Source of the DNA: Podarcis erhardii
Lineage: Eukaryota
NCBI GenBank assembly: GCA_964252035.1
Contig: OZ176205.1
DNA: 64,000 bases
Direction: 5' to 3' (one strand)
Both the position numbers and the translations under genes were made by a program. Of the stretch, positions 1-64,000 are shown in pieces. The notes under the pieces were generated by a model, which did not search any database, was not told where the DNA came from, and saw only the letters and a program-made list of their open reading frames with translations. Each line of letters begins with the position of its first letter. Position 1 is the stretch's first letter.

Positions 1-1022
1 AGGTATGTCCCCCACAGTTTCTTTCTCCCAACTCTATGATACTTTTGGACACCAGGGTGATAAATGAGATGGGGAGGTGGGGGAAGCTGACCTACTTAGA
101 AAGGCACAAGATGCAAGTGTATGGCGTCTGTTCCACAGAACCAAAGAAACTCTGTGCTGCCTTTCCCCTTGCTTTCCATGTTACATTTGGCAGCATAAAA
201 ACAAACCTCGTGTAATGCTTAGGGTGCAAACTTGTAGGCCACCCTTCATTAGGGCAGTTTCCAGCAATACATAAAAACACACCGAGGAAAGAAAATCAAA
301 TGTTAAAATAATCCAATTAATAAAACAGTAACAGAGCAACCAAATGAGGCAAACTGGTGGCTACTAGTTAACATAAAAAACCAGGAGAGTAAAATTGTTT
401 TTACCCATCAGCAGAAGCCAAATTTAGGGCACTCCTAGATTGTCACTATTTTCGGGTGGGATTCAATTCCATACCAGCAAATTCAGGTTGCGTAATTATA
501 GTTTACTGGAAGGCCTCACCATATTAGACTTTTTGCATTAAGGAAAGTGATGGAGAATGCACTGGGATTGCTTGATTCAAAGTTGTATAACCTCCCTGCA
601 AACAAATCAGAACAAATGCTCAATAAATACCTCTGGCGTCACCTAATCTCCCCACAAACTTTGTGCAAACAAATCAGGATGAATGCTCAACAAACAGGTT
701 GTCTGAAAGCAACCAGAGTCTCTGCCGCCTGGACTTCCAGGGAAAACAAACTCCAGAGTTGGGGAGGAAACGATAAAGACTCTGTCATGCACCACCATCA
801 AATTTTCATGTAGTATTTTTAAATAGTAAAAAATGACTTAACTTTGGTCCATTAATTACAATAGGTCTATTCAGAGTAAAACATAGCTGAATAACACCCA
901 TGTCTTTCTTTAGAAGGGTGTGGTAGATCCCCACCCACATGGCCATCATGTGATTGATTTCTTGCTAAACTGAAGCTTCTGACTTCTTGTATGTGTTCAG
1001 AGCAGCAATAGGGTTACATATA

Positions 1023-1569
1023 CCGTATTTTTCACCCTATAGGATGCACTTTTCCCCCTCCAAAAATGAAGGGGAAATCTGTGTGCGTCCTATGGGGCGA
1101 ATACAGGCTTTCGCTGAAGCTTGGAGAGCTCTCCAGGCTTCAGGAAGCTATCAGCAAGCCTGGGGAGCCCGCAGGAGTTCCCGCAGGGCTCCCTAGGCTA
1201 CGGATAGCAGCCTGCTGCACGGAGCACAGGGCGCGCTGAAGCAGAGCGCCCCGCGCTTCGGGCAGACATCGGCCAGCCCCACAAGCTCGGGGGACAGCGG
1301 GGAAGCGCAGCACCGCCATCCCGCTGTTCCCCGACTTGGTTTGGAGGCTGGCGCTGGGGAGAAGTGTGCTTCTCCCCAGCGCCAGCCCCACAAGCTTGGG
1401 GGACACTGGGGAGGCGGAGCGCCGCCATACCGCTGTTCCCCGACCTGGTTTGGTTTCCCCGACCTGGTTTTGGGGGGGAAATAAAGGAATTTATTTCCCC
1501 TTTATTTCCCCCCCAAAAAAACTAGGTGCGTCCTATGGGACGGAGCGTCCTATGGGATGAAGAATACGG
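1023..1569. mobile_element. Non-autonomous TcMar (Tc2/Kanga-like) element
   Basis: TA-CCGTATTTTTC ... GAAGAATACGG termini, subterminal GCGTCCTATGGG repeats, internal ~110-bp GC-rich tandem duplication. Confidence 0.7.
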
Positions 1570-3079
1570 TTTATTAATGTAATGTGACATCAGATCTGAT
1601 TAACATGTTACTTTTGGATAGGGTAATGTTACCATGAGGTGGTGTTTTTACCCTTGTATGTTTCACATCGTAAAAATTACTTGTGAAAAGGCATTACCTT
1701 CAGAAAACTAATGTTTACCAAGTCTCATTCAAATGCTAGAATTTTTCTTGATACAATAAGTGCCAGTTCTCAGCACACAAGGGAGGGTTCAGGGTGGGGG
1801 TGGGGAAACAGTCCTTATGTGAAATCAACACTGTAATCATTCTGAAAAAGGTAATACTGTATGAGCATTGGGGTCATGTGATCTCTCAGAAAGTGAGACA
1901 TAATGAAGCCATGGGAAAGAAGAGCTCCTACAGGTGTGGCTAGGAGGAACCATGGATATTGGAACAGTACCGAGGAATGCAAATTTCATTAAATCGCGTA
2001 ACCAGAGTGCAAACTTGTGGTTTCATTGTTGTTACTACCAACAAACAGCATAGTCACATTGTTTCCTGAACATCTTCACATGGAAAAGATGTTCAAGAAC
2101 CCTCCCTTCATCTCAGACTCACAGTATTCCTTAGTATTTTTATTCAGTTTTGGCTACTTTCTCTGCTGGGACTCTGTTTGGCTTGTATCCAGGAGAGAGC
2201 CGCTTCCTCCCTTTGTTTCTTTAGAATCATTTCCCTCCTGCTTGGCTCCAACAAACCAAAAGAAAAAGGGGGTCCTCGTGAGCAGGAAGTTCCATAGCAA
2301 AGAGAAAAGGCTCCTCCAGACTGAGCTGTTCGTTTAGCATTATTCCTGGTTTGCTTCCACAAAGTACAATAAAGAACGGGCATCATATAACCAGTGCAAA
2401 GTTCATATGATGCCTACCCATTATTGAGCATTTATTCTGACATGTTTGTAGGGAGGATATATGACAGTGGGAATTTATCCTGATTTGTTTGTGTGAAGGT
2501 TAGACGTCTTCCCATCCATCTATTGTTATGCACATTTTTCAGTGCATTCCGCTCCCCCCTCCCCGCCCCTGTCATTTTCCAAATCGCAAAAAGTCTCCTT
2601 TCTTGTTATTTGTAAAAGTGGGTTTGTTGCAACAGAGCACTTTAATCTACTTCATTTCTGCAAACCTACATTTCTGGCATGCAGTTGAATCTCCCCAGTA
2701 AAATTAATAACATTCTGGAGGTGACCAATCCATTTTTTAAAAAGGAAGCCAGCACATTTAAAACTGCTTTTCGGTCTTACGTGCCTGCAAACTTACAATG
2801 AGAGACGGGTTAAAAGCAGCATACATGAAATCTGTAGGACATCCTTGACCCAGGCACACACAGCATGCCTTTAAAGGCCATTCAAAGCCTGTCCCTCCCC
2901 AAAGAATCTTAGGAATTAAAGTTTGCCCTTAACAGAGTCACTATTCCCAGCACCCTTATTCAACTATAATTCTGAGTGTGTGCTTTGACTGTGCCTTAAA
3001 CGCACTGCTTGTATGCAGCCCCAGTCTCTGGGAAATAGTCAGAGGAGACTGACCTGCGATCCCTGTGCTCTTTCCCCAG

Positions 3080-14270
<11,191 letters not shown>

Positions 14271-16660
14271 GAGACTTGAGCACTGACCCCACCAACCTGT
14301 GGACCCAAACAGGGCAATAGAAGCCTCCTGTACATATGTCTCCTGGTCATGCCACCATCTTTTTACATAGAGCACAGAACATAGCTGAAATTGGCTGGTC
14401 CAGAGGATCCTTCATGAACCCATCCCTCATGCCATCTTCTTCCCTGACCAGAAGGGCATGGACAGCACACATCACAATCCAAGACTCTGCCAAACTTAAA
14501 GGAAATATATGGAGTTCAGAGAAGTGACACACAGCTATAAATTGTGCATCTATGCTCAGTAGCCCTATATATCACAAACGCCATGTGCCGATTCCAGCCT
14601 GCCTCCAAGATGGACAGTATGGGACCCATGCATGAATGGAGGACATGGTTTGCATGTGGAGCAGCCTTCGACTTGAAACACGAGTGCCTCTTGGTCTTGG
14701 AATTTGGCATGGGGAGGAGAGGAGAGGAGAAAAAGGCAAAGCATTATGAAAGCTAGAGAATCTGCATCATCTATATTCATGCATACATACACCACAACCA
14801 TTATCTCATGCCTCGCAGGAAGGCGGAGGGCAGATCCTAGCCAAAGATTACCTGCTACCTGCATGGAAACACACTTCTTTACACTCCCTCCTCCAGGCTT
14901 CATTTCTGCAGAACAAGGCAGGAATGTGGAGATAGTAGCAATTTTCAAAGCCAGCCACTAGGAAGGAGTTTAAATGCTTTCACATTGACCCTTTTCATGT
15001 CATCTGCTGCTGCTGCTGCTAAAAGCATTGGCCTGTGCCGTTTGCAGTTCATCTCATATCCTTTCCAAAATAGCCCACTTTTCCCGGGTTCTTTATCACA
15101 GCCTGCTGCTTTTCTTTGAACAGGTGCAGCACTGCACAAACTTGTTAAGCAAGTCCTCCATAATGTTCTGAATTGTAACACCTTTGAACACCTGTCCCAG
15201 GAGCGAGTCCTCCTCCACTTCCCCTCTTTTTCTCCCGTTTTGGCAACTTCCTCCTGCTCCTTGTCTAGCAGGCCCGTGCGTGTGCTGATTCCAATTAAGC
15301 TGATTCCAACTAAGAGAATGCGTTCATGCAAAAGAAGCATTGCACAGGACTGGATATACCCTTGGTTTAATCTACCAAGGCCCTCCTTGTGTACAAGCAT
15401 TCAAGTGACACGTTATACGACAGGAGGGACCAAAGCTCAGAGCAGTCACATGCATGCTAGAAAGTTCTAGGTTCAGTCCCTAGGCATTTCAGTTAGAAGG
15501 ATCAGATAGCAGGCAATGGGAAATACATCTTCCTAAGACCCCGGGGAGCTGCTGTAATTTGAAAGAGAAAATACTGATCTAGATGAACAAATAATCAAAT
15601 CTGGGTTGTGTGCACATTATTGGCTTAAACACAGATAGGTGGTTCTTTTTCTCAATTCAGATCAAAGCTGGTTTGGGGGGGAAACACAGTATTCTATTAA
15701 AAAAAACAACAGGATAGATCTGGATTGTGGCTAATGTTGTGTGTACACCACTTCCCAAATAAGCAGTGGGAGCTCAGTGGATGCAGAGTGAATGGGAGTG
15801 TGTACACAGCCTTAGTATAAGGCAGCTTCCTATGCAATATAATGTCACCTGGATGCTTCTCCAAACATTTGCTTTTCAACAAATACCATGAGGAGTTTTT
15901 TTCACCGGGCAGAACATTGTGGACAGGGATTGTTCATGGAAGCAGACACAACTGTCCCCCTCAATGATCTGGCACAGTCCACATGTTGTGAGATCAGTTG
16001 CTGGCTGAGAACTGCAAGTCTCTTGTCATTATAGGATGCCACGGAATAAGGTTTCCAAATCTTTTTATTGAGCCTTCATCCTGATTTGTTTACACAAAGT
16101 TTTCAGGGAGGTTTTATGATGTTGGCTGTTTATAGAGCATTCATTCTGATTTGTTTGCAGGGAGATTATATGATATTAGGTCAAGCAATTGTTGTCACAC
16201 ATTTTCTAGTGCATTTTAATGCCACTTTCCTTACTGAAAAAAGCGAATGTGTTTTTGTGCAGGGGTATGTGGTTTTGTCGGTTTTTTTGAAGTGAGTTTC
16301 TTGTGCAAGAGTGATGAATCCACTTTAATTCTTAAATCTTAACTTTGCCGATACGCAGTTAACTCTCACTCACAAAATAGTGATAGTCTGGAAATGCCCA
16401 TATATGAATGGCTTATGAAACAAAGGAAATTGGTAGGGGAATAGGAGCTGAACTTCAAAGAGTTGCTTTGGAACTCTCCTAGAAACCCATGGAAGCAATT
16501 CTAGCATTGCATGGAAATGGGAATGTCAACGAGGAGAGCAATCAGTTTTGCTGTGTGGTGGATATAACCCATGGAACATATGCTTTCAGACAGGTGCAAA
16601 ATTAGCAGTACATGACTGTATAGGCCTCTAGCGGTTCTATGCTGCGTTAGATTTGTACAT

Positions 16661-16666
16661 AATAAA
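16661..16666 (+). terminator. Candidate TIE1 polyadenylation signal (AATAAA)
   Basis: AATAAA preceded by TGTA; would give a ~2.4 kb 3'UTR; further AATAAA sites exist downstream, so the true end is uncertain. Confidence 0.3.
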
Positions 16667-18295
16667 GGATGCATAAAAAGGATGAAGTTGTGAAATGGGG
16701 TATGACAACCTTCCTTGTGTTTTAACAGAAATCAAGAGGTACTCTCTAGCCTCCATCCTCTTACAAATGAATATAAACTGTTTATTTTTGTATGTGCCTC
16801 TCAGTAACTTTGGCAGCCATTTTAACAGCCATAAAGGGCTACTTCTCCCACTCTGCTGTAGGAGGCAGTCCCCCCCTTCAAATACTAGCGGCCAGTACTG
16901 TTTGCATATTCTTTACCAGAGAATTCAGTGTAGGCCTTTGCCCTGCAGGGAATGCTGGCTCCACTCCAGACATTGCTGACATTGTTCTTTTGGTAAGAAC
17001 AGGGAAGGGAGTGAAAAAACGAGGCCCAACTGAATCAAGAAATAACTCACTGGCAAAGTAATCAAATACCACTATAACTATTCTTAACTTGGATTTAACC
17101 CAGTTTGCCAGGGCGGTACAAGTTCACAGAAATATGCCCAAAGGGTTCTGCGTCTGTAAGTGTTGCCAAGGCAACAAGCGAGTTATGGATCCCTGATCCC
17201 TTCTCCTTCAGGAAAAAATGTCACCATTCCAGGTGGTGTGTTTCCGTTACCTGAAAGTAAACCACGAGAGCCCTTGTGAGGTCATGCCACCATGTCATTC
17301 AAATCTCTTTTTATATTTCTTTACGAGACATCTTAGTTTAGCTACCATGTGTGTGACAAATATTTCCACTTACAAATAAATAAGATGGTGATTTTCTGAG
17401 TAGGCCATCTTCGGACTGTCAAATCCACCGCCATATTTGGCACATTCAGCTCCATGGGATTAGTATTTGGTATACTGGTGCTATCTACAAAATACTGCTT
17501 TCTGCTCATGGGCAACCAGTTATAGGATATGGAAGGGAATGTGCAGAATTTATGAGAATTGAAACTTGAAACAGCAGATCCGCTATTCCACGCACATGCA
17601 GCGACCAAAAATCATGCAGAATGTTGCAGGGAAGGAAGATTCTCTTAAGCAATAAATTCATTTTTCTGTAGTTAAAAACTGTTATGGAGCACTAAATAAA
17701 TAGTGTTCCAACCAGGTTTTGGTACAAACTGCATCAGCATTTCCCAGCAGTATCAAGAGTGAGGCACTGCTACAAACATTTGCTTGAGGGCACAGTTTTG
17801 TGTTTATCCATGTTTTGAACTCTGTGTGGAGAAAAGCCACAGGGAGGGAAGTTGAAGTAGAGAAATGGTCGCTGAGGGAAGGGTTGGGGCATCTTCCTCA
17901 TTCTCTATTAAAAAAATTCCCAAAGTTAGTTTTATGTTCTAAAAAAAAGATGTTAGGGTTTCATAACATGTGTTTGCACTAAGGATGGCTGTGTTTTGGT
18001 TTGCATAGGTGAGCTCTCCTTTAGATGTGAACTAAATCAAATTCTCTGCTATTCCTAGTTTGCATATAACAAATAATAATAATATAGTTAAGACCTTCAT
18101 GGTATCGTTTTAAGAATCACTTTTAAATTGTGGAGTGTTTTTCTCTTGCATACATGTGCAGATTTTGAATGTTGTTGTTATTTCATTTATGAATGTTCCA
18201 AAGTGATTGCAATACAATAAAAACATGCACAGAACAGCTGCATATATAAAAACAGCTGACATCTGCATACATAAAAATTATATATGCACACACTA

Positions 18296-18346
18296 ATAAT
18301 AATAAATCCTCTTACCCATCAGGCTGGGTTGCCCCAACCACTCTTA
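18296..18346 (-). mobile_element. L2 terminal motif
   Basis: Minus strand GAGTGGTTGGGGCAACCCAGCCTGATGGG followed by AT-rich tail. Confidence 0.45.
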
Positions 18347-19771
18347 AAACAACAAGGCATATATAAAATCAATTCAGTTCTGATACTGATACTAAATGAC
18401 ACCAAAGATTTACACTTGGAAGGCTTGTTATAAAAGAGAAGCATCTTTGACAGGCACTAAGAGGGCAATGCAAAAGGTGCCTGCTTGTCAGTTTCTCCTT
18501 GGGTGCTCAGTAATGTATGATTATTTTAGCCTTTACAGTTTCTTCACTGCTTGAATTGTTATCTGTTGCACACTTCCTCATGCCTGAGAAATAAAATGAA
18601 AAGCACCTCTCTCTCACCCTCTCCACCACATTTGCACTCTCCCACATTTGACCTCTAGTTTGTTATCTTCGAGCCTTTGGTTAGCTGTAATCAACAATCT
18701 CTTCTGTGGTGTCCACTTTAGCGATGGTTGTCCCAGCAGCCATATCTATGGTAACAGGTGGACTTTACTCGGATCAAATGCATTGAGACATGAGTGTATT
18801 CTGCTACTCATTTAGCCAGGAAGAGCAAACACTGTCTTTAACTTGGTACTTTGCCAAAGGAGTATCTTAAGTAGCTTTTATGGGTTGCTCCAAACCACCT
18901 GTTTATTCAGCATTCATCCTGATTAGCGTGCAAAAGCTTATGTGGTGGTTAGGCCACACTATGCGTTTATAGCACATGGCTTCTCCACAAAGAATCCTGG
19001 AAACTAGTTTGTTAAGCGTGCTGGGATTTGTAGCTCTGTGAGGACTAAACTACCAAATGCTGGCTTTATAAAGGATTAATTCTTATTTGTTTATTAGACA
19101 GTTATATTATAATGAGCAGACATCCAGCAAGCATGCTGATTTGCTTGCGGGGTGTTTAGTCATCTTCCTGACTATTGTTTGTTCATCCCATACATTTCAA
19201 TATCCTGTCATCCTATCACTTTCCTAAATCCAAAGAGTCCTTTGTTTTTAAAGTGTTACGGCGACAGTTTTTAAATCCACTTTAATTGCACAAACCTTTT
19301 GTTCCGGTGTGTGCTTGAATCCGTCCCACAAAATAGTGACAGCTGGGAGGCACTTTTAGTGATCTGGTCCTTGAGTTACATGTTGTGGTGGAGCAAATGA
19401 GGGGTGGTCCCAGTACCCATCCGCTGCTTGAAGATTTGCTTGGGGCCTCATTCCCAGATGCTCCTCACAACTTGTGGATGTGAGTGCCTGTTGACTGTTT
19501 TCTCCCACTGGTTCCAACAAGAGTTGTTTTCTTAATGTTAACTGTCACACATGGAAGAGGAATATCACAGGAATTGTGGCTGGAAGGGCTATAGTCTTGA
19601 TAACAGTTGCCACCCACCTCTCTCTGCACCTAGTGGTGTGTGGGTGTGTGTGTGTATCTGTCACAGAAACTTGCTAATCACATTGGCATCCCCTTGCTGG
19701 GTCTGACAGAAAAAGGCGCATCAAGTGTAGCATTCTGCTCTCAGTGTCCAACAGAATGTCTATGGGAAGCC

Positions 19772-20148
19772 TGCAAAGGACCCCTGGACGGTTAAGTCAC
19801 CAGACAAAGGTGACTATATGGTTATGGCACTTATCTCGCTTTCAGGCCGAGGGAGCCGGCATTTGTTCACAGACAGCTTTCCGGCTCATGTGGCCAGCAT
19901 GGCTAAACCGCTTGTGGCACAACAGGACACCATGATGGAAACCAGAGTGCAAGGAAACGCCTTTTACCTTCCTGCCACAGTGGTACCGATTTATCTACTT
20001 GCACTGGTATGCTTTTGAACTGCTAGGTTGGCAGAAGCTGGGACAGAGGAACAGGAGCTCACCCCATCGTGTGGATTCGAACCGCTGACCTTCCAATCAG
20101 CAAGCCCAAGAGACTTTGTGGTTTAGACCACAGCGTTACCCACTCCCT
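19772..20148 (-). mobile_element. Sauria SINE
   Basis: tRNA-like head and Bov-B-like tail on minus strand; 9-bp TSD TGGGAAGCC. Confidence 0.88.
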
Positions 20149-20339
20149 TGGGAAGCCCACAAGCACCATGAGGGTGCAATACCACTCTCCCATTTAGCAA
20201 GTGCAACCACAGAGCAATTTCTCCCTTACCCCACACTCGAATTCCCAGACCAGAGCCACCCTCATTTGCCTGGAGCACCCACCCCACAACATTCACAGAC
20301 TATTCTTCTGAGAGCATTGCCAGCTCCTGCCAGTCCGCT

Positions 20340-20570
20340 ACGACATCCAGTGCTTCCTGCCCAAAGGCCCTGTCCTTAAGAACCACCACCACAAGGGCAA
20401 GACATACTGCCTATCTGATCATAGCAGCCTCCAGCCAATGCTGCCACTCTTGCAGGCCATGGCGCAGTGGTTTCAGGCTGGGGAAGTGGTGGGGCCCAGG
20501 ACTGGAGGAGGCCTTTACCCAGGCTTCCTGAGCAGCTGGCCTGGCACTTCCCAGATAAGCTTCCCTTGCA
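20340..20570 (+). promoter_or_regulatory. Putative MPL promoter: GATA/ETS/RUNX motif cluster
   Basis: CTTCCTG (ETS) 20353-20359 and 20524-20530, ACCACA (RUNX) 20388-20393, CCTATCT (GATA) 20410-20416, CAGCTG E-box 20533-20538, AGATAAG 20553-20559, all 200-430 bp upstream of the ATG. Confidence 0.5.
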
Positions 20571-20771
20571 CAGGTCCAGCAACAAAGGTTCAGAGCTTAC
20601 GTTCACTGGAACAAAAAGCCAAGCAGTCCCTGTCTGCTACCTCAGCAGGAGTGCAGGCCACTGATGTACCCATGTGTCCAATGTTTTGCCAGAGCATATA
20701 CTGTCGACACCAGCAGTGCGGAGGGACAAGATTTTGACTTGGGTCTGATCCTGGATGTACCTTCTAGTAGG

Positions 20772-20865
20772 ATGGCAGTTCCTCTGTGCTTGGTGAGGCC
20801 ACTGCTTGCCATACTCCTGCTCATCTCTTTGCCTCTGCTGAACTGTGTCTACATCACAGATGAAG
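20772..20865 (+). CDS. MPL: MPL exon 1 (signal peptide)
   Basis: MAVPLCLVRPLLAILLLISLPLLNCVYITDE, phase-1 donor GAAG|GTAAG matching exon 2 phase. Confidence 0.8.
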
Positions 20866-23800
20866 GTAAGATTACAAACTGCTACTACTGTCCATGGTCT
20901 AGGGCAGAGCTTTCCAAACTTTTCATATTGGCAACATACTTTTTAGACATTCGTCATTTCACAACACAGCCATTCAGTTTTACTAGCAAACCGGAGATTA
21001 AACTAGCCCCTTTCCTGCCCTGGGAGGAGCTTGGGGTACATTAGCAGAACACACCTACACGCTACAGCCGACACACTAATGTGTCACGACACAATTTGGA
21101 AAGCTCAGGTTTAGGGGAAAAGGTGAGGATGAAGCATGGCTTTTGTTACTTTTTTTGTGGCCCTAGAAACCTCATTAGGAAAGCCAGGCAGGTGAACATT
21201 CTTGTGGACGAAGGGCATCTGGGCAGAGGGGGTGGGATGGGGCTTTCTGGGAGCACCACAACAACCAGCTTTCCTGGATTAGGGTTTCCAATTTCTGATT
21301 AAAAATGCCCTCTAGGCTTTTGATCACTGTGGCATGCAGATGTTATCAGGCAAGGCTTCTCACAATGCAATGATGAAAGAAGACACTCATTTCAAACTAT
21401 TCTCTACCATGCCCTTATTAAAACATAACTCTGGACTGTACCATGTGGGATCAGGAAACTTTGGAATAAATGAAGCTCTTCCATACTCGTGGATCAAGCT
21501 CCACCTTAGCTGCTGCAGAAGGAGGGTTAGGAGAAAACCCTTTCATGTCCTATGCCAGGATGAGGCCCAGCACAGAGAACTATAGATCCCAGAACTATAA
21601 GTGCTGAAAATTGTAGCTCTGTTGAGATAAACTACAGTTCCTGGGATTCTTTGGGGAAAGTCCTGTGCTTAACATGTATGGTATATTCACAGCCTCAGAG
21701 ATCTACCTGCACACCTGTACGTTATTCAGGGCCACCAGTCAACAGAAGAGCAAGGAACATTGGTATGTGGAAAGATGGAACAGGTTACAAAGGCTCAAAG
21801 TGAATGTGGGTACCGAAAGCGCCAAATTGTTTCCTGTCCAGATCAATGCAGTTCTTTACTAGGATCAGCTATTAAGTGCAGTCTTTCCAGATGATGAGAA
21901 TTTTCCTCACCACAACTCTCAATTAGGGAGAAACAAGATCTAACTAGAATTCAGGTTTGTTTTTCCAGCACCCTTTATTCTTCACTGTCCTTTGTATAGA
22001 GTGGTTGTGTTTCCTCCCTTCTTCTGTGGGGCCACAAGGGTGGGGGGACAGGAACATAAAAAAGACACTGACCAAGAGTTCTGTCTATGTTCAAAACTTG
22101 AATAGCTCATAAGATCTTTTCAGCTTTTGCCGATGGATATGATACTGTTAGAAATACTACAAGGACAGAAACAAAAATCTAAAGAAATTCTTCTTTGACT
22201 TAGCGTGAATGATAAACCTTAAATTGTTTAAGGGTAAGATGTGAAATTATTGACTAAATATATATAGAACAGTGGTACCTCAGGTTACATACACTTCAGG
22301 TTACATATGCTTCAGGTTACATACGCTTCAGGTTACAGACTCTGCTAACCCAGAAATAGTGCTTCAGGTTAAGAACTTTGCTTCAGGATGAGAACAGAAA
22401 TCGTGCTCCGGCGGCGCAGCGGCAGCAGGAGGCCCCATTAGCTAAAGTGGTGCTTCAGGTTAAGAACAGTTTCAGGTTAAGAACGGACCTCCGGAACGAA
22501 TTAAGTACTTAACCTGAGGTACCACTGTATTCAGATTTCACAGATATCCTATGTTCTGCAGTGTTACTTCTCAAACCCTTAATTCTGATGGTATAATTCA
22601 TTTTACCTTCTTGCATTGTTTGTTCCTACAGAATTATTGATCCCCTTGATTTCTTTGTTTCCCTCTCAAATGTTTTAAAATTAGGGCTCCCTCCAGATGT
22701 CCTTTTTATTGTGCATTTGTCATTACCCATGATTCTGCCTGCAAAAGTGTCACGGTGAACCTATACTGCTTTGTTTCCAGTCAATGCATGTCCCATAGTC
22801 TCCTGCTTTCCTTTCTCACTGGGATTCTAGATACAATATTTACCCTTATAAGACACTCCTGAAACACTGTGGGAGGGAAAAGCAGCTAGTGAATTATTTT
22901 CGTGGGGATGGGTTAATGAACCCTGTTACTTCTCCACTCAAAATCTTAGCGTCTTGAGACTACTTTTTTTAAAGTCATTGTTTTCATTGCATTTGCGTAT
23001 AATGTGTAGTTTGTTCCCTTATCTTGCTTCCTCCCACTCTCACTGGGAGTTCTATCTCCCTGGGACAGGAAGCTGCTCCCCCCGCCCCAAGTTTGCCACA
23101 AAACCACATGGCTATTTTGGGATGTTTGTGAACACTTCCTGGCAGCAAATACTTTGGGGTGGTGGTAATCATTAGCTCCCCCTTTCCCTAATCCTTTCCC
23201 AACCCACTCAAACAACTGTGTTGCCAATATGGATGTTCACATAAAAAAACAGAAACAGAATGACAACATTTAGGGTCAGTACCGTTTGCATTTGTGGGTT
23301 ATGAAAATCAGTACTGTTAGATGGATGTGTGGTGTACAAAAATGAAAATACATTATAGAAGGGATGAGGAACCTATGGCCCTCCAGAGGTTGCTGGACTA
23401 CAACTCCCATCAGCCCTAAACATTGGCCATGCTGGCTGAACTAATGGGAGGTGGAGGTCCTCATTCTTGCATTATAGAGAAAATTAATACTGTTAGGGGG
23501 AGCATTTTAATGAGCCACTAAGCTTCACGGCAGAAGGGGGTCATAACAGGGCCAGTGACTGCAGGCTGCAACCACCCACCCACGCCAAGATGCAGGGCGG
23601 GGTCTTTGCCTGTTACCTGGTACGTACTTATTCAGAGAACTGCACCCAAACATTCAGGTTGGTGCCAAAGAATGAGAGCGTGGAGGTGCACTTTGAATAA
23701 CCACAGCCATCCCCCCACCTTTATTGAGCAACTTCTTGCACCTCACCCCACACCCACTTAATTCAAAATTAACCAACATTATTTGATCCCTTCATGTGGC

Positions 23801-25056
23801 TAACATTTATCTAGATCATCAGCCGTTCTCCTCAGCAGAAACTAGTTTGTCAGCTTCTAAGACTGTATGAACCCCCCACCCCTCACCCCATTTGCTCTGC
23901 AGTCATCATTATACTCCCACTGCTTGTTTGGGAAGTGGCAAAGCCCACATTATCCACAATCTGTATCTCTCTTGAGGTTTGTTATGAAATAAATACTGTG
24001 TTTTGGTGCATTTTCCCACACACCTGCTTTGAACCAAATTGAGAAAAAGAACCACCTAGTTGCATTTCAAGCCAGTGATGTGTACACAGCCTAACACACA
24101 TTTCTCTCCACTGCAGTGTGTCTTCTGGAAATTCTATCATGCATTTGATAAGGATATTTGATTTTATATCCCTTCCCTCCCCATTGTCATAGCTACCTCA
24201 TCCCTGTGTTGGCAAACAGGATCTCTACCCCGCCCCCCCTCCCAAGGCTAACTGTAGCATGGAGTGGGAAAAATTTTGTTGTAATCACTAAGGGGAGAAG
24301 GGTTAAATTTCACCACCACCACCCCAGCATGCTGTGTTCCCAATGAACATTGCTGCTTGGCACTTGCAATTTTTTAAAAAAACAATGTTAGAGAAACCAT
24401 TAGCATCATGTGTAGTTACAGGTAGGTAGTTGTGTTGGTCTGCCGTAGTCAAAACAATTTTTTTCAAAAAAAAATTCTTTCCAGTAGCACCTTAGAGACC
24501 AACTAAGTGTATCTGAAGAAGTGTGCATGCACACGAAAGCTCATACCAATAACAAACTTAGTTGGTCTCTAAGGTGCTACTGGAAAGGGGAAAAAATTAT
24601 TTTGTTTCATCGTGTGTAGTTAGGCTCCTAGAAACATAAGAAGTTTCATTAGAGTAGGCCAGACTATTGGTCTATCTGGCCTGGAACTGTCCAAAAGTGA
24701 AGAAGCATTTCACATCATGCACTACCTGATTTTCTTAGCACACTGAAGAAAGGCCCTACAGGAGTGGTGCCTTCTCCCCTTCTGAAACTTCCCCACCCCT
24801 AAAGACTTGAGCATGGCTATAAAACTCTTATTCCAAGCTGACTGGAGCCCTGGAGAGAAGCACAACCCGTGACAGGCTGTGGTGACTTACTGGCCATTTC
24901 TTACAGCTTGTGCTTGTACAAACACTTGTATTAATCTCTATGACCACAGTTCTATTTGCCATGCACTTGCTTCCTCTCATCTCACAGTCCAGATGACTTT
25001 GGGTATTTGTGGTTACAATTGTCGCCCTATTCAGCTTGAAGACTTATGCAAGCTTC

Positions 25057-25100
<44 letters not shown>

Positions 25101-28100
25101 TTTCTCTCCTCACACAGAGGCTGATCTATTGGCTGAAACAGCTCAGGACATCTTCTGCTTTTCTCGCACCTTTGAGGATCTCACTTGCTTTTGGGATGAA
25201 CCAGCACACGTGGATGGGGCATATCGGCGCTTCTTCTATACATACAAAGGGTGAGAGGTTTTTATACATGGCTATGATCCATAGTCCAGGCTGCCTGGAA
25301 GGTTTCCAGTAGAAGAATACTGCAGCTCCTTGAGGTTTCCCACTGCCCACTCTCTTCATCTCCACAGAGACAGAAGCCGAGAATGCACTCTGCGGTCAGC
25401 AAAGCACAGTGATGGAGGTTGGCGCCATGTCTGTATCTTCCCCAGGAACCATCAGGATATTCTGCTCTTTGCAGAACTCCACGTCGAGGTGTTAGACACC
25501 ATTAGTAATCACACCACTCGCTCTCAGGATCTCTCAGTGGCGTCTGTTGGTAAGCCTTCCTTCAGATTTGAGAAGCAAGGAAATGTGGCGTGACATTAAA
25601 AACAATTTTTAAACACTTAACAATCACAAAACGTGATGGCTCCTGAAAATATGTATCTCAGGTGTCATCCTTAGGACATGGTCCTAAATCCCACCCACCA
25701 CTGGCAGGGCTTGTTGAGTGGTACAGCCATCACTGCATCAGGATTCCACCACTCACATATACCATTAGCAAACTTCCTGTCTGCACACCAGTGGCGTAGC
25801 GTGGGGGGTGCAGGGGGGGCTGGCCACACCGGGCGCAACATCTGGGGGTTAGGGTTAGGGGGCGCAAATCCACGGGTTAGGGGGCGCAAATCCACGGGTT
25901 AGGGGGGGCAAATTACTTGCCTTGCCCCGGGTGCTGACAACCCACGCTACGCCACTGCTGCACACACATTTAGAGGGCAAAAGGGGGAGAGTCGAGTGAA
26001 GGGACACCTCTGCCTAATCCAGCCCCCAGCCTGGCAAACAACAACAACAACCCACTGTACTGAGGATGAGGCCATATGTATCTCCCTGGGAAGGAAGTTC
26101 AAAGGGGTGGGGCACTGGCACCTGCCAGCCAAACAACTCTTGCTGGTGGATCAGGGAGCAGAGCCTGCCCTAAGGATCTCACAGTAAAATCTGAGCATGA
26201 GGAGGAAAGCCAGAGGCAAAGGGAAGGGTGGACAAAGTGGAGGTCACATAAATAAGAAATGAAGTTACACCTACTTAAGCTTCACACTTGAGGATGTGAC
26301 ACCATCAAATTCTTGCAAACTTTCATTTCTACATTTGGCTCTGTCCATATGGCTGCCCTTTTCCTAGAGGCTAAGAAGTAGTGCATCCGGCCAGAATGCG
26401 GATGCCTAGATTGACATACCTGTCCCATACCACCAGTGCTTGCCCTTGCTAGCTGGAGAACTGCAGCCCACCTTTCTGCTGCTTTGTTGTTGCGTGCTGC
26501 AGTCCCAAGAAAGCAACCTTGCAGCAGACGCAGCCAAGTCCCCAGCATTCTTGCTTGCCTCTGCAGATTCCTGCACTCCCAGTTGTGACTACCACACAGA
26601 GAAGCATTCCACTGTAAATATACTGCATATACAGGAGAAATGTAACAAATCCACATATTATGTATTTATTAGAATACTACTTGGGGATTTACTGTTGCTT
26701 CAGAGATTGCAACAATGGTAATATTTACTGCACCACTTAAGTGTTGAAATTATATCTTCATCTGTCTTTGTTTGTAAATCCCATAGTTTTCTATCTACGT
26801 TTGTAAATCCCACAATTGTCTATCTATGCTTAGGTCTGATTGCTCCACCAATGAATGTAACAGTGGTGTGGCCTGGAGTGGCACGACAGTTGCACGTAGC
26901 CTGGACCCCCCCACCTTTCCACTATGCAGACTTCTTGGCCTATGAGGTTCTTTACAGTGCTGAAGGCTCCACAGAGCCACCATCCAGGGTATGGCTTATA
27001 TGGGGCAGGGGAGGTTGTGGTGTATGACACCTGCAGGGCAGATGGCTGTGTCTAAAACTCTAAGCAGGACACCAAGCTCTGTGGCTATCAAATAGGGGTG
27101 AAGGAGCAGTTCAATGCAGTTTGCATTTATAGGTGAGCCTACTTATTTTGCACATTCTGCAACACTACACGAACCTTTGAACTCTACAATTCTATGATCC
27201 TATGAAAACACAGACAACCTTCCAAATTCAGAATTCTCTGAATTTTGCAGTGCAGTTCTCCAGCCAAATAGTGTGTACAAAAACAAATATACTAGGATAA
27301 AATGTGCCTACAAATGCACATATTACTGAAAATAGCATACAAAAATGCATTAGATAAGGGAAAACACCTTTGCCAAAATGTGTGTATTATGCAAATGAAG
27401 CAGCGTAAAAGGGGAGAAATTTGCAGTAAAATGTTGCTAAATTTTCATGAGCACTTATTGTTAAACAATTTGCAAACAGATGAGCTATCGGGGGAAACTA
27501 CTTCCACTAATCCTTACATGTGCCTGATTCCATCCCTCATAGATGGAGGTGAAGAACAGCCATACATGCCGCCTCAGAGACCTGCTCCCTGGGCACTGCT
27601 ACCACATCCAAGTGCGCACCAAGCCTGATGGCCTCTCTCTGGATGGGCTCTGGGGACCATGGTCTCCAGTAGTATTAGCAGAGACACCCCATCTCCCTGG
27701 TAAGGGTCCTGTTGTTTGGTAAACAGTTGTCATGGGGATCTTAGTTGCATTACTTTCGAACAATGCACTATGACTGCATACATATTGTTACACGCCACCC
27801 CAATCTCCAAGCAGTGTGAGTTTCAAGTTGTTTCAGGTGCTTACCCGGGGTTTGGTTTCCTCAGAATGAGGGACATTGGAGACTGTAGTGTCTTTAGGAT
27901 ACATGGTTTAGTTATTCTTTCTATATAGCTCTGTTTCTCCATAATAACTTATTTGGACTAGTGCCTAGATGTAGAGGTGAAACGGAAGCGAGGGGGAGGT
28001 GAGGTTGAATCCTTGCAAGATGAAAGCACTGTGGGTGAGTGGTTCTCATGTTAATTGCCTACCCTGGATGGGGTTGCATTCCCCCTGGAGGAGCAAGTTC

Positions 28101-31100
28101 ACAGTCTGTGGGTTCTTCTCAATCTAGCTTTGTCATTGGGAGTCCAGGTAGCCCCAATGGCTAGAAGTGCCTTTTATCAGCTGCAATTGGAATGGCAGGT
28201 GTGACCATTCCTTGACTGGGAAAGCTTGGTAACAGTAGTTAATGTACTGGTTACTTCAAGACTGGAATTCCATATTGCACTCTATGTGGGGCCTCCCTTG
28301 TGCTTAATTCAGAAGCTACAGTTAGTACAGAGTGTTGTGGTACAATTGCTGGCAGGAAACTCTCCTCAGAGAGATCTGCACTGGTAGCCAATTTGCTGCC
28401 AGGCGATGTCCAAAGCGTTACTGTTAGTCTATAAAGCCCTTAGCAGCTTGGGATCAGTTTACTTGCAAGATTGCCATGCCCCATACATGCCCACTCAACC
28501 ACTTCGAGCTGCGGAAATGGCATTCTTACAGGAGTTACATACCATATTTTTCCATGTATAACACGCCCCCATGTATAAGACGCCCCCTATTTTGAGGGAC
28601 TCCAAATTAAGAAAATGGGGGAAGGTGGCAAAGAGTCGTTTAAAGCAAACAAGCGTCTGTCTGTCTGCTCGCCAACAGTAGCCAGCAATCGTACACCCAA
28701 TTGCCACGCAAAAGACAATCCAAAGCAACCTTTGCTGCAGCAACCAATCACATGCCCAATTGCCACAATGGCAGCCAACCCAAACAATTTAACTCAATTC
28801 CACAGGATGCAAGGGTGGTTTTAAAAGAGGATTAGGCAAATTAATGGTGGGTAAGTCTGTCAATGATGTCCACAGTTGGAGGCAACAATGCTTCTGAATA
28901 GCAGTGGCTGGAAACCACAGGCGGGGGGGAGGCCTCTGTGGCCCAGATCCTGCTTGTGGGTTCCCCACAGGCATCTGGTTGGCCACTATGGGAACAGGTT
29001 GCTGTGTTAGATGGACTACTGGGCTGATCCTGCAGACATTACCAGTTTTTATGTGGTAACACTAGGTAATATGAAATGCTTCCAAGAAGCACTTGTTAAA
29101 TCTTCAAAGCTTTATTGCTTTACAATAAAGAGCAAACACCAGAATATGCCAATCACAAAAAAGAAATGCTTATTAAACTATGAAAGGTAATATATGAAAT
29201 GAATCCAGGAGATGCTTGTTGAATTATGAAAGGTAATAAGCACCTGGACTAATTAAAACAGCATACGTCTCCCTTGCAAAATAAGAGGTGGAGAGCAATA
29301 GGAGTATCTAATTGAATCTTCACTGACTTCCTCAGAGGAAGGTAAATCTCACTGCTGTTGTAATCTGTATTTTGACCCAATAGTTTTTCATTAGATTTCT
29401 ATCCCACTCTTCCTCCCCAAGGAGATCTGGGCAGCTCCTTTTAAGAAATAGAACCCCATGAAAAGAAGTGTCCAGGCACCAGAATTCCTAGAGGCATATA
29501 TCTGAGCACCTGTTGCCATCAGGGTGGAACCTATGCCTTCCCCACCGTGTTTTTGCCATCTCTTTGTATTGTAAATAGTTGTTTCACCAATGCTGACATA
29601 AATTGATATGTGCAAAAAGCAGCAACCATTTATTTCCGTCAGGGAGGTGGTAGTGGCAGTAGTAGCTGATCTCTAGTAAGGCAAGGGGAGCTGAGGTGGC
29701 CTTGGTAGGAGCAGGGGCCTGAGGAAAGAGGAGCAGACTGAGAGGGAGGAAAAGGCCATCCATCTTGGGTGTGCCACAGTGGCCAGGTGAAGGCCAGGAT
29801 CTGTCTTTAATGTGAGGGTGCAGAGGATGTCCATGTGTTGTCTATGAAGGCAGGGTGGTGTGGAGGCAGAGGACTGGTTTGGGAAGAAATGGGTAGAGGC
29901 AGGAACCAGTAGCAAGCAAGCAAGCAAGCAAGCAAGATCTTCACTGTTGCAACAGAGTCCCCCACCCCTGTCCCGCTGCAGGAAGGTAAGGACCTAGAAC
30001 AAAAATGTATAACAGCTTTTAAAGGCTTTAGAAATTGCACAACCCCTTAGCCAAAGACCACCCAAAAGCATCATACAACCGTCACAGAAACAGGTGGTCT
30101 ACAACATAAATTTGAGAGTTTGGCTTGTCTCCTGTTTCTCAAGATACCAGATAATGTTTGCTGACTTGCATTATCTTTGCCAGTTGGGGCCATCTTGTGA
30201 AATAGTATGTACCCTAGTTTCTGAAACCATTGTCACAGACCTCTCCCCTATTCATAAACAAAGTGTGCTCTTTTGAGTGAATTTGAAGGATTTGTAAGTG
30301 AAAAGAACCATTGGGGAAGGTTTTTCCATGGTATTTCCTTCTGCAGAGAAATATTTGGGGTCTGAAATATCTCAGGTATGTGGTTTATGTACTTAAGTTT
30401 TATTTATGACACCTTAGAATTCTTATGACAATTCCACATTGTATTTAAAAGATGCTGTCTTACTCCTGATTCCTCTCACTCTCTGTTCTGCCAAGAGGAA
30501 ATTGGCCTGCAGTGCTTCACTCCTGACCTACGCCAATTGCGCTGCTGGTGGAAGTGGGAGACCACAGAACCTGGCCCCTCTCAAAGCATATTGTACTGGG
30601 CAGAAGAGAACAGCAGAAATTCAAGGTGACACAACAACACCCCGTCCCCAAATCCTGGGCTGTGCTGCCGTAGTTATGATTGCTGGTGTCCACTGTTCAT
30701 CCTCCAAAACACCCCTGCCTCCCCCTCAACTCTCACATGTCCACAATAGGCAAAGCTCTGAATCAGCATTGTCTATGAAGTCACCCAAGGCTGCCCCCAA
30801 ATATTCATATCATCTAGTCCAACCCCATACCAAGCAGGGAAATGAGGTGGGTCACTTTTGCCTATGTTGTCTTGCACATGTCCGGGGACTTTCTTTTTTA
30901 AAGATGGGTATGCAAGTACCTGTGTAAGAAGTAAAAAGGTACTGGAGGCAGGGGAGGAAGAATGATTGAGAGGAGAGACAAAAAAGAAATCCTGGGTATT
31001 TTTCATCAGGCTCTGCCCATTAATGCATACAGCAAGCACCAAAATAGCAATGAATCTATTGACTGGGAGGAAACTGGAGTGTGCGGGCATTTGTGAGCCA

Positions 31101-34100
31101 ACCATACATGCAAAAAGAAAAAATGAGCTTCAAATGACCTGTTTGCAAGATAATGCCTCTGTGTGGACATAGCTTCTGTTGATATAGCTGACTCCATCCT
31201 CACTCTTGGTTTCCAGAATGCAAACCTGGCAGAAGTGTGAGGGGAAAGAAGAGGAGATTAAGCCCCACTATGACCGCCATAACCAAACATGCACCTTCCA
31301 GCCTAGCAACACAAGTTATATCTCTGTCCTGGTGATTCTCAGCCAGGGACAGCAAGAAGTCAACTACTTGAAAGAGCCATTCCAACTGCACCATGTTGGT
31401 AAGAATCTCCAACATGTCTGGGCCACGGCACCATGGCTGCTGTCAGTCTGCATTTTGGGGGTAGCAAACTGTCCTGAAGAGCAGGAGCATCAGGCGGTGT
31501 ATAGTGCTGTTTGCACTGCATTGGGCCTCTGCCGCTTCTGCAAACTGAGCTGACTTGACCAGCCATCTCTCTCCCTCTGATTACAGTACTCACTGCTCCA
31601 CCAAGCATCCTGCAAGTCACTGTAGACAGAGGTGTGCTAAAGCTGGAGTGGGCACCACCACTGGAAGAATTAGCTGAACATATGGTGTATCAGATACAGT
31701 ATGCAGAACAAGACATCTCAAAATGGAAGGTAATATAAAAATGTATGAGGAATGCATGAGAGAGTATTAGGACCACACATCTATTGCATTAGATACCCTT
31801 TTTTCCCCTTTCAGTACTAGAGCACAACTGGAAACATAAGGGAAGTGCCTTTGATAAAAACACATAGCTTTTCCCAGGAAACACTCCCTGGCAACAGCTG
31901 AAAAAAGGAAAGGAAAGAAAGGCTAATCCAGTTGCAGGCTGCATTAATAGAGCCATAGTTTCCAAAATGAGAAGCAATAGCTCCACTTTATTTTGCACCA
32001 GGACCTCATCTGGATTACTGTGTGCAGTGCTGGGCTCCTCACTTTTAAGCTATAGACAAAATGTAATGAGTTCAGTGGAAGGCACTGAATCAGTGTCAAT
32101 AGCATGAATTATGCTCCACCCCCAGCCATCACCATTGGTCTAGGAGACAAGCACAAGCTGAAGGGATGTGTGTCATTGTTGGAATGTTCAGTCACCAAAC
32201 TGATCTCTGTTTATACATGTCCTGAGGCATGTGAGACCACAGAAAAGAGCTAAGACTATAAAACAGCTTTTATAGAACATGTTATTTTTGCAGCTCAGAT
32301 AGAGTGGCTATGGGGTTCTGACCCAGTTCTTCTGAAGTAGCCAATTATATATCAAGGAGCTCACCTGATCCTGCCTCACCCAACAGGGCCCAAACTTCCA
32401 TCTTCCAGTCTATGGTGCCCCTAGTCTTTCACTCAGTTCCTCCAGACTGTTCAGTGTTTTGGGGTGAGATGCAATCACATACTGGCAAAATCAAGTTGCA
32501 CAGTTCAAGTGAATTTGGTGTGCTGGAAAGGGTGGGCTAACAGTTGTTTGATACAGTGTCATCTGACCTCTCTGCAAACAAATTGGGATGAATATTCAAT
32601 AAATAGCTAATATCATCTAACCTCCATGTAAATCACTGATCTTCAACTGGTAGGTCAGGACCCTGCGGTTCAGCCTTTCTCAATGTTCTCAAAGATGTTG
32701 AACTACAATTCCTATGATTCCTAGCCAGTGTGGCCAATGGTCAAGGATGAGGGGAGTTGTAGTTCAAGAACATCTGAGGACTCAAGGTTGAGAAAGGCTG
32801 CTTTAGTTGACAATGGACTGATCTAAGGTGGGTCACAACAAGAGCACTCCCACCATGCAAATATATGGCAAAAGATTAAGAAATGGGTTCTCAAATGCAT
32901 TTTGGGGTTAAAAGTGGATCCTGAGTCTGATAAGGTTGAAGATACTTGCTGTAAACAATTCAGAGAGAATGCTAAATAAACAGGTTGTCTGGAAGCAACC
33001 CAGGTCAATTATCTTTTATAATTCCACTGCTCCATTTTGTCATTAAAAAGCCTTTGATCAACATGCCAGGCTTTTCCAAAGAGGTTTGTGAACTTTCTGA
33101 TACAATTGCCCTCAATCCTTGTAGAGCTGTCTTCTGGCAGCAGGATTTCTGGCAAGTTCATGATAAAACCAAAAGATGCTGCTTTTTTTTTTTTTTTTTT
33201 TTTGCACTAGTTGCAATTTGTGGACCATCTTCAAGGGCAGTGTCACATCCCATACTGCCATATCTGGATTATGAATTCAAGGCAATCAGCCAGATGGGAA
33301 AAGTTTAAACAAAGGGACTTAAAGATGCTACATCCTCCAGTTTTTCAACACAAACAAAGCCTTTCACAAAGTGGGGGAGTGAGTGTGAGAAAGAGACCCA
33401 TGTTAGAAGTTTCTACTGGGATCAGATGAGTGATGCTTGAGGACCAGCAAATACAGAGCAAAAGCAGTCTCACAGCTCTGACCCAGATAGCACAACTGCT
33501 CTAGGTTCTGGATGTGAATCTAACCAGCTAAGCACACCTAATGGGGCTATTCTCTGGACAGACTCTGCAGGTGCAGTACTCAAACAGCAGTGAAATTCAT
33601 CTGGCAGCCGGGGGCCACTGCTGCCTTCAGCTTCGTGCTCAGCCAGATGGACAGAAGTTCCAAGGGAACTGGAGTGTGTGGTCAGAACATGTGTGCACTG
33701 ATGTCCCACCTGATTCAGGTAAGAGACCACAAATAGAAATGTAGGGTTGGATACAGGCAGTGTTTTTTTCTAAAAAGAAATGTTTAGGGGTACTCTCATT
33801 TTCCTACTCATATTGAAATACTGCCCCTCAAAGAGGCCAAACTTAAATTCACAAAACGTTTAGGGTTATGCGTACCTCTGCATCCCCTGAGGCCCAAATG
33901 GGCATTTAGAAAAGAGCTGACATAGTGTGGTAACACAGCTTCACCCTTTGTATCTTCCCTAGGTTCAACCATCTTAAATGTGACACCTGCTCTGTTGCTC
34001 TGTGCAGGGCTTGTATTGGGGCTGGGCTGCATCTTCCTGTCCATTCACAGGTAAATTTACATCATCTAGCATTCACCTTCAATACTTAGTTTTATTTTGG

Positions 34101-36283
34101 GAGCTAGTTGCAAATTGGAGAAACTGTTATGGACACCATGCACAGACAATAATCACAACCATGCACATGAATGTATAGTAAACACACACACTCCCACCTT
34201 TACCAGCAATTAGGCTTGGGAAAAAACATTTTTGCTCCCCTGCCTCCCACATCAGAGATATCTTCCTAGAGTGCAGCTGGAAAGGAAGTTTGTACACATG
34301 CATCCAGGAAGTTCACTCACATACACATATCCTGCAACAATTAGGTTTGAGCAAAGTCTCCTATTGGAGCCAAGAGAGGACTTTTTTCATTCCTATTTGC
34401 AAAATGTCCCTCCCCTGATGCAATTAGGCATGAAAAAAGCCCTCTATTAGCTCTAGTCTAGTAGTAGACTTTGTTCAAACCTAATTGCAGAGGAGGTTCT
34501 ACTGGGGGAGGAGGTTTAAAGCTGGGGAGAATTATCTCCCCTTCCCAGCTATCACCCTCAATGAAAGCTCATCTCACCCCACCGGTGGTGCCATGATTAG
34601 GCTACTATTAGCTACAATAGTAGGGTTCTTTCAAATTGCTCAGGGTTGGGGTGGGCTGGGGTTGATGTAAGACCAGGGGTAGGAAACCTAAGGCCTGGGG
34701 GCCGGATGTGGCCCAATCACCTTCTCAATCCGGCCCACGGATGGTCTGGGAATCAACATGCTTTTATGAGTAGAATGTGTGCTTTTATTTAAAATGCATC
34801 TCTGGGTTATTTTTGGGACCTGCCTGGTGTTTTTACATGAGTAGAATGTGTGCTTTTATTTAAAATGTGTCTCTGGGTTATTTGTGGGGCATAGGAATTC
34901 GTTCATTACCCCCCCCCCCAATATAATCCAGCCCACCACATGGTCTGAGGGACAGTGGACCAGCCCACAGCTGAAAAAGGTTGCTGACCCCTGTGTAAGA
35001 CCAAAACAAAAAACCACACTTTGGGATGGGGCTGTGATAGAGGCAGATTTGCTTCTATTGAAATCAGCTGGGTTCCCTGAATTTCACATGCTCATTGTTC
35101 CTTGTTAAGCAGTCTGAAACAAAAGCTCTGGCCGCCCATCCCAGACCTTCACCACGTCCTGGATGGATTCCTTGAGGACAATGGAAAGCACCAGGTGAGG
35201 CCTTCCTCTTCCATACAGGCACCAGGACAGGAGACCAGAGTAATCATTTTTAAAGGTGGTGAACAGTATGGCTGCCTTACTGTCTTCCAGTTCTGTTTTG
35301 ATGGGAGCCTGCTTCAAGTTTGCAAGGCTTCATGACTGACATGAAAACATCAGGCATAAGTTTCATAACTCTAATTAGTCTTTTCCTTGATGCAGATTTA
35401 TAAATCCTGAATTGTGATTTGTAAATGTTGTCATAGTGGAAGTTTAAGAGACAGCATACTTTGTCTGAAGCAGCATTAAGAGTCATTTTAACGTGGCGAG
35501 TCAGAATACACCAAAATAGGGTATCTAACAGTGACAAAGAGGGCTATAAATACAGAACCATGATCTCTCTGCCTTATTTCTTATAGTTTCCAGCAGAATT
35601 GCATTAATTCCCATAACAAAATCTCATGCTGATGTTGCTTCTGTCAGCTATCCTCTCCCCAGGGAGATTTTCTGTCTGAAGTTGGGATGGCAAATATGTG
35701 CCCCCAGGTATTTTGTAATAGGAGTGTTAACATGTACACAGAGATAAGTATGCATGTACACATTTACCTCCACACTGTAGATTGGAGAGGGTGAAGCCCA
35801 GGGACATTTTTGTGTTTCTGATGCTGCTTCCTTCCCATCTTCCAGGTGAATGCTTTCTTCTGCAACAAAACTTTAGAGGACACACCTTTGACTTGCCTGC
35901 TGGAAGTCCTGTCTGAGATACCCCTGGAAACACGTAGCAGTAGCCCTCTCCTAGATAGCACTCAGCTGCACCAGACAGAGGGGGACACCCAGGCTTCTTC
36001 ACACTTGTACTACATGGTGCCAAGTCCTAGCAATCCCCAAGGGAATAATAATGAAAATGAGTATTTTGGTGCCACTGATGATGGACATGACACGCTCTCA
36101 CTGCCCTTGGAACATGATCTACACATAACTTCGGAACTGAAGGTCCAGCTAAGTATCTTCACCTTGTTCAGCACACCACTTTTGGCTCCTGACACAAAAG
36201 AGGAAAGAAGATGGGAAACTTCTGGGGATGAGTCTGTGTCTGCCACACACATATCAAACCAGTCTTACCTGCTCGTGGGCTGA
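20772..36283 (+). CDS. MPL: Thrombopoietin receptor (c-Mpl), 12 coding exons, 647 aa
   Basis: Exons 20772-20865, 25118-25250, 25368-25549, 26834-26988, 27543-27699, 30496-30625, 31217-31398, 31587-31729, 33562-33718, 33963-34050, 35110-35194, 35846-36283 sum to 1944 bp with consistent phases. Signal peptide, CFSRTFEDLTCFWDE, WGPWS and WSVWS motifs, TM helix, Box1 LWPPIPDL, Box2 LLEVLSE, C-terminal THISNQSY; syntenic position between TIE1 and CDC20. Confidence 0.93.
22270..22527. mobile_element. Tigger-like MITE
   Basis: TIRs CAGTGGTACCTCAGGTT / AACCTGAGGTACCACTG, TA on the right flank, internal 16-mer triplication. Confidence 0.8.
24421..24590. mobile_element. Penelope-like element remnant with inverted terminal duplication
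   Basis: Perfect 32-bp inverted repeat 24477-24508 / 24556-24587 enclosing the hammerhead motif; sequence resembles reptile PLE pseudo-LTRs (from memory). Confidence 0.6.
24509..24546 (+). ncRNA. Minimal type I hammerhead ribozyme motif (Penelope-like element derived)
   Basis: GTAT-CTGAAGA-A-GTGTGC-AT-GCACAC-GAA-AGCT-C-ATAC: stem I GTAT/ATAC, core CUGANGA and GAAA, stem II GTGTGC/GCACAC, palindromic AGCU stem III, cleavage triplet CUC. Confidence 0.75.
25056..25103 (+). repeat. (TTTC)n microsatellite forming the MPL exon 2 polypyrimidine tract
   Basis: Direct reading. Confidence 0.95.
25118..25250 (+). CDS. MPL: MPL exon 2
   Basis: EADLLAETAQDIFCFSRTFEDLTCFWDEPAHVDGAYRRFFYTYKG, 133 bp. Confidence 0.95.
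25368..25549 (+). CDS. MPL: MPL exon 3
   Basis: DRSRECTLRSAKHSDGGWRHVCIFPRNHQDILLFAELHVEVLDTISNHTTRSQDLSVASV|GTAAG, 182 bp. Confidence 0.9.
25789..25957. mobile_element. hAT MITE containing TTAGGG repeats
   Basis: Perfect 17-bp TIR CAGTGGCGTAGCGTGGG, perfect 8-bp TSD CTGCACAC (25781-25788, 25958-25965). Confidence 0.9.
26834..26988 (+). CDS. MPL: MPL exon 4
   Basis: GLIAPPMNVTVVWPGVARQLHVAWTPPPFHYADFLAYEVLYSAEGSTEPPSR|GTATG, 155 bp. Confidence 0.87.
27543..27699 (+). CDS. MPL: MPL exon 5 (WGPWS motif)
   Basis: MEVKNSHTCRLRDLLPGHCYHIQVRTKPDGLSLDGLWGPWSPVVLAETPHLP|GTAAG, 157 bp. Confidence 0.92.
28040..28530 (+). mobile_element. L2 LINE ORF2 fragment (degraded)
   Basis: ALYVGPPLCLIQKLQLVQ and LLVYKAL-like peptides interrupted by stops/frameshifts. 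Confidence 0.65.
28540..28625. mobile_element. Tc2-like left-end fragment
   Basis: TACCATATTTTTCCATGTATAACACGCCCCCATGTATAAGACGCCCC, similar to the ends of the elements at 1023 and 53234. Confidence 0.45.
28760..29035 (+). mobile_element. CR1 LINE 3' end
   Basis: TTTTAAAAGAGGATTAGGCAAAT and GGCATCTGGTTGGCCACT..GATGGACTACTGGGCTGATCC. Confidence 0.55.
30496..30625 (+). CDS. MPL: MPL exon 6
   Basis: EEIGLQCFTPDLRQLRCWWKWETTEPGPSQSILYWAEENSRNS, 130 bp. Confidence 0.9.
31217..31398 (+). CDS. MPL: MPL exon 7
   Basis: MQTWQKCEGKEEEIKPHYDRHNQTCTFQPSNTSYISVLVILSQGQQEVNYLKEPFQLHHV|GTAAG, 182 bp. Confidence 0.88.
31587..31729 (+). CDS. MPL: MPL exon 8
   Basis: VLTAPPSILQVTVDRGVLKLEWAPPLEELAEHMVYQIQYAEQDISKWK|GTAAT, 143 bp. 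Confidence 0.92.
31995..32100 (+). mobile_element. CR1 RT fragment
   Basis: RPHLDYCVQCWAPHF-like peptide. Confidence 0.5.
32671..32800. mobile_element. Short palindromic MITE
   Basis: 13-bp TIR CAGCCTTTCTCAA / TTGAGAAAGGCTG with internal inverted GAACTACAA/TTGTAGTTC; related fragments near 23360-23460 and 41318-41440. Confidence 0.65.
33562..33718 (+). CDS. MPL: MPL exon 9 (WSVWS motif)
   Basis: TLQVQYSNSSEIHLAAGGHCCLQLRAQPDGQKFQGNWSVWSEHVCTDVPPDS|GTAAG; an alternative in-frame acceptor exists 9 nt downstream (33571). Confidence 0.9.
33963..34050 (+). CDS. MPL: MPL exon 10 (transmembrane helix)
   Basis: CTTCCCTAG|GSTILNVTPALLLCAGLVLGLGCIFLSIH|GTAAAT, 88 bp; phases 1/2 fit both neighbours. 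Confidence 0.85.
34674..34993. mobile_element. hAT (Charlie-like) MITE
   Basis: CAGGGGT...ACCCCTG TIRs, perfect 8-bp TSD TGTAAGAC, internal ~50-bp direct duplication. Confidence 0.88.
35110..35194 (+). CDS. MPL: MPL exon 11 (Box1)
   Basis: SLKQKLWPPIPDLHHVLDGFLEDNGKHQ|GTGAG, 85 bp. Confidence 0.93.
35846..36283 (+). CDS. MPL: MPL exon 12 (Box2 and tail)
   Basis: VNAFFCNKTLEDTPLTCLLEVLSE...THISNQSYLLVG*, 438 bp. Confidence 0.9.
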   Translation: MNAFFCNKTLEDTPLTCLLEVLSEIPLETRSSSPLLDSTQLHQTEGDTQASSHLYYMVPSPSNPQGNNNENEYFGATDDGHDTLSLPLEHDLHITSELKVQLSIFTLFSTPLLAPDTKEERRWETSGDESVSATHISNQSYLLVG

Positions 36284-37181
36284 CTGTACATGCTCATTAG
36301 AGGGTGGCAACAAGAAATGATGTGGTTCTGTAGATTTTTGCAGAAGATATTCTCAGCTGCTGCAGGGAAGGCATTTTGCCAATTCCTGCACATTGAATCT
36401 GTTTCCTGTCCTTAGCAGCTGATTGCATTAGGCTGAGGGATAAGAGTAAAACCTGATTGGGAGATATACCCACATGGTAACTGGTACTCAAGGCCCATCA
36501 TATATATTTCCAAATGCAGTGCAATTCCTAAGAAACTACACCCTACTGATTTACCCATTTGATTTTTATAGCACGAGAGCCAGAGATAGCTGCAAAAAGC
36601 CATTTAGGACTTTCCACAACATGGAGAAGTAAACTGCCCGTTGCATTGGATGTTATGCCGATTATGAGAGCCAATCACAGCAATACGTGGTGAGCATAGA
36701 AATGCATATAATCTGTGGCTACTTAGTCTTAATGTGGTAACTCACATCATGTTGATAGGCCACACTGTAAAAATCAACTTAATCTATTCTGCCTTTGACT
36801 TCATTTTACATCACGAGCCACAACTCTCCTACAGCAGGGGAGTCACTATAATTACTGGCATTTGCATTGTGACCAGGTATTAGTGCATAGAATAATGTTT
36901 AGTAGTGCAACTTTTGTAAAAGCACACTCACTGTGGTCCCCTCAGTGCAAAGCCACGGAAATATGTAGGAGGTGGAGTTTTTGCAAGAGTATTCAGGATG
37001 GGATGGTTTTGAAACATAACACACAGGGCTTTCCAAAGGGACTCATTGCTCAAACGCCTCTTAAAATGTAAGGGTGTGGCTGCACTTAGCATTTCGCCTT
37101 CAGACACATATACATACTACCTTGTTCTTCCCTGTATATTGCTTTGTACAGTCTGTGTTGGTGGTTATAGTATAGATAAAG

Positions 37182-37187
37182 AATAAA
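37182..37187 (+). terminator. Candidate MPL polyadenylation signal (AATAAA)
   Basis: AATAAA about 900 nt after the MPL stop codon. Confidence 0.4.
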
Positions 37188-38159
37188 ATCCCATTGGCTC
37201 TGAAGAGGTTTTACTTCATGAGATTACAAATTGCTTACACTGAAAATAACCAGTCTTGCACCGCACAACACCTTAAAAAGCATTGGTCTGTTTGTGTCAA
37301 GCCTAACATTCTGGGAGCAATCTATCCTGGCCAATATTATCCCACTTCCAACTGTAGAGGCTAGTTTAGTGCAAAGCAGAAGAGCTTACATTTATTCCCA
37401 GCAATTAACCATATCACTAATGCTCAAACTGACTTTCTTGCACTTCAGGTCTGTCTACTGTTAAAATCAAAAGACCTGTTGCAAACAGCTGGATTTAAGC
37501 AATTTGTGGATCACAGCATGCATTGCACAACTGGTTATTCAGCTCTTCCTCAACAAGGCAGCCTGCAATCTTCCCCAGTCTACTCAAGGTTGGGGACAAG
37601 ACTCTGGTTTTTTTGAGGTGTGATGCCAGAGTTGGGTTCCCAGGCCAGAGTTGAAAGCGCAGCAGTCTTTGTTGTTTTTATTCCACAGGCATGGAACCCT
37701 CTAGTTACTAGTCTAGTAGTTACTTGATGGCATTTGAAGGTCAGAAGTCAAGCACATCTTGTACTAGAGATCAAATGCAGCATTTAAGCCTCACTGCTAC
37801 AGGGGTGGTAAGGGGCAGACAGATTTATAAGTGCCAGGGCTTGACAATCTTGGCTAAGCTCTGCTACTATCCTTGCAGCTTTGTCTTAATAGGTGGTGCA
37901 ACTCAGAACTTTGAGGGGTGGCATTCCCTGTTGAAAAGTCGGAGCCTGTCCTGAGGATCTCTTTAGTGAGCTCTCAGCACAGGAGCCAACTCCTAGGGGC
38001 TGAGGTCCCTTTGCACTCCTCCCAAGTTGATGGGCATTGCCATTCAAACGGTGGGCGTGTGCTGCATCATGTGATTGATTAGGTGGGGTGGGGCGGGGCT
38101 TACCTAACCCCCCCCCCACAATATTTTAGTCAAGTTGCCACCCCTGGCTCTCAGGAAGC

Positions 38160-38560
38160 GTTCCTGTGGTAGAGCACATGCGATGCATGCAAGAGGTCCC
38201 TGGTTCAATTGTTGCGAATTCACGTTGGGCTGGGAAAACACTTCGTCCTCGAACTCTGAGGAGCCGCTGCCAGTAGCGTAGACCAGTACAGTGGTACCTC
38301 GGGTTACATACACTTCAGGTTACAGACTCCGCTAACCCAGAAATATTACCTCGGGTTAAGAACTTTGCTTCAGGATGAGAACAGAAATTGTGCAGCAGCG
38401 GCAGCAGGAGGCCCCATTAACCAAACTGGTGCTTCAGGTTAAGAACAGTTTCAGGTTAAGAATGGACCTCCAGAACGAATTAAGTTCTTAACCCGAGGTA
38501 CCACTGTACTGCGCAAGGTGGCCCAACGGCCTGAGTCAATACAAGGCAGCTTTCTCCTGT
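38160..38560 (+). mobile_element. tRNA-derived Squam3-like SINE, split by a Tigger-like MITE
   Basis: TGGTAGAGCA...GGTTCAAT (A/B box-like), GAGCCGCTGCCAGT body, ACAAGGCAGCTT tail resumes after the MITE. Confidence 0.6.
38289..38506. mobile_element. Tigger-like MITE nested in a SINE
   Basis: TIRs CAGTGGTACCTCGGGTT / AACCCGAGGTACCACTG, TA TSD on both sides. Confidence 0.85.
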
Positions 38561-38639
38561 TGCATTTTTCCCCCGGGGGGTGGGGGAAAGAAGAGACGAC
38601 CAAAGGCAATCACTTTCCCGAATGGCCCTGTATAAATTG

Positions 38640-39420
38640 GAGAGTTGGGCAGGATCCGCCCTACGAATTCCACCACGTGGCTCAGAGTCCTCAGCCGCAG
38701 ACGCAGGCGGCTCATTAGGGAAGCAGCGACTTCGGAGAGCTCTGACCGCACCACGCGCACCCGCCCGGGATGCCTCGGCGGGCGATGCGCACGCGCGAAA
38801 CATTCCGCGGCCCTCTCGCGACTGAGCCGTAGCGGACGTGCGGTTCCAAGCCTCGGTTGGAATTTTGGAACGTTATTGCGGCGTCCGGCGCCATGGCAAC
38901 CCCGCTGCCCTCTTCTCTCCCTCCTCCCCACTCCGCCACCGCCGCTAGGCATCATGGGAAGCGCCCGCACTCAGGAAAACGCCCCTGCTTTATCCATGGA
39001 GCCGCACGGCTCCCTCCCAGAGACCTGCCCTAGCAGAGCCCCGCCTCCTCGCCGTCGGAAAGCCAATGAGAGAGACGAAGGCTGCCCGTTGGCCTCGGCT
39101 TCCCGGCAGCCGGCGCGTTCGAAACGGCCAATCGCTGCTCGGAGAGGCGAATTTAAATCGTGAATGGCGGAAGGGCTCGGCAGAGTTTCCTCCAGATCGA
39201 GAAAAAAGGTGAGTCCGGTTTGTTTGCCTCCAGGCGGCCCGCTGCGTCGCTGCTGTGGGGCCTCTCCGCACCCGCCTGGCTTCCCTCGATCTCCTCGCCG
39301 CCTGTAGGGCTTTTTCCTGCCGAGTGGTCCGGGGTGGGGCTGCCCACCCTGCACGGGGAGCTTCCCGGGGCTGGGGCTGGGTGGATGGATGGTGCAGTAG
39401 ACCACGCCGAGATAGAAAGA
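38640..39420 (+). promoter_or_regulatory. CpG island / CDC20 G2-M type promoter and non-coding exon 1
   Basis: Dense CpG; GC box ~39040; CCAAT boxes 39063-39067 and 39128-39132; CHR-type hexamers TTCGAA 39118-39123 and TTTAAA 39152-39157; Myb-like CCGTTG 39086-39091; NRF1-like GCGCACGCGC ~38785; RFX-like CCATGGCAAC 38891-38900; exon 1 donor AAG|GTGAGT at 39208/39209. Confidence 0.8.
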
Positions 39421-39906
39421 AGGTATCCCTGCCACTCTTTTTAGTGCCGCTGTTGAAAACGGCTGGGGTCGCAAGGCATCTTATAAAAGCAGTGCACCCT
39501 TTCAGGAAACCTCCGGGGGTCGTAAAGTACGAAGAAACTTTCCACTTAGATGCAGAACCTGTGTCTTCAGGTGGAGGCTCCCATGGGTCGATGCTGCTGC
39601 ATGGGGCGCAGAGTCGGGGAGTTCCTTTGCATTTAGAAAAGTAAATTTTGATGGGAAGGGGGTGCAATATGGCCTTTCTTGAAAAACGCAGCTTTCTATA
39701 TAGAGGAGCATTCAAATGTGTGAGCCTCCATCTGATCCGAATTTAGACTTGCTAGCTTAGGGCTAGGCCAAACTGACTGGGAATGGGGAATAACATGCGT
39801 GCTCACCCAACCCTACTGCAGATGTGTATTGCATGGTCTCTGTTGGCCTTTTGTTTGCAGCTGCTATTTATTTTATCTGGCTTTATCCTCTCAGCGCCCT
39901 ATTCAC

Positions 39907-40114
39907 ATGGCACAGTTCCTGTTTGAGAGTGACTTGCATGGGCTGTTGAAGCTAGATGCCCCTATTCCCAATGTCCCTCCTGCCCGATGGCAGCGCAAAG
40001 CCAAGGAGGCTGCTGCCGCCAGCTCTGGACATACCCCAGATGCTACAGCTCCTTCACCCATGAAGCCAGCTAACAGACCTCACAGCACAAGCAAGACCCC
40101 CTCCAAGACACCAG
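39907..40114 (+). CDS. CDC20: CDC20 exon 2 (coding part)
   Basis: [34 protein letters not shown]...SKTPSKTP|GTAAG. Confidence 0.96.
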
Positions 40115-43100
40115 GTAAGACTCCTGTTGTATCTTATGAGGGTGAGGAAACATCTTAATGTTTGAGGCTATGGGTTGACCTAGCATATGTCATTAGCTTG
40201 TCTTGTGGTTTTCCCCCAACTAGATGTTGTGGGAAATCCACTACATCCCTTGATGGCACTGTGGAATAGTCACAGAAGTACTCCTTTCTATGAATCAAAA
40301 CTTATCTATCAATAGATGCAATAGATTTTTTGCTGTTTCTCCATCTTGTAGGCAAGTCTGGTTCTAAAGCACAAAACACTCCAAACAAAACTGGAGGGGA
40401 CAGATACATTCCTAATCGCAGCGCTATGCAAATGGATGTGGCCAGCTTCCTCTTGACAAAAGAGGAGTCCTCTGATGATACTCCCACCAAGAAGGTGAGT
40501 TTGTGATATTAAAGAACTGTTCCTCGTGCAAGCCATATAGAAATGGTGCAGGGAGATATTGACACCCAATAATTGGCAAAGCAGGCTTCCTGACAGTAGG
40601 TTAGCAGCTGTAAAGAGACAGGTGATAATACATGCTAGATTTCTGAAACCCAGCTATTATACAGGCCATTTTGCTCATATTAGCTACAAAATCAAGAATG
40701 ACCAGTACACAATCCTAGGCTGCGATTTATGGGTAGCTAAGTAAATAACTCAAGCTATGTGATACAGGGCAGGAGAGCCTATTTCAGCCCAAAGATTGGA
40801 TTTGAACTTGTCCACATTTCCAGGGGTTGCTTTCTAGCAGTAGGAAGGGCAAACCAAACAAATTCCACAAGAGAGAAAATGCATGTGCCTCTTCTTTCCC
40901 TTGTCACAAGCAGGTAGCACACATGTATGCTTGCACCTCTGCTAGCTCTTTAGAGAGGATCTCTTAAGTTCATGCAGAGAGATTGTATATCCAATCTTAG
41001 TGTTAAGCATCACATCCAAGATCAGAGTTTTTAGGTAAAAGGTAGCATTTCTCCTCATCCCCCCTCCAGTGCCAGTGAGGGTGGATGGAAATGCTGCCCT
41101 TTACTCTTATCTCCAATCTTAGGATGGTGGTGTTTAGCGGATAAAATTATAGAAGATTGACCAATCTTCACCTGCTTCCTGCTTTACAGTATATTGGCTT
41201 GTGTGGGTGACGATGAGGTAAGATGTTATGCCATACAAACCTTCCAGCTCTGATTTGGCTCTTGTTGCTCATGTCAGCCTGCAGGCATATAATTGCTTAA
41301 TTGTCTATACTGTAAGAGCAAGGGAGCTGGGAACCTTTGGCCTTCCAGATGTTATGGGACTCAAAACTCCCATAAGTCCCTGCCAGCATGGCATGTGGCT
41401 AGGGCTGATGGGAATTTGAGGTCAGCAACATCTGGAGGGATAATAGGTTTTCCATTCCTGTTGTATGACAAACTACTAATTCATTTTTATTTTTTTAATG
41501 GGACTGCTTTTCCAACCCAAGGAGCATCAGAAAGCCTGGGCAATGAACCTGAATGGCTTTGATGTAGAAGAGGCAAAAATCCTGCGACTGAGTGGAAAGC
41601 CTCAGAATGCCCCTGAAGGTAGGACCAGATGCTTTCCTTGTGGGTGAAAGACACTGAAGGTATTTTTGTTGTTTAGTCGTGTCCGACTCTTCGTGACCCC
41701 ATGAACCAGAGCACGACAGGCACTCCTGTCTTCCACTGCCTCCTGCAGTTTGGTCAGACTCATTTTAGTAGCTTCGAGAACACTGTCCAACCATCTTGTC
41801 CTCTGTCGTCCCCTTCTCCTTGTGCCCTCCATCTTTCCCAACATCAGGGTCTTTTTAGATGGTAGAAATAGCAAGGATTCTAAAGGGATGCCCTAAATGG
41901 CTTTGGCCCAGTATACCTAAAGGAGCGTCTCCACTGCCATCGTTTTACCCGGACACTGAGGTCCAGGGAACCAGGCAGAGGGCCTTCTTGGTGGTGGCGC
42001 CCATCCTGTGGAAAGCCCTCCCACCAGATGTCAAGGAAATAAACAACCATCTGACTTTTTTAGAAGACATCTGAAGGCAACCCTGTTTAGGGAAGTTTTT
42101 AATGTTTGATGTTTTATTGTGTTTTTAATGTTCTGTTGGGAGCCGCCCAGAGTAGCTGAGGAAACCCAGCCAGATGGGTGGGATATAAATAAAAAATTAT
42201 TATTATTATTATTTTATTATGCTATGGTGGTGCTTCCTGCTAATCTAGTTCATGCGGATGGCACCCTCGCCCTGCTATGCTGTGACTTCAGAGTGAGAAT
42301 TGTTCAAGGCAATTATGCCTTCCTGAGTGGTAGGAAAGTAGTGTTGCCAGTCTGCAGCCTAGCAGTGACTCCGGTTTATAGGCTGCCGCTTGTGTAATTC
42401 TGTATTATGCTAGTAAAACAAGGTGGTTTGCTTGCATTTTGTTCAAGCTATTAGGATTGTGCTGGTTCGGGTCACCAACCAGAACCCATAGTCTTTCACA
42501 TGAAACAGCAGCAGGGAAGTCCTTTCTTGAATTAGGGTTCTCCTTTTTTTTAAAAAAAAATAGAATTAACCTCCTTGATGCAGTGCGCTCTTGTACATGT
42601 TTATTTGGAGGTTTCATTTTCCTCAGTGGAGCTCTCTCCTACATATGTATGCAAAGGGTTGCACCCTTGGCTTGAAAGAACAGCATACCTCAAGTGCAGT
42701 GCCTGTGAGGAGGAAGCTTCTCTTGCAGATGGTTTGATCTGTTCATGGTGTGGTGGTGGCCTACCACAGTTGCTTTGCATTTTGACAGAATTAGCTGAAA
42801 ACCCAGATGTGTTAGAAGACTTATTAGGCCTTTCAGCAGCTGGGGTAAATGAGTTGAAACTAGATCTATGTCAACTACAGTGGAAGCAAATACATGGTTG
42901 ACTTTGGTTTGGGCTGCGTAATCCTGGTCACTCTTCCCCACCCCAGGATACCAGAACAATCTCAAAGTGCTCTACAGCCAGAAGAACACACCAGGCTCCT
43001 CTCGGAAGAATGGTAGATACATAGCCTCCATGTCAGACCGTATTCTGGATGCCCCAGACATCCGCAACGACTACTGTAAGTAGCTACAGTGCTTGTATTT

Positions 43101-45641
43101 TATAGGATCCCTGTCAGTTCTGCGATGATGTAACGTGTTGCAGAAGACTTATGCCTCCATGTGGTATTTGCCTTGGCTACTAGAGGGAGAGGGAGGGGTT
43201 GTTAGAGGAATCGGAGCCATGTCAGGCCTTACAATGTGGGGTGGGGAGGTGTGCAGAGGAGGAAGGGGCTAGTGGCGATTCATCTATTGTTTTAGATCTG
43301 AACCTCATCGACTGGAGCGCCCTCAACTTCCTGGCTGTGGCTCTGGATAAAACAGTGTATCTGTGGAACTACGAGTCCCGAGAAATAATCCAGCTCATGC
43401 AGATGGAACACCCAGATGACTACATCTCCTCTGTGTCTTGGATCAAAGAGGGAAACTACCTTGCAATTGGCACAAGTAACGCAGAGGTTCAGGTAGGGGT
43501 TATGCCTTTTTAATGACTTGATTAAGCATTGTTGACTTGACTACTTGCCAAGGGGCATGGTTTACAGAGATACTCATGATCTCTACCAGACGTTCATAGA
43601 ATCTTAAGAGTTGGGAGGGACCCAAGGGTCATCTAGTCCACCCCCCTGCAATGCAGGAATCTGTGTTATGTGGTTACTCTTTGGGGCCACGAGCTACCAG
43701 CAGGTACCCGGCAGGTTGCGGGAACTACTGAAGTGTGGGTATGTTTGTGGTTGAGGCATGACTTTGAGGGCCATGGCTTGGTTGCATTTCTCCAATTGAT
43801 TTTAAATGGTTTCGGCAAAGTGGGCTTGTCTTGGTATATACTCTTCTCCATTTCCAACCCCCCTGGCAATACTCGAGTTTAGCCAGATGGTTGTACTAAT
43901 TATTGTCTGTGGCGATTCTAGTTATGGGACATCCAGCAGAAGAAGCGTCTACGAAACATGGTCAGTCACTCATCCCGTGTGAGCTCCCTGAGCTGGAACA
44001 GCCACATTCTATCCAGGTATGGCCCAAATCCCAGACAAAGGGATTCATGAGAGCATTACTTGCTTAGGCTCAGCCTATCTGCAGGACTGTATTCTTCTAT
44101 ACAAACCTGGCTATGCTCTGAGATCTTTGAGGGAGGCCCTTCTGTCACGCCACCCTCACAAGCATGTTTGGTGGTGATGCGGGTGGGGCTTCTTGATGGC
44201 TGCTTGCAGACTTTGGAGCCCCCTTCCTAGAGAGGTCAGACCTGGCTCCCTCCTTGTCCTTCTGCTGGCAGGTGAAGACTTTTACTCCAGTACGCTTCTG
44301 AGAACTGACTGTTTTTTAGGAAAGGGCTTTTAATAGTATTGCTGTTTCTACTAGTTTTTTTTAAATATTTTTATGTAGTTTAATATTATTGTTTAATTTC
44401 CATTTATTATCTTTTATGTGTGTATCACTTTATTGTCTTTATTCATGCTTGAGGCCTGGTTCTGGGGGAAAAGGCAGGATATAAATATAACAGCAGGAGT
44501 ACAGCAAAACTGCCTTCTCTGGAACTTTTTTTTCTTTCCTAAGTGAAGAGGTGATATTGGTTGTCCTTAGCACTTGAGTTTGGGTTTATATACTAAATCT
44601 TATGCCTCTCTTAACAGCGGGTCACGGACCGGTCACATTCATCATCATGATGTTCGTGTGGCAGAGCACCATGTGGCAACACTTGCTGGCCATACGCAAG
44701 AGGTGTGTGGGCTCAAGTGGTCACCTGATGGTCGCTATCTGGCCAGTGGAGGAAATGATAACCTGGTAAATGTCTGGCCAAGCATCCAAGGGGATAGTGG
44801 ATCATTTCAGCCTGTGCAGACTTTCACGCAGCATCAAGGAGCTGTTAAGGTAAGTAGTTCTTTATGTAGGAGGCACTTGACATGTTGCTGGCAATAGGGA
44901 AGATTAACCTAAGACACCTTTCTTCTAGGCTGTAGCTTGGAGTCCATGGCAGTCCAATGTGCTGGCAACAGGAGGTGGAACAAGTGACCGGCATATAAGG
45001 ATCTGGAGTGTGTGCTCGGGTACCTGCCTCAATACAGTGGATGCACAGTCTCAGGTAGGTTCACCTAGTATTCTCAATGGAAAATAAAGAGCAGTTCAGC
45101 ACTGGATACTAAGCTGATGCTCAGTCTCTTCAATTTATACATGAGCATGTATTTGGGCTCTTGGTACTCACTGTTTTATGTCTGACAGGTGTGTGCAGTA
45201 CTTTGGTCTACAAACTACAAAGAACTTGTGTCTGGTCATGGCTTTGCCCAGAACCAGCTCGTGGTATGGAAATACCCATCCATGTCCAAGGTCACAGAGT
45301 TAAAAGGTGAGTTCAGATAGATGGTATGGAAATGGCTGAAGTACCAGATTTAGCCAACTTCTAATTTGTGGGTATTGCTGCCTTCATAAAATGGAAACAG
45401 CCACACATGCATTGTTCCTTCCACTTGTCTGCTGGAAATGGCACACCTTTGTTTTTAATATTCCCCAGGTCACACAGCTAGAGTGCTAAGCCTGACTATG
45501 AGTCCAGATGGGTCCACAGTGGCATCAGCAGCAGCAGATGAAACACTGAGGCTCTGGCGGTGTTTCGAGCTGGACCCAGCCCGTAAGAAGGAGAAAGACA
45601 GCAGCACCAAGAGTAGCATTATCCATCAAGGCATCCGCTGA
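39907..45641 (+). CDS. CDC20: Cell division cycle protein 20 (APC/C co-activator), 10 coding exons, 505 aa
   Basis: Exons 39907-40114, 40352-40494, 41522-41618, 42947-43075, 43296-43492, 43922-44016, 44618-44849, 44929-45054, 45189-45306, 45469-45641 (1518 bp). [11 protein letters not shown]-terminus, C-box DRYIPNR, KILR Mad2-binding motif, WD40 repeats, IR tail (HQGIR*). Confidence 0.98.
40352..40494 (+). CDS. CDC20: CDC20 exon 3 (C-box)
   Basis: [47 protein letters not shown]|GTGAG. Confidence 0.96.
41522..41618 (+). CDS. CDC20: CDC20 exon 4 (KILR)
   Basis: [32 protein letters not shown], 97 bp. Confidence 0.96.
41666..41856 (-). mobile_element. Bov-B (RTE) LINE 3' end
   Basis: Minus strand encodes [25 protein letters not shown]...[13 protein letters not shown], the typical RTE/Bov-B ORF C-terminus, followed by a (CAA)n tail. 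Confidence 0.88.
41880..42220 (+). mobile_element. L2 LINE 3' end
   Basis: [14 protein letters not shown]-like remnant, GGGAGCCGCCCAGAG...CCAGATGGG terminal motif, (TTA)n tail. Confidence 0.7.
42947..43075 (+). CDS. CDC20: CDC20 exon 5
   Basis: [43 protein letters not shown], 129 bp. Confidence 0.96.
43296..43492 (+). CDS. CDC20: CDC20 exon 6
   Basis: [25 protein letters not shown]...[10 protein letters not shown], 197 bp. Confidence 0.96.
43922..44016 (+). CDS. CDC20: CDC20 exon 7
   Basis: [31 protein letters not shown], 95 bp. Confidence 0.96.
44100..44480 (+). mobile_element. Degraded L2 3' fragment
   Basis: Weak similarity to the other L2 tails in the window. Confidence 0.4.
44618..44849 (+). 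CDS. CDC20: CDC20 exon 8
   Basis: [48 protein letters not shown]...QHQGAVK, 232 bp. Confidence 0.96.
44929..45054 (+). CDS. CDC20: CDC20 exon 9
   Basis: [42 protein letters not shown], 126 bp. Confidence 0.96.
45189..45306 (+). CDS. CDC20: CDC20 exon 10
   Basis: [39 protein letters not shown], 118 bp. Confidence 0.96.
45469..45641 (+). CDS. CDC20: CDC20 exon 11 (IR tail)
   Basis: [37 protein letters not shown]...SIIHQGIR*. Confidence 0.96.
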
Positions 45642-45688
45642 GCCCACTCTCTAACCTATTGCTTTGTGTACAGAATTTTAAACAATTT

Positions 45689-45694
45689 AATAAA
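45689..45694 (+). terminator. CDC20 polyadenylation signal (AATAAA)
   Basis: AATAAA 48 nt after the stop with upstream TGTA; two more AATAAA at 45816 and 45825. Confidence 0.65.
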
Positions 45695-46920
45695 TATTTC
45701 ACTCTCACTTAAGAAATGGGGTTGGTGCATGGGGTTGATATCTAGGATAAAAGCAACAGACTGATATATCAAAGTGGATTTAATTGTTGCTGGCTATCTG
45801 GCCTGTATCATTTGTAATAAACCAAATAAACTACTGATGGAAGACCAGAGTGCTTATCTTAAATCTAGTGTTTCTGATGTTTCCCAAGAGAATATGCAGC
45901 CCTAGCCTATACAGACAACAGATACACAAAGTATGAGGTGTGTTGAAAATGAAGCTTTTAATGTTTTGAAGTAAATGATAAGGTATCTAGTACTGTGCAT
46001 CAAGGTGTATGGAAATAGTCATGAGCAATTATCATCTTGGGTGTAGCTAAGGTGCCCATCAGTAGCTGGGCTACTGACAGTGATACAACATGCACTTTCT
46101 ACCAAGGGCTGTTTAATTCCTTATAGGGCTAAGAAGTAGCTACAAAAGCACTTATGGGGGCTGTAAGATCTTATTGTGGCAGAATAGTTGGATCAAGCTA
46201 CTCTGATAATCTGGTTTCTAGATTGTATTATTGTTCAAATGCTTGCAGTATATATTCTTTCTCCAATACAGATACTGTTCTTATCAATTAAAAAAAGATC
46301 CTTGCTGCTGTGTACTAAAACTTTGTAAGATTTGAGGATAAACAGGGTATGGTGAAACGTATACATAGCACTATATAATACTTGGTGATTGAATCCTATT
46401 GGATTCAATCACCATCTCTTTAGATTCCCCCACCCACACCCAAAAGCTTAAAACTATTTAATAGAGTAGCAGGAAGTAGAAACTGTTTGATATGTGCACA
46501 TAGCTGAAGATAGGAAACATGGGCCACTTAGCTAGAATCAATATCAGAAAGTAGGGAGGGCAACGGGCTACCTTTGTTGTGCACTTTATAGGACTGGATA
46601 TTGGAAGGAGGTTGTGCTTCTGGGCCTGGGATGATAGTAACTAAGAATGCCTGTATTTTACTGTAAAAAAGCTGGAGCTGAATTAGTGGAAGGCAGTTTA
46701 CTACCAGGAACTGAGCTGTGCAGGCAGGCTCTGACAGTGAGGAATGTTTCTGTCTGCCTCATTCCCTTCACAATTTTCCCCCATCCCCAACTATAGACCA
46801 AGGAAGTAGATGCATCCATGAAGTTTTAAAGTCCTTGTGCATCTCTTTACAGCATATTTTAATACATGTAATCTGTCACTTCCAGCATATAAACAGATGA
46901 GATAATGATTAAATCCAGAG

Positions 46921-47042
46921 GATGGGTTGCAGCTCCATGGTAGAGAATCTGTTTTGCATGCATTGGTGCTGGGTTCAACTGCTGCCATCTCTAGCTAGGG
47001 CCTGTCTGAAACCACAGAGGGCCACTGCTGGTCAGTGTATAT
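46921..47042 (+). mobile_element. tRNA-derived Squam3-like SINE, split by a hAT MITE
   Basis: TGGTAGAG...TTTGCATGCA...GGTTCAA, CCTGTCTGAAACC, CTGCTGGTCAGTGTA. Confidence 0.55.
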
Positions 47043-47202
47043 CAGTGGTTCACAATTGGTGGCCTGTGGATGATAGAGGTCCGCAGCTCCATTCGCGTAA
47101 CAAAAACTACCAGAGATATCAAAATTTTCAGTGGTAGGGGGTCCATGACTTGGCTTTTGAAAAACAAGGGATCTGCAGTACTTGGCTAATTGGATATCAC
47201 TG
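47043..47202. mobile_element. hAT MITE nested in a SINE
   Basis: CAGTG...CACTG ends, 8-bp TSD GTGTATAT/GTGTAGAT (7/8 match). Confidence 0.65.
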
Positions 47203-48379
47203 GTGTAGATAATGGTTTGATTAAAATCGTCACAACTGGGTAGCTTCTTATACTTTAAAAGCTAATTTAGGTGCCCCCTCACAGTGTGATCCTATACACA
47301 TCAGCTACACACAGCTCTTTTTAAATGGGACTTGCTGCCATAGCCTACCTACAAGCAGGAACACTTGCAGGATATCTGCAACTAAACTTCCTGTTGTGTT
47401 TTAGGAGATATATAGTATTTGAAATCTGTAGATTATCTCAAAAGGTTCCTTCTGCCAATGATTCCATGAAATACAGAATGGCTCTCTGTCACAACTTCAG
47501 ATGGTAAGAGAAGCTAACATCAGTAACGGGAATTTGCTTCTGCGGCCTTATCTAAATTGGGATGGACAGCAGTCTCTTGGTCTGTGTCTGAGATATGAAA
47601 ACTAGAGCTTGTGCATATTATTGACTAATTAAAATAGGTAACCACATTGACCCCTACAGATGCTCTTTGTCATGGAGAACTCGTTACCTGTAATGAAGGA
47701 ATAGTACAGGAGTAGCGACTGTTGCTGTTACGCCCTGGAATGGGCAGACTTAAGTCAGAACTTGTGTTCCAAGTTCTGGCTTGGTAGAAAGTCTGAGCCA
47801 CACAGGCTGCTGTGGTTAGTAGAACTTAAATGTTCTAGATAAAAGGCAACATCAAATAATTGTTGGTTCAGCTGTACTACTGCCTTCCAGTTAAACTCAT
47901 CTGGCCAAATTGGGGCTGCAGTTAAAACTGAGGATGTTTTCTTAAACTTCACTAAGAGGAAGACTTTTTGCAAACGAAACAGTTGTTATAATATATAAAA
48001 CTAGTGCTTTGTTCCTGATCCTAAACAAGACTTGAAGCAACTACTCAAGTTTGGAGTGGCTGTTTTAAAACAACTAGAGAAGCATGGCGCTTCCATAAGG
48101 ACTATTAACAAGAAGACATACTATCCAAAATGTTTACACTTGTCAAATTTGAATAAGCTGATGTGAGCACTTGTGTCAAGATAGGATACATATGTTGAGC
48201 AGTAAATGCTGTTGCCTGTTCAGTAGGGAGCACATGAGAACAGCCTATAGTTTTTAATCATAAGACCACGGAGCTCATTATCCCATATTTGCGAATAGAC
48301 TGGGCAAGGCCAAACAGTTCCAATAGAAAGCCATACAGGTAAAGTCTCATTTGGAATACACTCTCCCATCTTCATTTCA

Positions 48380-48730
48380 CTAAAGTAAAGGGACCCCTGA
48401 CCGTTAGGTGTAGTCGTGGACGACTCTGGGGTTGCGGCGCTCATCTCGTTTTACTGGCCGAGGGAGCCGGCGTACAGCTTCCAGGTCATGTGGCCAGCAT
48501 GACTAAGCTGCTTCTGGCGAACCAGAGCAGCACACAGAAACGGTGTTTACCTTCCTGCTGGAGCGGTACCTATTTATCTACTTGCACTGCATGCTTTCGA
48601 ACTGCTAGGCTGGCAGGAGCAGGGACCAAGCAACGGGAGCTCACCCCATCGAGGGGATTTGAACCGCCAACCTTTTGCTCAGCAAGCCGTAGGCTCTGTG
48701 GTTTAACCCACAGCGCCACCCGTGTCCCTC
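48380..48730 (-). mobile_element. Sauria SINE
   Basis: Full-length, same body as the 19772 and 61219 copies; 10-bp TSD CTTCATTTCA. Confidence 0.9.
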
Positions 48731-49920
48731 CTTCATTTCATTACTCCTGCATTATTAGTAACCAGGTGTTAAACCATAGCAAAAGAATAGCAAGAACAGG
48801 CATGCATAGTAGAATAAGCATCTTTTACTATTGCTGAGTAGTATATCCCTAAATTCCCTTGCATCATAATAAAATACTAATTCAGAACAGTGGTGTAAAT
48901 GTAGAATGCTGTCATAAGCATTAGTTGAAAGTTTCTCACACATGCACTGAAGGAAGGAGGCAGGACACAGCAAAGGATCAGCAGTGGAGAGATTTAAGTG
49001 TTACAAAACCTTGTAATTCAATCTAACAATAAACTTTGCTTAAAAGTTTTTAAAACAGGACCATCCTATCTGAAAACTGGCTAAAATAGCTGGTGGTAAA
49101 AGCTGTAGTAGTACATCTAGCATTGCTTATGGCACATAATCCAGGTTATGTATTAGTCTAGCCCTAGCACTGAGGTAGAGAGAGACACTTACGTAACCAA
49201 GTCACTCTGCAAGATTGATTCCAACAAAATATGCATTCTGCCATGCCTTGGATTATTCTATCCAGCAACACTTGTAGCCACATTTAGCACTATCTATAGG
49301 ATACTGCACAGATCAAAGGTCTGCCATTGTTGGCCAATTCTAACACAGGCCTATTTTGGGTGTGACACACAGTAGCAACAGCAGCGCCACTTTTCAGGCT
49401 ACAGACAAATAGCACCAAGGAATAGGGCTTCTTCAGGCACAGGATATTTCGCAGCAGCTGGAGCTTGGGCAAGAACATAAATCAGTAAAAAACAGAAAGG
49501 CAGCTGGCCTAAAACTTTCCATGTAAGGAAAGGAGAATATGCATTCAGCCTGGCAGGGAGAAAAGAAAGGAGCCTAGGAAACAAATGCACAAAACCTTTG
49601 AGCAAAGTTAGCTTTGCTCAAGTCGTCCTCTAGCAGAAGTCACCTGAGGCACGACACTACACTGGGCAAGCCAGAACGTGGCCACTACAATACTTCATAG
49701 GTTTTTGATCTGAATTTTTCAGTTATCCCCACTCCTTAAACTAACCCCAACTAAGGCACAAGGTGACTGAAGGGGAGCACCTCATTGGAACTGAATGTCA
49801 ACATCTGTTTTATAGTCAATATGGCCCATGGAAATGTTTGTTCTTCTCACCCAAGCCTGACCAGTCATGGGTCCAAAGCCTTGAAATCAAGAACAAGAAT
49901 CACTACTCTCTTTCTGTCCA

Positions 49921-49926
49921 TTTATT
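49921..49926 (-). terminator. Candidate ELOVL1 polyadenylation signal (AATAAA on minus strand)
   Basis: TTTATT on + strand ~825 nt past the stop codon. Confidence 0.5.
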
Positions 49927-50029
49927 TCTGTGAAGACAAGTGAGAAACTCAGGTAGAAGGGAGGCACCTCTCCTGAGTCCTCCCCAAGGCTTAGAATACA
50001 GGGAGTGTCTGCTCCTTGGAGCAGATCCA

Positions 50030-50052
50030 GTAATAATAATAATAATAATAAT
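50030..50052. repeat. (AAT)n microsatellite in the putative ELOVL1 3'UTR
   Basis: Direct reading. Confidence 0.9.
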
Positions 50053-50749
50053 AAAAAGGCACACAGAGCAACAGCATGCAAGCTGGAAAAAGGTCCTTCT
50101 CCCTGGGCTTCAGTGCAGCAAAAGTATCTGTGGTCATCAACCCATGGGGAGCAAGAGCCCAGAGTTATTGCTAAGGTTGTGGGATCAGAGCAACCAAAAA
50201 CTGGGGAGTTATGTGGAGGGACGAACACTGAGGCCAGCCAAGGCAGCAAGAATGAAGCCCTTGGCCTATAGCACCCCACCTGCATACAGAGCAGGAATAG
50301 ATCTCTCTGGGGGAGTCAGACCCACAGCAACAAGGGACCACTCACATTCAAGTATGAATGGCAGGGCTCCAATGGGGTAAAGAGAATGAACAGCGGGCAA
50401 CACAAACTTAGGGAAAGCAGAGGAACAAAATTCCCACCTGGATCACATGGAGTACATAGAACTAAATGGAAAGGTGTGTCCCATCTGGCAGAGTTCTGCT
50501 TTGGTCCAGCTCTGGAGGGAGCCCAGCCCAGGGCAGACACAGGCACTTTGAAGACCTTAGGCTAAAACCAGCACCAACAGCCCAAGCAGCCTCTCTCCCC
50601 TGGGACAGCTGAAGGCCAGGTGTGAGGGATACAGAGCAGTTGGGAAGGTGGCTTGGAACTGCAAGACAACAGTCTTTAGGCACTTGGTCTTGCTAATGGG
50701 CCCAGACATGGGTTCGGTTGGTCCGAGACACCTTGATCCCACCCACCTC

Positions 50750-50995
50750 CTAGTTGGCTTTGGCTTTGCCGTTAGAAATGGCACCATTCTCATGAAAGCC
50801 ATTCTGCTGAGGTTGTGTCATGACCTTGGGCAGACGCTTGCCTCTGGTGTACGAATGGTACCAGAAGTTGGAGAAGAGGAGGAAGAAGATAACGCCGTAA
50901 ATCCAGATGAGGTGGATGAAGATTGGGTACTGGTAGTCACAGCTGGGCATGAAGTAGTACTGGGAGATGTGGATGGAGACGAGCACAAACTGCAA
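50750..50995 (-). CDS. ELOVL1: ELOVL1 exon 8 (last coding exon)
   Basis: [24 protein letters not shown]...GKAKAN*, 246 bp. Confidence 0.96.
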
Positions 50996-51896
50996 CTGTG
51001 AGTGGAGGCAAGAGAAAGTTATGGAGTAAAGAAGGCAGCTATATCCCGTTCCCCTACCCACGGGAGGAAATAGACAGCCCTAGGGACAGGTAGTTCAAGC
51101 TGGGAGAGGGAGAACACAGAAAGTCTAGCACAGGAAACAATTGCTAAATAAGTTCCTGTAGCTCTTGCCAAGAGAAAGGAAATAAGTCAGACCAATGTCC
51201 CAGGCTGGTTGTACCATCCAAAGTTGGGAGTTGTTGGCATGAGTGGCCTGGTCCTTTCCCTTTCCTACTCACCAGTTGAATGGCAGTGATGTGCTTCTTC
51301 CACCACAGGTACTTTTGATAGGCAGGCCCTGCAGCTGACAGCGCATAGTAAAAGTACATCACCACATGTACTATTGAGTTCACTAAAGCATGAAATGAGC
51401 CCATTCCTCCTGCAGGCCAACAAATAAGAGAAAGATTAAATTCAAATGGTAAAGGAAGAGCTGAGATATGACCAAGTCCTACATACATATAGCAAGACCA
51501 GAAAGGAATTCTTCTGGAACATTAGGGACCACGAACATGGTGGTTATGGTGGTAATAGAGTAAAAGAAGTCAGAAATGTTTGTTATTGTTGTCTTTGTGG
51601 GGCTTTTTTTTTGGGGGGGGGTTCCTAATCATCTCCAGTTAGTATTCTGTGAAATGCTATTTTGAAGTGCCCACAACAAATTTTGATTTCCAAATGAGCC
51701 CCCAGGCCCCAAAAAGTTGAGAACCTCTGATATAAAAATTCGACAATATTAACTTTTACCAGTCTAAAAGCTCTGTACTTTATTCATCACCATCATCTTT
51801 CACCATGCAGAGACTCAAGGTGGCTTACAGATAAAATAGAAACAGCTAAAAGCATAGATAGGCCCATTAAAAATCAATTAAATGTTAACAGAATTT

Positions 51897-51962
<66 letters not shown>

Positions 51963-53909
51963 TACATGCCTTCCCTAAATCTCACCTGGGCCAAATTTGG
52001 CACCCCACCACCAGCTCCAGGGAAGCACTGAATGGTGGAACACATGCAGGAAGGTCACCTGTTCATTCTTCTTTCTTAGGATGAAGATCACCTGGAAGCA
52101 CGAGATTAGAGTGAGATTGGCTTTTCATTTTGGCCAGTGGGCCATTACTCCAGAATGTATAAAAGAGAGGAAGCACCATTGCAGACTCCAAATAGTAACA
52201 ATCCAATCATCTTCAGTGAGCTAATAAATATCAACTGTACATACTGTAAGAAAATGAACAAAAACCACCCTATCCCAATGAAATACCTACTAGTGTTAGT
52301 AGAATATAAACGTTAGTCACCATTAATTTGCACAAATGATCCATGTCAGAATAAGTAGGGCTGTCTGACCACATCTGGTAAGTGTTGTTAAGGCCAATAC
52401 AAATGTGTAGCCATACCCATTTCTGCTCCAAACAAGATACTGTAGGCCTCAAAAAACAAGCACTTACTGTGTCAAGCAGTTCAATGTACTTGGAGATGAT
52501 GAAGACCCAGGCTACATGGACCATCTAACAAGAAAGAGCAATGTCAGAAATCCTAGTCATCAAAACATAAAGCTCCACCCTACTTTTCTACCCTCATTTT
52601 TTCTTCCTTCTGAATCCCCATTTCTCCTCTTGAAGTAATCCCACCACAGAATTGCAACATTTGCCAAGCTTGTGCCTACATTAAAAAAAAAACAAGAACA
52701 CTCTCACACATGGGGGAATGTGAGATAAGATATGGGGTTGAAAGAATGAAAGAACTTACCCGAAGGGCCATGGGATTCTGGGATTGGTCCACAGGGTCAC
52801 ACCTCCAAGTGTAACCAGTCAACCAGCCTGACATAAGGAACTGCAACAAGGAGCCACCATTCAGATACTTCTCAATGATACTACATTCACCAGCTCAGCT
52901 TTGTAAACATACCCACAAAAATTACAAGCCTAAAATTTGTGTTACTAGTTTTATAAGAGGCTAATCAGCTACGTTTCCATGCTCACTGAAGAGAAAGAGA
53001 AGCTTCTTCTCTATGGTCAACATTAAAATGCAGGCAACTATCCTATTAGCAGGAAAATTAAAATAAAATAAATAAAAGTAACTTGCTATCAAACAGGCTG
53101 GAGGACAGACAAAGCTGAGGGACAAGCTTTCCTTCCTTAGCAGCCACCAGCAGTCCATTCATTCATCTGCATAGAACTCTTAGGTCACCAATGGCTACCA
53201 AGCTAGTGCCGAAATGGAAGGTTGTACAAGGTACCGTATTTTTCGCTCTATAACACGCACCTGACCATAACACGCACATCGTTTTTAGAGGAGGAAAACA
53301 AGGGAAAAAACATTCTGAATGAAACAGTGGATGTATCATTTTTGTGCTTCATGCTGTGGCCACAGACATGTGATCTGATGGTGAATTTGGGGTGACCCAA
53401 TGCAAAAATCCTGAGAATCCCTGTGCATCCATGGTTTGTAACCAGGTTTTTGCACCATTGCAGCCCCAGGCAACAGTGGGTGTGTGATATTTGGGGGGCA
53501 GGCTGTAGCCATGGACATGCTATGTGATCTGATGGTGAATTTGGGCTGACCCAATGCAAAGATCCTGAGGATCCATGTGGATCCATGCTTTTTAACCACG
53601 TTTTTGCACCATTGCAGCCCCAGGCAACAGTGGGTGCATGATTTTTAGGGGGCAGGCTGTAGCCATGGACATGCTATGTGATCTGATGGTGAATTTGGGG
53701 TGACCCAATGCAAAGATCCTGAGGATCCATGTGGATCCATGATTTTTAACCACATTTTAAGTGGGGAGGGAAGGAAAAACACAGAACGGACAAGGAGCAC
53801 GAGAGGGGTGTGCAGAGAAGCAGCTGGCTAAGAATGCAGGAGAGGGGTATAACGGGAGGGAGGAAAGGAAGGCAAAAGTTTTCCTTCACCTACCCACCCA
53901 AGCCAGCCA

Positions 53910-53981
<72 letters not shown>

Positions 53982-55655
53982 CCCCCCCCCCCCCCCGCAT
54001 GTTTTCAGCAGACGACACTCTGCTTTACCCTCTGCTTGCCTGGAGGGGAGGGGCTTTCCCTGCTCTTTGTTCTGTTTGAGCAAACACAGCAAGGAAACAG
54101 AGATGGGTGGGCAGTAAGACCCTGAGGCAGAATGCAGGAAAGCAGCCGCTTCCTCTTTTAAGGTTTCCCTTCTCCGAGACGCGAGATTTGATTTTTTTTG
54201 CCTCCCCTCACGCCATTTGGCTCCAGGGACCACACATTCGCTCAATAGCACGCACAGACATTTCCCCTTCCTTTTTAGGAGAAAAAAATCTGCGTGTTAT
54301 AGAAGGAGCCTGTTGCAGCCACCATGCTCAACAATTAGGTGGATGGGGTGCTAGCTCTGCTTCTTCAAATAATCCCCACCTGGTTAGGTGGTGTTGTAAA
54401 TAACTAACTCTGATGTAATTCTGCATACTAACTTATATATACACACACTTTATCTCCCCATATTTATAGTTTTAAAAATCAGCTTATGTATGTAGTTTTG
54501 TCCAGCAATGGCTTTGTACATCCAGCTGCTACAATGCAAGTCCAATAGACTTAATTTGTAACTTAACACTTTTAAAGAAGAGGCACTTCTTAAGATAATT
54601 CTCCTATTGACCTGAGCAGGTAATGCTACCCCTGCCAGCTTTAAGAAAATGGAATACCAGTAAGCATGATGCACTCCATCACATAAACACTGACAGAGAA
54701 AATATATTTACTGGGAAGGGGTTGTGCAATTCCCAAGTCACATGTATGTACCATTCTGTATAAAAGGCTACAATGGAGACACTAGACAACTGTTGCACGA
54801 TTATGGCCAGCTGATATATTTAAGTAAATTACAGCTAGTAGAAACTTGTACATTGTCTGTTAAGCATAGCCTTGCTACACTTCTAGGTCATCATGTGAAA
54901 GAGTTTATTCATGGAAATTAGCATCCTCATAAAAAAACCACACCCTGCATGAACATTAACACCTTAATGTAACCAGACCAAAGGCCCATTGCACAAATGG
55001 TTTCCGTTATCAGGATCCATTAGGTGCATCCCACCCCAAAACCTCTTAACCCCATAAAGCTTTACATATGCCAGGGTAGGAAGGAGTTTGAAACAGACAC
55101 TGGGGATGCACCACAAGCAGTAACGGCCACATCCCACCAATGGCTGCTAGAGCTAATCTATCTAGGAGATGCTTACCTCATAGACTATGTAGAGCGACAG
55201 TGCTACCATGGAGGAGTTATAGACAATCATGAACTTCCTGAGGTTCAGAGGTTTCCGGTTGGCCATGATGCGTGGCCCCAATGACAGTACAAAGTAGATA
55301 TAACCCAGCAAGATGCCCGTCATAGGAAAAGGTGAGCCCATAAGTGGATACGCAGAAATCCGTGGGTCTGAAGGGAAAAGTGAACTGTTCAGAGGTATGC
55401 ACTGTGCCCAACAACACTCCCTCTGTTATTTTATCAGCAGCCCTATGCATCTAGGGCAGGATAAGTTAAGTGTTTGAGTCACACCGGGACCCTCAAGCTT
55501 TTGTTACACCTGGGGCAGGGGAGGTAGCATCTGTAAGGCAGCCAGAAAGTTGACTACTTCTCTTCTTGAGGCCCCAGTGGGTCACTTTGGCTGAGTAAGC
55601 CAAACTCACCTGCTTTCTTTATGAAGTCTTGATACACGTTCACCAGTGAGTCCAT
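50750..55655 (-). CDS. ELOVL1: Very-long-chain fatty acid elongase 1, 7 coding exons, 287 aa
   Basis: Minus-strand exons 55655-55610, 55367-55177, 52840-52760, 52524-52468, 52091-51986, 51409-51273, 50995-50750 (864 bp). HXXHH motif (LHVFHH), KYLWWKK, C-terminal ER-retrieval KAKAN*; tail-to-tail with CDC20 as for ELOVL1 in other vertebrates. Confidence 0.95.
51273..51409 (-). CDS. ELOVL1: ELOVL1 exon 7
   Basis: [46 protein letters not shown], 137 bp. Confidence 0.96.
51897..51957. repeat. (AC)n(AG)n compound microsatellite, 29 bp from the ELOVL1 exon 6 donor
   Basis: Direct reading. Confidence 0.95.
51986..52091 (-). CDS. ELOVL1: ELOVL1 exon 6 (HXXHH)
   Basis: [35 protein letters not shown], 106 bp. 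Confidence 0.96.
52468..52524 (-). CDS. ELOVL1: ELOVL1 exon 5
   Basis: [19 protein letters not shown], 57 bp. Confidence 0.95.
52760..52840 (-). CDS. ELOVL1: ELOVL1 exon 4
   Basis: [27 protein letters not shown], 81 bp. Confidence 0.95.
53369..53760. repeat. 154-bp tandem repeat (~2.6 units) inside the Tc2-like element
   Basis: TGTGATCTGATGGTGAATTTGGG starts at 53369, 53523 and 53677. Confidence 0.9.
53914..53996. repeat. (CT)n plus poly-C tract
   Basis: Direct reading. Confidence 0.95.
55177..55367 (-). CDS. ELOVL1: ELOVL1 exon 3
   Basis: [51 protein letters not shown]...YIVYE, 191 bp. Confidence 0.95.
55610..55655 (-). CDS. ELOVL1: ELOVL1 exon 2 (coding part)
   Basis: [25 protein letters not shown], donor GTGAGT; acceptor at 55677-55678. 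Confidence 0.92.
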
Positions 55656-56899
55656 GGCAACAGTAGTTCAGCTGTTCTGCACAAGAAAGAAAGAGTGAGT
55701 CACACCAATAGTACTTGAATTATCTGCAGGTCCAGTCATACAATGCTTCTACAGCACTGCTCCCCATCCTGCACAGAACTGTCAACTATTTTAATGAAGT
55801 AAGCAATCCAATCACTTCCTCTCAGAATCTTCCAACTGCCAACTTGGCCCTCCTCATATGACCAGCTACAGAGCTGAAAAATGAGAGATCACATGATCCT
55901 AAACACTTCTTGCTATTAGGCAATATGATTTTGGGAATTCTGTGCCTCTTGAGCTCTGCACAAAAAGCATTTGCAGCAAAATGCATGCCTATACAGATAT
56001 AGGAATAAACTGTTTAATCAGGCACAAGCATCTCTCTATAACAGCCACTCTTCCCCATCCTACAATTGTAGTTTAGAATCACTCCAAGCACATGCTGTAC
56101 AAGTCACAAGCACATCCCCAATAATGCTCTGCATGAACTGCAGTACAATGCACCTCCCCCCACGCGGTGCAAAATGACAGGCAGCCCTGGATTACCCAAG
56201 AAAAAGGAAACGCCTTTTTCAAAATGTTCTTTCACCAGCAGGCACAGAACAAACTTCTCTGAAGTCGTAGATTAGGAAAGCAACACACATGCCAACTAGA
56301 CTCAAATGGTGAAGGCCAGTTCTGTCATAGAAGCCCTACTTGCCCAGCTCTTAAAAGATTTTAAGGAATTGGCTTGTTGTGCCGATTCACAGAACATCCT
56401 CTTGCTTCTGGCCCCATGTAAAAGATGCTCGATTCCTGCACCCCAAGATGGCTACAGGATATTTGCATGGCCAACAGCGCAGCCTCAGCAAAACCCATGT
56501 ATCAGGTTGCAGAAGATCACATCTGTTATTTCAATTCAGGTCCACTAACACATATGCACACACAAAGCTTGTTGCCCCTAAAGTCTGGAGTAGGTTCAAA
56601 GACAGCAAGGAAAGTTTAATGGTCTAACTACAGAAGCTCTAAAAAGTTGAAAGTAGTACAACTGATTGTATGAAAAAAGGAAGGTGATTGCCAAGAACAA
56701 CTGTCCATGGCATAAGGTCAGTTGCCTGCATCATACAAGGGACTGCAAATTGGAGAGTTCAAAGAACAATTTAAAATAAAAGTGAATAAAGAATAAAAGA
56801 AACAAATGTAGGATTATCAAACAGCAATAGCACCTAGAGATTTTTAAAGGTTTTCATTAGAACTTCAGGCTCACTCTTCGCTTTGATGTACCCCCACCA

Positions 56900-57130
56900 A
56901 AGAGGAAAAGAAAGGTTGAATGTTTGCCTCTTGAAATTCCATTAGATCCTCTGATCTGCTTATTAGACCCCTATAACCATACAAAATCCAGATTCTACAT
57001 ATCATAATCACTGCAGGATTATTGCGGTCAAAGCTTGGAAAAATACCCATAAACCAAGTGAACAATCTATTGTTAGAAAGATATATGAATAGTTAAAGAC
57101 TGATTAAATTAACAATAATTGTAAAGACTT
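56900..57130 (+). mobile_element. L1-like ORF2 C-terminal fragment
   Basis: IIITAG..IAVKAWKNTHKPSEQSIVRKIYE resembles the L1 C-terminal motif; frameshifted. Confidence 0.4.
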
Positions 57131-58523
57131 CCTTCTCTATTGCAAAGGAGGTCTGCAGACAGAGGGACAGGCTCCTCACCAGTGTAGTGTGGCACAGTTC
57201 CACTACCATTCCAGCAGTAGGAAGGTCAGAAATTAGGGGGCAGGGGGGAGTTGGGGAGAGACTTCAGACACCGAATCCCAGGCCTTCTCATTTCCCTCAG
57301 CTTTTCCCATTGAAGTCAATAGGGAGAGAAAAGAAATCAAGAGCTCCTCCCACCCCACTTTCCACAGTGTTCGTGGTAAGCTGTCAGGGAATTAAAGGCA
57401 ATAGTTTTTCCACCATGGACTCCCCACCCTGCCTAACAGAATCAGTGTATGAAGAAGTCAAGCTTATAAGCAGAATAAATGGAAAAGTTAACCCAGGAAG
57501 GGCAGTAGCCAACCAGGAACACTCATGTTTACAAGGGGATCATAATAATTTATTTGTTTGTTTAGTCAAATATAAAATGATTGAATGACCCTAGATTTGA
57601 TTAATCATCTCTAGCCATATTTTCCTATAGTTTCCAAGTTACACCCACAGATGTTCAAGCAGCTAGGGTTCGGTATCTTTTGCTTCTTCAATCCTATACA
57701 AATAGTCCAACCAAAGACTCAGGGGGCAAGAAGCAAGTGCTGCAGGAAGTCCAAAAGATACTGACAAGCCTCATAAGCGGGGTCAATAAATTAAGAAAAA
57801 CTCTAATCAGGTCCTGAAAAATATGTCTCTCTCCCACTTTGCTAACTGCCCCAAGTTTGAAAGGTGCTACGAAGGCCTAACACATGCCTGGTAAAAATCT
57901 AGCTAATCCCCATAATCTTACTAGGTTTACCAAGAGTAAGCCCCAGACACTGGCTGCTAGTGCAGGAAGAGGGAAATAATACTAAAGTGCACAAAAACCC
58001 ATCATACAACAGGCATAGCAAGGGAATTAGGGATAACAACATTCTGAGGTAGCTGACCCATTGTTCCTTGCAGAAGCTGAGAGCTAGAGAGCAGGAAAAG
58101 CCCAGAGGTAAGAGAAACACATCCCAACAAGCCACAGATTCTACTCTTCACTCCCCTTAAATTGGGAAATCAACCAGGAAGATGAAAGAAAAGCCCTTAA
58201 TTGCAGCACAGGTAGAAGAATTGTGGTAAGCAAACCATGCCTGATATTGGTAGTTGTTCTTTCCAATCTCCAACATGATAGTTGTTACTCTAATAGCTGG
58301 AAAACGTAGCCAGAGAGGATGGACAAGGAGTTGCAGAGGTGCTTAAGGGGCATTTCTGAAAATATTACCCTTACACATCATCTACATGGTTACAATTCAG
58401 CACAACTACCTTTATGAGAACCAGGAAGTTCACAGAGCAAAAAGGTCCTGGCTATTGTAGAATATGACTCTTGCCTAGGCAATCTAAGCATTCCTCTGAG
58501 CACCTGAAGCACACCTCTCAGTA

Positions 58524-58749
58524 CAGTGGTACCTCAGGTTAAGAACTTAATTCGTTCTGGAGGTCCGTTCTTAACCTGAAACTGTTCTTAAGCTGAGGTA
58601 CCACTTTAGCTAATGGGGCCTGCCGCTGCTGCTGCGCCACCCCTGCACGATTTCTGTTCTCATCCTGAAGCAAAATTCTTAACCTGAGGTACTATTTCTG
58701 GGTTAGAGGAGTCTGTAACCTGAAGCGTCTGTAACTCAAGGTACCACTG
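58524..58749. mobile_element. Tigger-like MITE (opposite orientation to the 22270 copy)
   Basis: CAGTGGTACCT...AGGTACCACTG TIRs, TA TSD. Confidence 0.85.
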
Positions 58750-58999
58750 TATTGTATTTCCCAGAGACAGGAGGTCACAACAACTACCCAGGCACAGTAT
58801 ATGGGCATTCCAAACTATAATCATTTAAAGCATTCCTCTCTCCACAGAGGCTTGCATATGACTGTGATAAGGCAGACTCTGCCCCCAGGCATACAATCCA
58901 AAAGAAGTTGTGACACTAAGCGCTCACCCAGGGCAGGATGATTTGAACATATTATGCCAATCCTGGCATGACTGCACAGGCTGCCAGTGAGTTTCCAGG

Positions 59000-59230
59000 C
59001 CCAGTTTCCAGTGAGTTTGAAAGTGCTGGTTTTGACCTACAGTATAAAGTCTTAAACGGTTCAGGACATCAATGCCTCTACAACTGCCTCTCTCTATATG
59101 AACTCACCCAGACCCTGAGATCATAATTCAGGGCCCTTCTTTGTGTGCCTACTCCATGAGAGGTCTGGAGGGAGGCAACATAGACCTTTTCTGCAGTGAC
59201 TCTCCAATCCATGGAATATTCTCCCAAGGG
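59000..59230 (+). mobile_element. Degraded L2 3' fragment
   Basis: KVLVLTY..YKVLNGSG-like remnant. Confidence 0.45.
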
Positions 59231-59273
59231 AAAGCATTCCTCTTCTCCCAGTTCTTTGACTAATTAAATTATA

Positions 59274-59493
59274 CAGTCGTACCTCGGGTTACAGATGCTT
59301 CAGGTTGCGCTTTCTCGGGTTACGGACCGCCGAAACCCAGAAGTACCGGAACGGGTTACTTCCAGGTTATGGCAGTCGCTCATGCGCAGAAGCGCTAAAT
59401 TTTGTGTTTTTGTGTTTTTGCACCAAATTGCAACCCGTGTGCACGCAGACGCACCACTGTGGGTTGCGGACGTGCATCCCGCACAGATCACTG
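59274..59493. mobile_element. Tigger-like MITE, second subfamily
   Basis: TA-CAGTCGTACCTCGGGTT...ATCACTG-TA. Confidence 0.6.
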
Positions 59494-61218
59494 TATAAGG
59501 CCTTTTAAACTATGGGGGCAGGGTTATTGTTTTTGTTTGTTACTATGTTACGTATTTTTCTGTTTTTATATTGTAAACTGCCCCGTGATTCTCTGAAGAA
59601 GGGTGGTATAGAAAATTAATAAATAAATAAAGGAAGAGAGACTAGAAGAGAAGAGATGAAAAATTCAAGCACCACTTCTTAGTTTTTTTAATTACCAGTC
59701 AGAATGGAAAGCTTTCAAGAGGAGGAACCAAACACTGCTTATATCTCAGTAGTGAATGAAGAGACCCTGAAGTACCTTTTAACTTTCTCTCCTTGATGAA
59801 ATGAGCACTGCTCATTAATATGTTAAAATAGCTAGGTTTTCCTATGCTTTGATGATTGTATGATTGAAGGTTAAGTCCCAAGTCTGGCAGGCCTTAAGCA
59901 TAGCACCAAGGCTTGCCAAATCAGCACAGAGATGATGCAGGAATTGCTGTTTTTCCTCTATCCTATATTGGCCCAACCTGCTCAGCCTGTTTGGGAGAAG
60001 GAGTGAATTCAGCTCGGCACCTGCTCACACAGCAGCAGCCCAGCCCCACTGTAGCCTTAAGAGCAACTGTTTTGTATAGTCAGACAGAAAATACAGCACA
60101 GTCTTCCTTATCCCTTGAGTAAATGGGAAAATGCAGGGGGGTCTGCAAAAATCTCAGAAACCCGTTACCATACAAAATATGACCATACTGTATTGTCCAA
60201 GTACCATCCACCTCTGTCCACTACATTAACAAAGTTATCAGGTCAGACTGGAAGGACAGCCAAGGTAGGAATCTGCCCCAACTGCATTCTGGCAGGTTGC
60301 TGTGAGGGGTCTTAAAACAGATTCCCAACCAGGGCCTGGGGGAGAGAAGTGCTTCAGTTGAGATAATCCTCCTACTCAGTAAAAAAAAACCGAGGTTCTC
60401 AAAAAAACCCAAAAAACAAAACCAAAGCAAGTGAGATTATCAAAGAGCAAGGGTCAGCACACCATCAAGGAGGATGGGAATCATCCCTCTGAGCTGTGAC
60501 TACAAATGAAAGGGATCATGGCTATAATTCAACAGTAATTATATCCACCATGTGCTTCCCAGTGGGAATCCATAGAGATTAACTAGTCACACACATCGGG
60601 ATTAAGTTCATTTGTGTCTCTACTTGTACTGCTGCAAATTTTCGTATGTGGATTCCAGCTCCACCCACCTCTGCAAACAGGGGCCTGGCAACTCTCTGAT
60701 ACATCCTGTCAGGCCCATAGCTTTGTTGCATCTCCAACCCACAGACGTTCCATAGCCAACAACACAAAGCCCTGCACCCACATTAGTGTCTTGTATAGAA
60801 GTGTTGTGCCTGGTACTGCCACCCACATGGGAGCAGGGAGGAATCTCTCAATAGCATATTGATGCAGAGATGGGGGAGGGAACTGGAATGCTCCTATGAT
60901 TGGCCTGCCGAGGGACTGTACAAATATCCAGAGCAATAGGGAAAAGGCAGCCCTGGAAAAGCAACACTGACACAGAGAGGTGTCAAAAGCCCACATATTA
61001 TTCCTATAATCCTAATGATCAATCTGGTCACTAAACACACGTCTGCCATTGAACAAGCCCAATCATATATCCAAAAGGCTGATACTTCTGTTTAATAGCA
61101 AGGCATTTCTTAGAATAAGCCCTTAAGAGACTTCCCTTAGTTCTCTAATGTGTTGCAGGCTGTGTTAAAAATCCAAACAGGCTATAGAAAGGGGCCACAA
61201 CAGGTCCAGACAGCCATA

Positions 61219-61586
61219 AAGGTAAAGGTAAAGGTACCCCTGCCCGTACGGGCCAGTCTTGACAGACTCTGGGGTTGGTGCGCCCATCTCACTCAAGAGG
61301 CCGGGGGCCAGCGCTGTCCGGAGACACTTCCGGGTCACGTGGCCAGCGTGACAAAGCTGCATCTGGCGAGCCAGCGCAGCACACGGAAACGCCGTTTACC
61401 TTCCCGCCAGTAAGCGGTCCCTATTTATCTACTTGCACCCGGGGGTGCTTTCGAACTGCTAGGTTGGCAGGCGCTGGGACCGAGCAGCGGGAGCGCACCC
61501 CGCCGTGGGGATTCGAACCGCCGACCTTTCGATCGGCAAGCCCTAGGCGCTGAGGCTTTTACCCACAGCGCCACCCGCGTCCCTAC
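61219..61586 (-). mobile_element. Sauria SINE, young copy
   Basis: (ACCTTT)n tail, CpGs retained, 14-bp TSD TCCAGACAGCCATA. Confidence 0.92.
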
Positions 61587-61738
61587 TCCAGACAGCCATA
61601 GTAAACTACAAAAATACTTGAAGGTCAAAAGATAACTGCAGTGGCCATTTGGGAGGCCTGAAGGTTACAAGGCAGGAGTATGTGTGGCTCAGTTGTCTAT
61701 TCAAGCCACATGCCCCTTTGAGATTTAACATGCCACTA

Positions 61739-61957
61739 CAGTGGACCCTCTGGATATGAATTTAATTCGTTCCAGGGGTCCGTACGCACCCCGAAAAATC
61801 CGTATCCAGAGACACCGCTTCTGTGCACATGCGCAGCGCGATAGAGCGCTTCTGCACATGGGCGAGCGGCGAAACCCGGAAAAATACTTCCAGATTTGCC
61901 GCTTTCGCAACACGAAGTTTATGTTGCTCGAGAGTAACATAACCCAAGGGTCTACTG
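61739..61957. mobile_element. Tigger-like MITE, further subfamily
   Basis: TA-CAGTGGACCCT...AGGGTCTACTG-TA. Confidence 0.7.
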
Positions 61958-64000
61958 TACTTATTAGCAAGCCATGGCTCCCCACTATGTACACCAAAGG
62001 AGGCAGACGAACCTTATGGCATTGGAAATATACACCTCCTTAAGCAGCTATCTGGCTCATATTTGTGGTTCCCAGATAGACACACTCAGGAAACAAACCT
62101 ACAAAAGTTTATTTACGAAGGAGACAGAAATGCATTTACTGAAGACTTTCCAGACCCCAATTTCTCATACAACTCTCCCAATCCTCTTATTTCTCTGAAA
62201 AACACCCAACAGATTTACATCCCAAGGCTCAGGAAGTCATCCTAACCTCAAAACGTAACATATCCTATGGGAATCTTGAACTAAAATTAAAGTTTATATA
62301 TTTACTAAATAAATCAAAATTACTTCCAATGGAGGCCACCATTCAGCACTCCTGGGTCACACCAGGCATTTCCTTCACCATTTTCAGGCATGACTTTCCC
62401 TCTCCAGCCTGGTCATTATAATTTTGGCTACTATTCACAGCCTTTTAGGAATAGGATACTATTATTTTGTATTCTCCAACTCAGTGAAAAGTTGCAAGGT
62501 CACACCTAAAGGAAAGTTATTGTTCTCATCAATTGTCAGGGGGAATTCCCAAGCACAAACAGGAATAAGTAGCACTGGCTCTACCAACAGAAGCCAATCA
62601 AGGTTGCTTTCACCTCAAGAGTCCTAGATAGCTACCTCCACTAGTTCTCCACCTTGATATGGCAGCCACTTGTAACTATACTCTCTCTCCTCCTCCCAGC
62701 TAAAACTCATGGACAATGTCAATAATTAAAGTCACATGCATTTCCCGGGTGATAATCCAGGCTTGGTTTAGACAGAGATCTTGCCTGCCCTAAGGCAAAA
62801 TTATTCAGAGAAACTAACTGCTGCTGAGCAGTTCAAATTCTTATAGCCTTGAGAGCCAAGCTGTACGCAAATAAGCCTCTCTACTTAATAATGTTTCAGA
62901 TAAGGAGAGAGAACAGGCAAATGCCACAAAACATGCCTCTTTCCCTCCATACACAGATATCCATTATGGAAGGGATGGGGAATCTGCAGTCCTCCAGTGC
63001 TGCAGCTAGGAAGCAGACTAGCTAGAATACTGTAGGCAGATGAAAGTTAACACACATCCAAAGTCAAACTCATTATAGACCTCCAGGTGAAATAAAGTAG
63101 GCCCATGACTCAGGGGTAGCCTCTGATGGGATGATCTTGTAACATGAATCATCCATGAGTCTGCTTGATGAGAATGCATGATCATGGTAACCAGGCCCCA
63201 AAGCCACATATTAAGGTTGCCATATGTCTTCTTTTTCCAGGACACATACTCTTTTATGGGTATGTAAATTGAGAGCCATCACAGCGATCGATAGTTAAAA
63301 GTAGAAGTCAGTAATGTGTCCCCTTTTTTGATCTTCAAAATATGGCAAGCCTAATAGCAGACTGGAGAGAGAAAAATTCCAGCCATCAATAAATTTTACA
63401 CTAGCACAGAGAAAATATATTTTCGAGTCCTGCTTCCTAGTGTCCCCAGTCATGTTATGTTTCTTCTAGATAGCAATGCAGACATGGCCAGTAGCAAGAC
63501 TGGCCCTAGACCAAATGGCACCACAGGAGCAACTCTGGCTCATTTCCTCCTTATTCATTCATACCTTTCTATTGCCTATGTAGCTCATTTCATAACTTTA
63601 AAGTATACTTTGCAGGCATAAATTAGTCTCTAAAAAGATGCTAGAATCTGTAAATCATATTCATGTCATATGAACCATTTACTATTTGTTTCAGCCAGTG
63701 TTAAAAACTAAAGATACATAAGCTAGGTGCCTAAATGGCTCCTTAAACCAAGTTTGCAACTGCCAAAATGGAATGTCTAGTTGCCATTTTGGGGCAAGAA
63801 GGCTCTAAAGTCTTATTTTTCAAACAATGGACAGACTGTGATTGGTTCTTAAAGAAGAAAAGTCGCTTGATCCAGGGACAGTTCACATATATTGGCCTAT
63901 TCCAAGTTCTTTTTCTTACTGCTGACTGCTTCTGCTCAGGCTGCACAGAAAAAGCACTTGGTTCCAGAAACTCATTCCGATTGTGCAGATAAAATGTAAC

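What the first reader, a model, noticed from the sequence alone, without database searches (positions are those of the whole stretch)
24477..24587. Hammerhead ribozyme in MPL intron 1, displayed in the loop of a perfect 32-bp stem
Seen: on the MPL sense strand, 24509-24546 reads GUAU-CUGAAGA-A-GUGUGC-AU-GCACAC-GAA-AGCU-C-AUAC. That gives 4-bp stem I, intact CUGANGA/GAAA core, one extra A after A9, 6-bp stem II, a loop-less palindromic AGCU stem III and a CUC site with predicted cleavage after C24542. It fills the 47-nt loop between perfect inverted arms 24477-24508 and 24556-24587. Established: Penelope-like elements carry minimal type I hammerheads whose palindromic stem III needs dimerisation, and their insertions often have inverted terminal duplications. 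Inference: a single intact copy transcribed in an MPL pre-mRNA, with a long closing helix not part of the usual minimal motif; it could cleave via trans-dimers with other PLE transcripts or between nascent RNAs, affecting intron 1 processing or releasing a structured RNA. The class is known; this helix-capped intronic arrangement is not something I recognise as described.
Basis: partly seen in the sequence, partly recalled or inferred. Interest (0 to 1): 0.8.

Follow-up and report, generated by a model that had tools for sequence, protein, structure and literature searches.

The report
Penelope retrotransposon fold-back with hammerhead motif
The hammerhead ribozyme motif in the first intron of the thrombopoietin-receptor gene is real, but it is the standard minimal ribozyme of a short, head-to-head Penelope-like retrotransposon insertion whose inverted arms are a known by-product of how these elements insert, so it is an ordinary transposon copy.

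Summary
The arms 24477-24508 and 24556-24587 are 32 nt and 100% complementary. A complete minimal type I hammerhead lies at 24509-24546 on the + strand, with its predicted cut after C24542. It sits in MPL intron 1 (20866-25117), sense to the gene.

The hairpin lies inside a 189-bp insertion (24419-24607) flanked by a 15-bp target-site duplication. The insertion has three parts: a 99-nt direct 5'-truncated copy carrying the hammerhead, an adjacent inverted 5'-truncated copy, and a tail of about 31-37 nt on the inverted copy only. This is the published anatomy of Penelope-like element (PLE) insertions. It also fits in vitro work on an Anolis PLE, where both DNA strands are cut and extended and reverse transcription starts at two sites.

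The motif has every published hallmark of PLE minimal hammerheads, including a helix III that cannot form in one molecule. Single motifs of this kind showed no detectable self-cleavage in vitro.

No second copy lies in the window. No evidence of host function was found.

The scan has noted this kind of object many times in this genome: 113 notes mention hammerhead and Penelope, 21 of them palindromes. One followed-up case was judged an ordinary relic. Interest is low.

The parts
24404..24418 (.). Left target-site duplication, CATCATGTGTAGTTA
   Evidence: Direct repeat D2, 14/15 identical to 24608-24622, immediately flanking the insertion (read)
24419..24449 (-). PLE 'tail': an AC-rich extension (on the element's sense strand) present only on the inverted copy. 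About 31 nt by alignment; 37 nt by the difference in distance from the ATG
   Evidence: The reverse complement of the left arm extends past the point where the direct copy ends (alignment). It occurs once in the window. It matches the 30-40-bp one-sided tail of PLE insertions (PMC8557442; PMC11167929)
24450..24508 (-). Inverted 5'-truncated copy of the element's 3' region: an A/T-rich stretch at 24450-24476 plus the perfect arm 24477-24508
   Evidence: Outside the perfect 32 nt the two copies differ by a 10-nt indel and a few substitutions in A/T runs
24509..24546 (+). Minimal type I hammerhead motif. Helix I 24509-24512/24543-24546; CUGAAGA 24513-24519; extra A 24520; helix II 24521-24534; GAA 24535-24537; AGCU 24538-24541; C17 = 24542
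24509..24607 (+). Direct 5'-truncated copy of the element (element sense = window + strand), ending at the right TSD
   Evidence: An ATG in loop II (24527) opens a frame that stays open to the end of both copies, as in the Anolis PLE whose ORF starts in helix II
24556..24587 (+). Right arm of the perfect 32-bp inverted repeat
24608..24622 (.). Right target-site duplication, CATCGTGTGTAGTTA
20772..20865 (+). MPL exon 1 coding part (signal peptide), followed by the donor GTAAGA
25118..25250 (+). MPL exon 2 (acceptor AG at 25116-25117)

Best explanation
This is one severely 5'-truncated insertion (189 bp, 24419-24607) of a Penelope-like retroelement family of this lizard genome, landed in MPL intron 1. 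Shown: a 15-bp TSD; a direct 99-nt copy of the element's pLTR/ORF-start region carrying the family's minimal hammerhead; a head-to-head inverted copy of the last part of the same region; and a tail on the inverted copy only. Inferred: the element's endonuclease made a staggered break. Reverse transcription of PLE RNA was primed from both DNA ends, one starting at the proximal and one at the distal of the two known start sites. The two cDNAs were then joined at 24508/24509. On this view the 32-bp stem is a by-product of insertion, and the hammerhead sits in the loop only because one cDNA reached past it and the other did not. The motif is intact because the insertion is young (arms 32/32, TSD 14/15), not because the host selects for it. 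In MPL pre-mRNA the region should fold as a very stable hairpin. The hammerhead lacks a helix III within one molecule, so it should be essentially inactive and have no dedicated host function.
For: TSD and inverted arms. The arm alignment shows the tail on one side only. From ATG24527 the direct copy runs 81 nt and the inverted copy 118-119 nt. In the Anolis PLE, RT starts 111-118 bp into the ORF, the tail of 30-40 bp lies between the two start sites, and both DNA strands are cleaved and extended (PMC11167929). An inverted 5'-truncated copy next to the element and a one-sided tail are described as typical of PLEs (PMC8557442). [quoted passage not shown] The published Anolis Poseidon_Ac hammerhead passes the same descriptor with the same architecture. 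The hairpin is very stable: -79.2 kcal/mol, z = -10.5. A single min-HHR showed no detectable cleavage, and the Anolis PLE hammerhead is protein-dependent.
Against: No family consensus or second copy was available, so the family assignment rests on architecture and not on homology. There is no other copy in the window, two metagenome scans were blank, and the sequence differs from Poseidon_Ac. No Rfam hammerhead model matches. Just outside the perfect 32 bp, the two arms differ by a 10-nt indel plus substitutions. This is unexpected if both cDNAs copied one RNA faithfully; slippage in the A/T runs or two different templates are assumed, not shown. Absence of activity or host function is inferred from other PLE hammerheads and was not measured.
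Confidence: 0.88

Rival explanations
1. Functional intronic ribozyme: the hairpin-clamped hammerhead cleaves MPL intron 1, through trans-dimers with other PLE transcripts or with help from PLE protein. This would modulate MPL pre-mRNA processing or release a structured RNA.
For: The core is intact and on the sense strand in intron 1. The long stem continues helix I and would hold it closed. The genome carries many potential partners (unchecked scan notes). A PLE protein can switch on such a hammerhead in vitro.
Against: Helix III is only a 4-nt palindrome that must pair between two molecules. A single min-HHR showed no detectable cleavage, and dimers were weak and active mostly at non-physiological Mg2+. 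No RNA-seq ends were found at the Anolis PLE cut site. This is a young single-copy TE insertion, so its intactness needs no selection. After a cut the 36 bp of helix would keep the two halves together. From my own knowledge, engineered intronic hammerheads need not block splicing (exon tethering, Dye, Gromak and Proudfoot 2006).
Confidence: 0.03
2. The relevant feature is the double-stranded hairpin, not the ribozyme. The perfect 32-bp stem in the pre-mRNA would be a substrate for ADAR editing or Drosha/Dicer processing, that is, a TE-derived small-RNA precursor.
For: Very stable hairpin (-79.2 kcal/mol, z = -10.5). Below-threshold matches to several hairpin miRNA models, for example mir-559 at 47 bits against a gathering score of 95.
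Against: These Rfam matches are far below gathering score, occur on both strands and only reflect a long perfect stem. The apical loop is 47 nt. There are no small-RNA, editing or conservation data. It is a by-product shared with many other insertions.
Confidence: 0.06
3. A non-autonomous, retrozyme-like or MITE-like element whose consensus itself is a fold-back with the hammerhead in the loop, propagating as a unit.
For: Non-LTR retrozymes are reported to derive from PLE pLTRs and occur in reptiles (bioRxiv 10.64898/2026.07.22.740005). The unit is TSD-flanked and compact.
Against: There is only one hammerhead and no tandem repeat. The tail is on one arm only and the arm ends are unequal, which fits two independent cDNAs. 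Unchecked scan notes list fold-backs of many different lengths in this genome: 92, 98, 101, 188 and about 300 bp.
Confidence: 0.03

Closest known systems
Minimal hammerheads (min-HHR) of metazoan Penelope-like elements (Cervera and de la Pena 2014, PMC4209133)
   Same: [quoted passage not shown]
   Different: Nothing structural. This exact sequence was not found in the searchable literature.
Hammerhead of Poseidon_Ac (PAc) from Anolis carolinensis, tested in vitro (PMC11167929)
   Same: Same architecture under one descriptor: bulge after A9, 6-bp helix II, palindromic 4-nt helix III, C17, helix I of 3-4 bp. The element's start codon lies inside helix II/loop II. The 3' ends of insertions lie about 80-120 nt downstream, with a 30-40-nt tail.
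   Different: Different primary sequence (helix III ACGU against AGCU; a 9-nt loop II against a 14-nt palindrome), so it is another PLE family. Here the ATG is in loop II, not at the start of helix II.
PLE insertion anatomy: 5' truncation, adjacent inverted 5'-truncated copy, one-sided tail (Craig et al. 2021, PMC8557442; Evgen'ev and Arkhipova 2005 as cited there)
   Same: All three features plus a TSD are present.
   Different: The copy is extremely short (189 bp). The inversion junction therefore falls just upstream of the hammerhead and places it in the hairpin loop.
Non-LTR retrozymes and newt/axolotl tandem hammerhead repeats (PMC7229834; bioRxiv 10.64898/2026.07.22.740005)
   Same: Type I hammerheads that work as dimers, related to PLE pLTRs.
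   Different: Those are tandem direct repeats with a hammerhead in each unit and yield circular RNAs. Here there is a single hammerhead in an inverted duplication.
[quoted passage not shown]
   Same: A hammerhead in an intron, sense to the host gene.
   Different: Those are complete monomeric ribozymes conserved at orthologous sites and are covered by Rfam models. This one has no helix III within one molecule, no Rfam match and is a recent TE insertion.

Membership tests
Hammerhead ribozyme, minimal PLE type (min-HHR) | Conserved core C3-U4-G5-A6-N7-G8-A9 and G12-A13-A14 | tested here: met
   CUGAAGA at 24513-24519 and GAA at 24535-24537
Hammerhead ribozyme, minimal PLE type (min-HHR) | A15.1-U16.1 and a cleavage-site nucleotide H17 that is not G | tested here: met
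   A24538, U24541, C24542
Hammerhead ribozyme, minimal PLE type (min-HHR) | [quoted passage not shown] | tested here: met
   A24520 is the extra nucleotide. G24521-C24534 opens 6 complementary positions; 5 bp plus a CAUG loop form in the predicted fold. Hallmarks as listed in PMC4209133
Hammerhead ribozyme, minimal PLE type (min-HHR) | Helix I formed by the flanks (type I topology) | tested here: met
   GUAU 24509-24512 pairs with AUAC 24543-24546. It is present in the minimum-energy fold and stacked on the 32-bp stem
Hammerhead ribozyme, minimal PLE type (min-HHR) | Loop-less palindromic helix III (positions 15.2-16.2) that needs a dimer | tested here: met
   AGCU at 24538-24541
Hammerhead ribozyme, minimal PLE type (min-HHR) | Match to a curated hammerhead covariance model (Rfam) | tested here: not met
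   No hammerhead family matched at gathering score or at E up to 10. My inference, not tested: the Rfam models expect a helix III hairpin, which min-HHRs lack
Hammerhead ribozyme, minimal PLE type (min-HHR) | Site-specific self-cleavage | not testable with these tools
   Needs in vitro transcription or RNA-end mapping. Published relatives are inactive as single motifs or protein-dependent
Penelope-like element insertion | Target-site duplication flanking the insertion | tested here: met
   15 bp, 14/15 identical, 24404-24418 and 24608-24622
Penelope-like element insertion | 5' truncation with an adjacent inverted 5'-truncated copy | tested here: met
   Direct copy 24509-24607 and inverted copy 24419-24508, as described in PMC8557442
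Penelope-like element insertion | A 30-40-bp tail at one end only | tested here: met
   About 31-37 nt (24419-24449) on the inverted copy only (literature)
Penelope-like element insertion | Sequence homology to a curated PLE consensus, or linkage to an RT/GIY-YIG ORF | tested here: inconclusive
   The only consensus at hand, Poseidon_Ac, has a different sequence. The copy is too short to hold an RT. Repbase and Dfam are not available here
Non-LTR retrozyme | Two or more hammerheads in tandem direct repeats delimiting a unit | tested here: not met
   A single hammerhead and no direct repeat of the element in the window
Conserved amniote intronic hammerheads (HH9/HH10) | Rfam HH9/HH10 model match and conservation at the orthologous site | tested here: not met
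   No model match. Orthologous-site conservation is not testable here

The most novel reading that the evidence does not exclude
The fold-back pre-organises the minimal hammerhead: helix I is clamped by a 32-bp stem with a 9-nt bulge facing loop II. In cells where the PLE protein or other PLE transcripts are present, the motif would then cut MPL intron 1, tying retroelement activity to thrombopoietin-receptor expression.
Probability: 0.03. Interest if true: 0.55.

Novelty: already known. Interest (0 to 1): 0.1.

Why it matters
It matters little as a discovery. Minimal hammerheads in Penelope-like elements, their need for dimers or protein, and the inverted, tailed structure of their insertions are all published. 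The copy is a clean natural example: TSD, two arms ending about 37 nt apart, and a tail on one arm only. It illustrates in a genome the two-start-site, both-strands priming seen in vitro for an Anolis PLE. For the scan the practical value is a rule: hammerhead-in-hairpin or palindrome hits in this genome should be read as PLE insertion by-products unless they are conserved or show cleavage ends.

Tried and rejected
- Rfam at gathering score on the whole window, and at E up to 10 on 701 nt and on 66 nt around the motif, gave no hammerhead family. It gave only sub-threshold hairpin-miRNA matches to the perfect stem, on both strands. I rejected these as evidence for a miRNA.
- A search for further copies in the window found none. 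The searches covered the hammerhead, the arm and the tail with up to 3 mismatches, plus blastn with 7-nt words. No family alignment, covariation test or core-versus-flank decay test could therefore be made.
- Two metagenome scans, one anchored on the arm and one on the hammerhead, were blank.
- A full-text search for the motif sequence found no paper.
- Lunse et al. 2017 (PMC5785218) is not held in the library. It is cited only through the review that lists it.
- The double-hammerhead dimer could not be scored with nearest-neighbour energies because the intermolecular helix III crosses helix I. RNAcofold instead prefers a duplex through the 14-nt helix II palindrome (-32.6 kcal/mol), which cannot form helix III.
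- A second, relaxed-descriptor hit at 7103-7150 (- strand) was judged chance. It has 3-bp helices, no G10.1-C11.1 and an impossible helix III; 0.063 such hits are expected per window.

Full report
**Observation**

- The arms 24477-24508 and 24556-24587 are 32 nt, 100% complementary, and 47 nt apart.
- On the + strand, 24509-24546 reads GUAU / CUGAAGA / A / GUGUGC-AU-GCACAC / GAA / AGCU / C | AUAC. This gives a 4-bp helix I, both conserved core boxes, one extra A after A9, and a helix II closed by G10.1-C11.1. Helix III is a loop-less palindrome, and the CUC site places the cut after C24542.
- The predicted folds of the motif alone and of the whole insertion keep helix I and helix II (5 bp plus a CAUG loop) at the tip of the long hairpin. 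The whole insertion folds at -79.2 kcal/mol, z = -10.5.
- A strict descriptor of my own finds this one site in the window and none in 300 dinucleotide-preserving shuffles. The descriptor requires the core boxes, G10.1-C11.1, helices of at least 4 bp, a palindromic helix III and H17 not G. The motif is therefore not a chance match.
- No Rfam hammerhead model matches, at gathering score or at E up to 10. The only local Rfam matches are far-sub-threshold hairpin-miRNA models that match the perfect stem on both strands.

**Gene context**

- TIE1-like kinase exons lie on the + strand at about 8.3-11.8 kb.
- A cytokine receptor with two WSXWS-type exons follows on the + strand. The exon at 27543-27719 matches the thrombopoietin receptor structure 8g04 at E 3e-11.
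- A 648-aa homologue, P0002, maps by tblastn to 12 collinear + strand blocks from 25117 to 36280.
- Exon 1 is 20772-20865. It has an ATG, a signal peptide 17/31 identical to P0002, and then a GTAAGA donor.
- Exon 2 is 25118-25250, after the acceptor AG at 25116-25117, in a compatible phase.
- Intron 1 is therefore 20866-25117. The motif lies in it, sense to MPL, 510 nt upstream of the acceptor.

**What the object is**

The hairpin is not free-standing. A 15-bp direct repeat brackets a 189-bp insertion, 24419-24607: CATCATGTGTAGTTA at 24404-24418 and CATCGTGTGTAGTTA at 24608-24622. Inside it:
- **Direct copy.** The + strand from 24509 to 24607 is a 5'-truncated copy of an element, carrying the hammerhead.
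- **Inverted copy.** 24419-24508 is an inverted copy of the last part of the same sequence.
- **Arm alignment.** Aligning the reverse complement of the left part with the right part shows the perfect 32 nt first. An A/T-rich stretch follows, differing by a 10-nt indel and a few substitutions. An AC-rich extension of about 31 nt then exists only on the inverted copy.
- **Distance from the ATG.** Measured from the ATG in loop II (24527), the direct copy ends after 81 nt and the inverted copy after 118-119 nt. The reading frame stays open to the end in both.

**Comparison with the literature**

- Craig et al. 2021 describe PLE insertions as highly 5'-truncated, often with an inverted 5'-truncated copy adjacent at the 5' end. 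They also describe a 30-40-bp tail, often at one end only (PMC8557442).
- The 2024 in vitro study of the Anolis carolinensis element Poseidon_Ac (PMC11167929) reports the following:
  - The protein cleaves and extends both DNA strands.
  - Reverse transcription starts at two sites in an AC-rich stem-loop 111-118 bp into the ORF.
  - The tail is the sequence between the two start sites.
  - The ORF begins inside hammerhead helix II.
  - The hammerhead cleaves only when the PLE protein is present.
  - Hammerhead mutants do not affect insertion.
  - No RNA-seq reads end at the cut site.
- The copy in MPL intron 1 reproduces this anatomy almost number for number. One cDNA starts at the proximal site and one at the distal site. 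They are primed from the two sides of a staggered break and joined head to head at 24508/24509. That joining step is my inference.
- The Poseidon_Ac hammerhead, read from the published consensus, passes my descriptor with the same architecture: bulge after A9, 6-bp helix II, helix III ACGU, C17 and a 3-bp helix I. Its primary sequence differs and it is absent from the window. The present copy therefore belongs to another PLE family.
[quoted passage not shown] They note such motifs in reptiles (PMC4209133). All the hallmarks are present here.

**Likely behaviour**

- In MPL pre-mRNA the region should form the long hairpin, with helix I stacked on the 32-bp stem and a 9-nt bulge (24547-24555) on the 3' side.
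- Helix III cannot form within one molecule. A single min-HHR gave no detectable cleavage. Dimers or trimers gave low cleavage, and a single motif given an engineered helix III cleaved mostly at non-physiological Mg2+.
- The insertion is young: the arms are 32/32 identical and the TSD is 14/15. Its intact core therefore needs no selection to explain it.
- I conclude that the ribozyme is a passenger of a neutral intronic TE insertion (confidence about 0.88).

**Rival explanations**

- A host-relevant self-cleaving intron element: about 0.03.
- A double-stranded RNA or small-RNA precursor role for the stem: about 0.06 that it is processed at all.
- A propagating fold-back unit: about 0.03.

**Limits**

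- I had no second copy and no repeat library. The window holds none and two metagenome scans were blank. The family assignment is therefore by architecture.
- The difference between the arms in the A/T-rich stretch is unexplained. RT slippage or two template RNAs are guesses.

**Earlier notes of this scan**

- In this genome, 113 notes mention hammerhead and Penelope, and 21 of those mention palindromes.
- They include TSD-flanked fold-backs of several lengths in other introns.
- One follow-up (s1-229637) reached the same verdict for another copy.
- I used these only as leads. They agree with what I tested here.

**Verdict**

The kind is already known and interest is low.

Noticed in passing
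window 24419-24427 (+): The outer end of the PLE tail reads CAG|GTAGGT on the MPL sense strand, a good match to a 5' splice-site consensus inside intron 1. No upstream acceptor was examined.
   Followed up: no
window 24450-24476 vs 24588-24607: Just outside the perfect 32-bp arms, the two copies differ by a 10-nt indel and a few substitutions in A/T runs. This is odd next to 32/32 identity. It suggests RT slippage or two different template RNAs rather than later mutation.
   Followed up: partly
window 24527-24607 (+) and 24419-24507 (-): An ATG in hammerhead loop II opens a frame that stays open for 27 codons in the direct copy and 39 codons in the tail-bearing copy. This parallels the Anolis PLE, whose ORF starts in helix II. 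Being open by chance alone has a probability of about 0.15.
   Followed up: partly
window 25055-25105 (+): A (CTTT)n microsatellite forms the pyrimidine tract directly upstream of the MPL exon 2 acceptor.
   Followed up: no
window 7103-7150 (-): A weak hammerhead-like match to the relaxed descriptor only: 3-bp helices, U-A instead of G10.1-C11.1, and a 1-nt helix III loop. It lies antisense in the TIE1 region. 0.063 such hits are expected per window, so it is probably chance.
   Followed up: partly
window 8337-8636 and 11587-11763 (+): Tyrosine-kinase exons (HRDLAARN and DFG motifs) upstream of MPL on the same strand. By position they are presumably TIE1, as in the mammalian TIE1-MPL neighbourhood; that neighbourhood is from my own knowledge.
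   Followed up: no
window about 51900-52030 and 53900-54020 (+): Dinucleotide microsatellites, seen as RERERE and SLSLSL runs in the ORF translations.
   Followed up: no
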